Assembly: GCA_000320545.1 (NCBI GenBank)
Contig: ADNK01000171.1
Coordinates: 6,446 to 70,445 of the forward strand
From: Bigelowiella natans CCMP2755
Taxonomy: Eukaryota; Protista; Cercozoa
Direction: 5' to 3'
Length of the DNA: 64,000 nt
In this document: piece after piece, positions 1 to 64,000 of the stretch
Position numbering within the stretch: the first letter of the stretch is position 1
How the letters are laid out: each line of letters starts with the position of its first letter
Translations under genes and position numbers: made by a program
The notes under the pieces: model-generated
Database searches by the model: none
Told to the model about the DNA's origin: nothing
The model's input: the letters and a program-made list of their open reading frames with translations, nothing else

Positions 1-1288
1 AAGATACATTTTCGCTGAAGTACACGAGGGATTCCACCAAGCATTGTGTGTGTTGCATCTGTCGCATGCGGGTTGCTATGGCTTGATGCTGTCGGACCTT
101 CGGTGTCCCATCGAAAGCCGAGAACATAGAGACCTGGTTCCAATCCGGGGGGAAGGACTACACGATCAACAATCGACCATTCAAAGTACCACTTTCCTGC
201 AACGTTGTCCAGTCGATACACTCCAAAGCCGAAGGCCTCAGGAACTGGCGGCTCAAACTGCGTGCCGTCAGGGCACCCGGGAGAGGTAGAGGGCTCCCCA
301 TGGGGTTTGCATGCTGGGATTGGATTTCTCATCCACTCGGACCCCGGTGGGTATGTACCATTGGAAGTCTTCATGCCTTCAAAGTAAACGCGTGTGCCGT
401 TGTAGAACTGGATCGCTTGCTTCGTTCCCTCGAAACGAAGGGGCGTTTTCTGGAAGCACTCCTCGGTAATATCAGTCTTGCCATTGGCCGGCAGCCTGCA
501 CAGCCGATAGGAATATCCTCCGCCGTGATTCGCGCTGATCCCCCACACAGTCTCGATCACGGAGCCGGACCTGTAAGTGCTTGTCACGACTTCTGGGAAG
601 TCTACGTCGCGAGCGTCCATTCCGTACCCACACCCTCCTCTCAAAATGCCGTTTTGGGGAACTTTGAGCGGTTCAGAAGATGCGTTTGAAGAAAGGCGAA
701 GAGGCCTGTGGTCTGCCATTAAAAGGAAGGTTACATATGTTTCAGGGGTTGTTCAATCTTGCCACTTCGCTCAAACTCTATACTTACCCAAACCGGATGG
801 ATTGCCACCGAACGCGCCACAGGGATAGAACGTTGACGTCCCTGGCGCACGCCAAGGCTTGGTCGATCTGTCCTCATCATCGAAGAATGTTCGTAAAGGA
901 GAGTCGTCTGGAATGGTTGGTTCCCCGGGAATTCTCGTCCCGTTGGTGTACCACCAACAGTCGCATCCGGGCTTGTGGTCGTAGATTCCTCTGAACGCAA
1001 ATTTCTCGATGCAGCTGAGAAAACCACCGATCTCAGCGAAACAAGCATTAATATCGAAACGGAGGAAGAGTTGACCCGATCCTGCATTGAAGAGTGGTGC
1101 GGTTCGCCAGCCATCCTCCTGAGTTGTCATCACGCAGCAAATTCATCATGCGTTGAAACGTTTCAAGTCACATACATCCAGCACATGAACAGCAGACCAG
1201 GGTTTGTCCAAGGCGGGGGAAACTGCAAATTTCCGTGCCCAAGGGAGGGGACGAAGGTCGTCGCAAGGATGGCCCAAGAGAACAACAT
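1..1288 (-). CDS. Secreted lytic polysaccharide monooxygenase-like protein (histidine brace; AA15/AA10-related protist type), multi-exon, 3' end probably beyond window
   Basis: Minus-strand ATG at 1288 gives MLFSWAILATTFVPSLG|HGNLQFPPPW: a 17-aa signal peptide then an N-terminal His (1235-1237). Later exons read CWWYTNGT..PWRAPG..PCG..GGNP, VWGISANHGGGYSYRLC (second His 525-527), ITEECFQKTPL, GTYPPGSEWMRNPIPAC and WSIVDRVVLP..GLYVLGFRWDTE. Confidence 0.85.
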
Positions 1289-1984
1289 AGATCAACGATT
1301 TGTGAGGAGTGTGCGTCGTGTGCGTGCACAGTTTCAGATCTTAAGTTGCCATCAGTACCGATCAGCGCTTTGTGAACGGCCAGCGGCACCACGCCTCCGA
1401 CAACCTCTTCCGCCTGCCACGCACGGATATCCCGAATGGTTTCCTCGTTCGTGCAAAGATCAGTAATATGGAAGGGACGAGAGCAGACACTCTCGAGGCA
1501 AGCCTGCTTGCGGATGGAAAAATCATGAGATATCGCCATTTATTGTGGTTCGAGGCCAGATCTGCCTGTCTCTGCGGGGGAACGTACTCTGTTCACCGCT
1601 TCCCAATGGTGCCACGCGGCCCCACGTTGGTCATAGCGAGCAAGCTCCAACTCTCGTTTTGCCCTTTTCGGGCCCTTTTTGGTGTGCTTTCCACACTCTT
1701 CACTCTACTTCAACTATTTCCCCTGCCATTACGTGCAGCAAGCACCGATCAACCATCAGCAACAACAACAACAAGAAGAAGAAGAGCTGAAGCTTCTGAG
1801 GCGAGAATGAGTTTTGAGGAGGGCACGAGAGAGCCTCGGGAGAGGCTCGACGATGCGGAGGCGTCGTGCCTTGACGCGAGTTGAAAATATAGGCCGTTTT
1901 TTTACGTTTTTCTTTCGAAAGAAGTGCTCGCCTGCACAGCTCACTTTCCGACACTCTCATCGCCCATTTTATCCGCAGTAGCGA

Positions 1985-2767
1985 ATGGTCGTCAGCAAGT
2001 CCGACGTGGCCCTTCTCGTCCTCCGATACCTCGAGACTAGCAAGTTCCCGGAGAGCTTCGAGGCCTTCAAGAGGGAGAGGTTGGCTGCTGTTGGGTGGGG
2101 GGGGGGGAGCTGTGGTGTTTTGGTCGGTGGTGCTCTGATTTTCTTGAACATTCCGCAGCGCGCATTTAGTCGGGTCGAAATTGGACTCCTTAGGGAAGCT
2201 TAGGGGAATCGACTCGATTCTTGACGACTATATCTCGCTTAAGAGGGAACGTATGGCCAACCAGTCGCTTTTGAAGGCTATGACTCGAAAGTCAGAACCA
2301 CAATCGCCAAACCTAACTGTGTTCTCCGCTTCGACTGAATCTTCTATGCTTGCTTGTTTACTTTCCCCGCAGGTCCCTTTCTGAGTCGTATGCCCAGAAG
2401 TTTTGTACATTGTTGGATGATTACAGCATAGCTAGAAACTTGGAAGAGAGGAAGGCGCCACCACCATCATCATCATCATCATCATCATCCAGGGTGCATC
2501 AAATGACTCCCGTCAGACCTGTAACGAGGCGGTGGGCTAGTCCAGAATCATTACTGGCTTCAGCTTCTCGTAGAAAACGCAAGCGTCCTCGGAAAATCAA
2601 TGTTACAGAGGATGAAGACTTCACATTCCCGGGGGCTGGTTCTATGCTCTCGCCAATGATGGGTGATTCAGACTCTCATAACGACGCTTTCCTGGAAAGG
2701 TACCCATGTTTCGAGAATCGTTGCTCAGTAGCGCCCGCCGAAATAGTGAGAACGGCTCTCTGAATGG

Positions 2768-2806
<39 letters not shown>

Positions 2807-3092
2807 GCTATTGCTACCAGCATTCTGAAAACAAACTTACCAGAAAAGCTGGCAGATTTCGCAAACATGGTCCAGCCAGGAGACGGAAGCAGCGGGGGGG
2901 GCTCCACCACCGGGATGTGAGTTGCTTTTCGTGGGTTCCGTTCACCCTCGTGTTGATGGTGCGTGACTTTATGGCCCACATCTCTTTCTAGGCAACAACA
3001 ACAGCAACAGCAGCAGCAACGACAGCAAGCGCAACTAGAAGATCTTTTGGTCTCGCTTCAGCCAGAGGCTGTGGAGCTGCTGTGAGTACAGA

Positions 3093-3130
<38 letters not shown>

Positions 3131-4050
3131 GTCTCTTTGTTTCTTTTCTCTTCAACGGTACGACGTGATAATTCGAAATAATGATAGTTTTCTTCTTCTA
3201 CTTGGTTTAGAGGCGAGCTTTGTTTAGCCCCGCTTGGCGAAGCATCTGATGGCACTGGTGTTGATATCGGGAACGTTCTCGAGAGCAGCAGCAGCGGCAG
3301 CGGCAGCAGGAGCAGAGCTTCTAAGGACGAGAAAGGAGCTTCTGAAGACGTGAAGAGCAGGATGGACAGCACGCAGAGAGGTATGTTTTTATGGCTGTGG
3401 AACCCCCAGCTAGGAGCCCATCCCGGAACATGAATATGTATGATTCGCACTACTTTCTTCTCGTCCAAACACCAACCCGACAGCCGACTCACATCGTGCG
3501 GTAAATCACGTAGTTGCAGAACAGCGAGGGGCTGCTGCTCCAGGGGCGCCAGCTGCTAGTATGGGCCCGAGAGGAGGACGTAACGACGGCCATGCCGATA
3601 GACCGCAAGCGGGTGCGACAGTTCGGAATCGTAAAGGCCCGACGAGCAGGGTGGTGACGGAAATCGGAAGTTGTGATAATTCAAACGACGGTGGCGGCGG
3701 CACCAGTAGGAGCACTGGCAGCAGCAGCAGCATAGCACAGAGATCGTCGTCATCACCATCGCAAACCAGAGCCGAAAATGTCGGCGTGGCTGAGCCGTTG
3801 TCGAGGTCGGGCACTACTGTGTAGTAGCTAAATGCCTGCCTGCCTTCTCCCCCTCCTCCTCCTTCTCCTCCTCCTACCTTTCCCCTGCTGCAAGTTCTGC
3901 ATAAGACAATTGGAAGTAGTAGCTTCTGTCGGTGAATTTTTGAGAGCCCGTCAGGGTTAGGCGGAGGAGGAGGAGGGGGGGGGGGAGAGAGAGAGAGAGA
4001 GATTGAAATTCAAACATTTCTTCATCCCCTTAACAGCCCTTCCTGCTGGT

Positions 4051-4104
<54 letters not shown>

Positions 4105-4659
4105 TGCAGGAATCCATCATCGTCGCCTCCCCCACCGAGAACAACAACTTTGAATGACGCCAAGAATAATGCTGCTGCTGCTGCTACTGCTGCTGTCTCC
4201 GATGGAGGAGGAGGAGGAAGAAGAAGAACGACTTCTGATGCTGGGAAAAGGATGCCGCCTCCTTCTCCTGCTACTGCTTCAACTACTGCTCAACTGACAT
4301 CTGAACAGCGAAGTAATATTAGTGCTAATGGTAGTAGTAGTAATAGTAGCAGTAGTAGTAGCAATAGTAGTAGTAGTAGTAGTAGTAGTAATAGTAGTAG
4401 TCATCATCCTCGAAGTGGGGAAGCAGGTCACAAGCCACAAGATGGTAGGAATGCAATCAGCAGCAGCAGCAGCAGCAGCAATATATTGAAACCGCCCTTG
4501 CCGGGACGCAAAGGCCTGGAAGATGCAGAGGAAAAGGAGGTGCATCGAATCGAACAAGACCCTCAGGGTGCTAGCTCGAAGAACAATGATGGAGACGACG
4601 AGCTGGACATTCCAAGTGACGACGATTTTCTAGACGACGTTGGATATGGCGATTCGTAG
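1985..4659 (+). CDS. LisH-domain protein, NPAT/Mxc-like N-terminus with long low-complexity tail (multi-exon)
   Basis: MVVSKSDVALLVLRYLETSKFPESFEAFKRE is a LisH motif. It splices to GKLRGIDSILDDYISLKRE, which resembles the NPAT segment LTTILNEYVAMK. A basic RRKRKRPRK NLS follows, and the acidic C-terminus ends at TAG 4657-4659. Confidence 0.7.
4054..4101. repeat. (AT)n intronic microsatellite, representative of dozens of (AT)n/(AC)n/(AG)n/triplet tracts in the window
   Basis: Directly visible. Similar tracts occur at about 2769, 3097, 10240, 21001-21116, 37185-37260, 40460-40560 and 55200-55297. Confidence 0.95.
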
Positions 4660-5453
4660 GAGAAGGATGAGGCGGGAGCTCGTGAAGATGTGCAGACGTC
4701 AACTATAGGATACCGATGTGCGAAACCCAAAAATGTCACACTAGTATGGGAATATCAAACACAGAAATGTCACACTAGCATATTTGCGATGGAGAGCAGG
4801 ATGCGTGAATCTATGAACTGCTAGTGTGGCCTGATGAGCTAGTGTGTAGCAGGTCGCGAGTGTCGTATATCGTGTAAGCAAGTGTCCTGTCACGTCACCA
4901 ACAGGGCGGAGACAGATATCATGCAGTAGAGCACAGAGTGCGATGCGCATGTGTGAGGAGTGCGGAGAAACTCGGCCTCGCAGCTGTCATACAGCGCCAG
5001 CAGACATCGAGCCATCAAACGTAGCACTTGCAGTAAACTTTGCCAGTGCCCTATGTGTGTAGCGGCAATACGATGCGCTGTAGGGTAAGTTGTCTCGCGT
5101 TTTCGCTGCACGTAGCCGCAGCTAGCAGCGTGTAGCGTGACTCAAGCGCACGAAAATAGTAAGTGGTCGCTTTTGACCCCGCATCGCATGTGCGGCTTGT
5201 TACGCGCCTCACATGGTGATGTGCCACGCGATAGTTTCATTTCGCGTTTTGTGCTCTCGCTGCTGCCTACAGCTAGCGCTGGTGAAACGTTTTCCACGTG
5301 CCGGAGCGCAACGGACAGTACGATTCATGCAATTCATCATCATACAAAGACACCCTCAATTACGACACATAAACTAGCACATGCTATAATTTCACCAAAC
5401 TAGACATTTTGTAGGTCCTGCAACATACTAGCGGTGATAATGGCAGCCGACTC

Positions 5454-6500
5454 TTAGCAGCGTTTTTCATCGTCCCAAGCATGCCCATCATCGCCATCGC
5501 CGCTGTTACGACCTTCTTCTCCTTCTTCTTCATCAACAATCATCACCATCACGACCATCGTACCAATCTTCGTCCTCGTCATCGTCATCTTCGAAACGCT
5601 TAAATCGACACGAATCCCCCTGCAGCACAACCACCTGGCAGTCTTTCTGACACAAGAAGGCGTGCCCGGAACATGCCCGGAGACTCGATAGAACGCGTAC
5701 CTAAAAACACGTGCGTGTGTAATTATGCTGACCCGAAAACAAAAATTGAAAATATTATTATTGCGTAAGTTCTGGTAGGAGAATATTTTCAAGTTCTCTC
5801 TCTCTTCCTCCTCCCCCCCCCCCCCCCCCCCCCACCCCTCCCCTGCTTCCGCAAAATTGCGACGTGCAAAAAAATCAAACCGAAAAGCAAAGTCAGCAAG
5901 GTGTGACAGCATTAGGATGTCCGGCGTCCTGTTGTGGTGTTGTTTTTCCACACATGCAACGACGACGACGATATCTCAGTGAAGAAATCAAAAGGAGGGT
6001 AGGTAAGATGGATGATGCTGTGTTTGCCGGTCGTGAACATAACATTAGCTAACAGGAAAGAGCAGGGAAAGAAGCACCAAACATGATACCATCGACATAT
6101 CATTGCCGCATCATCATCATCATCATCATCATCCTCATCATCGTCATCATCCTCATTATGACAATCATCATCACAGTCATTATCATTATCCTGTCACCGG
6201 CCGCCTCGCGGCTTCTTGTAACAACATCTTCTCTTTACTACGACGACTTACTGGTGGCGAAAGAGCCTGGAGAGGAAGCTGACCCCTGCACTTGCGAGCA
6301 GCAGCAGCGCCACGATGAATAAATTGAGCCCCAGCCTCACATTTGATGACCCATGAGCAGTATAGAATAAAAAACAGACTCCTACGCGATGGCGGGGAGC
6401 AGCTCATTCAGGATGGAGAAGAAAAAGAAAGGGGGAGGGGGGAAGGGGGGAAGCGGTAGAAGCGGAAGGAGGGGGAAAAGAATGACAGGGGGAGGAGGAG

Positions 6501-6535
<35 letters not shown>

Positions 6536-8007
6536 CTTCCTCCCTCTCAGAACAAGCTGAAGAGTGCATGTCCCAGCTACGTCAACAACGTGAACGACAC
6601 ATATCCCACCACAACAGAGCAGGAGAGTCCTAGTGCCAGTTTGCAGTATCTCCAGATGTAAACACGACTGCACGACTCCCAGCGCGTACAGGGCAGCGTC
6701 CGTTACAATGAGAACCACCAGCTGTCAGCAGCAGTAGCAGCAGCATCACCCGCAAAACATGCACACACACACACACACGCACACACGGATATACACACGC
6801 ACACCATGAGAGGGGGAGAAAGCACAAATATAAGCAGCACCATACCGTGGCTTTTGTGGCCAGGAAGGGCGCGAAGATGGCACTCGTAACGATGAAGAAC
6901 GGCAGTGAGTAGTAAGATAGATATATCGATAACAACTGCGTCAGGGTAAGAGCTGCCCACCGTGCTCCTGAGAGCCCTGACACCTCCCCCAACGAGCCTT
7001 CGAGAAGTACTAAGGCCAGCGTCGTCGCACGATGGAAAGGGAGGGAGGGAGGGAGGAGGAAAGTGAGAAGAGAGAGAGGGGATGAGGTTTCTGCAAGTGT
7101 TTGCGTGCGTGGCGTGGCGGTGAGTCGTGATGATCTAACCGAGGAGGAGGGGGGTAAGCGCGATTGCCTTCAGGGCGAAGTACCATGATAGCCAAGCTCT
7201 GCAGGAGGAAACAGAAGATGAGAACAACAAGGAAGCGAGGAGGAGGGGGAGGGGGGAAAAGAGATGAGAGCCTAGATCTTTCCTCCCCCTATTTCCGATT
7301 ACACGCTGTGAGGTGCTACGACTGCTTGTTCCTACGGTGTAGCTGTTTCGCGCTGTTGTTAGGTGAGAGGGGGGTAGAGCTGGGCAGATAGCTCACGATG
7401 CGGCAAGCTGTGCTAACGCGATGACGACTTACCCGAGCTCTATGCACACGTAACCGCTCAGAAATCTGATAGAGGAACGAAGAGGAACAACAGCAGAAAT
7501 TAAGTTGGAAAAGAAGAAAGAGCACAGAAGTAAAGCTGCATTCTTCGCGGCCGGCACGTACGTGGCGATACCCCATGATCTTCGCCTCGGCGAGTACAGG
7601 CGCATCATTGCTGCGGAGAAGGCAGCTGTGGGTTATACCACCCACCAGCCCGACCGATATCACCTGCGACGATCGATGATGATTGTGAAGGGAGGAAGAG
7701 AGGGAGAGGAGAGGAAGAGAGGAAGTGTATTGTAGATGACATAGCCGACGCAGGGGAACAAAATAGCTGTGATATCGCTACTGAGGAGGTCGGGTGATGC
7801 TATATACACAACAGGTGGCCATGAGTTCATACAACGAAGGAAGAGCGTAGAACCTTCCAAGTCATCAAATACATAAGGACGATGGCTCCAACGATTCGCA
7901 TCCAGAGCAAACGGGTCCACATCTGGTTATCGTTCACATCTTCAATTCTAGCTCCCTCTAAATCTAGCTGCAAGCATTATGTCTTGTGCCCCGCGTCTGT
8001 GCTGCTG

Positions 8008-8047
<40 letters not shown>

Positions 8048-9210
8048 CTTAATGTGTTAGCGTTATAAGCTGTGGTAGCCACGCCGTGAGGATATGGTGG
8101 CTGTTCATGCAACCATCCCAACACTATCAGCTGCTACATACCCACAACAACATGAAGGAAAAGAGCTGCATCTTTGCCCGCGACGATCGGTCGACGTATA
8201 TTTGCAGTAGCCTATCTTCGAATACCTGCTCGTAGTGATGATGATCTGTTACTACTCAGCCAGGCCGCGACGTAGGCGCTGACGATGGGGTTGCTAAAGA
8301 CGATCTAACCGCGTAAAGTGTTTGGGATGCTCGCACGAAATCCGGGAAATTTTGACCTTAAAGACGAAGAAAACGACCGGTGAGTGAAGCTCCTTCAAAA
8401 TATCGATGCTGTCGACGCCTTCACAATTCTCAATCATGGTACAGAATAAGTACCGAATCGCTGTGATCATCTTGAGGAGGGGGGGGGTGCGGGGAGGGGA
8501 GAGAAAGGCGAGTTAATAGGGAAATGTAGGCCAACTATAATCCTTGCCCTCCAGCAGGAATAACATCAAAACCAACCATTTGCATGATTTTTATGCATTT
8601 CTTGCTCTAATCGCCTTTCGCTCTACTCATCAACAGGAACGATATCGTGCAGTTCAAGTTGGAGAACCTTCGGATTTCGGCAATTTTCCCGCTGTTAATG
8701 AGCATTTTGTTGCGAAGCTCCAGCCCCCGCCTCTCCAGCTGCCTCTCCAAGTCGCCTACCTCCAAGGTGAGCACGTGGCGCTTCTCCTTGAGAGTCAGCA
8801 GGGTCCAGATTCTACACACTTCCTGCCTGCTCCGAACAAAACAGAAGGCTCATAGGCAGAACGAATCTAGGGCTGGGGAAGAGCTGGAGCTGTCATCATT
8901 TCTATCGCCACCTTCCATCACACAGCTGAAACTCTAATCCGCCATCCTTCTCGCCACTTCTACTCCGGCTCCCAAGGGGGGGAGCACCGTCGGTCGATGA
9001 CTCCCCTGCACTGCTGTGTGTATGAGCACCCTTCCTCCGCTTACCTCGCTTCGCACGCCTTCGAGGAGGCATCGGTGGAAGAGGGTAGGGGAGAGTCAGG
9101 CAACTGTGAAACAATCGCTTCGGAAGACGACGTGCCTCTCCTTCGCGTGACTTATTTCACGGTCGTCTTCCGACGGCAAAGATAGATAGATCTTAATGCG
9201 ACAAACATCT
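5454..9210 (-). CDS. Unidentified multi-exon, probably multi-pass membrane protein (boundaries uncertain; may be two genes)
   Basis: Minus-strand exon-like segments bounded by GT/AG include hydrophobic stretches (LSIYLSYYSLPFFIVTSAIFAPFLA, VLIVTDAALYALGVV, LLWMRIVGAIVL) and a coiled-coil-like segment (8607-8819). Confidence 0.4.
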
Positions 9211-9409
9211 AATTGTAGTTTTAGCACATGAATAAATCGGCAACGGGATTCTTCTCCCGAAGATGCAATGTACTCTAAAGGAGATAGGATATATATAGGG
9301 TTTATTATTGCCAGGAAATAGAATTCCAAGGAATCTTTACGGAACGCGGAAAGGCCGAGCTGTACCGAACCCTACCGACGTTGCACCCCCCCTCGATTGG
9401 TGACTTACT

Positions 9410-11210
<1,801 letters not shown>

Positions 11211-12048
11211 CTTCTTGCGCACGCAAGCGTTTTCAACTGTGCGTCTACATTTTATTTTACAAAGCTCATTAAACGCCGTATTGCTCAAATGCAATGATAC
11301 ACGGCATCGCATCGATGCTGTGAAAGACGCGTTGTAGCGTTTGTAGCAATAGAACGACAAGCACTGATAAGATGACAGACCACTTGCAAATCTCTACAGC
11401 ACACGACACCGCTTCGATCAGAGTGCTAGTTCCCACTAATTTATAGGTGTTAATTGGTACTTTGGTCTGGCATGATTGAATAGCTCAATGAAATGCGTAA
11501 TCTGCGCGCAGATCGCGGCCACATATATGTTGAGAGTTGACATACCAGACCCACATCAGGCAGCAGCACACGCTGCACATGCTGTGCTTATTTTGATTCA
11601 CGCACGCACGCACGCACACTCTATGCGCATATGTGTGACTACACGTATATTAATTAGGTATGTGTGCGTGCGATATGTGTCGGATTTAGAGACAGACGCA
11701 TGTACATCTATGGATCGCGAGGTGTACGTGTCTGCAACGAATGTTCAGCCATGCTAGCGTAGTATTCATCGCTACATATATCCACTGATGAATTAGTCTA
11801 ATATGTCTATCTACCATCCAGAGATGGGAATCATTCGGGGAAGAATCGCGAATCCATGAATTGCTTTTGATGTATGCCCGACGCAACATACAGCTTCCAA
11901 GACCCGAATATCACCTGTCCTGGACCATCCACGCCTAATTGACACGCATAGAGCTGAGGTATGAGCAAGATTTTTGTGCGCTTGAGGATGGTGAAATACA
12001 CGAATATACTAGGCTTATTATACACTTAGCTACATGATGGAAAACCTT

Positions 12049-14156
12049 CTAGATCCAATTCTCTTCAGCATGAGAGGCCAGGAGATCATCCGATAAATCT
12101 TGGCTGAAGAGGACAGTCTCGCTGCAAAACGTACAGAAAAAAATCATGAAGTTTTTATTGTAGAGCTTAAACTGGGGATATCTGTGAAAAGAGAATGTGC
12201 CTATCTTTAGCCAACACGCACATACCTTTTCGGCACTACGTCTTCTGCGGGTGATCTGGCGCAACCGCCGCTATCTTTCTGGTTCGAGGGAAGATTCGTA
12301 TTCACGGGGTCCAGCAGCTTTGGCATTGGGTGGGGCTCGCTCTTCTGGAACTGCTGACGCTTGGCTGGAAAACTTCCCTTGCTTCGGTCATTGGATTGGA
12401 AGCCATTCGGCGGGACTCGAGTTTGCTGGTGCTGCCCAGGCTCACTAATTCGATCGAGGCAGGGCATATTAATGTTAACGGGTTTCAAGGCCCTAGTGGC
12501 ATGATCTTGCGCTTGGTTTTGAGGGGTTTGGCACGCCCCTATTCCGCCGGAACTCAAGCTGTTTCTGCGAGGAAATTCCGTATCTTTACTTCGCGACTGC
12601 TGCCTCAGGTGGCTCATTTCCGCGGAGCTGCAATGTGAAGAAGTTGATGTGCTTATATTATTTTTTTCCCTATACTGTGGAGGTGTTATCGAGGCCTTTC
12701 GCTTTTTCCCGATGCTGCATGGAGCACTGTTGCTGCTTCTATTGCTTATGCCATTTGAAGCCATGTTTTGAATCCTAGTGGCTGAGTGTGTGGAAGATAT
12801 TGGTAGCTTGGCTTCACAGGGAAGAGGACGCGGAGAGGTGTTTGGAGCACATGTAGCAGTCGTGGCTGGCACAATAGAGCGTGCCTTTTTTTCTTTCTTT
12901 AGCGCAAGTTTTCGCATCGCCTCCGCCTTCCGTTGCTCCGCAGCACGTTTGAGCGCAGCACGATCTAGCGAAGGAGCTGGATGTCTGACTGAAGAGGGAA
13001 CGGCGTGATTAGGTGCAGAAGGCCCCCTTTTAATCTCCGATGATGTCGGTGACCCACTATTATTCATTTTCTCCACTTTTACACGAGGTATTGTTTCAGG
13101 TTGCTTTGTCTGGGATTCACTTTTCAGATTAGTTCTGTCTCCCGGTGGAAGCACGGCCCCTGCCTCTGCAGTGTCCTAACACCCCAAAACATGCGAGTCA
13201 TCAATCATAAACCAAATGCGAAAGTTCGATCTTTACCAATGGTATGCTTCTTTCCCTCCCGCTTTTCATATTTCTCAGGAAGGTTCGGTCTGATCGGTTC
13301 GCAGTATACACTTTAGTTTAGTACTCCAGCTTCCCACAAAGCTTTAGGAATGTTGTCACAATCAATCGACAAAAGATACCATATAAACAGTTTCCCAATC
13401 CATCTCCAAATTGGCGAAGGCATCGTTTTATCCCGTCCGTAACCGCTTCCTACACAGGAATATGCTCGATTTAAGAATTGTGACTAACGCGAAGGGGCAA
13501 CGGCACCTTGAATGCCTTTTCTAATCCTGGACCTTTACCCATATTTATTGCTGAACCATATCCGATATCCTTACAAATTAAATTACAAAGCTTATGTTGA
13601 AAACATAATCGTGGATGGATCGTTCTATTGTGTATTCACCTCCTTCCAACAACCGTTCCGGAGGGTGACGCGTACAATTGCATGGGCACCAATATTCCAA
13701 GCATCTTTCTTTCTTGTGCTCCTGTCAACATAATCCGTCTTGTGTTCCTAGTAATCATGAGAATATTGCATCAAATGATGTATTGTGTTGCGTGTCACCA
13801 TCAGTATCTTTCAGTTCCATTGGGCGAGAACGTGTACCATGGTAATCCAAAACTTACCACGACAGTAGAAGCCCATCCGTCAAATGCAAAGATGTGATTT
13901 GCAAGGGAAATCGCCTTGTTAGACGCAAGGTAGGTGAGCTTAGAGCCCCCCGGTCCAGCTCTACAGAGCAAAGTTGTAGTTTAAACACTCTGGAGCACAA
14001 TAAAAAATTATAATCATTAAAGAAGACTAATGATAACCGGCTTGAGCATTCCTCTCTCGCAAGTCGTCGCGCGAGAAGCGTGTGGATCCTGAGTCTTTCA
14101 TTGTCCGTAAACTGAAGATGGCCGAATTCGTTTCCACCCAGGTCTCTCCCTGCCAT
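12049..14156 (-). CDS. RAD52: DNA repair/recombination protein RAD52
   Basis: Spliced N-domain reads [78 protein letters not shown], followed by a long disordered exon (ORF 12207-13154). Confidence 0.93.
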
Positions 14157-14588
14157 TGTATCTTCCCGTGGTTATGCAAAGCTCCACGCTTCGTCGGGAA
14201 ACCCTTACTCCAAACGAGGAAATGTTTTGGGTATTTGGACGTGCGTCAAAAGGATAACCCTATCTCACCTATTTTAGCCCCTGCGTTCTCACTTCTGGAA
14301 GAACGCTGAATTTCGAACGCGAAACACCTTCGCGCGACGAGAGGGCGATTCGGACCCGGAATGTCGATCGATACTCTCTGAGTAGTCTCGGGAGGTGGCA
14401 GGAAATTTATTTCTCGGCACGGAACCCAATCCTTGGTCCTGGACTTCCTATCCGGTGTTTGTTCGTGTTGGTGTTGAGGGGATTAACAGGACGCGACAAG
14501 TACTGTACCACGCTATTCTTTACCGAGGCAGCGACAGTTCTCCTTTCACCTATCCAGTCCTCCTCCCCCCCCAAGCACATATAGCACC

Positions 14589-17065
14589 ATGTCAGCCTCG
14601 CACACAATACACTCAATGTTCAAGGGCGTGGCTGAGTACTGGATGCCCGTCCTTCAATCCTCTAACTTTAAGAAGGTGAAGCAACCTCCCGCTAGAGCGT
14701 TGTCGCAAATGTGTGATGCATCATAACAGAAAGGTGTGTTGACGCCGGAAGAGTTCGTGGCAGCAGGCGACCAGCTCGTATATAAATGCAGGACATGGCA
14801 ATGGTGTGAATATTCTATTTTCCTTTTGAATTTTGGTTGTCCGTTTTTGCAATTGTATAAGTCAAGAATAATCTCACCATAGGGCTTCCGGCAAGGAAAA
14901 TATGGTGAAGCCATACTTGCCTAAGGATAAACAGTTTCTCGTCACAAAGAATGGTATGCTAGTGGATACTATTTTGTGGCAGTACTGTATACTTTACATT
15001 AATGCAAACGTTTTGCCACTTTTTTTTATAATAACGAAGTTCCATCACTGAAGCGGGCAAGCGACTACGCTCTTAACGTAAAGGAGAATTTTTCATCGTT
15101 CATCCAAGAGCAAAACGATTCATTCTGGATCTAATTAGGATGCAAAAGAAGAAATAGTGGAAAATGACGACGATGATGGTGAGGGAGGTTGGGTATCAAC
15201 TCACGTAAAAGAAAAAAGTGACAAGAAAGATAACAGGGCGAAAGTCGAAGAAGTACAGGTGGTGTTTTTCATCAGCATATTTCAATGACAATAAGGTACT
15301 GGGATTTACCAGGAAATAGATACTTTCGATGACACTGGCGGTGAAGAAGAACAAGGAGCAGAAAATAAGACAGCAGTGAATGGAAAAGAAACAGAAGATG
15401 ATGCAGACGAAGAGGACGAAGACGACATACCCGATATGGACGATTTTGAAGAAGATAATCTTGCGGAAGCGGTACGAATGGGAGGCGTAGATAATACTGA
15501 TTATGATGAAGATAATGAAGTAGGCAAAATAACTTTCGGTATTTTCTTCTCACGAAATAAAAGGACCCTGGAATGCTGCTAACGGACAACATTAAGGAAG
15601 ATGGCAAAGATACAACAGCTACAAAATCTGACAACAAGAATAGTGGACAATCATCTCCACTCACAAACACGGAAGGAAAGATCATTCGTGTATCTGAACC
15701 TGAGGATAATATAGAGAAGACCCGCACGTAATACATAATTCTGATGACACGCCAGAAAATATTTTAGGTTCAACCGGAGTCACATTGTTCAAATCTCGTC
15801 TGCCAACACCACAGTCTCCCTCTCATTAATTAGATTCCTTTCCAACAGATATGATATCTCTATCACATATGACAAGTATTACCGCACGCCTCGGATCTTC
15901 CTTTTCGGGTAATAAAAATCAGTAGAAAGAATTTCTTAGGGGATGGGTTGGTCGTGTTGCGTGGTGGTGATGCCGCTGCTGATGCTGCCCTTTCTGCTGC
16001 TTTAGATACGACAAAAATCGCCAGCCTCTGAGTCCGAAGCAGATAATGGAGGATATCTCTGCAGACCATGCCCGTAAAACGGTCGCCTAATGACATGTGT
16101 AACGACTCCGCTCATGATATGTGACGTGCTAGAAAAGATAATTTAGATGTCGGAGAACTTTAAAAGCAGAGGGCGAAGAAGACGATAAATCATTAACGAT
16201 TAATTTCGCAAGCCTTGATTTTAAATTCGCGCCCTTTTCAATCTTTAGAATTTCTCCTTTTTCCAATCTCGAAAACCATCTAAATGATAATACGTACTTT
16301 AGGTCACCGTAGATCCGCACCCACACCTTGAAGTTCCGGTTGTCATGATCTCTACTCTATGATACACTTTATTATGTGACATAAAATGTGCAAGTATTGA
16401 ATGACCCACGTGTAGAAAATTGGTTTAACTTTCAGAGTGCTATCAAATTGGAATGGGAAGTTTTGAAAAATAATAACTTTCTTTCCCCTTCCCGATCATC
16501 TCAGCACGCATCGATACATCCGTGCAGACATGCACCCGTAATGCTGAGGATTTGCGAGCGCATGGAGGAAGAGGTAGTCTATGGCAGTAATAGGAGTACG
16601 TACTACACTCTCTAGTACTCAAAAACAAATATTGGCATAAGTTTCATATGAATTTATTATTCTCCTGCAGAATATGCGAACGTTGCTGAAGGCTAAGGTT
16701 GCGGAAGCTAAGAAACAGGGAAAAGACACACCAAAGGCAGAATCTCTCAAATTGACAAGTAAAATAAAAGGACTTTTGCCCTCGATAGTGTTGTTCAACA
16801 GAAACAACAACATGCACCTCCGTGTTTTTTCCTACGGACTGTAAGAGTGTGAGAAAAGATGGTCCAATTTGAAGGCGTTTCTTATTGCCTGTTATTCTAC
16901 AGAGGAGGAAGCCGAGCGGGTGGCCATCCGTATAGAGCAGTATTTATTCCTTTTCCTGAAGTTCATATCCTCGGTCATTCCGACGATCGAATACGACTGT
17001 AAGTTTATTAAATCTCCTCAATTTTTAGAACTGATGTCCATTTTTATTTCTCAGACACATTCTGA
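14589..17065 (+). CDS. ATG3: Autophagy E2-like conjugating enzyme ATG3
   Basis: Motifs: [69 protein letters not shown], catalytic SIHPCRHA, and [22 protein letters not shown]. Confidence 0.96.
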
Positions 17066-18742
17066 GCTTTTACCAAGATCTACAGTAATGGCCAATGCTG
17101 TGATCAAAATTTCGAAGATACAACACAGCAAAATATCGACACTTGTTAGAATGATGAACTGACGCAATCGAATCGAATAGCATTGCAAGCTCCCGCGCTG
17201 CTGTGCCACCTATGCACTCAATCGTAGCACGCATAGCTAAGATAGCTCGCATTTTACCGCAATGTAATGTGTTGCATGTATGCTGACCCTTTTTGTCATG
17301 ATTGAGCCTTGTCACAAATGAAGTCGGTACATCGGTCGCAATGCGCCTGCTGCCCATGTGCGCTCATGTGATCTTCGACAGCACAATTATCACATGTTGC
17401 GAACACAGAACACGGCTGTGTAGCACGTGTGCTCGATCAACACACATCATTGTTTTTGCACGCCAGACTTGCAGCAGAGGCAAATGACCTGCGATCAATT
17501 CTTCGTAGTTGTCCCTTTCACATTCGTGTCTTGATTGCGTCACTTCATCACTAGATCATTCTGGATTCAGGTTCCACTGATTGCAAGAGACACTCACTAG
17601 CTGGCTAGCTAGCTCGCACCATGCTGCATGTACGTGGAATGAGCAACGCGGAGCGGGCGTGCGTTGGCGTCATCATCTTGTCCTCGCGATTGGTTTTCTG
17701 CACTTTCGGAAAAACAAAACAAAAACACAAAAACAGCACAAACTCATGTGAAGTTCGACCAGCGCAAAGCGTTTCGTTTGCGGCTGTCGAACGTTCAACT
17801 GTTTTTGTGTTTTTTGTTCAATTTGCTGCAGGAGTTCTTGTGACATTCTCACTTCCACTTGGGAAACACACTTGTGTGTCTTCCCATCAACGCATCCTGT
17901 CAATGATGACAATGATGACAATGACAACAAACAACACCAATTGCATCCTGTCCGGGTCGACGATGAACGTTTCAGAAAATTTTCATCCCTTTCTCGACCA
18001 ACCGTGACGAGCACATGTAGTGGGGAAGCATGGAGAGTGTGACAACCTGAAATCCTGGAGGGCACAACAACCTGAAATCCTCACTAGGCAGGATTTGCTC
18101 ACCGGTGGAACGGAACAATGAACAATGAACAATGATGAAGAACTACATTTCCAAAATGCAACAAGACATTTGCAGTGTACGAAACGCAGTGCCTCGAACT
18201 AACTTTAGTGAGGACCATCTAGTGAAACCAAAAGGAATGAAGAATGGCACTGTAGCCACTCCTCCGTTCCTAGTTTCATTGTTTTTAGTACCAACTTCAG
18301 GACCACGCATCCCTAAATCCTGTCGTGATGGTTTGCTCATGCTTGGAGATCACCAAGCAAGAACACCACACCTACGAACCCCAAGAGAACAATCCCATGG
18401 ACCACACCTTCATGGTCTGCTTCACACCTACCACAACATCCCCAGCAACGGATCAAAGCCTACAAAATGTTCTTTCTTAGATCTACAAAGATAAATTCAT
18501 GTCTCGATCTATTTTCGGAAATTATCAAATGCAGCAAACACGAACCGCGGGAAGCCCTTCCTGTTGCATTTTGCGGAACGTCTCCATAAATACCCAAAAT
18601 ATTTATCGGAAAAGGCCATGAATTACTGTCGCTATGAGAAAATACTCCTGCATTTGGACTATGGTAGATCTAACATCAGCCGCCTGTGACAGTCTTAAAA
18701 AAATTCAAGTGGAAGGGGAAAGGACTCACAAGGACCAGCTCG

Positions 18743-19894
18743 ATGGGAAGAAAGGGCGTCTCATATGCAGAAAAGCAAGTGCGGATGCAAGCTTATTTTC
18801 ATGAAACGGTCATTATTCAACCTCTTCCATTGCGTGTATTAGAAGCTATTACACAGAATACGAAGCATAGTTTACTTACAGAAACAAGTGTATTCGCTCA
18901 AGCAACTTGAAAGGAAGCTTCCAAAGGCGAAAGGAATAGGTTCAATTAATTAAACAGATCTGTAATACGCTAAAATCTTAAAACTATTACGTTTTTATTA
19001 AATTATAGTTTCGCAGTCTGTGAAAGATGTCCTACAATCTCTTGTCGACGAAGAAAAGGTGAATACTTTGCACGTGATGCAGCATTTGGTGATAGTGTGC
19101 CCCTTTCCACGCCAAGGTTGACTTCGACAAAATCGGATCTGGTAACTTCTTCTGGTCATTCCCCAGCAAAGGTAAGGTTTTGCATTCAGTGAAATAGAAA
19201 CCCTTCCGTAATTTTCTATTTTTTTGCAGCGTCCCAAAAGCGGAAGAATTTAATTTCTTCTCTCGAAAGTGAAATTGGAAAAAAAAAGAGGAAGCTCGAT
19301 CAACTACAACAAGACAAACAAAAAGCCAGTATGGGCAGGTACAACTTTGATTATTTTCAGACTCTTTAGCTAATTTAGCATTTTTCCCGTTGATAAGGGA
19401 CGACACAGACTCGCGTCGGAAAAAATTACAAAAATATAAAGATCTGCAAGATATGGTAGTCTTCAACATTTTAGTACTTCCACATTATAGTGACCGTGTG
19501 TCTTGATAGATTGCAAAGGTAGACGTTGAACTGTCAAAATTTGCGGCTTCTGATCCGAAGACTATTGAGAAAAAGCAGAAGGCCATCAAGGTTAACTGAG
19601 CAATGTTAAAGTAGTTTCTGTTTCATCAGCCTATATTGAGATTTCTGCTACGGTGGGACAATCCTGGTGTTGATGTATCGCCCGACAGAGTTATTGTTTC
19701 TTATTTATGGTTATCTTATTTACGGTTGCCTATAGTGCTGTTGGACCAATGCAAATCGATGGATAGACAACGTGTTTCAAATCCTCACGTTTGCAAAGAA
19801 GAAGCGTCCAGATCTGAAAGATAAAGACATTCTCAAATACATGCAGCTTCCAGAAGAGCTAGACTACTTGCCAGATCCAAAGCATGGAATATAA
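18743..19894 (+). CDS. MND1: Meiotic nuclear division protein MND1
   Basis: Motifs: MGRKGVSYAEKQVRM, YSLKQLERKLPKAKGIVSQSVKDVLQSLVDE, DKIGSGNFFWSFPS and ANRWIDNVF..LPEELDY. Confidence 0.93.
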
Positions 19895-20529
19895 ACTCGC
19901 GAATACATAATAGGTTAAAAAGTATTTGCAGATGTATATTTATTCCAATGATGTATATGTACTAAACGTGATACGTGGTACCTACACTCGTCCGATGGTA
20001 ATTTTGCATCATTTTGTGGCGGAATTTTTTTTAAAAATCTTCCTAATAAACGCATACTGTAACACTGCGCCAGTCGCGCCGAGATGCCTGCCTGATACTT
20101 CCATCTGGCGACATAATTAGTGCTTGATACATAGTATCACACATAGTATATACACACACAGCACACCACGCGTAGCCACGTGCGCACACGAACTAGACTA
20201 AACACAAACACAGCCACAAGCAAGTATTAAGTCGCATGTGTGTGAGTGGCATTGATCAGTCTGAATGATCATGATCGAACACAGATGCACCGCATACGTG
20301 TGATATGTGAGAGCCCAGCTCTCGTGCTGTCCACAGTGCGTGTGTCGTCGATGTATTCTGCGTTGCGTATCATTCCAATGGCTCATGTCGATGCATGTTA
20401 GCATGCTTCAAAGATTTTGCATGTTCATGAGTGCATCGCACAGAGTCAGAGAGTCACTACATCATCACGTGCGATGAAGATCCATGTTCAGCGTGATCTA
20501 ATTGTTACCTGCAATGCTGCAATGCATGC

Positions 20530-20997
20530 AATTACATGCCTAAGAAAAAGTAGTGGCGTTCGATTCTGTTCGACCATTGAACTACTTTTCTCTCTATTTT
20601 CCCAGCCTAGCTGTTTCGTAGCTCACTCTTCATTTTGTTCGTTCACTCATCATTTACTTTTGAACTTTAAGTTTGTGTAAATCATCTTCCTGGCGAATTC
20701 CCACCGCCAACAGGCCCAGTCCAATTACGATGCCAATCAGCCCGAGAATGTTGTACCCTGGCTCTTGCAAATTACCTCGAAATCTGCATGCAATACCATG
20801 AATTAGCACACTATTATCAACTAGGTGAAATGACGAAGCAACTAAAGTTGAAAATCTCTTTTAATTCATACCCAGTTGAAATCAGAATCCAGGATAATAT
20901 CACAGAAGTTGCAGGCTGCAGTGGTGTATATGCCAGCACAATGGACGCATCTATACAAACAATAAAGTTCATCAACAAGCGGGTAAAGGTTCCCCTC

Positions 20998-21076
<79 letters not shown>

Positions 21077-21079
21077 TTC

Positions 21080-21119
<40 letters not shown>

Positions 21120-21963
21120 ATATCACATTACCTGCGTACTTATTGCCCCAGTTTATCAGAATGTATGATATTATAGAGCCGAAGACGATGTAGTACCCGA
21201 AAGCATACCACGCACCTCCGGGCACATTCCATAGTGGGCTTGATGAAGCTTGATTTTTACACTCTTCGCACAAAAAATATAAGAGAGGCTCGACGTTACT
21301 AACACCCAAAGCGGTAAACACCATACTGAAGGATACCTGCGTATATGGAAAGACAACAGACCAGAAGAGTTAAAAGGGAAGGAAAAGAAAAGCCAGGAAG
21401 GAGAGGAAGAAAAGGACGTAGATCGTTGAGTAAGAATAATTACACGTATTCTTATAAAAGACGCTAATAATCTATAACAGACACCAAAGAACGATAAAAC
21501 TATACTAGAAGCTAAGAGGATGTTAAATAACAAAATCAATTTTGCGAGAGGAAAATACGACATACCACGATGTACGAAAATGCGGTGACGCATATCGGAG
21601 AGTAGTGTTCATATAAAGGCCTTGCGAACACCACATGCAAGGCCGTTGCCAAGCAATTCGAGAAAAACAAGCTATTTCCAAAGAGCTCTGATCAGACCGC
21701 ACACAAACACGTACACATGAAGCATGGACTAAATGAAAGACCACAGAAACAGTGATCAGGATGAATTGGCTAAACGGAATCTTTCCATCCATGAGCTCAT
21801 ACCTGACGAACCGGTAGATAAATTGGCTCCATAGAGAACCATAAAGAGAGCACCAGCACATGCCATGAGAACACCAAGAATTTTATATCCATTCGGCTCC
21901 TCCTGAAGGTTAGAAGTGGAAGAAAGAGATTAGGTATGCAATATCTTGTTTCAATGTGTGTTC

Positions 21964-21994
<31 letters not shown>

Positions 21995-22851
21995 TTAATC
22001 ATTTTTTTCAATTTATTCGACCAGTTTAAGTTGAATTGCAATTGCTGTGATCATGATCTGTATCAAACAAATCTTAGAATTAGTCCTCGTCATCTAATTT
22101 ATGTGGAGTGGCTACTGCTCTTTTTCATCGGTGAGGGTTAGTATCGATAGTAGAGGTTCATCCCAACTTACGCACAGATTGCGTAGGTTGCCATGCCGAT
22201 CCGAGAACAGCATTTGATAGATTTATTCCAAACAGAAACAGAATCTGACAAGTAGAATACCTGTGACCAATTCAATGTTAGTGTGTCACTATTCTTTTTT
22301 ACCTGCGCCAAGAACATGAAGACCCCGACGACGATGAACCTTACATTCAATTGTATAGGTTAGGGCCGATTCATCTATCTAATAATTTTATATCTTCGCT
22401 GTTTTACAATATCTATGGTGCTCCATCTGTACCTTATGGCGTGCCTTGGCTGCGGTATCATCGGTGTCTTTCCACCATAATCCATACATAGTGAAATAAG
22501 GCAGAGAAGCGGCCCAGCAATTCCATGGCAAATTAAACAGAATACTACTGGGTTGCAGTTCTGGAGTCCAAGCTAGGAAAAATGACACATTATGTGAAGA
22601 GAGCTCGGGTATTTGATATAGCAGTACTACAGAGGACACATAAAAGGAAAAATTGCCACCTTGCCAACAATGCTGTTGCCTCCAAATAATACTTGTGGTA
22701 TAATCAATGCAAGGTGAGCTAGCCATTGTGACGGAGGAGTGCTTGGTTCATCTTTAGCATGATCAGAGTGTGGGTAATCCTTCTGTAACAGGGGTTCATG
22801 GACATTTCCGTCGCAACTCTCGAGGTTGAGGTGTTCGTCCTTGTCGCCCAT
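20530..22851 (-). CDS. EamA/WAT1-like drug-metabolite transporter (3' end approximate)
   Basis: Exons read LAHLALIIPQVLFGGNSIVGK|LGLQNCNPVVF, AWQPTQSV, YKILGVLMACAGALFMV and NILGLIGIVIGLGLL; about 10 TM segments. Confidence 0.8.
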
Positions 22852-23370
22852 CTTGTTAACCTGTGAGGAAACGTCTCCTTCCTCTACCTCCCTCTCGAAA
22901 TTTCTTCTCGCTCTCAACACTTGGGCATCATGATTGTCGGCTCTTGTCATCAGATGTGGGGTAGAATTCAAACTGAATTCAAATTCTGGAGAATTCTCGC
23001 GGATAAACTCTGGGAAGCGCGACACATTCGGAATCTGTCGCAGGAGTTGAACCGCAACACATCGAGTTGTCGCAGGGTATCAGTCGCGAATATCGATGGA
23101 ACTTGTTGGTCCAAAAATATGTGCGACAATCCAACATTGTTGTCGTAATATCGTAATCGGAAGCACGGCCACACTGAAGAAACAAACACCTTCCCTCCGG
23201 ATCCTCACCTGCATTTCTTGCCTTGCACGATGGCACAGGGGGGCAAGCCAAATGCAAAATGAATGCATATGCGTAGCTGGGACCCAATAAGCCCTCGTGA
23301 AATAAATTTTAATAAGGCATGAAGGAATAGTGCGAGCTTGCTTTCTTCTCCCATCCCCCCCTCCGGCTCA

Positions 23371-26288
23371 ATGAAAATAGGAGGATATGATGTCGATTTC
23401 CCTTTTAAGCCTTACCCCTCTCAACTCGCCTTCATGAGCAAGGTCGCTGGAAATTTTCGATGGTTTCGAGAATATTTTACTAAATTGTGGATACATCAAA
23501 AGGTTCTCTGCGCTATTTCATCATGTGAGAACGCCCTACTCGAATCGCCGACTGGAACGGGGAAAAGTTTAGCCCTTCTCTGCTCTTCCCTCGCTTGGCT
23601 GCGGGTCGAAAAAGCGAAGAAGCAGGACAAGAATTCCCAGGAAGAGGTAGGAGGTAGTGATTCTCAAGGTCGGTACTCAAGATACACATCCGCACAAATG
23701 CACCCTACTCATTCACCGACTAAATGCAGCGTATTGTGTATGTGTGCGTGTTATGGGGGTGGCGTCCTGAGGGCAACACTTAATATGATCGATATCAGAG
23801 AATATCGCCACACAGAGGAAGAAAACGAAGGCACGAATATTCTTTGCAACACGAACCCACAGCCAAATTGCCCAAATTATTCGGGAACTGAGGACCACGT
23901 AAGCAGATAGTGTAGTGTTTTCATCACCACATAAGGCAAATGATTGCTGTGATATAAAAGATTGAATGCTTGCTTGTGCAAATTTGGGGATGTGGAAGTA
24001 TAAAATGCTAAGAAACTACATAACATGCATGTGTTTTCTAAAGTCAAAGACTGCGGGGATATGTTTCTCGTGACGTTTTTGTAGTTTATGTGGGAAAGTA
24101 GTAATAAGCTTTTTGCAGCTTCAAGTCCGTTTTAAAGATTATACGATATAGAATCGAATCATCAAATGTCGTTGACGAGGTTGCCACATCGGTGTCTGAT
24201 GGACAGGAACTACCGGCCTGAAATGACCATTTTGGGATCTCGAGATAGATATTGCATCAACAAGAAAGGTCGGAGAACACAAATTCCTCGGAACTCAGAT
24301 GTCTAACGTATCGCAATGCGCAGCGTCTCTGTGGATGTATGTGTTTGCCATTGCATGTTTGAATGGGTGTCTGAATTTCATGGGTTGGTTGATCTATATA
24401 AATGCCAAAGTGCGAGCTGCAAGCCAAGGTGGCAATCTGAGTGAGGAGTGCGAAGAGACCGTGAAGCAGGGCTCCTGCAGGTTCTTTTTCCAGCCGCAAT
24501 ACAGGAAGCTGAAAGGGAAAATGAGGAAGAGCGGGAAAGAGAGCATGGAAGTCTGGGACATCGAGGACCTCGTCGAGTTTGGCAAGAAGCACAAAGGTGC
24601 TGCGCGCTCCGCGTTAAATCCTCCCTCATCGTCCCCAGTTTGTTGTCGTCGCTTCTGAATGTTCGTCGAACCGCTGTAATATTGAGATCGCAGTGAGAAC
24701 ATGCCCAACGATGATGGATCTGTTTTCCATTTTTCAGCATGTCCTTACTACGCATCGCGCCTGATATTTGAGCACGCGGAGCTCGTGTTCTGTCCGTACA
24801 ACTACCTCATCGACCCTCTCATACGAGATTCAATGGACTTGGACCTCAACGACGCAGTCTTGATCTTGTAGTGCTTAGAAGAGACTATCAATCATTCATC
24901 GATACTCCGAAAAATAATATACCTCCCCCCCCCCGCACCAAAATATTCTGTGTAGACGAATATAAATGAGAGGAGGGGGGGGGGGGGGGGGGGGATGTGC
25001 ATTGAAGGAATAAACTTTGAATGCATTTTCTACAGTGACGAGGCTCACAATATAGAAGACATTGCCCGTGATGGCACTAGCGGGAAGTTCAACATCGATG
25101 TCTTGCAAGAAGCCATCAAAGCACTGCAGATAGTCATTGACGACGCCTTCCACATCGGCATCCACGCTCCGCTCAAAAAGAGTAGGAACTCGATGTATCC
25201 TTCTCCCCCACGCTCTCTATGTGCGTGCGTGCGTGCGTGCGTGCGTGTGTGTGCTATCTCTCTTATCCATGGTCGTCTCAGGCACACAGTCTGTTGTGAA
25301 TTGGCTGATTCAAAGCGAAAGCTTGCTCGGCACCGTCGGTTATGAGCACGAGCAGCTCATGATGGAAGGCCCGGAGGCTTCTATGCAGCTCGAAGGCCTC
25401 CAAATCACAACGGAGACTACGGAGAGGATGAAGAAATTGGTTTGCTCCTTACTTGCACGCATATGTGTCGACCTGCTGACAAGTTAGTGTGTGGGAAAAC
25501 TTGGCCAAGCGGCGTTCCAGCAACGCACGCGCACAGTTATCGCCATCGTTAGCGCAATCGTCATCCCAATGCTTAGCTCGATGTGTTGTTGTTGTTGTTG
25601 TGATTGCTGTGATTACAATATTGCCGTGCTCTTGGAAAGGTGGACAGGTCGGCCACTGAGAGTTCTAAAGCTGAGAACAAGGTTACACGCGCCGCACCCC
25701 GTTTACCTTAATCTTCACCGCAGCTCCCCCTTCCCACAACCTGATTAAGCTGAAAAATAAATGTGCCTGACTAGGAGGTTGGGCTACCTTCAGCCCACGC
25801 CAGCGTCCTCACGGGTTTGTACGTCGTCCTGGACTTCATGCTTAGGTACGTGTAGATGGGGATAGCGGCGGCCATTTGCCATTTGTTTATATGGTGTATT
25901 GTGTGTTGTGTGTTGTGTGCGTGTGCGTGTGTTTGCGTGCACGTAGGCATCCGCAGGAGTACAAGGTCGTGTTCTCGAAGAAATCCGCACAGGAGCAGCA
26001 GCCTGGCCGACGGCGACGGAGGAGGGGGAGGGCATCATCGAACGGAAAGCGGTGGAACTATACGCTCCAAATATGGTGTATGAACCCAGCCGTTGCCTTC
26101 AGAGAGGTCTCTCACATGGCGAGATCGGTAAGAATGCTGCGCATGGCTTCGGCGACAACGACAACAACAACAACAACAACAACTGCAGGTAATATTGACT
26201 TCTGGGACGCTCGCCCCTCTGGATTCTTTCGCTTGTGAGCTTGGTGCTGTGTTTAAGCACAGGTAGTAGAAGTAGTAGTAGCAGGAGT

Positions 26289-26319
<31 letters not shown>

Positions 26320-27510
26320 GCAGCGTTGGAAGGGCTGATCTGCGGCTTGTGCGAGTATATAAGCACACACGCAGCAGCGGATGCGCTGTTGAAAGGGGGT
26401 GGGGGGGGGGGAGAGCTCGGACAAGCAGCCAACGGCTACATTCGAGGGGGTGCGACGAAATGCAGCGTATTTTTGTCGCGGTGAATGCAAAGCGGCATTG
26501 TTGTCCATCTTGCTCCGGTCAATGAATGTTGGTGATGATGACCTCCTCCCAGGCTGGAGGCCCGGCACCTGATTCCGAAGGAAAACGTGTTGGCGCGAGT
26601 CGTATCGCGTGACGCGAACGGCAAGCGACTGGTCGGGACCTTCAAACACACCAGGTGCGCGCATGCGCGTAGCACCGCAGAAAGCGATCCACCCTACTCG
26701 TCAGCTCTTGTGGCGACGTGTTAGCAGCCTTGGCTACTACCCGGCCCGTGTTCTCTAACGTGTAAGTTGATGATGATGATAATAATAATGATAATGATAA
26801 CTTCCACAGCAAATACAGCTACCAGGATTCGATCGGGGAAATCGTCTTGAATATCTGCACGGCCGTCCCCGAGGGTTAGAGGGGGTTTGGGCGGGGGTGG
26901 GCGCCATGTGTTGCTTTGGGGGGCTTCAAGTTCTTTGTTGTGCTGCTATTGCGGAAAAAAAAACTTTCTTCTCCTGTTGTTTTGCCCGCACAATTGTATT
27001 ATCATGATTATCGCCATATATTTTCTTCAGGAGTCCTAGTGTTCTTCCCTTCTTATAAGCTCCTGGAGACGATCTGTGAGCGCTGGAAAGATACGGAATT
27101 GTGGCACCAGATAAGGAAGGAGAAGGTCGGCTTCTCCGAGGCGTAAGAGCAGTCTGTTTGAGTGCGAAGTTGCCACGCACGTCATACACAGCTGACAGAG
27201 GGGCGGGGGGGAAGGGGAGATGAGATGCGAGAGATCGAATCTCTCATCTGCATAGGAAACAAGTGCACGATATGATTTTTGATGCGCAATCTCCTTATCC
27301 AGGTTATCTGCGTGGAGTCAAGAGACAGCTCCAAAAACTCCAATTTTGAGCTCTCAATGAAAACTTACAAGTAGTGCGCATGACGATCATAATGATTGTT
27401 ATTGTAATTATCATTATTGCTATATTAGTGTAGAAATAGTACCGTGTTAATTTTGAGGATGTGCTTGTTACTGTGTTGGCAGAAGCCTCACAAAATACAC
27501 CTAGTAATGC

Positions 27511-27548
<38 letters not shown>

Positions 27549-28105
27549 GTGTGTGTGTGTGTGTGAATGAATAAGAATTGGTTAAAACATAAAATAAATA
27601 CTGTGAGAGGGGGGGGGAACAAAAGATGCTGCGTAGTATAATTGAATCGGCCAACAGGGGTTTGTTTGAGGAAAGAAACTCTCTATTGACATCGATGGAT
27701 CAAAGACGGAGTAGCATGCGAACATGCTCACCTTTCCTGACCAATTGATAATACCCCCCCCCCCCCCCTCTCTCTCTTTCTCTCTCTCAGGTCCGCAGTG
27801 GCCAAGGGAAGCGACGGCAAAGAGACGACAGGCATCGGTTCCCATCGCATCATCGTGATAAATGCTTCATACACACTCTTCTCTGTGTTCGTTCTTGAAC
27901 GCAATTATAGGATTTCTACTCAACTCACGTCGTCCCGTCAGAGAATGGCATCAACTGACGATAACGATGCTGCCGGCATTTTATTATCCCCTTTCAGGAG
28001 GCGCGGTGTTCTTAGGAGTGTGCCGTGGTAAGATTTCGGAGGGGATCGATTTCTCAGACGGCGATGCTAGGGCCGTCCTGATCGTTGGAATCCCATGTAA
28101 TAATA

Positions 28106-28143
<38 letters not shown>

Positions 28144-28266
28144 CAGAAGAAGAAGAAGGAGAAGGAGAAGAAATACCACAAACATGTCGTTTGGTAGAGA
28201 TTAGTTTCCTACCGGGTTCCAAACATGCATTCGCAGATAGAAAGTATTGAATTGGCATGTACTGTG

Positions 28267-28305
<39 letters not shown>

Positions 28306-29643
28306 TTGCCAGATCCGAACCTGAAAGATCAGCAGATTGTGGCGAAGCGTGCCTACAATGATAGAGTCCGGAGAGAAACGCCAGGAAGCAAGATCTCTGG
28401 AGGTCGATGGTATGAGCTGCAAGCTTTCCGTGCCGTTAACCAGGCAATTGGGAGATGCATCCGTCACAAGTAAATAGCCACCACCAACGACTTCATGGTC
28501 TTGCAGAGAAGACAAATATCCCAATGCACAATTATGTGCGCGCGCACGTGTGCGTATATGTGTGTGTATGCGTGTGAAAATGATTTTCACAGGAGAGGGA
28601 AAATCAGAGTGTTTACATTGTATATTTTGGATTTATACTCAAATCTCTACTCTGCTGACAGAAGTGACTACGGCGCAATATTCCTCATCGACAAGCGTTT
28701 CGAGCAAAACAATGTGCTAGCGTCGCTCTCACGATGGTTCAGGACGTATCTGCGTTCTGGGACGTCACTCAAAACGAGCAGCGGAGAGCGCGGCACCGTT
28801 GTGGCGGGGGAGATCCGAAGATTTTTCGAGACCAAAACAACCGCTCCCCGGCGAGCCGGGAAAAAGACGAACTTGTCGTGCAGCAGCAGGAAAGGCGATT
28901 GCGGCCGCGGTCACAAGAAGTGTCTCCTTCCAGGAACTAAGAGGAAGACGACGACGACAGGGAAGGTGTCCTGTCGAGCGTTGGACATGCTGGTTCAAAA
29001 CGCTGTAAGCGTTGCTACCAAGAAAAGGGCAAAGAAGAAAATGATGCCACCTGCGGCGAAAGAAGAACCAATGAACTTCTCGCCACTAGTAAATGACCGG
29101 AGAAGAATAGGTGAGATAGCAAGAACCGAGACGACGCATGATGCACAGGATCTTCTCAGGGAACCAGCAGAAACGAATGTGGGAAAAGAAAACATGGCAG
29201 ATTCTTTCGAAGCTCGCCTTGTTGTCAACTCAAAGATCCCAGAAAAATCAGAAAATTTGATGACACCTAAGTTGGAAGAAAACACAAACACATGTGGTAG
29301 CGATGATGGTTGTGTCCACATCGAGACGATGCCGTCGAAGCCACTGCCTGCTGAATTTGCCAACGTGAAGCAGGCCTCCAAAGCTTGCTCGATCAAGTCA
29401 GAGATCCCAAAAAAGACAGAAAGTTTGATGAAGCCCAAATTCGAAGACACCACAAGAACATGGGACAGCGATGGCTGCATCGATGTCGACATGAAGCCAT
29501 CAAAACCAAGGCTTACTAACTTTGTGAAAAAGAAGCAGCAACGCAAAATACGCCCGAAAGCAGTCACCGAACGGAGCGATAGCGAGGACGAGTTCGACAT
29601 GAACTCCAGTTTTTCCGTTCCTAGGTTCGCCCATCCTAGATGA
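23371..29643 (+). CDS. BRIP1: Fe-S cluster DEAH helicase FANCJ/BRIP1 (XPD/RAD3 family)
   Basis: Motifs: [77 protein letters not shown] and [16 protein letters not shown]. These fit FANCJ better than RTEL1 or XPD. Confidence 0.9.
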
Positions 29644-30384
29644 CAACTGCCTGGCGCACACAACTTGGTTGTCATCGAGTCTCTTTGGTTTCTAAAGCGC
29701 AGCTGATGGGTTTGCAAGAAGACTCTCCGCCCTGCACAGACATTGATGATCATATTCACTGGTGGCACGAGCACATTGTAATAAGTCATGAACGGTCCAT
29801 CCCTGAATTTGCATGGTGAGCCAGCTAGCCAGAGCGATGTGCAGTGAAAGAAGCTTAGCTTGTTTTTCATGCAAGGTTTGAGGGCCTAGCTAGCTAGGCT
29901 ATGGTTCTGCATGCCACACACCTTTCGGTGGTGGCCCTCGATCGCCCACAGCACATCGCATGCATCTCATCACGCTTGCGCACCACCCACCACCCACTGC
30001 GTCCACATATTCGATCAATCATCACATTGGTAATGTGCAGCAGGGCCTGATAACCTAGTGACAGGAAAATTTTCGATTCTGTCTCTGACAACCTGCGTGT
30101 AATGGTCGTGCAATAATCCGTGCACCATTGACGATCTGTACATATACAAACTCGATCATGTCGATCGGTATAGAAACATTCCCATGTGATCTTTGCACGC
30201 ACTGCATGCAATGCATTGTGCTTACTGGGCCTGCATGCATTTACGGGGGGGTTCGCGTGTCATTAGCCTCTTCATGGCATCGCATGCGCAATTATGCTGG
30301 CATGAAATCTATGCCGCTTGTACGCTACGCGCTCCAATGCACCGCCAGCTTGGTGCTGGGTGCTGGGTGCATGCACATGATTAG

Positions 30385-30421
<37 letters not shown>

Positions 30422-30540
30422 TGTGCGCGCGCGCACTCGTGTACGTGGGCCGTGACGTCGCACAGCTTCGCATGCCCAATTATATGCATACGAAATACAA
30501 GAAAATTGATGTCACGAACGCACTGTCGTTGAATATTAAA

Positions 30541-31048
30541 TCAATTCATGTCAGGGCTTACCGACGAGTCACCACTGCAGCAGCAATAATGCATCAATTC
30601 TTCGCAGCAACTATCACAGCAAGTGTCAGGACATTCATTGCAAATTTCATTACAACAAGTTTCTTTTTCGTTGTCACTGGAAGCTAAGCACCAGAGGCAG
30701 CAAAAACAAGCACAAAGTCCTGCTTCTGCTTCTTCTTCAGTAATTGCGCCTTCGTCGGATCCACCCTCCAACCTAGATAAGTGATTCTTTTAAATTTCTT
30801 TATGTCTTTGTTTCAATCTCTGTTGTTCTAAACTCTCCCAGTATGTATCCTATCAATACCCCAGCGATAACTAATGAGGCTAGGGCGAGAGAAAAGAGAG
30901 AAATTCGCTTCCAGAAATTGAAATGAAGTAACAAAAGTGATATTCATTACCTCCCGATAATCGAAGGATTCTCGCTCACTGAAACAGCTGCTATGCTTGC
31001 AATCACAACTTTCTTTTCAACATCTCTTGCATCCAGACCAACTTCCAT
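30541..31048 (-). CDS. Small cysteine-rich protein (~109 aa; CYSTM-like segment plus CC clusters)
   Basis: Exon 1 (MEVGLDARDVEKKVVIASIAAVSVSENPSIIGR) splices in frame through a GT-AG intron to LEGGSDEG..GLCACFCCLWCL..CCNEICNECPDTCCDSCCEELMHYCCC..*. Confidence 0.6.
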
Positions 31049-31473
31049 CTCCTGACCGTTTTGTGGACGCGATGTTTATCCAAGGAAATACTTTCTAGAC
31101 ACCATCGACCACAATCCCATCATCATCCCCATCACCAACAGCAACAACAACATCATTATCATCGTCACCGCCACCGTCATTATGCTTTCGTCCTCCCCCC
31201 CCCCCCCATCCTGTTTCTCGCAGCCCCGGCAAGCACCCTGGTATACGGCCGTTTCGGAATGTGAGAAAAACGAGGAGAAACGGTATGGATTTATAGCGTG
31301 CGACTGCCTTACAACCGACCCGCACATACTTCGTTTGTACTCGTATGGGCTTTTAGTCGTACACTCGCCGAATGCGTATGTCGCAGGACAAAAATCGTCT
31401 GTGTTTCCTCTTGAATTTCTTCCTCAGGATTGATTCGGACATCAAGAGCACCCGGCGGGCGACGACGAGGGCC

Positions 31474-33119
31474 ATGCGCCGTGCCGCCCCCGTGCTGCTC
31501 CTTCTGGCCTCCCTCGCCCAACCCCTCCCTTCAAAGCCCTTCGTACCACCACGCCAAAAGTCCCCCGCACCCCATCTGCGGGCTAGAAGATCGCGGTGGA
31601 TACGCCGTGCTGAATCTCCCGGTGGGGTACCCCCCGCTTCAGGCAAGCCGCTGCCAACACCTCCTCTTTGGGATGTGGTTCTGGCCTTCGCCGGTGGAAC
31701 TCCCTGGGATGCAATGCTTGGCCTTGCTTATAAGGGCTACGTTGGTCCTACGCAGGTGTCGTTGCCCGTCTTAGGCGATTACATATTCCTCAACTCTCCA
31801 GAATCGGTACGGGAGGTCACGGTCACGCAAGCGCGATCGTTTCCCCGGAGATTCTCGGTGCCCCTATTCTCCCAACTGGGATTGGATAAGGGGATCGTTT
31901 ACGAACAGGGAAAGAGGCACCAGGAGCACAAGGTGTGGTTAACGTGCACGCACGCAACGCATGTCCCCCCCCACACACAGACAAAATTTCCATAGAAACT
32001 TGACGGTCTCTCTCGTTTCCGCTGTTCTGCACACGCATGACACACATGTGACGCAAATACTCACTCGTTGAAGGACTTTAGGTCGTATGTACTCCTGCGT
32101 TTGAAAATCGGGCGTCCATCGAGTACTTCCTGAAAGCCATCCAAAACGAAACAAATTCCCTGGTCGACACGTGGCGGGCGCGGGCTCGATCTTCGGGGCA
32201 GAGCAACAGCTTTCGGCTTGACCTGTACAACGAGGCGCGCTCGTTAACCCTTGAAGTCATTCTAAAGGTGGTCCGTGAGAATGATGGTTCGATCGATGTT
32301 TGTATTGGCGCGTAGCCACTCTAATCAATCGAGAAGCTGCGCCTCTGTCCGGCTCTGAGTGATACCTTGCACAAAAACATCCAGGTGACCTTCGGAACCC
32401 AGAACTTTGCCAAGGCTGAGGAGCTCTCGTCCATCATCGGCGAATATCTCGAGAAAATCGTTGCCGTCGCTAACGAGGTGCTGGATTAATAGTGTTAGCG
32501 GCACGTAAGTGGTCTCGGTTGTTATCGGCATTACCTCCCGTCCTTTCCACCGTCATTATCTTGAACTACCACTTATCTTTCACCTAGGTGCCTCCCTGGT
32601 GGCAGATCGGTCTCAGCGCAAATTACCGGAGAGTCACGGAAACCCTCTTGCCAGGGCTTCGGGCACTCGTACTCGAGCTCATTGCGAAGCGTCGTGAAGA
32701 GGTATTATTATGCAGTCTCCACTAGCCATTGACCCCATCATCGAACGGGCCGTGATGTTTCTGTGCGCGATTAGCTGAGCGAGGAGGAGGACAACATGGT
32801 AGCGGCAGACCTGCTGGGGGTTCTCCTGTCTTCAAAGGTGCTCTCCGACGAGGACATTCTTGCAGTCTTATTCGATGGTAAGGACAAGATATATATTATA
32901 TATTTGTAAATTGATAATACATGCACATATTTACCACCTGTCATTTCCTACCTGATGTCTTAGTTGTGATCGCGGGAAGTGACACTACTGCATCGACCAT
33001 CACCGCCGCCTTGTTCCTCCTCTACCAACCGCAACAGAAACAGGTTGTTCCCGCCAAAAGACTGTCACCCACCCTCCACGCATATCCTACAATCCGTAAG
33101 GAAAACAAAGGAGATTCAA

Positions 33120-33166
<47 letters not shown>

Positions 33167-33805
33167 CACACATCGTAGTAATCCCCACCACCTTTCTAAT
33201 GATACCCATATCGGTCTGATGCCCCCCACCCCCCCCCTGACATCCAGCTCCTGGAGTCCATACTCGACGAGGTGCACGGGGCAGACCTGACAACAATCGA
33301 GTCCATCAACGACGTACGCGCCAGCCTGCCGGTCCTCTCCGGGTGCATCCGCGAGACCCTCCGCCTCTACCCCCCCGTGCCGTTCATTGGACGCACATCG
33401 ATCGAGCCCGCTCTGGTGGACGGCTGCGAGATTCCGGAGGGCTCTGTCATGTGCTGGTCGCCATGGTTTCTCGGGCGCAACCCGCAGCAGTGGCGGGAGC
33501 CAGTAGAAGAGGTGCGTCCACAGCGCTGGGACGAGTCTGACGCGCATTGGAATCCAGCCCCATCCACAGGCGCGGCGCGCGACAGTTTTTCCTTCCTTCC
33601 GTTCGGGGCGGGGCCGCGGGGCTGCCTGGGCTCCCGACTCGGCATCATGGAGGCCACGCTTGCCGTCGCAGGTCTGCTCAAGGAATTTTCGTTCCAGTTC
33701 GATCGCGATGAGCTGGACGTGCGCTACGACCTCACCCTCAACTTGGAAGGGGCGTGTGTCGGAGTCATCACGCCGTTGTCAGGAAGGCGGGAAGCAGGGG
33801 GCTAG
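31474..33805 (+). CDS. Cytochrome P450 with signal + transit-peptide-like leader
   Basis: I-helix AGSDTT, EXXR (ETLR), PQRW and heme motif FGAGPRGCLG are present. The N-terminus MRRAAPVLLLLASLA is followed by an R/S/P-rich stretch. Confidence 0.93.
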
Positions 33806-34790
33806 CACTGGGCGCGCAATGGGCTCCATGCTCTTGAAAATGTGCGGACTCGATCATTTTTTTTTAAGTCTCTGCTTTTTCCGTGCTTGTCAGACGCTAC
33901 AGTAGTATGGCGGGCGCTGGTGCATGCACATATGTAACGAGTAGGTAGTAAAGGGCCTTATTATAGTGTCTTCTGTGTGCGCATGTGCTTATCGCAGTAT
34001 GTGACTCTATTCAACCAATGATAATATAATCGGCATGCGGTCAATGATGTCATATAGCTGACAGCACATAAGTAACTAATCTTTCTCCCCTGCCATATCT
34101 AGATATATACACGTGAGACGGATGTAATGAAGTGACAGCAATTTTCCAATTGTCATCCAGTGCAATAATGCGGCGGCTACAGCGTTAAGATTGTGTTGTT
34201 GGTTTCAGCAATTATGTGCTTCATGTTTGCAATTTTGGTGGTTACATGTACGCACATACATATGCACACAGAAGCGCTGTAGCTGCAGCTTTGCACAGAC
34301 ACATATTAGGATTTCAATTGAATGAATTGAATTATATTTAATTACATCCGTCTCACATGGACATAGTAAATAGGAAAAAACATGTAGCAAGCATGTGTAA
34401 GTAGGTACATGTGCACGACGCGCATAGCGCACAATCATGGCTTACATGTTGTTGCATTCACGCTTATATTCCCATCGTGACGCAATGTCCGAGCGAATTC
34501 GCAGACTGATGCCGGAATCAATAGCATAACCGGCTCAAGCCAAGAAAATTTCAACGATACGAGTACTCATGATAGCTACGGCTGGAAACTGTTTTTACGT
34601 GCCGGCGCGCCTATATTCCACGCGGTATCGAAAAAATCCTGAAGAAAGTAGAGAAAATTTTAATAAGAAGCTAGCTAGCTAGAGGAAAGTGGCTGCTGTA
34701 AGACACGATTGAGTTACTTGGACGCCATACATGCCAAATTGAGATTGACCTGGGGATTTTTCCTTCGTCACCGCGTCGTCATCCAGTCGT

Positions 34791-35101
34791 ATGTCGCTCA
34801 CAACCTCCAGGATCTGCCCAAAACACGTGAAATTAATTGAAATTGCAGGGTGCTGCAGCACACACGCGAGGACGGACGAAGAACACGGACGCACTGTAAG
34901 TGCACACGGTAGATAGCAATATGGCAAAATGTATGTGCGGTCATATATTACATTGGGATCTGAGGGCTTTAGTCTGAACGTCTCCAGCAGATACCTGATA
35001 TTATTATCGTCGTCGATGATGATGATGATGAGTATAATGATGACGATGATGATGGTGCAAGATCTCTTACATAGTACTGCAATATACCACGTATGTACTG
35101 C

Positions 35102-35137
<36 letters not shown>

Positions 35138-36560
35138 TATATATGTAAATTATCATACAGATATATCATGCACATGCTAAAGTACGCGTGGACTGACCCT
35201 CCATGTGGCTCTCCCCAGGACACTTCGATGGCGGCTGAGTCTACATAAATATATACCCATATATATATATATATATATATATTTCTTTACTATATTTAAT
35301 GTGTTCATCATCGAATCATTATGCGTGTTCGTGCTTCGTTCTGCACTATCCGAGGAACTACCCGTTTTGACCGTCTTCAAGCGACCGCGATGCGGGCCTT
35401 CACCACCAGTCAGATGCACACGCAAAACCACAAACACACATACACACACACACACACACACATACACACATACGCACTCAGACGCCTCCTCCTAATTGTA
35501 ATGACGAAGCAATCATAAAGGATCCAAAATGACAATGATGGGGAAGGGGGCCATCCAGCTAGCGACCACATAGTCCTAGCCGTAAAAGGTGGCAATTGCG
35601 TTGTAATCACTTCGGTGCGTTGCGCAAATCACCACCAATACGCTAGCAAACTTCCGTTTGGCTGTGGAGCGCTGTATGTATGCTGGATATTCGGCAGGTT
35701 GCTAATTTCTCGACGTTTCTCATTCAAAATCGTCGTCGCTACCCGGCCTGCGGTCGCGGCGGTTATGCTCCACAACTGGCAAACAACAACGCATAATTCG
35801 TGGCGTGCTCAGACGGATATCGACTACAATGCTGATGACGGTAGTGACGATGGTGATGACGGAGAGGAGGCTAGTTTGGTATATGAAGGGAACAGGTTGT
35901 GAGCAGCAAGGAGTATGCGAAGGGGAGGGGGGGGGCTGCTTTGCTGTCGCGTACCTCTGCCGTCGAGGGGGTAGGTCTCCTTAATCGAAACCAAAGGGGG
36001 GCCTTCATAAAGCAGTAGTCACAGGAAGGACGGACTCGAGTCAAATGTACTCTATACACACTTCTCTAAGTAGCAGTACAGCTAACCACCCCTTCGCTCT
36101 GATTAACACCGATGCGCTAAATCTCTCCACCTTTGGTGATGACTTGGAAGCCTGCTGAAGGATCAAGCTGGAGGCATGGAAAATATCAACACAGAAAGCA
36201 GCAGCAGCAACCCGTTTGTCAGTTAAGATGGTGCTCAGCCGGGGAATGAGTAGTAGTTGTAGTTGTAGTAGTAGCAGTAGTAGTAGTTGTAGTAGTAGTA
36301 GCCGCATCAACGAAGGTGAGAACCACCACCAATCCACAGCTTTTCATCACAATAATGACTGTATATGTCTATCATATTTTCTGTGGGAAAGCAGGGGAGT
36401 ATTAGTGTGTTTTGCGTCGACGACTCTCTTAGTTTTTTTTCCCCCCCCCCCCCCCCCCCCCCTCCCTTCTTTTCGGTGTATGTGTGCAGATATGCTCGGG
36501 TTCTGACGTTTATCACGATATTGGAGAGGAGGTTGGCGCCCTGTGTGCAAGTTAGGTTGT

Positions 36561-36603
<43 letters not shown>

Positions 36604-37187
36604 ACACCAACCACACAGGAACGATAGCACTTGAGAAAGGAGATAAAAAGAGGAAGAAGAAGCCCCCAAAAAAAAAAAAACCCAGCTTTCTCAACTTCGA
36701 CTTACGCAGCTCCCAACGCTATATACAAATGGTGGTATGGCACGGCATCACCGCAACAAATCTCACATAACCTTCTCTTACCATACTATACTACGACACA
36801 CTACGACATATAACACGCTAGCGCAGAAGACACGCTGCACTGACTTGTCGGAACACCGCACTGAGACCAAGCTTCCTCATTGCCTCATCCTGATATGATC
36901 ACACAGTATTGCCATAAATAACGTTCCGACCATGTCCTGCGTCTCGCAATATCGAGAAATAGTTCGGGTCCTTTCTTAGCTGATAATGCATGCAGCTGCT
37001 ACCTGGTCGTAGGCCTCAATCTTGCTCCATTTGCCCTGGCGTGGAAAGTCTCAGACACGATGATATAGGGGTTTTATCGGTGATGAAAGAAATTCATAGC
37101 AGGAGACTATTACTCAGTGCGAGAGGCGTGCGATTCGGTACCACGCGATTTAAGCGGTTATATGCGTACAAACCGCAATATTTTCTC

Positions 37188-37259
<72 letters not shown>

Positions 37260-38382
37260 ATTTTACACACTCTGGCATACATGCGTCCATGAATCATTCG
37301 CAGAGGCATGCAATTATGTACAGAAAGGCTCATCGTAGAGTTCGTGATGTTCCTCGCCGGTACTCCTACGCACAGCAGCAGCAGCAGCAGACTAATTACG
37401 ACGAGACGCTAGAAGAAGCGCAAGGTGGGGGCGATTTGAAAGCCATGCCCAGTATTATCAGGCAAACATTGTGTCTCTCTTCATGGTGTTCCGGGTGTTT
37501 GCAACGTCCAAAGTAGCAGCAGCCCCGTGTTGAAGCACTCACCCAATAATCCGAAATCGGGCTTCATTGCAGCTGCTCCCATAGAGCTGGTTTTGGGTCC
37601 TCCCCCCCCCCCCCCAACGGCGACCAAGCCAAATGCTTCGAGAAGCTTCAACGCCAGGAACACTGACAACACCACAAACGTAAGGAGGGCGGGAAGGAAG
37701 CGGAAACATAGCGGCAGAGCTTGTGAAAAATAGTAGTAGTCTTACGAAGAGGAGAAGTATTGAGTAGCAACGGTGAAGGGCTTTACATGAGCTGCATGTT
37801 TACGGCATCAGTGCACTACTAGAATTGACGCACAGTAGATGATTCCTGGCGGCGATTTGCGTATCAAATTCACGGCGATAGCGGTGCAGTGCTGTCAATA
37901 AATTCATCGTGATTCTTGAAGAACAACGTCACGCTGGTAAGTCATAACAGTGTGTTGTCGGGGGGAAAGGGGTGAGAAATATGGGCATTTTGCAGAGGCA
38001 TGTTTACTAATTCATTTTCACGGCTGTCGTACAGTCAAATCGAATCAAAGCAAAATATACATATTATTGTAGGATCAGCTGAAGACTAGGAAGGCTGTAG
38101 GTTGATACGCTGTACTACCTGACGACTCAGCAGATCTACTTGTATCATCCTCTCCGCCGAGCCTACATGATGTGCACTTGTTTCAACAACTTTGGATAAG
38201 GATTGAGGTTAAAAAAAAAAGGGACGAAAACCGTTTGAAAGAGTCAAGAACGACAGGAATCAGCAATAGGAAACAATGCATAGGATCATACATATCACCA
38301 AAAATCTTTCCAGCTGCGTAGTCAGCCTCCACCCAAACCTTAGAATGGCATTTTGACACATACTCTCTTACACAATGAATTT

Positions 38383-38447
<65 letters not shown>

Positions 38448-38632
38448 ATTTATGTGATATGAGGTGTGGAGATTCATCGCTCGAAGCCACCACCTTGCCT
38501 TCATCTTGAGACAAGTTGTCGTCTTTATTCCCTCCAATGAACACTTCGCGTACTCCCTTCGAATTTTCTACGATGGAGCACGTGCATGTGCGTACATAGA
38601 ATAAACATGTTGATACGTTAATAAACACACAA

Positions 38633-38681
<49 letters not shown>

Positions 38682-40226
38682 ATGAGCTAGGTGTATTTGT
38701 TATCATGTTTATATGTCTTCCAAAGTGCAGGCGAGGAGGATATATCATCCAACTATCCGACCGGGCAAGGGTATTCCGTCTGCTCCGGCTCTTCCCTCCA
38801 AAAGCTTCCCTCTTCGTCGCGCCAGCTGCCGTGCGATGAGAGGCTGCAGGGCGGGGAGAGACGCGGGTCGACGGGTCGCTTGAACGGTGGTCGTGCAGGG
38901 AACGGGGGGGGCGGCCAGCGCTGGTAGCAGTAGGAGCGGCATGGAGCTGACTATCACCATGTTGGCTTTCTCCTCTGCATGAAATGTGAATGTCTTGAAG
39001 GGCTCAGGTAGATGTTGTTAGTACCCTACCCGTCGGCCGGTCGGTCGGTCGGAAGAAGCCTTCTCAAGCCGCCGTTACCGGCAGCTGGAATTGTTGTTGT
39101 GGATTGTTGCCGGATCGTGACCTTCGCGTGCTCGGTTGTTTCATGGGCAATTATATTATCCGCCTGTTTTGCTGGTTTGGGATATTTTTGTTCCCGCCAC
39201 CCGTTACCTGCCGTCGTTACCACCATCCGCGCGAGCGCGAACACGGTCGTGCGACATGAATTTAGGAAATTTTCTAAGCGTAAACGAAGGCGCTCCTGAG
39301 AGAAAATTCGGTGAGCGGACAACACCCGATATCTGGAACATCCCCCCAGCTGGAAAGAAAGCTCGTTGTCACTGCCCAGCATGGTAACCACTCCTTACAC
39401 GAATCGTGCCTCACATGAACCTGAGTGTGATCGTTGTTTCTATATGGGTGTTCGTGGCAGCTTGGAAGTCTACAGAATATGCTGAACAAGGCCAAGGGCG
39501 AGTCAGCTCAACTCAATAGAGATAAGAATAAGGTCCGGTCATGTGGGTCGGATAACAAAAAAAAAACGTCTCCGAGCTTTCTTCCCGTAGGTGTATTGGG
39601 CTCAAAGATACAAGCGTTATTCGGAACACTACAAAGAACGAGCTGCAGTCCTAGCAAAGGAGGGTGATACGCGCGCACCAACATACCTGGATTGGGTAAG
39701 CGACATTAATACCCAGCACTCTCAATATAAGAATGACTCATGCTTGAACCTTATTCAGTCCAAGTATTACATGGAGCGAAGCGTTGACCAAGTTCGGGAT
39801 ATTGAGGCAAAATGTAATTAGCTGCTTCAAATTGTGATATTGTGGAAATGTTTTTACATTGCTCGTACAGCACTCGCTATCCTGGTGCCACAGGCAGTGG
39901 CAGATTACAAAAAGAACAAGGTTGGTGTACCTAAATGTGCACGCCCCCTTGTTGCTTCCTTAAAAATGCGAATTTTTACCCAATTTATTAAAGGATAAGG
40001 AAGATGCGCAGATGAAGAAGGAAATGGAGAAGAATGAGTCGAAAAAGTACATGCTTGAATCTACTCAATGAAAAAAAAATACGTAACTTTTTGGGTTATA
40101 TCTGCAATACAGACCGGATAAAGTGGAGGGCAAGTCTGAGGGCTCCTCTGATAAATTTGTCACTGCTTTGAAGGTCAAAGTCCCGAAGGTGATTGACGAA
40201 AATTTTGTATTGAGATCGCATCATGT

Positions 40227-40267
<41 letters not shown>

Positions 40268-40459
40268 TTCTATCTTGGATGGAGTCATCATCTGTGCGAT
40301 GAAATTTGCAATGAGAATGATATTCGGACATTATTACACCAACAATTTAGGGTTTGGGGAGCGGAGGATGTTTTGCAGCAAAATATGATCAAAAAGATGT
40401 ATTTATCGTAGTGCAACCAGGTCACTTTTCTCATCCTTCCCACCCTCCCCTAACACATA

Positions 40460-40519
<60 letters not shown>

Positions 40520-40762
40520 CATATATATAAATATATATAAATATATATATATATATATTTATTTATATGTGCATAATATTTATATATATTTGATACACGC
40601 ATGTATGTACCATTTGAAACATTTTGCAAGCACTATATTTGCCAAAGTAACTGAATGATCACTACGTTCATGATTATCATTTTAATTGTTGGTCAGGCAC
40701 GAAGCCAGGAACAGAGATCCTTTTCGCTCTTCCAACTGGGGTTGGTGGACTCGTGTGTCAAA

Positions 40763-40796
<34 letters not shown>

Positions 40797-41731
40797 TGTA
40801 TGTGTGTGTGTGTGTGTATGTGTGTGTGTGTACTTGTGATGAATGCAGACAAGGGAGAAATAAATGAGAATAATGCAAATGAATGGCCTTATAGCTTGTG
40901 TGGCATGTATTTGTATTTTAATACAGATCGAACCCGTGGCTGTTGAAACTACCGAAGTCAAGGAGAGCGAATTGGTTGCAAATACACTTTTTGTATCTTT
41001 TGCTTTAGATGACACTCACAATGCGTTCAGATGGGACCACAGGAGAAAGAAGGATGGCTAGAGAAAACCGGTTACGTGAATACGTCATATCAAAAGCGAT
41101 ATTTCAAGCTGATGAAGAATGCGGTATAATCGTAATATTTTTACACATGATGTTGCCAATTCTTCGAATTTTCGGGGTGTACTTATACTGTATACATTTT
41201 CAGAGCCTGGTCTATTACTCTGAGGCTCACTCCACCAAAGAACAGGGATCAATGTACCACTGAACATATTATTATTAATTCCCGGAAGATTATATGTGGC
41301 AGTGAGGGGTGTTGTGCCTTGTCAATATAAACTATGTGTCTTGATTCTGTTACTTTGGACACCGTCTATCCAGCAACTTGAACGAAGTCACACTGAAAGC
41401 AAAGCCCCCAAAAGATGATGGCGCCCCCTTCTACTTCATAATCGTAATGTGTTTTTTGCTGTTACAAGCTATTTCTGAAACTGCATTTTCGGTATGATCA
41501 GGGCACCAAAGCAGTTGGTGGAATGGCAAGCCGGAATATGAAGATCAAAGCAACATCCCAACAAGAACTCGATAGCTGGATCACCGCTCTTAAGTCGCAC
41601 AAGGTAAGTTCAGTAGTATCAGGAAGATGTGGCTTTCATTCATTAACATATGTTCATTCTGTGAATGTTCCAATGCCATATTTCTGTGTTTTCTGTGCAT
41701 CGATTCTTAGGGTCTGAAATTGGTCGAGTAG
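34791..41731 (+). CDS. Large many-small-exon gene with a C-terminal PH domain (start and N-terminal structure uncertain)
   Basis: Final exons give KEGWLEKTG..RYFKL..LVYY..QGSINLNEV..FYFII..MKIKATSQQELDSWITALK..GLKLVE*. Upstream are many short exon-like segments that I could not phase reliably. Confidence 0.6.
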
Positions 41732-43129
41732 ATTGCATTGCAATTTGTCTTGTAGATGGTTGAGATCTTTCGCTGTTGTTTTGACTCAAAATTCCGTTTT
41801 GGGGTGGAGTGTTGTTGCCACATTTTGGAAGTGACGAACAGTTTCCTTGGTGTATCATAGCATTAGTTTAGTCGTGGTCGTTTTTTTGTGTCAAAAAAAC
41901 TTGACATTCGATCAGTCCGTGATTCCACTTCAGTTTTCATTGCCCTCTTTCCAACCGTTGCGTTCATGCATTTCTGCAAGCACAGCTAGACAGCACAGCA
42001 CGAGCCCATGTGATGTCACAGCTCCACAGCTACTGCAGCATTTGCCACTCGATCAGTGCATCAGATGCATTGTCACGCGTGCCATGCATGGCCATGCCAG
42101 CATGTGTGGCGAACGTGTGCACACAGCACACAGCACACAGCACTGTGACGTGCATGTCACAGAAAATTGCAGCATCGCCATCTACACATCGCATCTACGA
42201 GCCAATTGCGCTGGCATGCCAGCACGCCGCGCCAGCGCAGCGCGTGTCTGCAGGATCGGAGATGATGGACACAGCAATGATGTAGCGCGTACCACTACGC
42301 GGGCACAAGTCACGTGCGACAACAAAGGGGTTGTCGCGGATATAGAATATAGATAACGTAGATATTAATACAGCATAGGCACGTGGGTTCCGGCGGGACT
42401 CATGGCAGCACACCGGAAGTGTGCTGCCCCACGTGCGGCGGCATTCGCGAAAGCTTCGCGAATGATTACGCAGTGCACGATTTAATAAAAATATAATCTT
42501 TAATAAAAATAAACACAACTCTTCAAAAGGAAGCAAACGTGCCTTTCCCCCCCCCTGCCTACTTGTGCACGTAGCGCCTCGGCCTGTGAACACCTTACGC
42601 GCAACAATGATTGTCCATCATGCAGTGAACAATGATGTCAACTCTGACATGCGCGCCTCGATCATGATGATGCCGAGCGAAGGACGGGACGACTTCATTT
42701 GCACGTTCACTGTGTGATCGATTGCATTGCTTGGCTTGTGCTTTTGACCACCCCATCACTCAGCAGCTAGCAGTGGCGTGTGTCACATCAATCGCTCTGG
42801 CCTCGCACTTAGTGCCAGTTTGCGCCACCCGAACGCACTTGTCGCAGATGGAAGACGCCACTGCACACCGTTGTCGTACGGAGTTGTCGCAGGACAAAAA
42901 CGCCATGCACAAGCACAAATTTGCAACTTTATTGACCGGCAGATCTAGCCTCAAATGAGCATGGTGGGCGCAGGACTGCCGGTGAGCGCAGTGTCGATCA
43001 TCCCGGATGGGCCAATTCTCACTACAAAAGTCAAATTTGTGTAATTGCTAAGCTTTGTTTTTTGTGTCGTTGTGTAACAAAGCCACCTCCTCCGCCGACT
43101 AAAGCAAAGGACGAATCTTTATCTAAGTA

Positions 43130-44468
43130 ATGGCGCGCGAAACACACAGTGCACATCAGTAGTGCAATGAGAACCTAAATCATTTTTTCAAAACTTTTTA
43201 AGGGTTCTAGAATTCTTGTATCTTGAACGATTTCATCTCTACTAGGAGAGAAAAGTTGCAGGCCATTTTCAACTACTTTGACATAGACAATGATGGAATT
43301 CTAAATGCGAAAGAGTTCACAGAGTTCGTGAATGCACTATTTGCGTGTGGGCAGGATGAAGAAATCGAAGAGGTAAGGATATTGTTCTTGAACTTTCCTT
43401 GCTACCGATCCAGTTATTATTATTATTGTTTCAACAGGAGCAATATCCAGATCTTGCCTTAAGTTTCGGCGCAGACCCCAAGATTGGAATACGTTTAGAA
43501 CACCTTCGACGAGCATATGAAGAAGAAAATGTACCACACCTTAGGGACCGTCAAATGTGCTGAATTAACGATGAGTTCTATAAAGGGGGACGTTGACGGA
43601 GATTTCGAAAAGCTCGAGTTAGATGCTTCAGTTTTGAAAAGGATTCCACTTAAGTGAGAGTTTGCCCAAATTTCAACTGATTCAAAAGCTGAGTGATCTT
43701 CAATTTTTTTTAAGGAAATCGCCCACTGAATCGAAAATTAATTGTCTCAAGTATGACACCACTTTCGAAACCATAGATGAAATAGCATTGAAAGTTAACA
43801 TGATTTCATCAGATACGAAGAAAAGAAAAATAGTCCTACAAAAGGTGAGACAGAATGACTTGGCAAACCCAATCTCACTTTGATTGAAATTTCTAACACA
43901 ATCGTCTTGATTGATATGCAGGAATCCTGAAAGCTGGTGAGGTGCAAAAACGAGGAATTTTCAACACAAAGTACAAAATTCGACACATGCAGCTCGAAAA
44001 GTTGAACGGACGAGCCTTTATAGTGTACTACAAAAATAAAAATAAAGGACACGCAGGTATTTTAATTTCGCTATTCCTTTGAAACCAATGTAATGAAGTA
44101 ATGAAGTCATTCTGATGCACAAGGTCAAATTTTACTGGACAAAGCTGAAATTGAAGTGGATCAAAGAAATCCAAAAAATTGGAGGATCAATACAAATAAA
44201 AGGACATTTCACTTAAAAAGTATGAGCAAAGAGGTTCTCTCCAAAAGTCCTGTTTGATTAGCTGAACGATGGTGATTTATTTTTGCTTTCTCAACAGGAG
44301 AGAGAAGAGTGGCTGTTAGCTGTAATGAAGCTGTGTGGTGACTTAGTAACAATAAAAGGAAGCTTCAGATCTCCAGGTGCCAACTCGCAAAACTTAAGCG
44401 ACATCACATCCTCCCACTCAACCGTCACTGTCACGCCAAAAGGAAGTTCTAGCATAGGTCAACCATGA
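43130..44468 (+). CDS. EF-hand + PH domain protein
   Basis: EF-hand: LQAIFNYFDIDNDGILNAKEFTEF. PH domain: ILKAGEVQKRGIFNTKYKIRHMQL..IVYYK..GQILL..RTFHLK..EREEWLLAV. Confidence 0.85.
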
Positions 44469-44924
44469 CCAGCTTGAAGCCCAAAAGCCGATGCACATCC
44501 GGCACGAAACTACATAAGTGCGATGTCCATTTCCACATGATAATGTAATGTTGCTCGTGTAATTTATAGTTCAAGCATGATCAACGCCAGTAATTGAGCT
44601 TCCATAGTGCTAGGTCCATACTAGAAAGAAGGTGAAAGCGTGAAAATTCGTATTGCATGCTCACACGCACACACTCTAGACACTAGCTGTTCATGTCACA
44701 CATCAGGTCTGATGATGTGCTTGCATGCATTGCTAATGTCTAGATGTGCAAGCGATCGATGTGGACGGTGCCTACGCCTACTTTTCTAGTTTTATATTAC
44801 ATGACATGTGCAGCAAGCGCGGCAACACATCTAGACATGTCTAGATGTGTGCTACTGTGCACGTACATCAGATAGTAGCTAACATGCCTTGCATTAGCAG
44901 TGACATGTAGCACATCTATGCACA

Positions 44925-44944
44925 CATGCTAGCTAGCTAGCATG
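44925..44944. other. 20-bp perfect palindrome CATGCTAGCTAGCTAGCATG in a convergent intergenic spacer
   Basis: Directly visible. Related (CTAG)n motifs lie at 17597, 29884, 34669, 53363 and 62876. Confidence 0.8.
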
Positions 44945-45369
44945 CGCGTGCCATCAAAATTTCCCCGATGTCATTTTTGTAACAGCACTCATGACAATGG
45001 GGTGGTCTTATGCGACATAGTTGCTCCATAAAATCGTAACATATCAAGTTAGTCGAACTCACACATCCAGTGATAGTGCAGAATATTGTGCTGAAGGAAG
45101 AAACCTTAGTACGTGCTGTATCCTCATGTTTCATGCTTAGCAAATGTTATTAGCCACGATTTTGCGTTACACTGTGCCCCAATGAATGGCATGCGATGAC
45201 AATTGTTGTTTTTCACGCCTGTCTAGGTACATGTCAGTCAGCATACAGACATTCATACGCCGACAGCAATATCAACGAACTATCCGTATACGCACAATTC
45301 TTTCACTGCATGCGCTACATGCATTTGATATGATGGCCAAGTATTTTAACACGAACGCCCAGTTATCAG

Positions 45370-46674
45370 TCACGATTTAGATCCCATAATCGACATGTAT
45401 CGACGTGTGTCTGTAGAGCTAATTTTTTGTAACGGCCCTACACCTTCCGTGCTGTTGTTGCTTGACCCAACAAGGTCTACGACACGGATATCTACTTCTT
45501 TCAATCCACATTTTAATCTCTCTTCATTCACCAACTTTCCACCCTTTTCACTTTCCCTCGAGACTACAAGAGTAGTCAAATTAGCTATTGTAATGGAGGG
45601 CCCAAAAGGATCTTCTAAGGGGCTGATACTAATTTGCAAGCTCGGTTCTAATAAACTCATGAGACGGCGTACTTTCAGTTCACGGATACTGAATGGTTGA
45701 ATGTACTCCTTGAAGGCCTTCTCCTTGAGTAGAGGACCGGAGGCAAGCCCCAACGTGATTTGTCCTCCCTCTACCCCCGCCTCGGCAGCGATTGCCGCAC
45801 ACACAGAGAGAAGCAGTTTATGCCCTGCGTGTAGGTGATCAAAGGTGCCACCGACACATACATGCTGCTTGGTATTAGTATGTATTCGGGGTACGGTAGC
45901 GTCTTCCTCGAGCGCAGCACCAAGATTCGGCCCAGCAATTATCGTCTCTACTTCGGGAACAGGAAGTCCACGTTGGCGTCTTCGTTCGATGACTTCATTG
46001 GTTTCATCCATCCCGCCGGGGACGAAGCCCCCGTTAGAATGAATGTCGTAAAAAGAGTTTACATTTTCTTCGGAAAGAAACCGCTGCAGTGGCTTCTCAA
46101 AGAGAACCGTAATATCAAAGGTCGGGGGGAATTTTCGACCGAAGGCCAGGTTCTGCGTGATTCCATAATATATGCGATACAGCCTTTCGGCTTGAATAGA
46201 GCTCATATTCCTTGGTGTAGGATGTAAGCCAAGGTAGAAGGAGTCCAATTCGTCTAGCTTCTGGAATATATCTTCTAAAGCGTCTAGCTGGTCTTGATGG
46301 CTTAATCTCATGTCCAGATTTGCACAAATCGCTCTCTGTGTACCGTAGCTCTGCTCTTCCGGTGGAATCGACGATGAAACTCTTCGAAGTCCTTTTTGCC
46401 CAGACGAATAGCTACGAATCAAAGATGGAAACCAAGACTTGGATCCACATTGTGCTCTTACTGGCAGATTCGAAAGCTTCGAAAGAGCACCGGTTGAGCG
46501 ATGCCGGCGGGCTCCGGGTCCGGACAGAGATAGTGCACGCCGGATTCTGAAATATCTGTAGTTGCTGATGGCACGCTCCATCGAAGTCGTCGTTCTGGCT
46601 TTGAGTCTTGGACACAGGAGCGTGAGGAGGAGCAGGCCCGTCGGCGGGGGTCCGCCCCGGAAGCGCGGGATCAT
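45370..46674 (-). CDS. COAD: Phosphopantetheine adenylyltransferase (eukaryote-type PPAT), intronless, with N-terminal targeting-like extension
   Basis: Motifs: VGGTFDHLHAGHKLLL (HxGH), PLEDPFGPS, LVVSRESEKGGKLVNEER and KISSTDTR. Confidence 0.9.
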   Translation of the reverse strand: MIPRFRGGPPPTGLLLLTLLCPRLKARTTTSMERAISNYRYFRIRRALSLSGPGARRHRSTGALSKLSNLPVRAQCGSKSWFPSLIRSYSSGQKGLRRVSSSIPPEEQSYGTQRAICANLDMRLSHQDQLDALEDIFQKLDELDSFYLGLHPTPRNMSSIQAERLYRIYYGITQNLAFGRKFPPTFDITVLFEKPLQRFLSEENVNSFYDIHSNGGFVPGGMDETNEVIERRRQRGLPVPEVETIIAGPNLGAALEEDATVPRIHTNTKQHVCVGGTFDHLHAGHKLLLSVCAAIAAEAGVEGGQITLGLASGPLLKEKAFKEYIQPFSIRELKVRRLMSLLEPSLQISISPLEDPFGPSITIANLTTLVVSRESEKGGKLVNEERLKCGLKEVDIRVVDLVGSSNNSTEGVGPLQKISSTDTRRYMSIMGSKS

Positions 46675-47114
46675 TTAGAGGAGAAGGATGGGGTCCAATG
46701 CTCGCGCATTCATCACAGTTGCCATTGTTTCGGTACGAGTAGGAACTTACCTCGAGTTGCTCGTTGAGCCTCCAACGCTTGGTTGTCGCAGTACGGAAAT
46801 GGGACCCTTTTTAAATCCCGTTAACCGCGTCGAGGCAAAAATAAAACTTTAAAAAACTCTGGAGAATCTCGAGATGGTTTGGCCAAACCAGCAGCAGCCT
46901 GTAACTCCAACATCCCTCTCGTTGGTGGAACTGCTACCGCAAAGGGACGGAAGGGGGGGACAGGACATGCACGAGTGGAGGCTTGAGGAACTCTTCTCCG
47001 AGATCCAATACAGTATGGTTTTTTAGCTCCTTTTGTGTGTGAATGCTTTTGTCCCAATCAGTCCCTTCACATTGTTCTGTAATTACAAGGTGAGAATGGG
47101 GACTTTGACGAGCG

Positions 47115-48908
47115 ATGTCGAACAGTGGAGAAGTACCTCCAAATGGATTCAACTCATTACCAGATAAAGCGAGCAGTAAAGGTGAAGTAAACCTTGAACC
47201 TTCTTCATTCTTGTCTCATTCCTCCAAATTCCAGGAAAATTTAATGTCCGCCAACTGCGAGCCTGGCAATGTCCATGAATACGTTAGGAAACTCCTCGCA
47301 GAGACGGGTAGAATATTATCATGTTGAAAAATTGACAGTAACTAACGTTTTCCATCTCTAACGATAAATATGATCCGCTAAATGTAGAGCTGGGTGTGGT
47401 ACTGAGAAATAGAATCTATGAGCTTGACGAAGACGCAAAGAAGAGACCTAGGTTGTTTAAATTTTTAACAAACATCAGCGGGATTTACTTACTACTTTCC
47501 CCATGCATGAGAATAAGACCTGAATTGACATTCAATTTCCTTGACAAAAAGGCTTCCATCCAAAGAACTGATGCCCAGATTCAAACCGATAAGAGAGCAA
47601 CTCGATGTCGTTGATATGGCAAGAATACAATGGGACAGCCGCCTCAAAACGGAGCTTCGATCGCTTCTTAACAAGCTTTCACGTCCCGCAGTGAGATTAA
47701 GAGGAGGGAAACTGAACGACGATGGATTCACTGTTCGGTTCATATTTACTTCAGAAGATCTACTCGAAGTGATTCTAGCAATCAAGAACCCTAATTTTTC
47801 TGGCACGTTCACAAAGCATGTGGGTTGGAACCTCCTGCAGTTGCAGCTTCAAACTCCCACGGTCGAAGAGCTTCGCTCCAAATACAGAGAGCTCAGCCCA
47901 GATATAAGGCAGATGGGCGTCGACGATACTATATATGGCTCTGAATGGTTTGGCGCAGAAAGGGAGCGCACTGGCGCATCTCTGGCGAACGCAGGCTACA
48001 TTCCGCACCTCAAGAATTTCGCGAAAACGGGAGTGCCGAACTCTCTTCGACCTGCACTCTGGGGAAGAATATTAGGATGCAACCCGACTCCAAAGGACCT
48101 TCATCGTTACAAACTCTTGCGGCAAAATCTTGCATCTCTGGATGTCGCAAGCGATTCTCTCTTCCGCTTCGATGTTCAAGAGACTACAGACAATGACGAG
48201 TTCTTCGTGTTCTCAGACCCACTTAACGAGGCTATGTTGATATTCTCCCGGGACAATCAGGTTCGATCTTTATGCTCCCTTGAGCCCACGACTGCCGTCT
48301 TAGAAGTCAAGGCTCCCAGTCCCCTCGACGGCAGCTCATCGGCGGAGACGGCGGAAACGGCGGAGACGACGGCGCCGGATGCAAAAAAGATTGCGATCCC
48401 CCCTTGTGGGATCATCCCATTCTATCAGCTTTCACTCATAGCAGCTCCCATCTGTTTCATACATGCTGACGTTGAGCATATATACTACATGTGGCGCGCG
48501 ATGTACTGTCGTTATTTTTGCCGCCTGCATATCATAAGCTCGCAGAAGGATACAATTTACTACCTGGCCAAAACGTTCGAAGATTTGCTTTCTACGGCGC
48601 ACCCGAAGGTGTACTATCACGCTGTCAGCATCGGAGCTCATCCTCTTCGAACAGTTTTCCCATGGATTTTCACCGCCTTCGCTGGAGTTTTACCAGTATT
48701 TCAGGTCCTTCAGGTCTGGGACCGAATTATAGCGTACAACACCTTAGAGTTGCTCCCCACGTTAGCAGCAGCTATATATTTGTTCCGTGCCGATCGTGTC
48801 CTCGAGGCGAAATCTGCTAATGAAGTTCATTCGATCTTCAAGGAGACCGTTCACATTCAAGCTATCCCGTTACTTCAACATTTCCTCTTCTCGAAAGGCA
48901 AGACGTAG
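47115..48908 (+). CDS. TBC1D19: TBC (Rab-GAP) domain protein, TBC1D19-like
   Basis: Motifs: ARIQWDSRLKTEL, DLLEVILAIKNPNF, GVPNSLRPALWGRILG, DNDEFFVFSD, PPCGIIPF and WIFTAFAGVL..LQVWDRI. Confidence 0.85.
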
Positions 48909-49749
48909 GAGTCAGCTGGTTCTCAAGCTCTTTAATCGGCAGATATCGCCCTGCTCCGCTATCCAAGTTAAATGAAACTTTTATGTAAATAAGTTGTGAT
49001 AAGATTTGTAAAACGAACCTGATTTCACATCCCTGAATTATTGCTGATGGCCAGCATGTATCACGCACATATCATTGACTGAACCGTATGTATCGTTAAG
49101 CCCGGGCTATACACAACCGCACGTGACTGCAATGACGATCGTCATGTCGCTGCATCGCCATCTACTGCCAAACCATGTGCAATTATAATTTACGCAAACG
49201 CGCGGGTCAAATGAAGACTACATAATTAGATGGAAGAAAGGCGTGAAAGAGAGACGAACTGATCCAGTAAGTATATAAGTATAAGTTATAAAGTTATATA
49301 TAGTTTTCCGCGCGCGCAGTGCCACGATGCAACACTTGTAGTCGAGTTCAAAGTACGTAATATCGCGAAGTAGTTCCATTCCAATAAATAGCTACATAAG
49401 AGCAACTGTAGTAGGAAACATTTAAATGCTTATGCGTACGCTCGTCTCATGTATATGCCATGATGAGCACACAAAGACCATGGTCTATCGACTATGCCAC
49501 ATTGCTATGTAAATATAAGTGTTGAGCATGTATAATAGATAGATTCGCATCGAACCCAATTACAACTCCATCCTCATGGTAAGCATGGTAAGGATAACAT
49601 TGTAACATGGCAACAATTACAGCAACGCTCAGCATATAATGCATGTGATCTATGTTGTTTCTCTTGCCAATGAAATCCCCCTGCTTCAGATTTAGGATTT
49701 TGTATAGTAATCTAGGAAAAGCCTCCATATGGTAAACTGTGGTTACTGA

Positions 49750-50634
49750 CTAGAAGCGCAATCCAGCAGTGAACCCAAGAGTAAATCCAGCAACGTTCGG
49801 CAAACCGTAAGACAGCACTGAACATGATATGCAATACATTAAACCTGTCATGCAAACATTTGGAAAATATGTACCCTTTTTGACTTTTTTCCAAACGACG
49901 ATAAGATCCTTTGAGTCGACTTTTCCTGTGATGTCATTCCAACAGCAAGAATGTTACGCAAACACAATTAAAACCAGCAGGACTCTTACCGTCGTTGTCA
50001 AGGTCCATGGTCTTCTGGAACTTCTTATTTAGCTCATCGTATGGAATCTTTATGTATCCATTGTATGAGGCAACCTTAAAAATACGATTGCACAGCATCA
50101 GCAAATAATGAGTCTCTCGTTTCCAACACGAAATATATTGCGTGCACCTGCAGAAGAATGAAACCCATTCCAACGAAGTAGGCTGCTTGTTTCGCGAGCT
50201 GTTTTGTTGCATATCCTGAAAAGGCACGCAGGCGTTTAACATGTGGCATTCTAATGTCTACTGATATATCATGACCTGCACAGGCGCCCGCTAATCCTCC
50301 GAGTGTAATCTCCTTTCCGACATGCATAAGGATAACCTGAACCCGCAAAGTTCTTAGTCACACTGACAACATTCCCGATAAAATTCGTGCCTATAACCTT
50401 CATGCCATCAACTTCATCGTCATCCTCTTTTTCTTCCCCGCCACCGGGCAGACCCTTGCATTCCTTCTGCGGGCTGCTGTACAGGAGCGCAGGGAGGGTC
50501 AGAGACGGAAAGCCCTAATCCCAATAACAAACCCATGATCAGCAAAACAATGTTGCACGAAATTCATCAATACTGCCACATCCCCGCACCTTAGCTTTGG
50601 TCAGAAATAACTGCACGGCGTGGTTGAGGTCCAT
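49750..50634 (-). CDS. FUN14-family (FUNDC-like) mitochondrial outer-membrane protein
   Basis: Spliced sequence: EITLGGLAGACAGYATKQLAKQAAYFVGMGFILLQVASYNGYIKIPY..DLDNDGKVDSKD..LPNVAGFTLGFTAGLRF*. Confidence 0.88.
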
Positions 50635-51104
50635 GGAGGGGGAAGGAAGGCCAGAGATCAGATTTGGTGTGCGACGGATGCAAGTGTTTCCAGTGTCGGT
50701 AAAAATTCAAAAAAACCATCGCGTTTCTTTTTCGCGACAACAAAACGCTTGCGTTTTGTGGTGTAACCAGCCGCTTTTGTTTTGCCGCGATCATCATCAG
50801 GACCGTGCGCGATTGCACAGCCTCTTTGGATCGTGCGACATGGAATGAGATCGTGAAACGGTCAGGTAGTGGCCTATGGCCAAGTCGCATGACAAAGATC
50901 TCCTACATCATTGCATCATCATGGCACTTTTCGAGTGATCTTGCTGTTTCGGAACATTCCTAGCAAATTCTTTCTCCTTCTGATGCTTGCCGAACTCCAT
51001 GTGTGCTAGTAGTGGTGTCTCTGTCTTCCACAGACTCAAAACTCAATCGCCGGTGAAGGCGCTCAAAACACACTAAATGGGGTATGAAGACTCCCGCATG
51101 TTTC

Positions 51105-51189
51105 GATCTCCATTCGGTAAATGGGCCTGGTTCAGTAGCAGTAAGAGTTACTGAAACCAGGCTGTGAGGTTCGACTCCTCACGAGATCA
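51105..51189 (+). ncRNA. tRNA-like cloverleaf (tRNA mimic, not a canonical tRNA)
   Basis: Stems: GATCTC(51105-10)/GAGATC(51183-88); T-arm GTGAGG-TTCGACT-CCTCAC; D-like CATT-CGGTA-AATG; and a 15-bp elongated arm (51125-51162) with a 7-nt loop. Discriminator-like A at 51189. Confidence 0.6.
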
Positions 51190-51190
51190 C

Positions 51191-51399
51191 GGGGAGGTAA
51201 ACTCGATTGTCACCACGGTGCACTTTCGATTCCCTACCTCCCACAAGGCCTAAAGGAGGCCCACTAGTTGGGTCTTATAAGGTTCCGACCGCTTCCTTTA
51301 GGTGGCTACTGGTGTGGGATGAGGGGCCAGTTGAAGCTAAGGGTTTTTTAAGCCCATACTCTCTATATATGATTTTCGTCCGGCAAAGTTTACCTCCCT
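51191..51399 (+). ncRNA. Multi-branched structured RNA domain in the 5' leader of ORF 51452
   Basis: Closing helix GGGAGGTAAACT(51192-203)/AGTTTACCTCCC(51387-98). Nested helices: TCCCACA/TGTGGGA, CCTAAAGGA/TCCTTTAGG, CCCA/TGGG, GGT/ACC and GGGTTT/AAGCCC. Confidence 0.55.
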
Positions 51400-51451
51400 T
51401 TGCGCGGATTTTTTAACATGACGAGGGAATGAAACAAAAGTATCAAAAATT

Positions 51452-52855
51452 ATGAAGTCAGTCTGGACTAAAGCCAATGAAGTGGATTCTTACAATGAAG
51501 AAGAAGAAGTGACGATGTTCGTGAAGAGAAAGCTGTTCATAGCCAGAGTTTCTTCAGTCTCAGCGAAACAAGCACTAGTGACATATGTGAATGAAGACAC
51601 TGGGGAAGATGAAATGATTCTCAGGAGACAATATGCACTTCGGCCTGCTGAATCACTCTCTCTGAGGAACTTTAGAGATGAATCATTTAGGATTCCACTA
51701 CCTCGCAAAGCCATAGATCTAGCTCGACACCTTGAGGAAGGGGATGTCATCCAAATTGTCCAAGCCACAGTAACCTATGCTGCAGATGGTACCTCTGAAG
51801 ATGTTTTACTTCGGGCTCCCCTGATCTCTGGTAGATTAAATCGAGAAAAGGTCAAAACCTGCGAGGTGGTAGTTGAGGACAACCTCCCTGTGAAATTTGA
51901 TGAAATATTGGAAACTTGCGAAGCTTCTTCAGCAGATGCTACTTGTAAGGCTACTACTGCTGCTGCTGATGAGGTTGATGACGACGACACTGTCTCGACT
52001 GTCACCGAAACTGTTGATGGAGAGCAGAATGACGTGATAGGCAACAGTGAAATAGAACCTGAGGAGATGAAGGCACATGAGAGCCACGACTGCGACGACC
52101 TTGGGGAAAGGGTTTATGCTCAGATGGACTCAATCATTTGTAAATTGACAGGCATGTTTCTTGAAAATGAGAGGGAGCAAGTTGAAGCAGTCATATGTGA
52201 TAAGTTTACGCTTCGTGAGGGAATGATCAGAGCTTTACAGCATCTCAACGAAGCAGAGAAAGAAGAGCAGCTGCCTACTTCAGAAGTGAAAACACAACTG
52301 GATACTCCTACTCGTGCTCCTGTGGTTCAGCCTCCAAAGACAAAGACTAAGCAAGATTGGAAGGATTTGAGAAGAAAATTAAGAGGAGAACCACAGTGTA
52401 CTGAGAGAGCGAGCAATGTGAAGAGGGAGAAGGTTTCGAAGGCTCCAGAGGAATTTGAACAGAAATCTGAGCTATCTAAATTGCATCGAGCAGATACCAG
52501 AACAATGAAGAGCCTTGAGATCCCTTCTCTGTTGAAGCCTATTCATGGTGGTGATGATGGCTGGAAGACTGTCACAAGCAAGAAACCCAAGAGAAGGTAT
52601 CTGAAACTTCGGATCGAAGATCTTAGAGCTGGAGACGAGTACGTGGGAGAAGTTACGGACGCCTTCAACTTCGGTTGCTTCATAAACTTCGGATGTGAAA
52701 AGGAAGGACTCATGCGCTATGCCCACCCACGGAGCAAATCTGTGGGGCCTAAGGACAGGTTCGGGGTGAAGCGGGGGCAGAAAATGAAGGTCAGGGTGTT
52801 CAATGCTGACAGCTGTCGTCGAAGGATTAATCTAGACTTTGTCCACTATGCTTGA
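51452..52855 (+). CDS. Intronless 467-aa protein with an MLLE/PABC-like domain and a C-terminal S1 RNA-binding domain
   Basis: DLGERVYAQM..KLTGMFLE..LREGMIRALQHL resembles the MLLE consensus LGERLFPLI..KITGMLLE. IEDLRAGDEYVGEVTDAFNFGCFINFG..EGLM..GQKMKVRVFNADSCRRRINL resembles a Tex/rpS1-type S1 domain. Confidence 0.8.
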   Translation: MKSVWTKANEVDSYNEEEEVTMFVKRKLFIARVSSVSAKQALVTYVNEDTGEDEMILRRQYALRPAESLSLRNFRDESFRIPLPRKAIDLARHLEEGDVIQIVQATVTYAADGTSEDVLLRAPLISGRLNREKVKTCEVVVEDNLPVKFDEILETCEASSADATCKATTAAADEVDDDDTVSTVTETVDGEQNDVIGNSEIEPEEMKAHESHDCDDLGERVYAQMDSIICKLTGMFLENEREQVEAVICDKFTLREGMIRALQHLNEAEKEEQLPTSEVKTQLDTPTRAPVVQPPKTKTKQDWKDLRRKLRGEPQCTERASNVKREKVSKAPEEFEQKSELSKLHRADTRTMKSLEIPSLLKPIHGGDDGWKTVTSKKPKRRYLKLRIEDLRAGDEYVGEVTDAFNFGCFINFGCEKEGLMRYAHPRSKSVGPKDRFGVKRGQKMKVRVFNADSCRRRINLDFVHYA

Positions 52856-53063
52856 TGTGGTACAAGAGTCCAAAGGAACAAAAAGTAACAAGAACAAGGA
52901 ATCAGAACAAAGGCTTGTGCACATGAGCAGACATTTACAGATTCACTCGATGTCACTGGTCTCAGAAATGTTCAAGGCTGACAGCTGTCGTCGAAGGATT
53001 TGTCTAGACTTCGTCCATTATGCCTGATGTGGTACAAGAGTCCAAAGGAACAAAAAGTAACAA
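52797..53063 (+). repeat. 95-bp direct repeat x2 (52797-52891 and 52969-53063) covering the ORF 3' end
   Basis: The copies align without gaps, with 6 mismatches. Confidence 0.95.
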
Positions 53064-53916
53064 TCATTGCGGGCTGCAAATTGTCATAAGGGAACATCGG
53101 CGTAACCCTGAAATTACCGTCTGGAACGGTGCGCCTATTTTCGAATTTTCCTTCAAGACCGTTCCCATCTCAGCGCATATGTGTATGATTTGGATGCAAA
53201 CGTTGTCACAAACATGGAATTTTGCTACGGCATCAACATTGTCTAGCTGTGCATGTGCCTGTGCATTTGCATGTGTGTGCGAATCTACATGTGTGTGTGT
53301 TATGTGTGTGTGCGCGCGCGCGTTGTCTAGTACACGCGCAGCGCAGCTGGCATCGTCGATCACACTAGCTTGGCTAGCTGTGCGACAACGAGGAGGCATT
53401 TCACTTGTACACTTGGTGGCAGTCTAGCAGTCTTACCAGCAGCGTGACTGCTCGCAGCACTGGCCACTGCATGCTATGGCCTCAGCGCGGCAGTGTGCTT
53501 CTTGCACAGCAGCGCATCTTGTTTGCTGCGAAAGCCACCTTCCGCCGTTCTTGCTTGCGCTGATATAGATTGTCACATCATCTGGACATGTGCAAGCTGA
53601 CTGTAAAGTAATTGTCTCCGATGTCCGCGCATCGCTGGAAACACTTTGTTCATTGGATTTTGGTCATTGCATTCATGCAACATGTTGATTGGCGCGGCGG
53701 CCTAGCGTCATGCATGATCGAATCGAACCATGCCGAGGTCATTAGGCGGCATCGGCCATAGCGCTGCATATATGTGAAGCGGATACACACGTTTAACTCA
53801 CATTCATCTGATCTGTTACTACATGCACGCATGCAAAGCTTGTGTGTGCCCACACGGCAGCGCTATCTTGTCACTGACGTTTAGACGTAGGGAATCTATT
53901 AGGTCTAACAACTCAG

Positions 53917-54398
53917 CTACTGGCCAAGACTACCCCTGAACGTTCCAGTCCCCCCGCCACCCTTATTCAGCCTTCTGTTCCTCTTGGATCTATCCCGCTT
54001 TGGCTTCCATTTCAACGATCGCCTTACCCTAAGAGAGAAACAGAGATGTGAATCGACGCCGTACATTGAGAGCTTTATTCTATCATGAAGCAATCCCGTA
54101 TCGTACAGATCAAAACTCTCCATTGCGCATGGATTCAAGCTGAACAAGTCGGACTCTGTTCGAAACTGGCGCGTGCGACATGTTTGTATGTAAAACGTAC
54201 TGCTGACTACTACCTTGGCATGAATGCGTCGATATAATCTGCAGGATCAGTGTCGGCCTTGAAATCTTCCACATAGCGTCTTCGCAATCTTCCCTTCTCC
54301 GCCATCTTCCAGATATTCTTTTGAAGGAGAAATAGACAACAAACAACGTCGTGTTAAGATCACATAAAGATGCTGCTCCATTGCGACTCACATTATAC

Positions 54399-54439
<41 letters not shown>

Positions 54440-55249
54440 AACACACGCATGCATATGCACACACGCGGTTTTTTGGGTAAATAGCCAACCGACCAGCTTT
54501 CGCTCCAGCTTTATGTCGAGTTTCTTTGTCTTTATGGCATTGCGCTTGTTACGCCCCGTATCAGCTGAGCGTACTGGAAAAGAATAATAACCGAAGAAAG
54601 ATGAGAGATGAAACATGGCTGGTGACACTCTCGAAAATAACACAGTTGTCCTTAAAAGGGGGCGGTGGCGCGGTGGCGCGGTTAGGGAATTTTTCTTATT
54701 CTCTGCAGCCTCCTTCATCCTCAAAATGAAACACGGAGGACAACAAACAGACGTGGCCAATGGGCACTTACTTCCTTTAATTTCAGAGGATCCTGTGATC
54801 TGGTAGTTGTACGGCAGCTTTTGGGGATTTTGCAGGATTTTTTTGTACCAAAGCGGTGTGCGCTTCCCCCAAAAGTAGTTGCCCTGTCGGGAGGGGCGCC
54901 GTTTTGTCTTTGATTACGATGACTCTCTCCCTCCCCCCCCCCCCCCCTCTCTCTCTCTCTCTTTGTATAGGCTTTTGCATAGGCGGGTAAGTGTTGGCAA
55001 GGATGAAAGAGGGGGGAGGCGCGGAGGAATGGGGATTGTGAAGTACCTCTTTTCCTTTCATCACTTTGAGTCCCTCCTCAGCCGAATTCAGCATAGGCTA
55101 TGCATACACGCACGCACGCACAAAAGAACGGCGAGCAACCGGTAAAGAGAACATCCATTGCTCTTGTTTGCGCTCCATAATACATTTGCAAGCAAGTACA
55201 CACACACATATACACACACATACACACAGAGAGAGAGACAGAGAGAGAC

Positions 55250-55300
<51 letters not shown>

Positions 55301-56141
55301 AAGAGACGCAGGCACACATACAAGCACTTCTCCTACTACCTCAAGCTCGTCGTCAAAGCCCATCGGAGGATTCGCTATTAGAGTCCCACCCATTGTTGGA
55401 TGGCTGCTATTGCTGTCCGTCACGCCGTACCTGTTTGTCATTGAGATCAAAGGCAAATCAGGGAACAGCAACAACCGCCATCACCCATGCTGTGGTGGTG
55501 GTCTTGGGGTTGGGATTGACGCATCGTCAACCATTTGCCATCATCACCACCATCACCCTCATCATCATCATCACCATTGCCATCATCTGCCCTACTACTA
55601 CAGCTACTACGGCTGCCTCCATCATCAATACCGAAACGATCATCGTCATCATCATCATCATCATCGCAATTACCATCCACCACCACCACCACCACCACCA
55701 CTACCATTACTACTACTACAACTACAACAACTTCTACCTCCAGTCGCAGCCCATGACGAATCGAAAGCCTCGCTTCACGACTCTGTTGTGGTTTTTGGGG
55801 GGTGTAGGATAAACATACATACGATAAACATCTTTCAGTGACGACACGCACACGCCGCGAGCGGAGAGCGAAAAGACTGCGTTAGTGGTTCTCTGTGGGG
55901 GGGGGAGGGGGGAGAAGCATCATTTTCCGTTGGTCCCCTGTGCAGCACGGCAGAGAGCGTCGATGGGACTGTTTTCATAATCGTCGAGGAGGAGGAGGAG
56001 GAGGAGGAGGAGGAGGAGGACGCAAATGATGATGATGATGACCTTTCATAGATCTTCTGTGCTTCTCGACGGTCGGAGTTTTTCATCAGAGGTGATGCCT
56101 GTTGTGAATACGTCTATATGTATATGATTTATATATAAATT

Positions 56142-56173
<32 letters not shown>

Positions 56174-56406
56174 GATCAAAAACATAACTAGTGATGCTCT
56201 TTTGTGTGTAGGATGCGAATTTCCCCCCCCCTCTCTCATCATCGTCATCACGGCATCGTCATCACGGGCATGATGACGTCATGGTACCTCTTGGTCGTCC
56301 TCCGCAACCTGGATGACCAGCAGATTGACCAGCACCGGATTCGATTCGTATCATAAAAAAAACCATTGATGTCAGGAACTAATGCACGCATATTAATTTT
56401 CCAATG

Positions 56407-56459
<53 letters not shown>

Positions 56460-56555
56460 CCATATGAGTGTGGGTTGTGGTTGCACACATCTCATCTACA
56501 GCATATTCTGTGAGCTTTTCATAGGAATGGGGGGAGAGGGAGGAGGGACACGGAG

Positions 56556-56594
<39 letters not shown>

Positions 56595-56784
56595 AACACG
56601 GCCTTTTGATGATGAAGACATCAGTCCAACAAAGACGGCATCAGCACAATGGTAGCAACAGCAGCAGCGGCTCACACCTCTAGCCCGCTCATCACATGCT
56701 TGATTTCGCCTTCTCCGTTGTACCTGATGTGTGGTTGGGAGATGGGCAAAGTTAAGCTTATGTCTTTTATATTATTAAATAAAT

Positions 56785-56840
<56 letters not shown>

Positions 56841-57396
56841 CATGATTGAGACAGCACACAACACCCATCGGCATCGCCACCATCACAGTCCTCCTCTCAT
56901 CTATGTCAATATTCTAGCGATGGCCCTTACGTGATCATCACGGTCGCCTGAGGGAAGCGGTCAAGGTATCTGGGCCATATTCATCCACCAATCAATCAAT
57001 CAATCAAATCAATCCAATCAATCAGTCTTCATTGCGTTGTGCGCGCGGTTTATGGGTACTGGACAATCGTTCGAAATATTATGACCACTGCAGCAGATGG
57101 GGCACCTGCAGCTTTTTGAGTACGTTTGTGTGAGTGTGTGCGCGCGCGCGCGCGTGTTCAAATCAATCATCACCGAATGAAATCCGCGGGCTGTTCCTGG
57201 AAATCGCAGTCATACACCACGACGCCTAACCACATTCATTGGGCGCATCAGCAGGGATACAGGAGGTTGATGCAGAAGATCGGGGGGGTGGGGGGGGGGG
57301 ATCGTTGTTATTGGTGTTGTACCGTTCGGATTTCGTGGCGGCAGTTGCGACCTCATAAGATCCTTGGGACTCTGAGCATAAGAGAGTACAGACTTA

Positions 57397-57435
<39 letters not shown>

Positions 57436-57597
57436 TACTACTGCAGAGTACGGCTACTGGGCTACTCCCTCCTACCCCTATTAGTAGCCAGCACGCACGC
57501 ACGCACGCCCCATTTTCAAAATAAAGATGCGATCTTCGTAACCATATTTTTCCAGGAGTTTTTTGTAAAAATCCGGGTCCTGGGGGGGGGGGGGTTG

Positions 57598-57641
<44 letters not shown>

Positions 57642-57991
57642 GAAGGTGGAAACAAATGAAAACATGCGTATGGCTTGACATCTTTATAAGTTGATAGCAA
57701 TCGCACCGATGATGACAATTCCACCTACTAATATACTCGTCATTATCGTTGTTTTTTTTTTGGGTTCCTTCTTAACTAATGGCGTCTATTTCGAACACCC
57801 ACCTCCTCTGCCATAATCAACCGATCGTGTGGGCGCATGTAGTGCCTACATCAAATCAATCACACGGGGATTACGTTATCAACGCACGCAGTAGAGTTGG
57901 TTCTTAATTTTTTTTTTGAAAGTTGAATTTGTACTACCAAATACATATTTTGTACACCCATGATGGTCTTATTATGCTGGCTTGTCTGCAA

Positions 57992-58031
<40 letters not shown>

Positions 58032-58206
58032 ATTGATGCTCTTTCGGTAGTTCCTTTTCACATCGCTACCTGCAGATCTCCCCATTTGATGGTATGTACT
58101 GTAGCTTATCGTATAGAAACCCGTCCTTACCACTGTTTGATAGATTGGCAGAAGAGCATCTCATGATGATGAAAATGATGATTATGATGATGATGTACGA
58201 CGTGAC

Positions 58207-58242
<36 letters not shown>

Positions 58243-58412
58243 ATTATTTATTCTTCCCCCCTTTTCCCCCCCCAGTATATACATGTTGTTATGCTTCAGG
58301 ATCTTGATGTAATCGCGGAAGAAGGGATCCCTTTTGAGCCTCCCAAGCCTGTTTTTCTCATTCTCCCACAGTAGGTCGGCGCCAGCTAAACCACACATGA
58401 ACATTTGAACGA

Positions 58413-58451
<39 letters not shown>

Positions 58452-58709
58452 TACATAGCTTCTGTCGAGTATCTATTTATACTGCGACTACTGCTGCTGT
58501 TGTTGCTCCTACTACTAGTTCTGCTGCTACCTCCTACTGCTACTGCTACTACTACTCTACCTCTGATCATGGGAGAGATGCTTCCGGATCGGTCAATGCG
58601 GTGGATTCCTGCTCCAGCCTGCATTAACCCCGAACGTACGCATTAATAACCGACTGACTGACTGACTGACTAACTTGTCTATATGCTTCCCCCATTCTCC
58701 CCCCCCCCT

Positions 58710-58751
<42 letters not shown>

Positions 58752-59246
58752 CCTGTATTTTGTATACAGATATGCATTCAACGGCATGGGCACCTTTGGG
58801 TCTACGAAGGTCATCGGACTTCTTGTAGCGCGGCGCAGAGATTTGAGCGTGTTGCAGATCACCATCTGACTGAAGACCTTCCCGGCATTGCCTGATTATC
58901 ACACGGGCATGAACGAATCATCAGGCGTTACTACGACACTCGCTCTCCCGCCGACACTTATGCAATCTCGAGTGGTTTTCCATGCGCATGCCAAACGATT
59001 CTTTAAAGATCCCGCAAGGTAGTTGGCAAACTCCCAGCGCTTGTGCGCTCTCGCAATTGTTGGCACGCGTCTTGCACTACAGAGAAGGCCCCCCCCTCAC
59101 TGCCGCTGAAACATTGCGCTTTTCTCCACAATTGAATCAAATGCGCCGACCGTTTCCCATCCCCATCTTTCATCCGTTTTACCGAGTAGGGAGTTGGCGG
59201 TGAAGCCGCCACTGTATCTGCTCCAGCTCGACAAGCTGGACGCCAT
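53917..59246 (-). CDS. Unidentified multi-exon protein (boundaries approximate)
   Basis: In-frame spliceable minus-strand exons include AGAGIHRIDRSGSISPMIR|AGADLLWENEKNRLGRLKRDPFFRDYIKILKHNN, DPDFYKKLLEKYGYEDRIF and DFKADTDPADYIDAFMP. The introns are microsatellite-filled. Confidence 0.5.
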
Positions 59247-59590
59247 TCGAACAGGTAGTGGGAGAGTGGGGGAGGTGCGAGCGCAACGACGCAGGCAACT
59301 CAGCTGGAACCCTTTATATTTCCAAGCTGCGACAACAAAATTATCGGGAAATCTCTTCGTAATGCGATAGACAGCTTTGCGTGATCGAAATATCGTGGGA
59401 TTCTCCAAGGATTCCTTGTCCGCCCCAAGGGTTCGCCGTATTCGTCGCCCATTTTTCGAAGTTTTCCCGACACAAACAAGATCGCAGTGGCCTGATCCGC
59501 CTGAGATTTTTATCTTGCAATGCTTTAAAATGGTTGTCGCATTGGATAATTTCAGTTCAATTTTGGTCAGAAATGAATTACGAAGGGGCG

Positions 59591-62522
59591 ATGGCGGCGA
59601 ACGGGTTCCCGCGCTTTGACCTATCGCGGTTCAGGACAATGTACGATTTGGTGCTGTGAGGGTTTCTAGCGAGGAATTTTGAAGGCAATCTATTCTGTCT
59701 ATCTTTCAACATATAGGTCCGAGCGGCCTCGGGCGATGCATGAAAGATGGCTTCATGATTGGAGATCGCAGCGAGAGGCGCTTCAGTACAAATACAAATA
59801 CATAGGAAGTTATCTTAGATGCATATCAAACCTTATCCCTCCTGGACAAAAGTTGCTGTGAATCTGGCTATTCTCCATCCTTTCCCATCCAATTTATGCG
59901 CGCTTTCTTGCGTGACTCTAAATCTGCCGTTGATAAGTTTCTGCATTTCGTTGAAACTTCATCAGGGAAGCTGTGACGGAGCGAGAGATGAGGGTCCTGA
60001 CACAGAAGGCCGATACATGGTACGCAATCTTCCTGTATTTCCTTCGGAGTAGTGCGTCTGAGTTTATCGTACAAAGCTGCGGGGAATAAGACCTTGGAAC
60101 TAATAACATACTTTCCCAGTAACCGCATCATTCTGACATCATATCCTCCTCCAGGCATGAGGCAAAAATAGAGCGCAAGGCTTGGTGGAATTGGCGCAAA
60201 ATGACACGAATTTCATGGTAGTATTCTCAGAACCATCAACAAAATAAGAGTTTATGTGGCCCGCCATCACCCTTTCACTCATTTTCCTTTCCTTGCAGGG
60301 AAGAAGGGAAGGAAGCCAGACGCGTATGGCGCAGGCAGGGGCTCGAGCGATTTTTAAGGTTTTGGCTTGAGCAGAGTACTAGAAGAAGAAGACGAAAGCA
60401 ATAGTCTCGCGTTTGTCTGCTATAACATCATGGGTGGAGCAGATTACCTGTGTGTTGCATGCATAATGTGGCCATTATAATAATGTCGCGGATGATGATG
60501 ATGATGAAAATAGGAAGTGGAAGTTCCACACAGCTACGCAGCAACGGAAAGTGGCGCTGAATCTTCTCGCGTGGGAGCATAGCCGTTTTGCTCTAGGAAG
60601 AAGAGGTTCCTCACACACACACACACACATACACATACACACACACGCAAAGACACTGATTCAATTAACTGTTTCTCCTCCCTCCCCTCCCCCTATTTCT
60701 TCCCCCCTCCCCCGCAATAACATACTCATGCACTAATCCACACTTACACCAACTCTCCACTGCCGCAGTTTTGAAAGACATGGTGGCCGCGGGGCGCGCT
60801 TGCAAAGCTGAACGCGCCCGCATAGCCCAGATGGCGACAGGTCTGCTGCCGCTGCTGCTCCCTACCATCCTCTTTCATACAGGAAGAGACACATCTCCCC
60901 GCGCTGACGAAAAGCGAAGTCGTCTGAGCGAATGCACTGACGTGACGGCATTGCTCCTTTTTCATTGTCTTTGGTTCGGTTTCTGTCTGTCTGTCTGTGC
61001 AGCGCGGATACTGGTGTTGAAGTGCAAATGGCGCTTGCTCACGTGGCGGTCCGACACGCGTCGGAGGAGGAGCGAGCGGGCGAGCATCTGGAGAGCGGTA
61101 CGGCGTTTGTGCGCAGGCGCGCAAGAAGATGTTTGGCGCAACAACAACGATAACAACAGCAACAACAACAACGGCGTGAAGCTCGTCTCCTCAGCTTGTG
61201 AGGTGTATATTAATATGTCCTCTGCCGCTGCTGCTTCGTCTCCTCCTCTCCCCCCCCCACACAGATGGTAGGATCGGGACTGCGTCGCTGGGCATCGTTT
61301 GTTGTCGACGCCAGATACAACCGGAGGTATGTGCTGCATTTATTCCTATGTATGATAATGAGATTTTCTGCGCCCACCTAAGAGTCTGCATGACACGCAA
61401 CTACCATCATCATCGTCATCGTCGTCGTCACAGTCTTATGCGAAACCAACCGCCAAGGCCGCACACACACAACGCCGCCAATCCAAAGTGTGCACTAGTA
61501 TACGTGCCCCCCACCCAAGATCATTCCTCTTCCACTGCGGCTTGCTGCTGCTACTCCTCACCAAAATACTGCTGCTGCTTGCCAACACACGCGTTCTCCC
61601 AACAGGCTACACCTGCTCAGCCTCGGCCTTATCCGCCACAGCCGCCTCCAACGCGGCGTGCGTGCGCTTCTCCACCTTGCGCGGGTGAATCGACCAAGGG
61701 TCCTTCTCTGCCGCGCGTCGGCCCAACGCCAAGCTGCCAAGGCAATGCGTGTGTGGCGGGTGGAACTTGCTCTCCGAAAGAGGAGCAATCATGGCTGCGA
61801 CGGACTCATCGTGCACAAGTTGCTGGCGCTCTGTGGAGGTGGGCCCGTTGGGCACGCGGCAAGCGCCATCGACGCGCTGAGGAGGAGGCACGTGCTCGCG
61901 TGGCCACAGTGCAATGGTATAGTGCTAGTGTGTAGGTCCTGCCCCTCCCCCTCCCCCCTCTTTTTTTTTTAAAATCGATCTCATCGATGCATTCGAAAGG
62001 GCTAGAGAGAGGTGTTCGGCCTTCTCTTCAGTTTTGTGCGAAGTCTTTCAAGCGCAGGATGTGATTCGTTTTGAGAGTTGTTGTCCGTTTTCGATCGATC
62101 AGACAGATTTTGCAACCGCATGCACGCATGCTACAGCTATCATCGCTGCCATCGCCATCATCACTGCCATCGCCATCATCTTGACCATCATTATTCCACG
62201 AAAAAATCCTGATACGTCGCCGAAAAATATTAGGTACCGCACCATGATCGCAGGCACCATGAAGCACTGGTATCTCCGCACCTGCGAAGCCGTCAATTTG
62301 ACCATCCTCGCCGTCGAGGAGGAGCGGCAAAGAGAAATCCAACGACACCGGGTGGCTCAGGAGCAACGCTCGGAGCATAAGGAAGAGGACCTCACCGGCG
62401 GTGAAGACGAAACTGACGAGGAAGCACTCCGGCCCTCCTCTACTCCTCCATACGGCGTAACTGTGGTTTTCCCCGCGGCCTCGGCCCACCGTTCAGGCAG
62501 CGAGAGAACGCAGCGGCAGTAG
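59591..62522 (+). CDS. Sfi1-repeat-like (putative centrin-binding) Trp/Arg-rich protein
   Basis: Spliced repeats KADTWHEAKIERKAWWNWRK, EARRVWRRQGLERFL, RQAAKAMRVWRV and MIAGTMKHWY resemble the Sfi1 A-x7-LL-x3-F-x2-W pattern. Confidence 0.5.
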
Positions 62523-63206
62523 TGCTGCTGCTGCGCTATGAGTCACTTTCTGCTGCTGCTGCAGCAGCGTCGTGATGAGTGGCGAGAAAATAACAGGGGT
62601 CATTGTCGATCCTAGATCGCCACACGATTATTATGCCAGTATTTATTTGTGTGGACGAACAAGTTGAATGAATGTGATTATTATGAGAACTATGTACATT
62701 GCACATCGCAGCGGACGGAGGGCCACCATGCTATGTATGCGCGTCGAATGCTTGCTATTATTCGCAGTTGCTTGTTGAATTAGTAAAAAGCGGCGCGTAT
62801 GCATCGTATGCATCGTTTGTGTCAAGACCATAGCAAGAAGTGTGGCAATATATCTTGCAGCATACATCACAACGCCCTAGCTAGGTAGCTAGATGATCGC
62901 ATCAACTTTGTGTGCGGAAGACATGCATGTGTGCAGGAGTAATGCATGCAATGCTAATGCAAGGATTTATTGGCCGGCGGACATCGCAACGACTTCTAGA
63001 CGTGTACGAGCGGCAAGCGATAAGATAAGTGTCACGTTCCCAGTCGTACATATGCGTCACGCTAAGTCATAAAAAGTCATAGCTTGGGACGCTTGAATAC
63101 TTACGAGTAACAACAACTTGGTTTGTACATGCATATCGCTAGATCTCTCTCGATTGCCATTATTTTTTCTGTTTGGCGGCTTCAGTACTAATTTTAGCGT
63201 ACAAAT

Positions 63207-63545
63207 CTAGCCGAGTCGTCGATCGGCAGGCTCTGCGTGCGTGCATGTGAAGATGGCCATCAGGATACACTCGTCGCCGCTGATGCGCTCGAGAACCGAC
63301 GACCACATATCTGCAAGGAAGCCCTTCACTGCTTTGTCAATCCACAGTCCCACTGACGACGACGTAAAATGAAGATGATGACGATGATGTTGATGATGAT
63401 GGTAGAGATAATGATGGATAATGATGATAATAACGAACAACGTTGGTGATGGCAACGAGATGATCATCGACAGAGTGAGTGCGCGGACAATGGATGTTGA
63501 TAGCGATGGTAATGAGCATGGTGCTACTGCATGGTTTGGTATCAT

Positions 63546-63585
<40 letters not shown>

Positions 63586-64000
63586 CCCCCCCTCCCTTCC
63601 TCATCCATATTATCATATTAGCCTCATACCCCCTCGAGAGAATATCCTAGCCGCTCGATCTGCGCCCCAGCTTGCTCCAGCATCTGCACGTGGTGCTCTC
63701 GCTGTCAGCACCAACAGACCAAAGCAAGGCAAACAACAACCAGCGCGCTATGTTTCGGGTAGGATTTGACGGGCAGGCTCGGAGAGCATTGAAATAAAAA
63801 AACAAAACAAAAACGGAGAGAGATAGAGAGCGGGGGGGGGGGGTGAAGGAGAAAATGGCTGGAGGAAAATGGACACGGGTTGCTTTGTCCCTCTAACGTC
63901 CGCGAGGCAAGGCAGAATTGGATCGTGGGGAGGTAAAATAATAAGACAATGATGACTTTTCTTCCAGCCACGTATGATTTGCAGTACTTTTTGCTGCATG
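63207..64000 (-). CDS. 3' part of an unidentified gene extending beyond the window
   Basis: Terminal exon-like VGLWIDKAVKGFLADMWSSVLERISGDECILMAIFTC..* with upstream exon-like segments and microsatellite introns. Confidence 0.4.

What the first reader, a model, noticed from the sequence alone, without database searches (positions are those of the whole stretch)
51105..51190. tRNA mimic with 6+6 acceptor/T stack and 15-bp extended anticodon-like arm, directly abutting the next RNA domain
Seen: a perfect B-box/T-loop (GGTTCGACTCC) and a 12-bp acceptor+T stack split 6/6 rather than 7/5. There is also a GG-containing mini D-loop, a long arm with a 7-nt loop (AGTAAGA) and an A-box-like TGGTTCAGTAG (51128-38). 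The discriminator-like A51189 lies just before the 5' strand of the closing helix. Established: RNase P and RNase Z recognise the acceptor/T-arm geometry, as in mascRNA/menRNA. Inference: RNase Z cleavage would release a downstream RNA with an uncapped, base-paired 5' end. Alternatively the element is a SINE-like Pol III promoter.
Basis: partly seen in the sequence, partly recalled or inferred. Interest (0 to 1): 0.8.

Follow-up and report, generated by a model that had tools for sequence, protein, structure and literature searches.

The report
tRNA-shaped element before a conserved leader
An 85-base stretch of nuclear DNA from the alga Bigelowiella folds into a tRNA-shaped RNA that is not a tRNA and lies directly before a conserved, structured mRNA leader; it may be cut by tRNA-processing enzymes to make that mRNA's start, but this is not shown.

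Summary
Window 51105-51189 (+) folds into a cloverleaf with no junction linkers. It has a 6-bp acceptor, a 4-bp D stem with loop CGGUA, a 16-bp long arm with loop AGUAAGA, and a 6-bp T stem with loop UUCGACU (-41.4 kcal/mol, z -6.5). A T-loop plus 12-bp-stack descriptor finds it once in the window, against 0.02 per shuffle. ARAGORN and Rfam do not call it a tRNA, tRNA-Sec or mascRNA.

The window is Bigelowiella (chlorarachniophyte) nuclear DNA. The element ends 263 nt before the ATG of a lineage-restricted gene with weak S1 and MLLE matches. JGI model 85350 translates through the element; the window has a TGA there, so that extension is an artefact.

The leader that follows is 93% identical in a paralogue's environmental contigs (dS 0.18), and every in-helix change preserves pairing. 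One such contig starts 7 nt after the predicted RNase Z site.

Best reading (0.35): a mascRNA- or t-element-like processing signal that defines the leader's 5' end. Main rival (0.30): a tRNA-derived relic or Pol III/TFIIIC site in the promoter. The element itself could not be seen in any second genome.

The parts
51105..51189 (+). tRNA-shaped element. Acceptor 51105-10/51183-88; D arm 51111-23 (loop CGGUA); long arm 51124-63 (16 bp, loop AGUAAGA at 51140-46, bulged A51154); T arm 51164-82 (loop UUCGACU); discriminator-position A51189.
   Evidence: Sequence. Fold -41.4 kcal/mol, z -6.5. Descriptor hit is unique against 0.02 per shuffle. No tRNA call. Rfam best matches are 14 bits for mascRNA-menRNA and 12.7 bits for tRNA-Sec, far below the gathering scores.
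51190..51451 (+). Conserved structured 5' leader. 5'-end hairpin 51192-99/51235-42; hairpin A 51203-29; helix B 51249-60/51291-302 with inner hairpin 51267-89; hairpin C 51303-39; hairpin D 51341-55; hairpin E 51378-409; possible domain-closing helix 51230-35/51424-29.
   Evidence: 92.8% identical to L004:1-253, against dS 0.18 in the CDS. RNAalifold predicts 73 pairs: 6 one-sided changes all keep the pair and none is broken. No Rfam match.
51192..51203 (+). It overlaps a GAG|GUAAAC splice-donor-like site at 51197.
   Evidence: Perfect 12-nt inverted repeat with 51387-51398. Not conserved in L004 and of low pair probability.
51387..51398 (+). 3' arm of the "closing helix". It lies in the stem and loop of hairpin E.
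   Evidence: In L004, U51391 is C and C51397 is A; both positions are in the loop of hairpin E.
51344..51349 (+). T6 run in the loop of hairpin D (T5 in the paralogue). It would be the first Pol III terminator after the element.
51409..51414 (+). Second T6 run, directly after hairpin E. In the paralogue it is interrupted (TTTGTTTT).
51429..51455 (+). Upstream ORF of 8 codons whose TGA overlaps the main ATG. Its start and first 7 codons are conserved in L004.
51452..52855 (+). 467-aa ORF (P0001). A Bigelowiella-restricted protein with weak S1 and MLLE matches.
   Evidence: dN/dS 0.43 against the paralogue.
51084..51167 (+). Reading frame that JGI model 85350 uses as the coding start. It runs through the element and is closed in this window by TGA 51165-67.
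   Evidence: P0004 N-terminus compared with the window translation.

Best explanation
Window 51105-51189 is a genuine tRNA-shaped RNA element that does not decode. It has the same architectural type as mascRNA/menRNA and the plant mitochondrial t-elements. It lies at -263 of a Bigelowiella-specific nuclear gene.

Proposed mechanism:
1. The element is transcribed as part of a longer precursor.
2. It folds into an L-shape through its T-loop and the two G of its mini D-loop.
3. RNase P cuts before G51105 and RNase Z cuts after A51189, because the elbow-to-cleavage-site distance (a 6+6 = 12 bp stack) equals that of a tRNA.
4. This releases a small RNA of about 85 nt, probably CCA-tailed. It also creates the 5' end of the downstream RNA at about C51190.
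5. The first bases of that downstream RNA are tucked into a local 8-bp hairpin (51192-99/51235-42).
6. That RNA is the conserved, multi-hairpin 260-nt leader of the mRNA for the 467-aa protein.

Shown: the structure and its improbability by chance; that it is not a tRNA; that the adjacent leader is under purifying selection with pair-preserving changes; and that a paralogue's contig begins 7 nt after the predicted cut.

Inferred: transcription through the element, both cleavages, CCA addition, and any consequence for capping or translation.
For: - Cloverleaf at -41.4 kcal/mol, z -6.5.
- All four helices are perfect apart from one bulge, so the element is not decayed.
- Unique descriptor hit, against 0.02 per shuffle.
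- Canonical T-loop, GG D-loop, zero linker residues and a lengthened anticodon-like stem. This matches the features that PMC11693755 reports for mascRNA/menRNA and ties to RNase P/Z recognition.
- The best, though weak, Rfam match is mascRNA-menRNA.
- Precedent for RNase Z making an mRNA 5' end behind a t-element: Arabidopsis mitochondrial cox1 at -241 (PMC1920247).
- The leader directly after the element has 9 differences in its first 170 nt, against 12.5% at third codon positions and dS 0.18 (Fisher p 0.008).
- All 6 in-helix changes keep the pair and 0 of 73 pairs are broken.
- L004 starts at window position 51197.
- The 5' end is base-paired locally with p > 0.94.
- No target-site duplication or tail that would mark a SINE insertion.
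- The frame through the element is closed by a TGA, so it is not coding.
Against: - There is no direct evidence that the element is transcribed or cut.
- The element itself could not be seen in any second genome, so there is no covariation evidence for the cloverleaf.
- The only cross-strain information is indirect. The CCMP2755 model has Cys where the window has TGA, so T-stem base A51167 is C or U there. Whether its partner U51179 compensates is invisible at protein level.
- The L004 start is a single contig end. The sample type (RNA or DNA) was not given, and the start also coincides exactly with the GT of a predicted splice donor.
- With 50-100 nt of upstream RNA attached, the acceptor and D stems are out-competed in silico (p 0.06-0.14).
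- An RNase Z product would be an uncapped nuclear mRNA. That needs special protection and cap-independent translation, for which there is no evidence.
Confidence: 0.35

Rival explanations
1. The element is a tRNA-derived relic, a low-copy tRNA-derived repeat, or a small autonomous Pol III/TFIIIC-bound unit (B-box site) that happens to lie in the promoter. The mRNA starts by ordinary Pol II initiation at about 51190-51197, is capped, and never contains the element.
For: - Perfect B-box GGTTCGACTCC and an A-box-like motif 40 nt upstream of it.
- The anticodon-stem-like CCUGG/CCAGG and the T arm resemble ordinary tRNA parts.
- The L004 start fits a transcription start site equally well.
- An uncapped mRNA is not required.
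- No ORF of 150 aa or more lies between the RabGAP ORF (ends 48908) and 51100, so this is probably intergenic or promoter DNA, though small exons cannot be excluded.
Against: - A relic should show mismatches, yet about 32 pairs are intact and the extra roughly 23 nt in the long arm are perfectly self-complementary.
- No second copy in 64 kb.
- No target-site duplication or tail.
- The A-box-like motif is too far 3' to start Pol III before the acceptor strand.
- The next Pol III terminator lies inside a conserved hairpin.
Confidence: 0.3
2. This is a dicistronic Pol III gene. The tRNA-like part supplies the internal promoter, and RNase Z frees a non-coding RNA of about 155 nt (51190 to the T6 run at 51344-49) that is independent of the mRNA.
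For: - B-box, and T6/T5 runs conserved in both copies.
- Known kind of gene: tRNA-5S in Yarrowia (PMC2566860, listed) and tRNA-snoRNA in plants (own knowledge).
- The first 150 nt of the leader is its most conserved part.
Against: - Termination at 51344-49 would cut hairpin D in half, yet its 3' half is conserved and the U51344-to-C change strengthens the pair.
- Conservation and contig continuity run on to the ORF.
- No Rfam family matches the downstream RNA.
- Its fold z-score is only -1.9.
Confidence: 0.1
3. The element is simply exon 1 (coding or 5' UTR) of the gene, as in JGI model 85350, spliced from the donor at 51197. The fold would then be incidental.
For: - The JGI model reads through it.
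- GAG|GUAAAC at 51197 is a good donor and CCUUUAG|G at 51300 a good acceptor.
- L004 begins exactly at that GU.
Against: - The frame is closed by TGA 51165-67 in this window.
- Both modelled introns are retained in L003 and L004, and the donor of the second is GC in L004.
- The MMETSP ORFs start at the downstream ATG.
- The fold is far beyond chance.
Confidence: 0.05
4. The element is a functional but odd tRNA gene, for example Leu(CAA), or a UCA-reading tRNA with an intron in the anticodon arm.
For: With its threshold lowered to 80%, ARAGORN proposes tRNA-Leu(CAA) with a 19-nt intron. A at the discriminator position.
Against: - No call at default thresholds, with or without introns.
- Rfam tRNA-clan score is 12.7 bits or less.
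- The ARAGORN model needs a shifted, mismatched acceptor.
- No bulge-helix-bulge or bulged splice sites: the arm is a continuous helix.
- No 8-9 linker, no variable region, and no long variable arm for Leu.
Confidence: 0.02
5. The cloverleaf is a chance combination of hairpins.
For: Other equally stable 86-nt windows exist in the 64 kb. A B-box-like 11-mer alone is not rare.
Against: z -6.5. The descriptor gives 1 hit against 0.02 per shuffle before the D arm and the 16-bp arm, which exactly fill the junction, are even counted.
Confidence: 0.03

Closest known systems
mascRNA / menRNA (tRNA-like ends of mammalian MALAT1 and NEAT1/MEN-beta; Rfam RF01684)
   Same: Acceptor/T-arm stack of tRNA length. 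Canonical T-loop. Reduced D stem-loop with two G that build the elbow. No single-stranded linker residues at the four-way junction. Lengthened anticodon-like stem and no usable anticodon (PMC11693755). Proposed processing by RNase P, RNase Z and CCA addition.
   Different: Not homologous: 14 bits against a gathering score of 42.5. It lies upstream of an mRNA leader, so RNase Z rather than RNase P would make the functional end of the long RNA. The stack is split 6/6, not 7/5. The arm is much longer (16 bp). There is no triple-helix ENE. The organism is a rhizarian alga, not a mammal.
Plant mitochondrial t-elements (for example, upstream of Arabidopsis cox1)
   Same: Non-canonical cloverleaf carrying the GGTTCRANYCC T-arm motif. 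It sits a few hundred nt upstream of an ORF (-241 for cox1; -263 here), where RNase Z cleavage makes the mRNA 5' end (PMC1920247).
   Different: Those are organellar, where mRNAs are uncapped anyway. This is nuclear DNA with RabGAP and P450 genes nearby. Cleavage is not mapped here.
Dicistronic Pol III tRNA-ncRNA genes (tRNA-5S rRNA in Yarrowia, PMC2566860; tRNA-snoRNA in plants and gammaherpesvirus tRNA-miRNA units, both from own knowledge)
   Same: A tRNA-type module directly abuts a downstream RNA, with T-runs following. RNase Z would separate the two.
   Different: Those have a real tRNA upstream, whereas this element is not one. The downstream RNA here matches no known family and continues into an ORF. 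The first T-run lies inside a conserved hairpin.
tRNA-derived SINEs
   Same: B-box and an A-box-like motif in a tRNA-related head.
   Different: No second copy in 64 kb, no target-site duplication and no tail. The stems are intact rather than decayed. Genome-wide copy number could not be tested.

Membership tests
Canonical tRNA (Rfam RF00005 / ARAGORN) | Detected by a tRNA covariance model or ARAGORN at normal thresholds | tested here: not met
   ARAGORN finds nothing, with or without introns. Rfam gives no match at gathering score. The best tRNA-clan score is 12.7 bits.
Canonical tRNA (Rfam RF00005 / ARAGORN) | 7-bp acceptor, 2-nt linker (positions 8-9), 5-bp anticodon stem with a 7-nt loop and U33, and a variable region of at least 4 nt | tested here: not met
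   The acceptor is 6 bp. There are 0 linker nt at all three junctions. The arm is 16 bp and its loop AGUAAGA has G at position 33. There is no variable region.
Canonical tRNA (Rfam RF00005 / ARAGORN) | T arm with a T-loop of type UUCRANY, and G18 G19 in the D-loop | tested here: met
   T-loop UUCGACU closed by a 6-bp stem. D-loop CGGUA.
Intron-containing tRNA | Intron at 37/38 with bulged splice sites, or a bulge-helix-bulge motif | tested here: not met
   The long arm is a continuous helix with a single 1-nt bulge. ARAGORN proposes an intron model only at 80% threshold, and with a poor acceptor.
tRNA-Sec (RF01852) | 9/4 or 8/5 stack, UCA anticodon loop, long variable arm, score above gathering | tested here: not met
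   12.7 bits against 47. The stack is 6/6 and there is no variable arm.
mascRNA-menRNA (RF01684) | Sequence and structure match above the gathering score | tested here: not met
   14 bits against 42.5, E 1.4.
mascRNA-menRNA (RF01684) | Architecture: linker-less junction, small D-loop with two G, tRNA-like T-loop, long anticodon-like stem | tested here: met
   compared with the description in PMC11693755. This is a similarity of kind, not homology.
mascRNA-menRNA (RF01684) | Lies at the 3' end of a nuclear lncRNA, behind a triple-helix element | tested here: not met
   It lies 263 nt upstream of an ORF. What follows is a leader and a coding sequence.
t-elements (RNase P/Z processing signals) | Non-canonical cloverleaf with the GGTTCRANYCC motif | tested here: met
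t-elements (RNase P/Z processing signals) | Element ends coincide with mapped transcript termini | tested here: inconclusive
   The only datum is that contig L004 (a paralogue, sample type unknown) starts at 51197, which is 7 nt after A51189/C51190.
t-elements (RNase P/Z processing signals) | Cleavage by RNase P and RNase Z | not testable with these tools
   Needs in vitro cleavage or end-mapping.
tRNA-derived SINE | Many dispersed copies | tested here: inconclusive
   There is one copy in 64 kb. No hits in viral or metagenome scans other than chance matches. No Bigelowiella genome was searchable.
tRNA-derived SINE | Target-site duplication and an A-rich or LINE-derived tail | tested here: not met
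   No flanking direct repeat of 9 nt or more and no tail.
Dicistronic Pol III tRNA-ncRNA gene | Bona fide tRNA upstream and a recognised ncRNA downstream, ended by a T-run | tested here: not met
   The upstream part is not a tRNA. The downstream part matches no Rfam family. T-runs are present, but the first lies inside conserved hairpin D.

The most novel reading that the evidence does not exclude
A nuclear, protein-coding transcript of a eukaryote uses a dedicated tRNA mimic in its 5' region as an RNase P/Z processing signal. The mature mRNA would then begin with an uncapped, hairpin-protected 5' end, followed by a conserved IRES-like leader. The released long-armed tRNA mimic would be a separate small RNA. 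One conceivable role for it is as an RNA-trafficking tag, in an alga that is thought to import RNAs into its periplastidial compartment (idea raised in PMC6461891).
Probability: 0.15. Interest if true: 0.85.

Novelty: new variant of a known kind. Interest (0 to 1): 0.55.

Why it matters
tRNA mimics that recruit RNase P and RNase Z are known at the 3' ends of two mammalian lncRNAs, in organelles and in some viruses. A nuclear mRNA whose 5' end is made this way would be a new use of the tRNA-processing machinery. It would raise the question of how an uncapped mRNA is stabilised and translated. It would also show convergent evolution of the mascRNA-type linker-less cloverleaf in a distant eukaryotic lineage (Rhizaria).

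Even on the modest reading, two practical points stand. JGI Bigna1 gene model 85350 translates through a structured RNA element and is wrong at its N-terminus. The 260-nt leader is better conserved between paralogues than the protein's non-synonymous sites over its first 170 nt, and is about as conserved as them overall (5.3% and 7.2% against dN 0.077).

Tried and rejected
1. Ordinary or intron-containing tRNA. ARAGORN (default, with introns, and mitochondrial mode) and Rfam give no acceptable call. Rejected.
2. Known RNA family for the downstream domain (SRP, RNase P/MRP, U3, snRNAs and others). No Rfam match even at E up to 10 on the 271-nt stretch. No telomerase-like template and no convincing Sm site by eye.
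3. Second copy in the window. None.
4. Homologous DNA elsewhere. The viral scan found nothing.
5. Fetching the locus from other Bigelowiella data through exact proteins. P0001, P0003, P0004 and P0007 are not on record. Only P0005 gave contigs.
6. Catching contigs that cover the element through peptides translated from it.
   - Minus frame, 72 aa: one chance hit, to a Cys-rich repeat protein.
   - Plus frame 51145-51264: nothing.
   - P0004:1-40: nothing.
7. Transposon or viral origin of the gene. No reverse-transcriptase or similar domains nearby and no viral relatives. Only two gene copies are known.
8. Protein structure for context. The AlphaFold model has pLDDT 33 and is unusable, so no fold search was run.
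9. Literature. No paper in the library links Bigelowiella with a tRNA-like element of this kind. One broad search was uninformative. The JGI sample ids were not found in any paper.

Full report
**What the window is**

ORF 51452-52855 (+) is identical to a EukProt protein. Its 90% cluster contains JGI Bigelowiella natans model 85350 (P0004) and two MMETSP transcripts. Neighbouring ORFs carry RabGAP-TBC and cytochrome P450 domains. Long ORFs are sparse. There is no tRNA and no Rfam family anywhere in the 64 kb. This is nuclear DNA of a Bigelowiella (chlorarachniophyte, Rhizaria). It is not human, viral or organellar.

**The observation**

Folding 51105-51190 alone gives exactly the cloverleaf described:
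- Acceptor: 6 bp.
- D stem: 4 bp, with loop CGGUA.
- Long arm: 16 bp, with one bulged A and loop AGUAAGA.
- T stem: 6 bp, with loop UUCGACU.
- No unpaired residue lies between any two helices.
- Energy -41.4 kcal/mol, z -6.5, and no shuffle folds as well.

I wrote a minimal descriptor: a T-loop UUCRANY closed by a 5-6 bp stem, followed at once by a 6-7 nt strand that pairs 70-95 nt upstream, giving a 12-bp stack. It hits only this site on both strands and 0.02 times per dinucleotide shuffle. That count does not include the D arm or the long arm, which fill the junction exactly. The minus strand folds less well and lacks the T-loop motif.

There are caveats. Other 86-nt windows are equally stable, but none is a cloverleaf. 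The acceptor and D stems depend on context: probability 0.96 alone, 0.06-0.14 with 50-100 nt of upstream RNA, and 0.6-0.8 in longer transcripts. The T arm and long arm are always above 0.9.

**What it is not**

- It is not a tRNA. ARAGORN is silent at default settings, with introns allowed, and in mitochondrial mode. Only at 70-80% thresholds does it offer poor Leu models with a shifted, mismatched acceptor or a wrong D arm.
- Rfam gives nothing at gathering score. On the 106-nt stretch alone it gives 14 bits for mascRNA-menRNA (gathering 42.5) and 12.7 bits for tRNA-Sec (gathering 47).
- The long arm is a continuous helix with no bulge-helix-bulge and no bulged splice sites, so it is not a tRNA intron.
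- It is not coding. JGI model 85350 begins at ATG 51084 and translates straight through the element, then uses two modelled introns (51197-51300 and 51343-51425) to reach the real ORF. In this window that frame is closed by TGA 51165-67. The MMETSP ORFs start at the downstream ATG. Both "introns" are retained in the contigs of a paralogue, and there the second donor is GC.
The only spliced sequence used was the stored protein, by reference.

**Context gained from a paralogue**

A protein search found one further cluster, P0005 (84% identical). It lies on two JGI environmental contigs, L003 and L004. Its cluster also holds JGI model 89016 on a different B. natans scaffold. The gene therefore exists as two paralogues, and L003/L004 represent the second one. 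No other relatives were found in 5.8 billion proteins, so the gene is lineage-restricted. Its Pfam matches (S1, MLLE) are below threshold, and an AlphaFold model was useless.

The contigs extend into the leader. L004 starts at the position equivalent to window 51197, and L003 at about 51287. Conservation between the two copies is as follows:

| Region | Divergence |
|---|---|
| Leader 51197-51451 | 7.2% (92.8% identical) |
| First 170 nt of the leader | 9 differences |
| CDS, third codon positions | 12.5% |
| CDS, NG86 dS | 0.18 |
| CDS, NG86 dN | 0.077 |

The difference between the first 170 nt of the leader and the third codon positions gives Fisher p 0.008. Over its first 170 nt the leader is better conserved than the protein's non-synonymous sites; over its whole length it is about as conserved as they are.

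RNAalifold on the two leaders predicts 73 pairs. Six substitutions fall in helices, all are one-sided changes that keep the pair, and none breaks one. With only two sequences, and a structure chosen to fit them, this is suggestive and not proof. No Rfam family matches the leader.

**The "closing helix"**

51192-51203 and 51387-51398 are a perfect 12-nt inverted repeat in this window. In L004, however, two bases of the 3' arm differ (51391 and 51397). Both lie in the loop of a conserved local hairpin, 51378-51409. Once the leader is folded through to the ATG, the long-range helix has probability 0.02-0.04. The local hairpin 51192-99/51235-42 has probability above 0.94, and its 3' arm is identical in L004.

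**How it most likely works**

[quoted passage not shown] RNase P and RNase Z recognise that elbow and measure the distance to the cleavage site (PMC11693755). The Bigelowiella element has each of these properties, and its 6+6 stack keeps the 12-bp distance. In Arabidopsis mitochondria a t-element 241 nt upstream of cox1 directs RNase Z to make the mRNA's 5' end (PMC1920247). Here the element ends 263 nt upstream of the ATG.

I therefore favour a processing-signal model, with confidence 0.35:
1. RNase P cuts before G51105.
2. RNase Z cuts after A51189.
3. A small RNA of about 85 nt is released. Its acceptor stem is fully paired and does not begin with GG, so I would expect a single CCA and a stable RNA (own knowledge of CCACCA tagging).
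4. The leader-mRNA starts at about C51190 with its end tucked into a hairpin.

L004 starts 7 nt after that site, which is what the model predicts. The same datum also fits a Pol II start site. It coincides exactly with the GU of the donor-like GAG|GUAAAC. The tool did not say whether the samples are RNA or DNA. One hint that they are transcriptomes is that L003 ends 7 nt past another modelled donor.

**Rivals**

- **Promoter-resident tRNA-derived relic, low-copy repeat, or Pol III/TFIIIC site (0.30).** It needs no uncapped mRNA and explains the B-box. It does not explain why about 32 pairs, including a perfectly self-complementary extension of about 23 nt, are intact. It also does not explain the absence of a target-site duplication or tail.
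- **Dicistronic Pol III unit ending at T6 51344-49 (0.10).** Termination there would bisect hairpin D, whose 3' half is conserved and whose one change strengthens a pair.
- **Spliced exon 1 as in the JGI model (0.05), an odd tRNA (0.02), and chance (0.03).** All three are weak, for the reasons given above.

**What could not be done**

No tool held a Bigelowiella genome, so neither the copy number of the element nor its presence upstream of the paralogue could be checked. There is no covariation evidence for the cloverleaf itself.

The only cross-strain hint is indirect. CCMP2755 has Cys where the window has TGA, so T-stem base 51167 is C or U there. Its partner 51179 is the third base of a Pro codon, so compensation cannot be seen at protein level.

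The single metagenome scan returned chance hits. Three peptide-based attempts to catch contigs covering the element failed. These exhausted the caps before a search with the N-terminal domain alone could be run.

**Verdict**

This is a real tRNA-shaped element that does not decode. It has mascRNA/t-element architecture but a new placement (nuclear, 5' of an mRNA leader) and a new shape (6/6 stack, 16-bp arm). It sits next to a leader under purifying selection. Function is inferred and not shown. Interest is 0.55. If the processing model is right, it is a new variant of a known kind.

Noticed in passing
window 51084-51427, with JGI Bigna1 model 85350 (P0004): The public gene model's first 52 residues or so are a read-through of the tRNA-shaped element plus two modelled introns. 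The window has an in-frame TGA (51165-67), and a paralogue's contigs retain both "introns". The N-terminal extension looks like an annotation artefact.
   Followed up: yes
P0007 (JGI Bigna1 model 89016, scaffold 42); L003, L004: The gene has a paralogue in B. natans, 84% identical at protein level. The 260-nt leader is conserved between the two copies (93%) more than synonymous sites are (dS 0.18).
   Followed up: yes
window 51429-51455: A short upstream ORF (MKQKYQKL) has a stop that overlaps the main ATG (ATGA). Its ATG and first 7 codons are identical in L004, where it runs on into the main ORF in another frame. The 29 nt around it are 100% conserved.
   Followed up: partly
window 52808-52890 and 52980-53063: Direct duplication of about 83 nt covering the last codons of the ORF, its stop and the start of the 3' region. 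It is absent from the paralogue contig L003.
   Followed up: partly
window 53020-53427; L003:1608-1817: A second ORF follows the main one on the same contig in the paralogue. A block at about 53070-53145 is about 95% conserved. The JGI model splices the main ORF into this region, giving a different C-terminus. This could be alternative 3' exons or a bicistronic arrangement. There is no Pfam match.
   Followed up: partly
P0003 (MMETSP transcript): Its N-terminus (MESVWTKSNEVDSYNEEEMTMF...FVARV) matches the paralogue P0007, while the rest is 98% identical to the window copy. This could be gene conversion between the paralogues or a chimeric transcript assembly.
   Followed up: no
window 51197-51203 and 51387-51398: The splice-donor-like GAG|GUAAAC is perfectly complementary (12 nt) to the loop and stem of hairpin E in this copy only. 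No explanation so far.
   Followed up: partly
window 42375-42490 and 62497-62594: These are the most stable 86-nt folds in the window (-43 to -47 kcal/mol). The first is a cluster of short GC-rich palindromes flanked by AT-rich DNA. The second is a CTG/CAG-type repeat hairpin. Neither is related to the finding.
   Followed up: no
window 53270-53325: A (TG)n/(GC)n microsatellite lies shortly downstream of the gene.
   Followed up: no
window 51035-51045 and 51062-51072: An 11-nt direct repeat, CTCAAAAC(T/A)CA, lies 33-70 nt upstream of the element. A TAAAT motif lies about 28 nt upstream of G51105. These may be promoter elements. Not tested.
   Followed up: no
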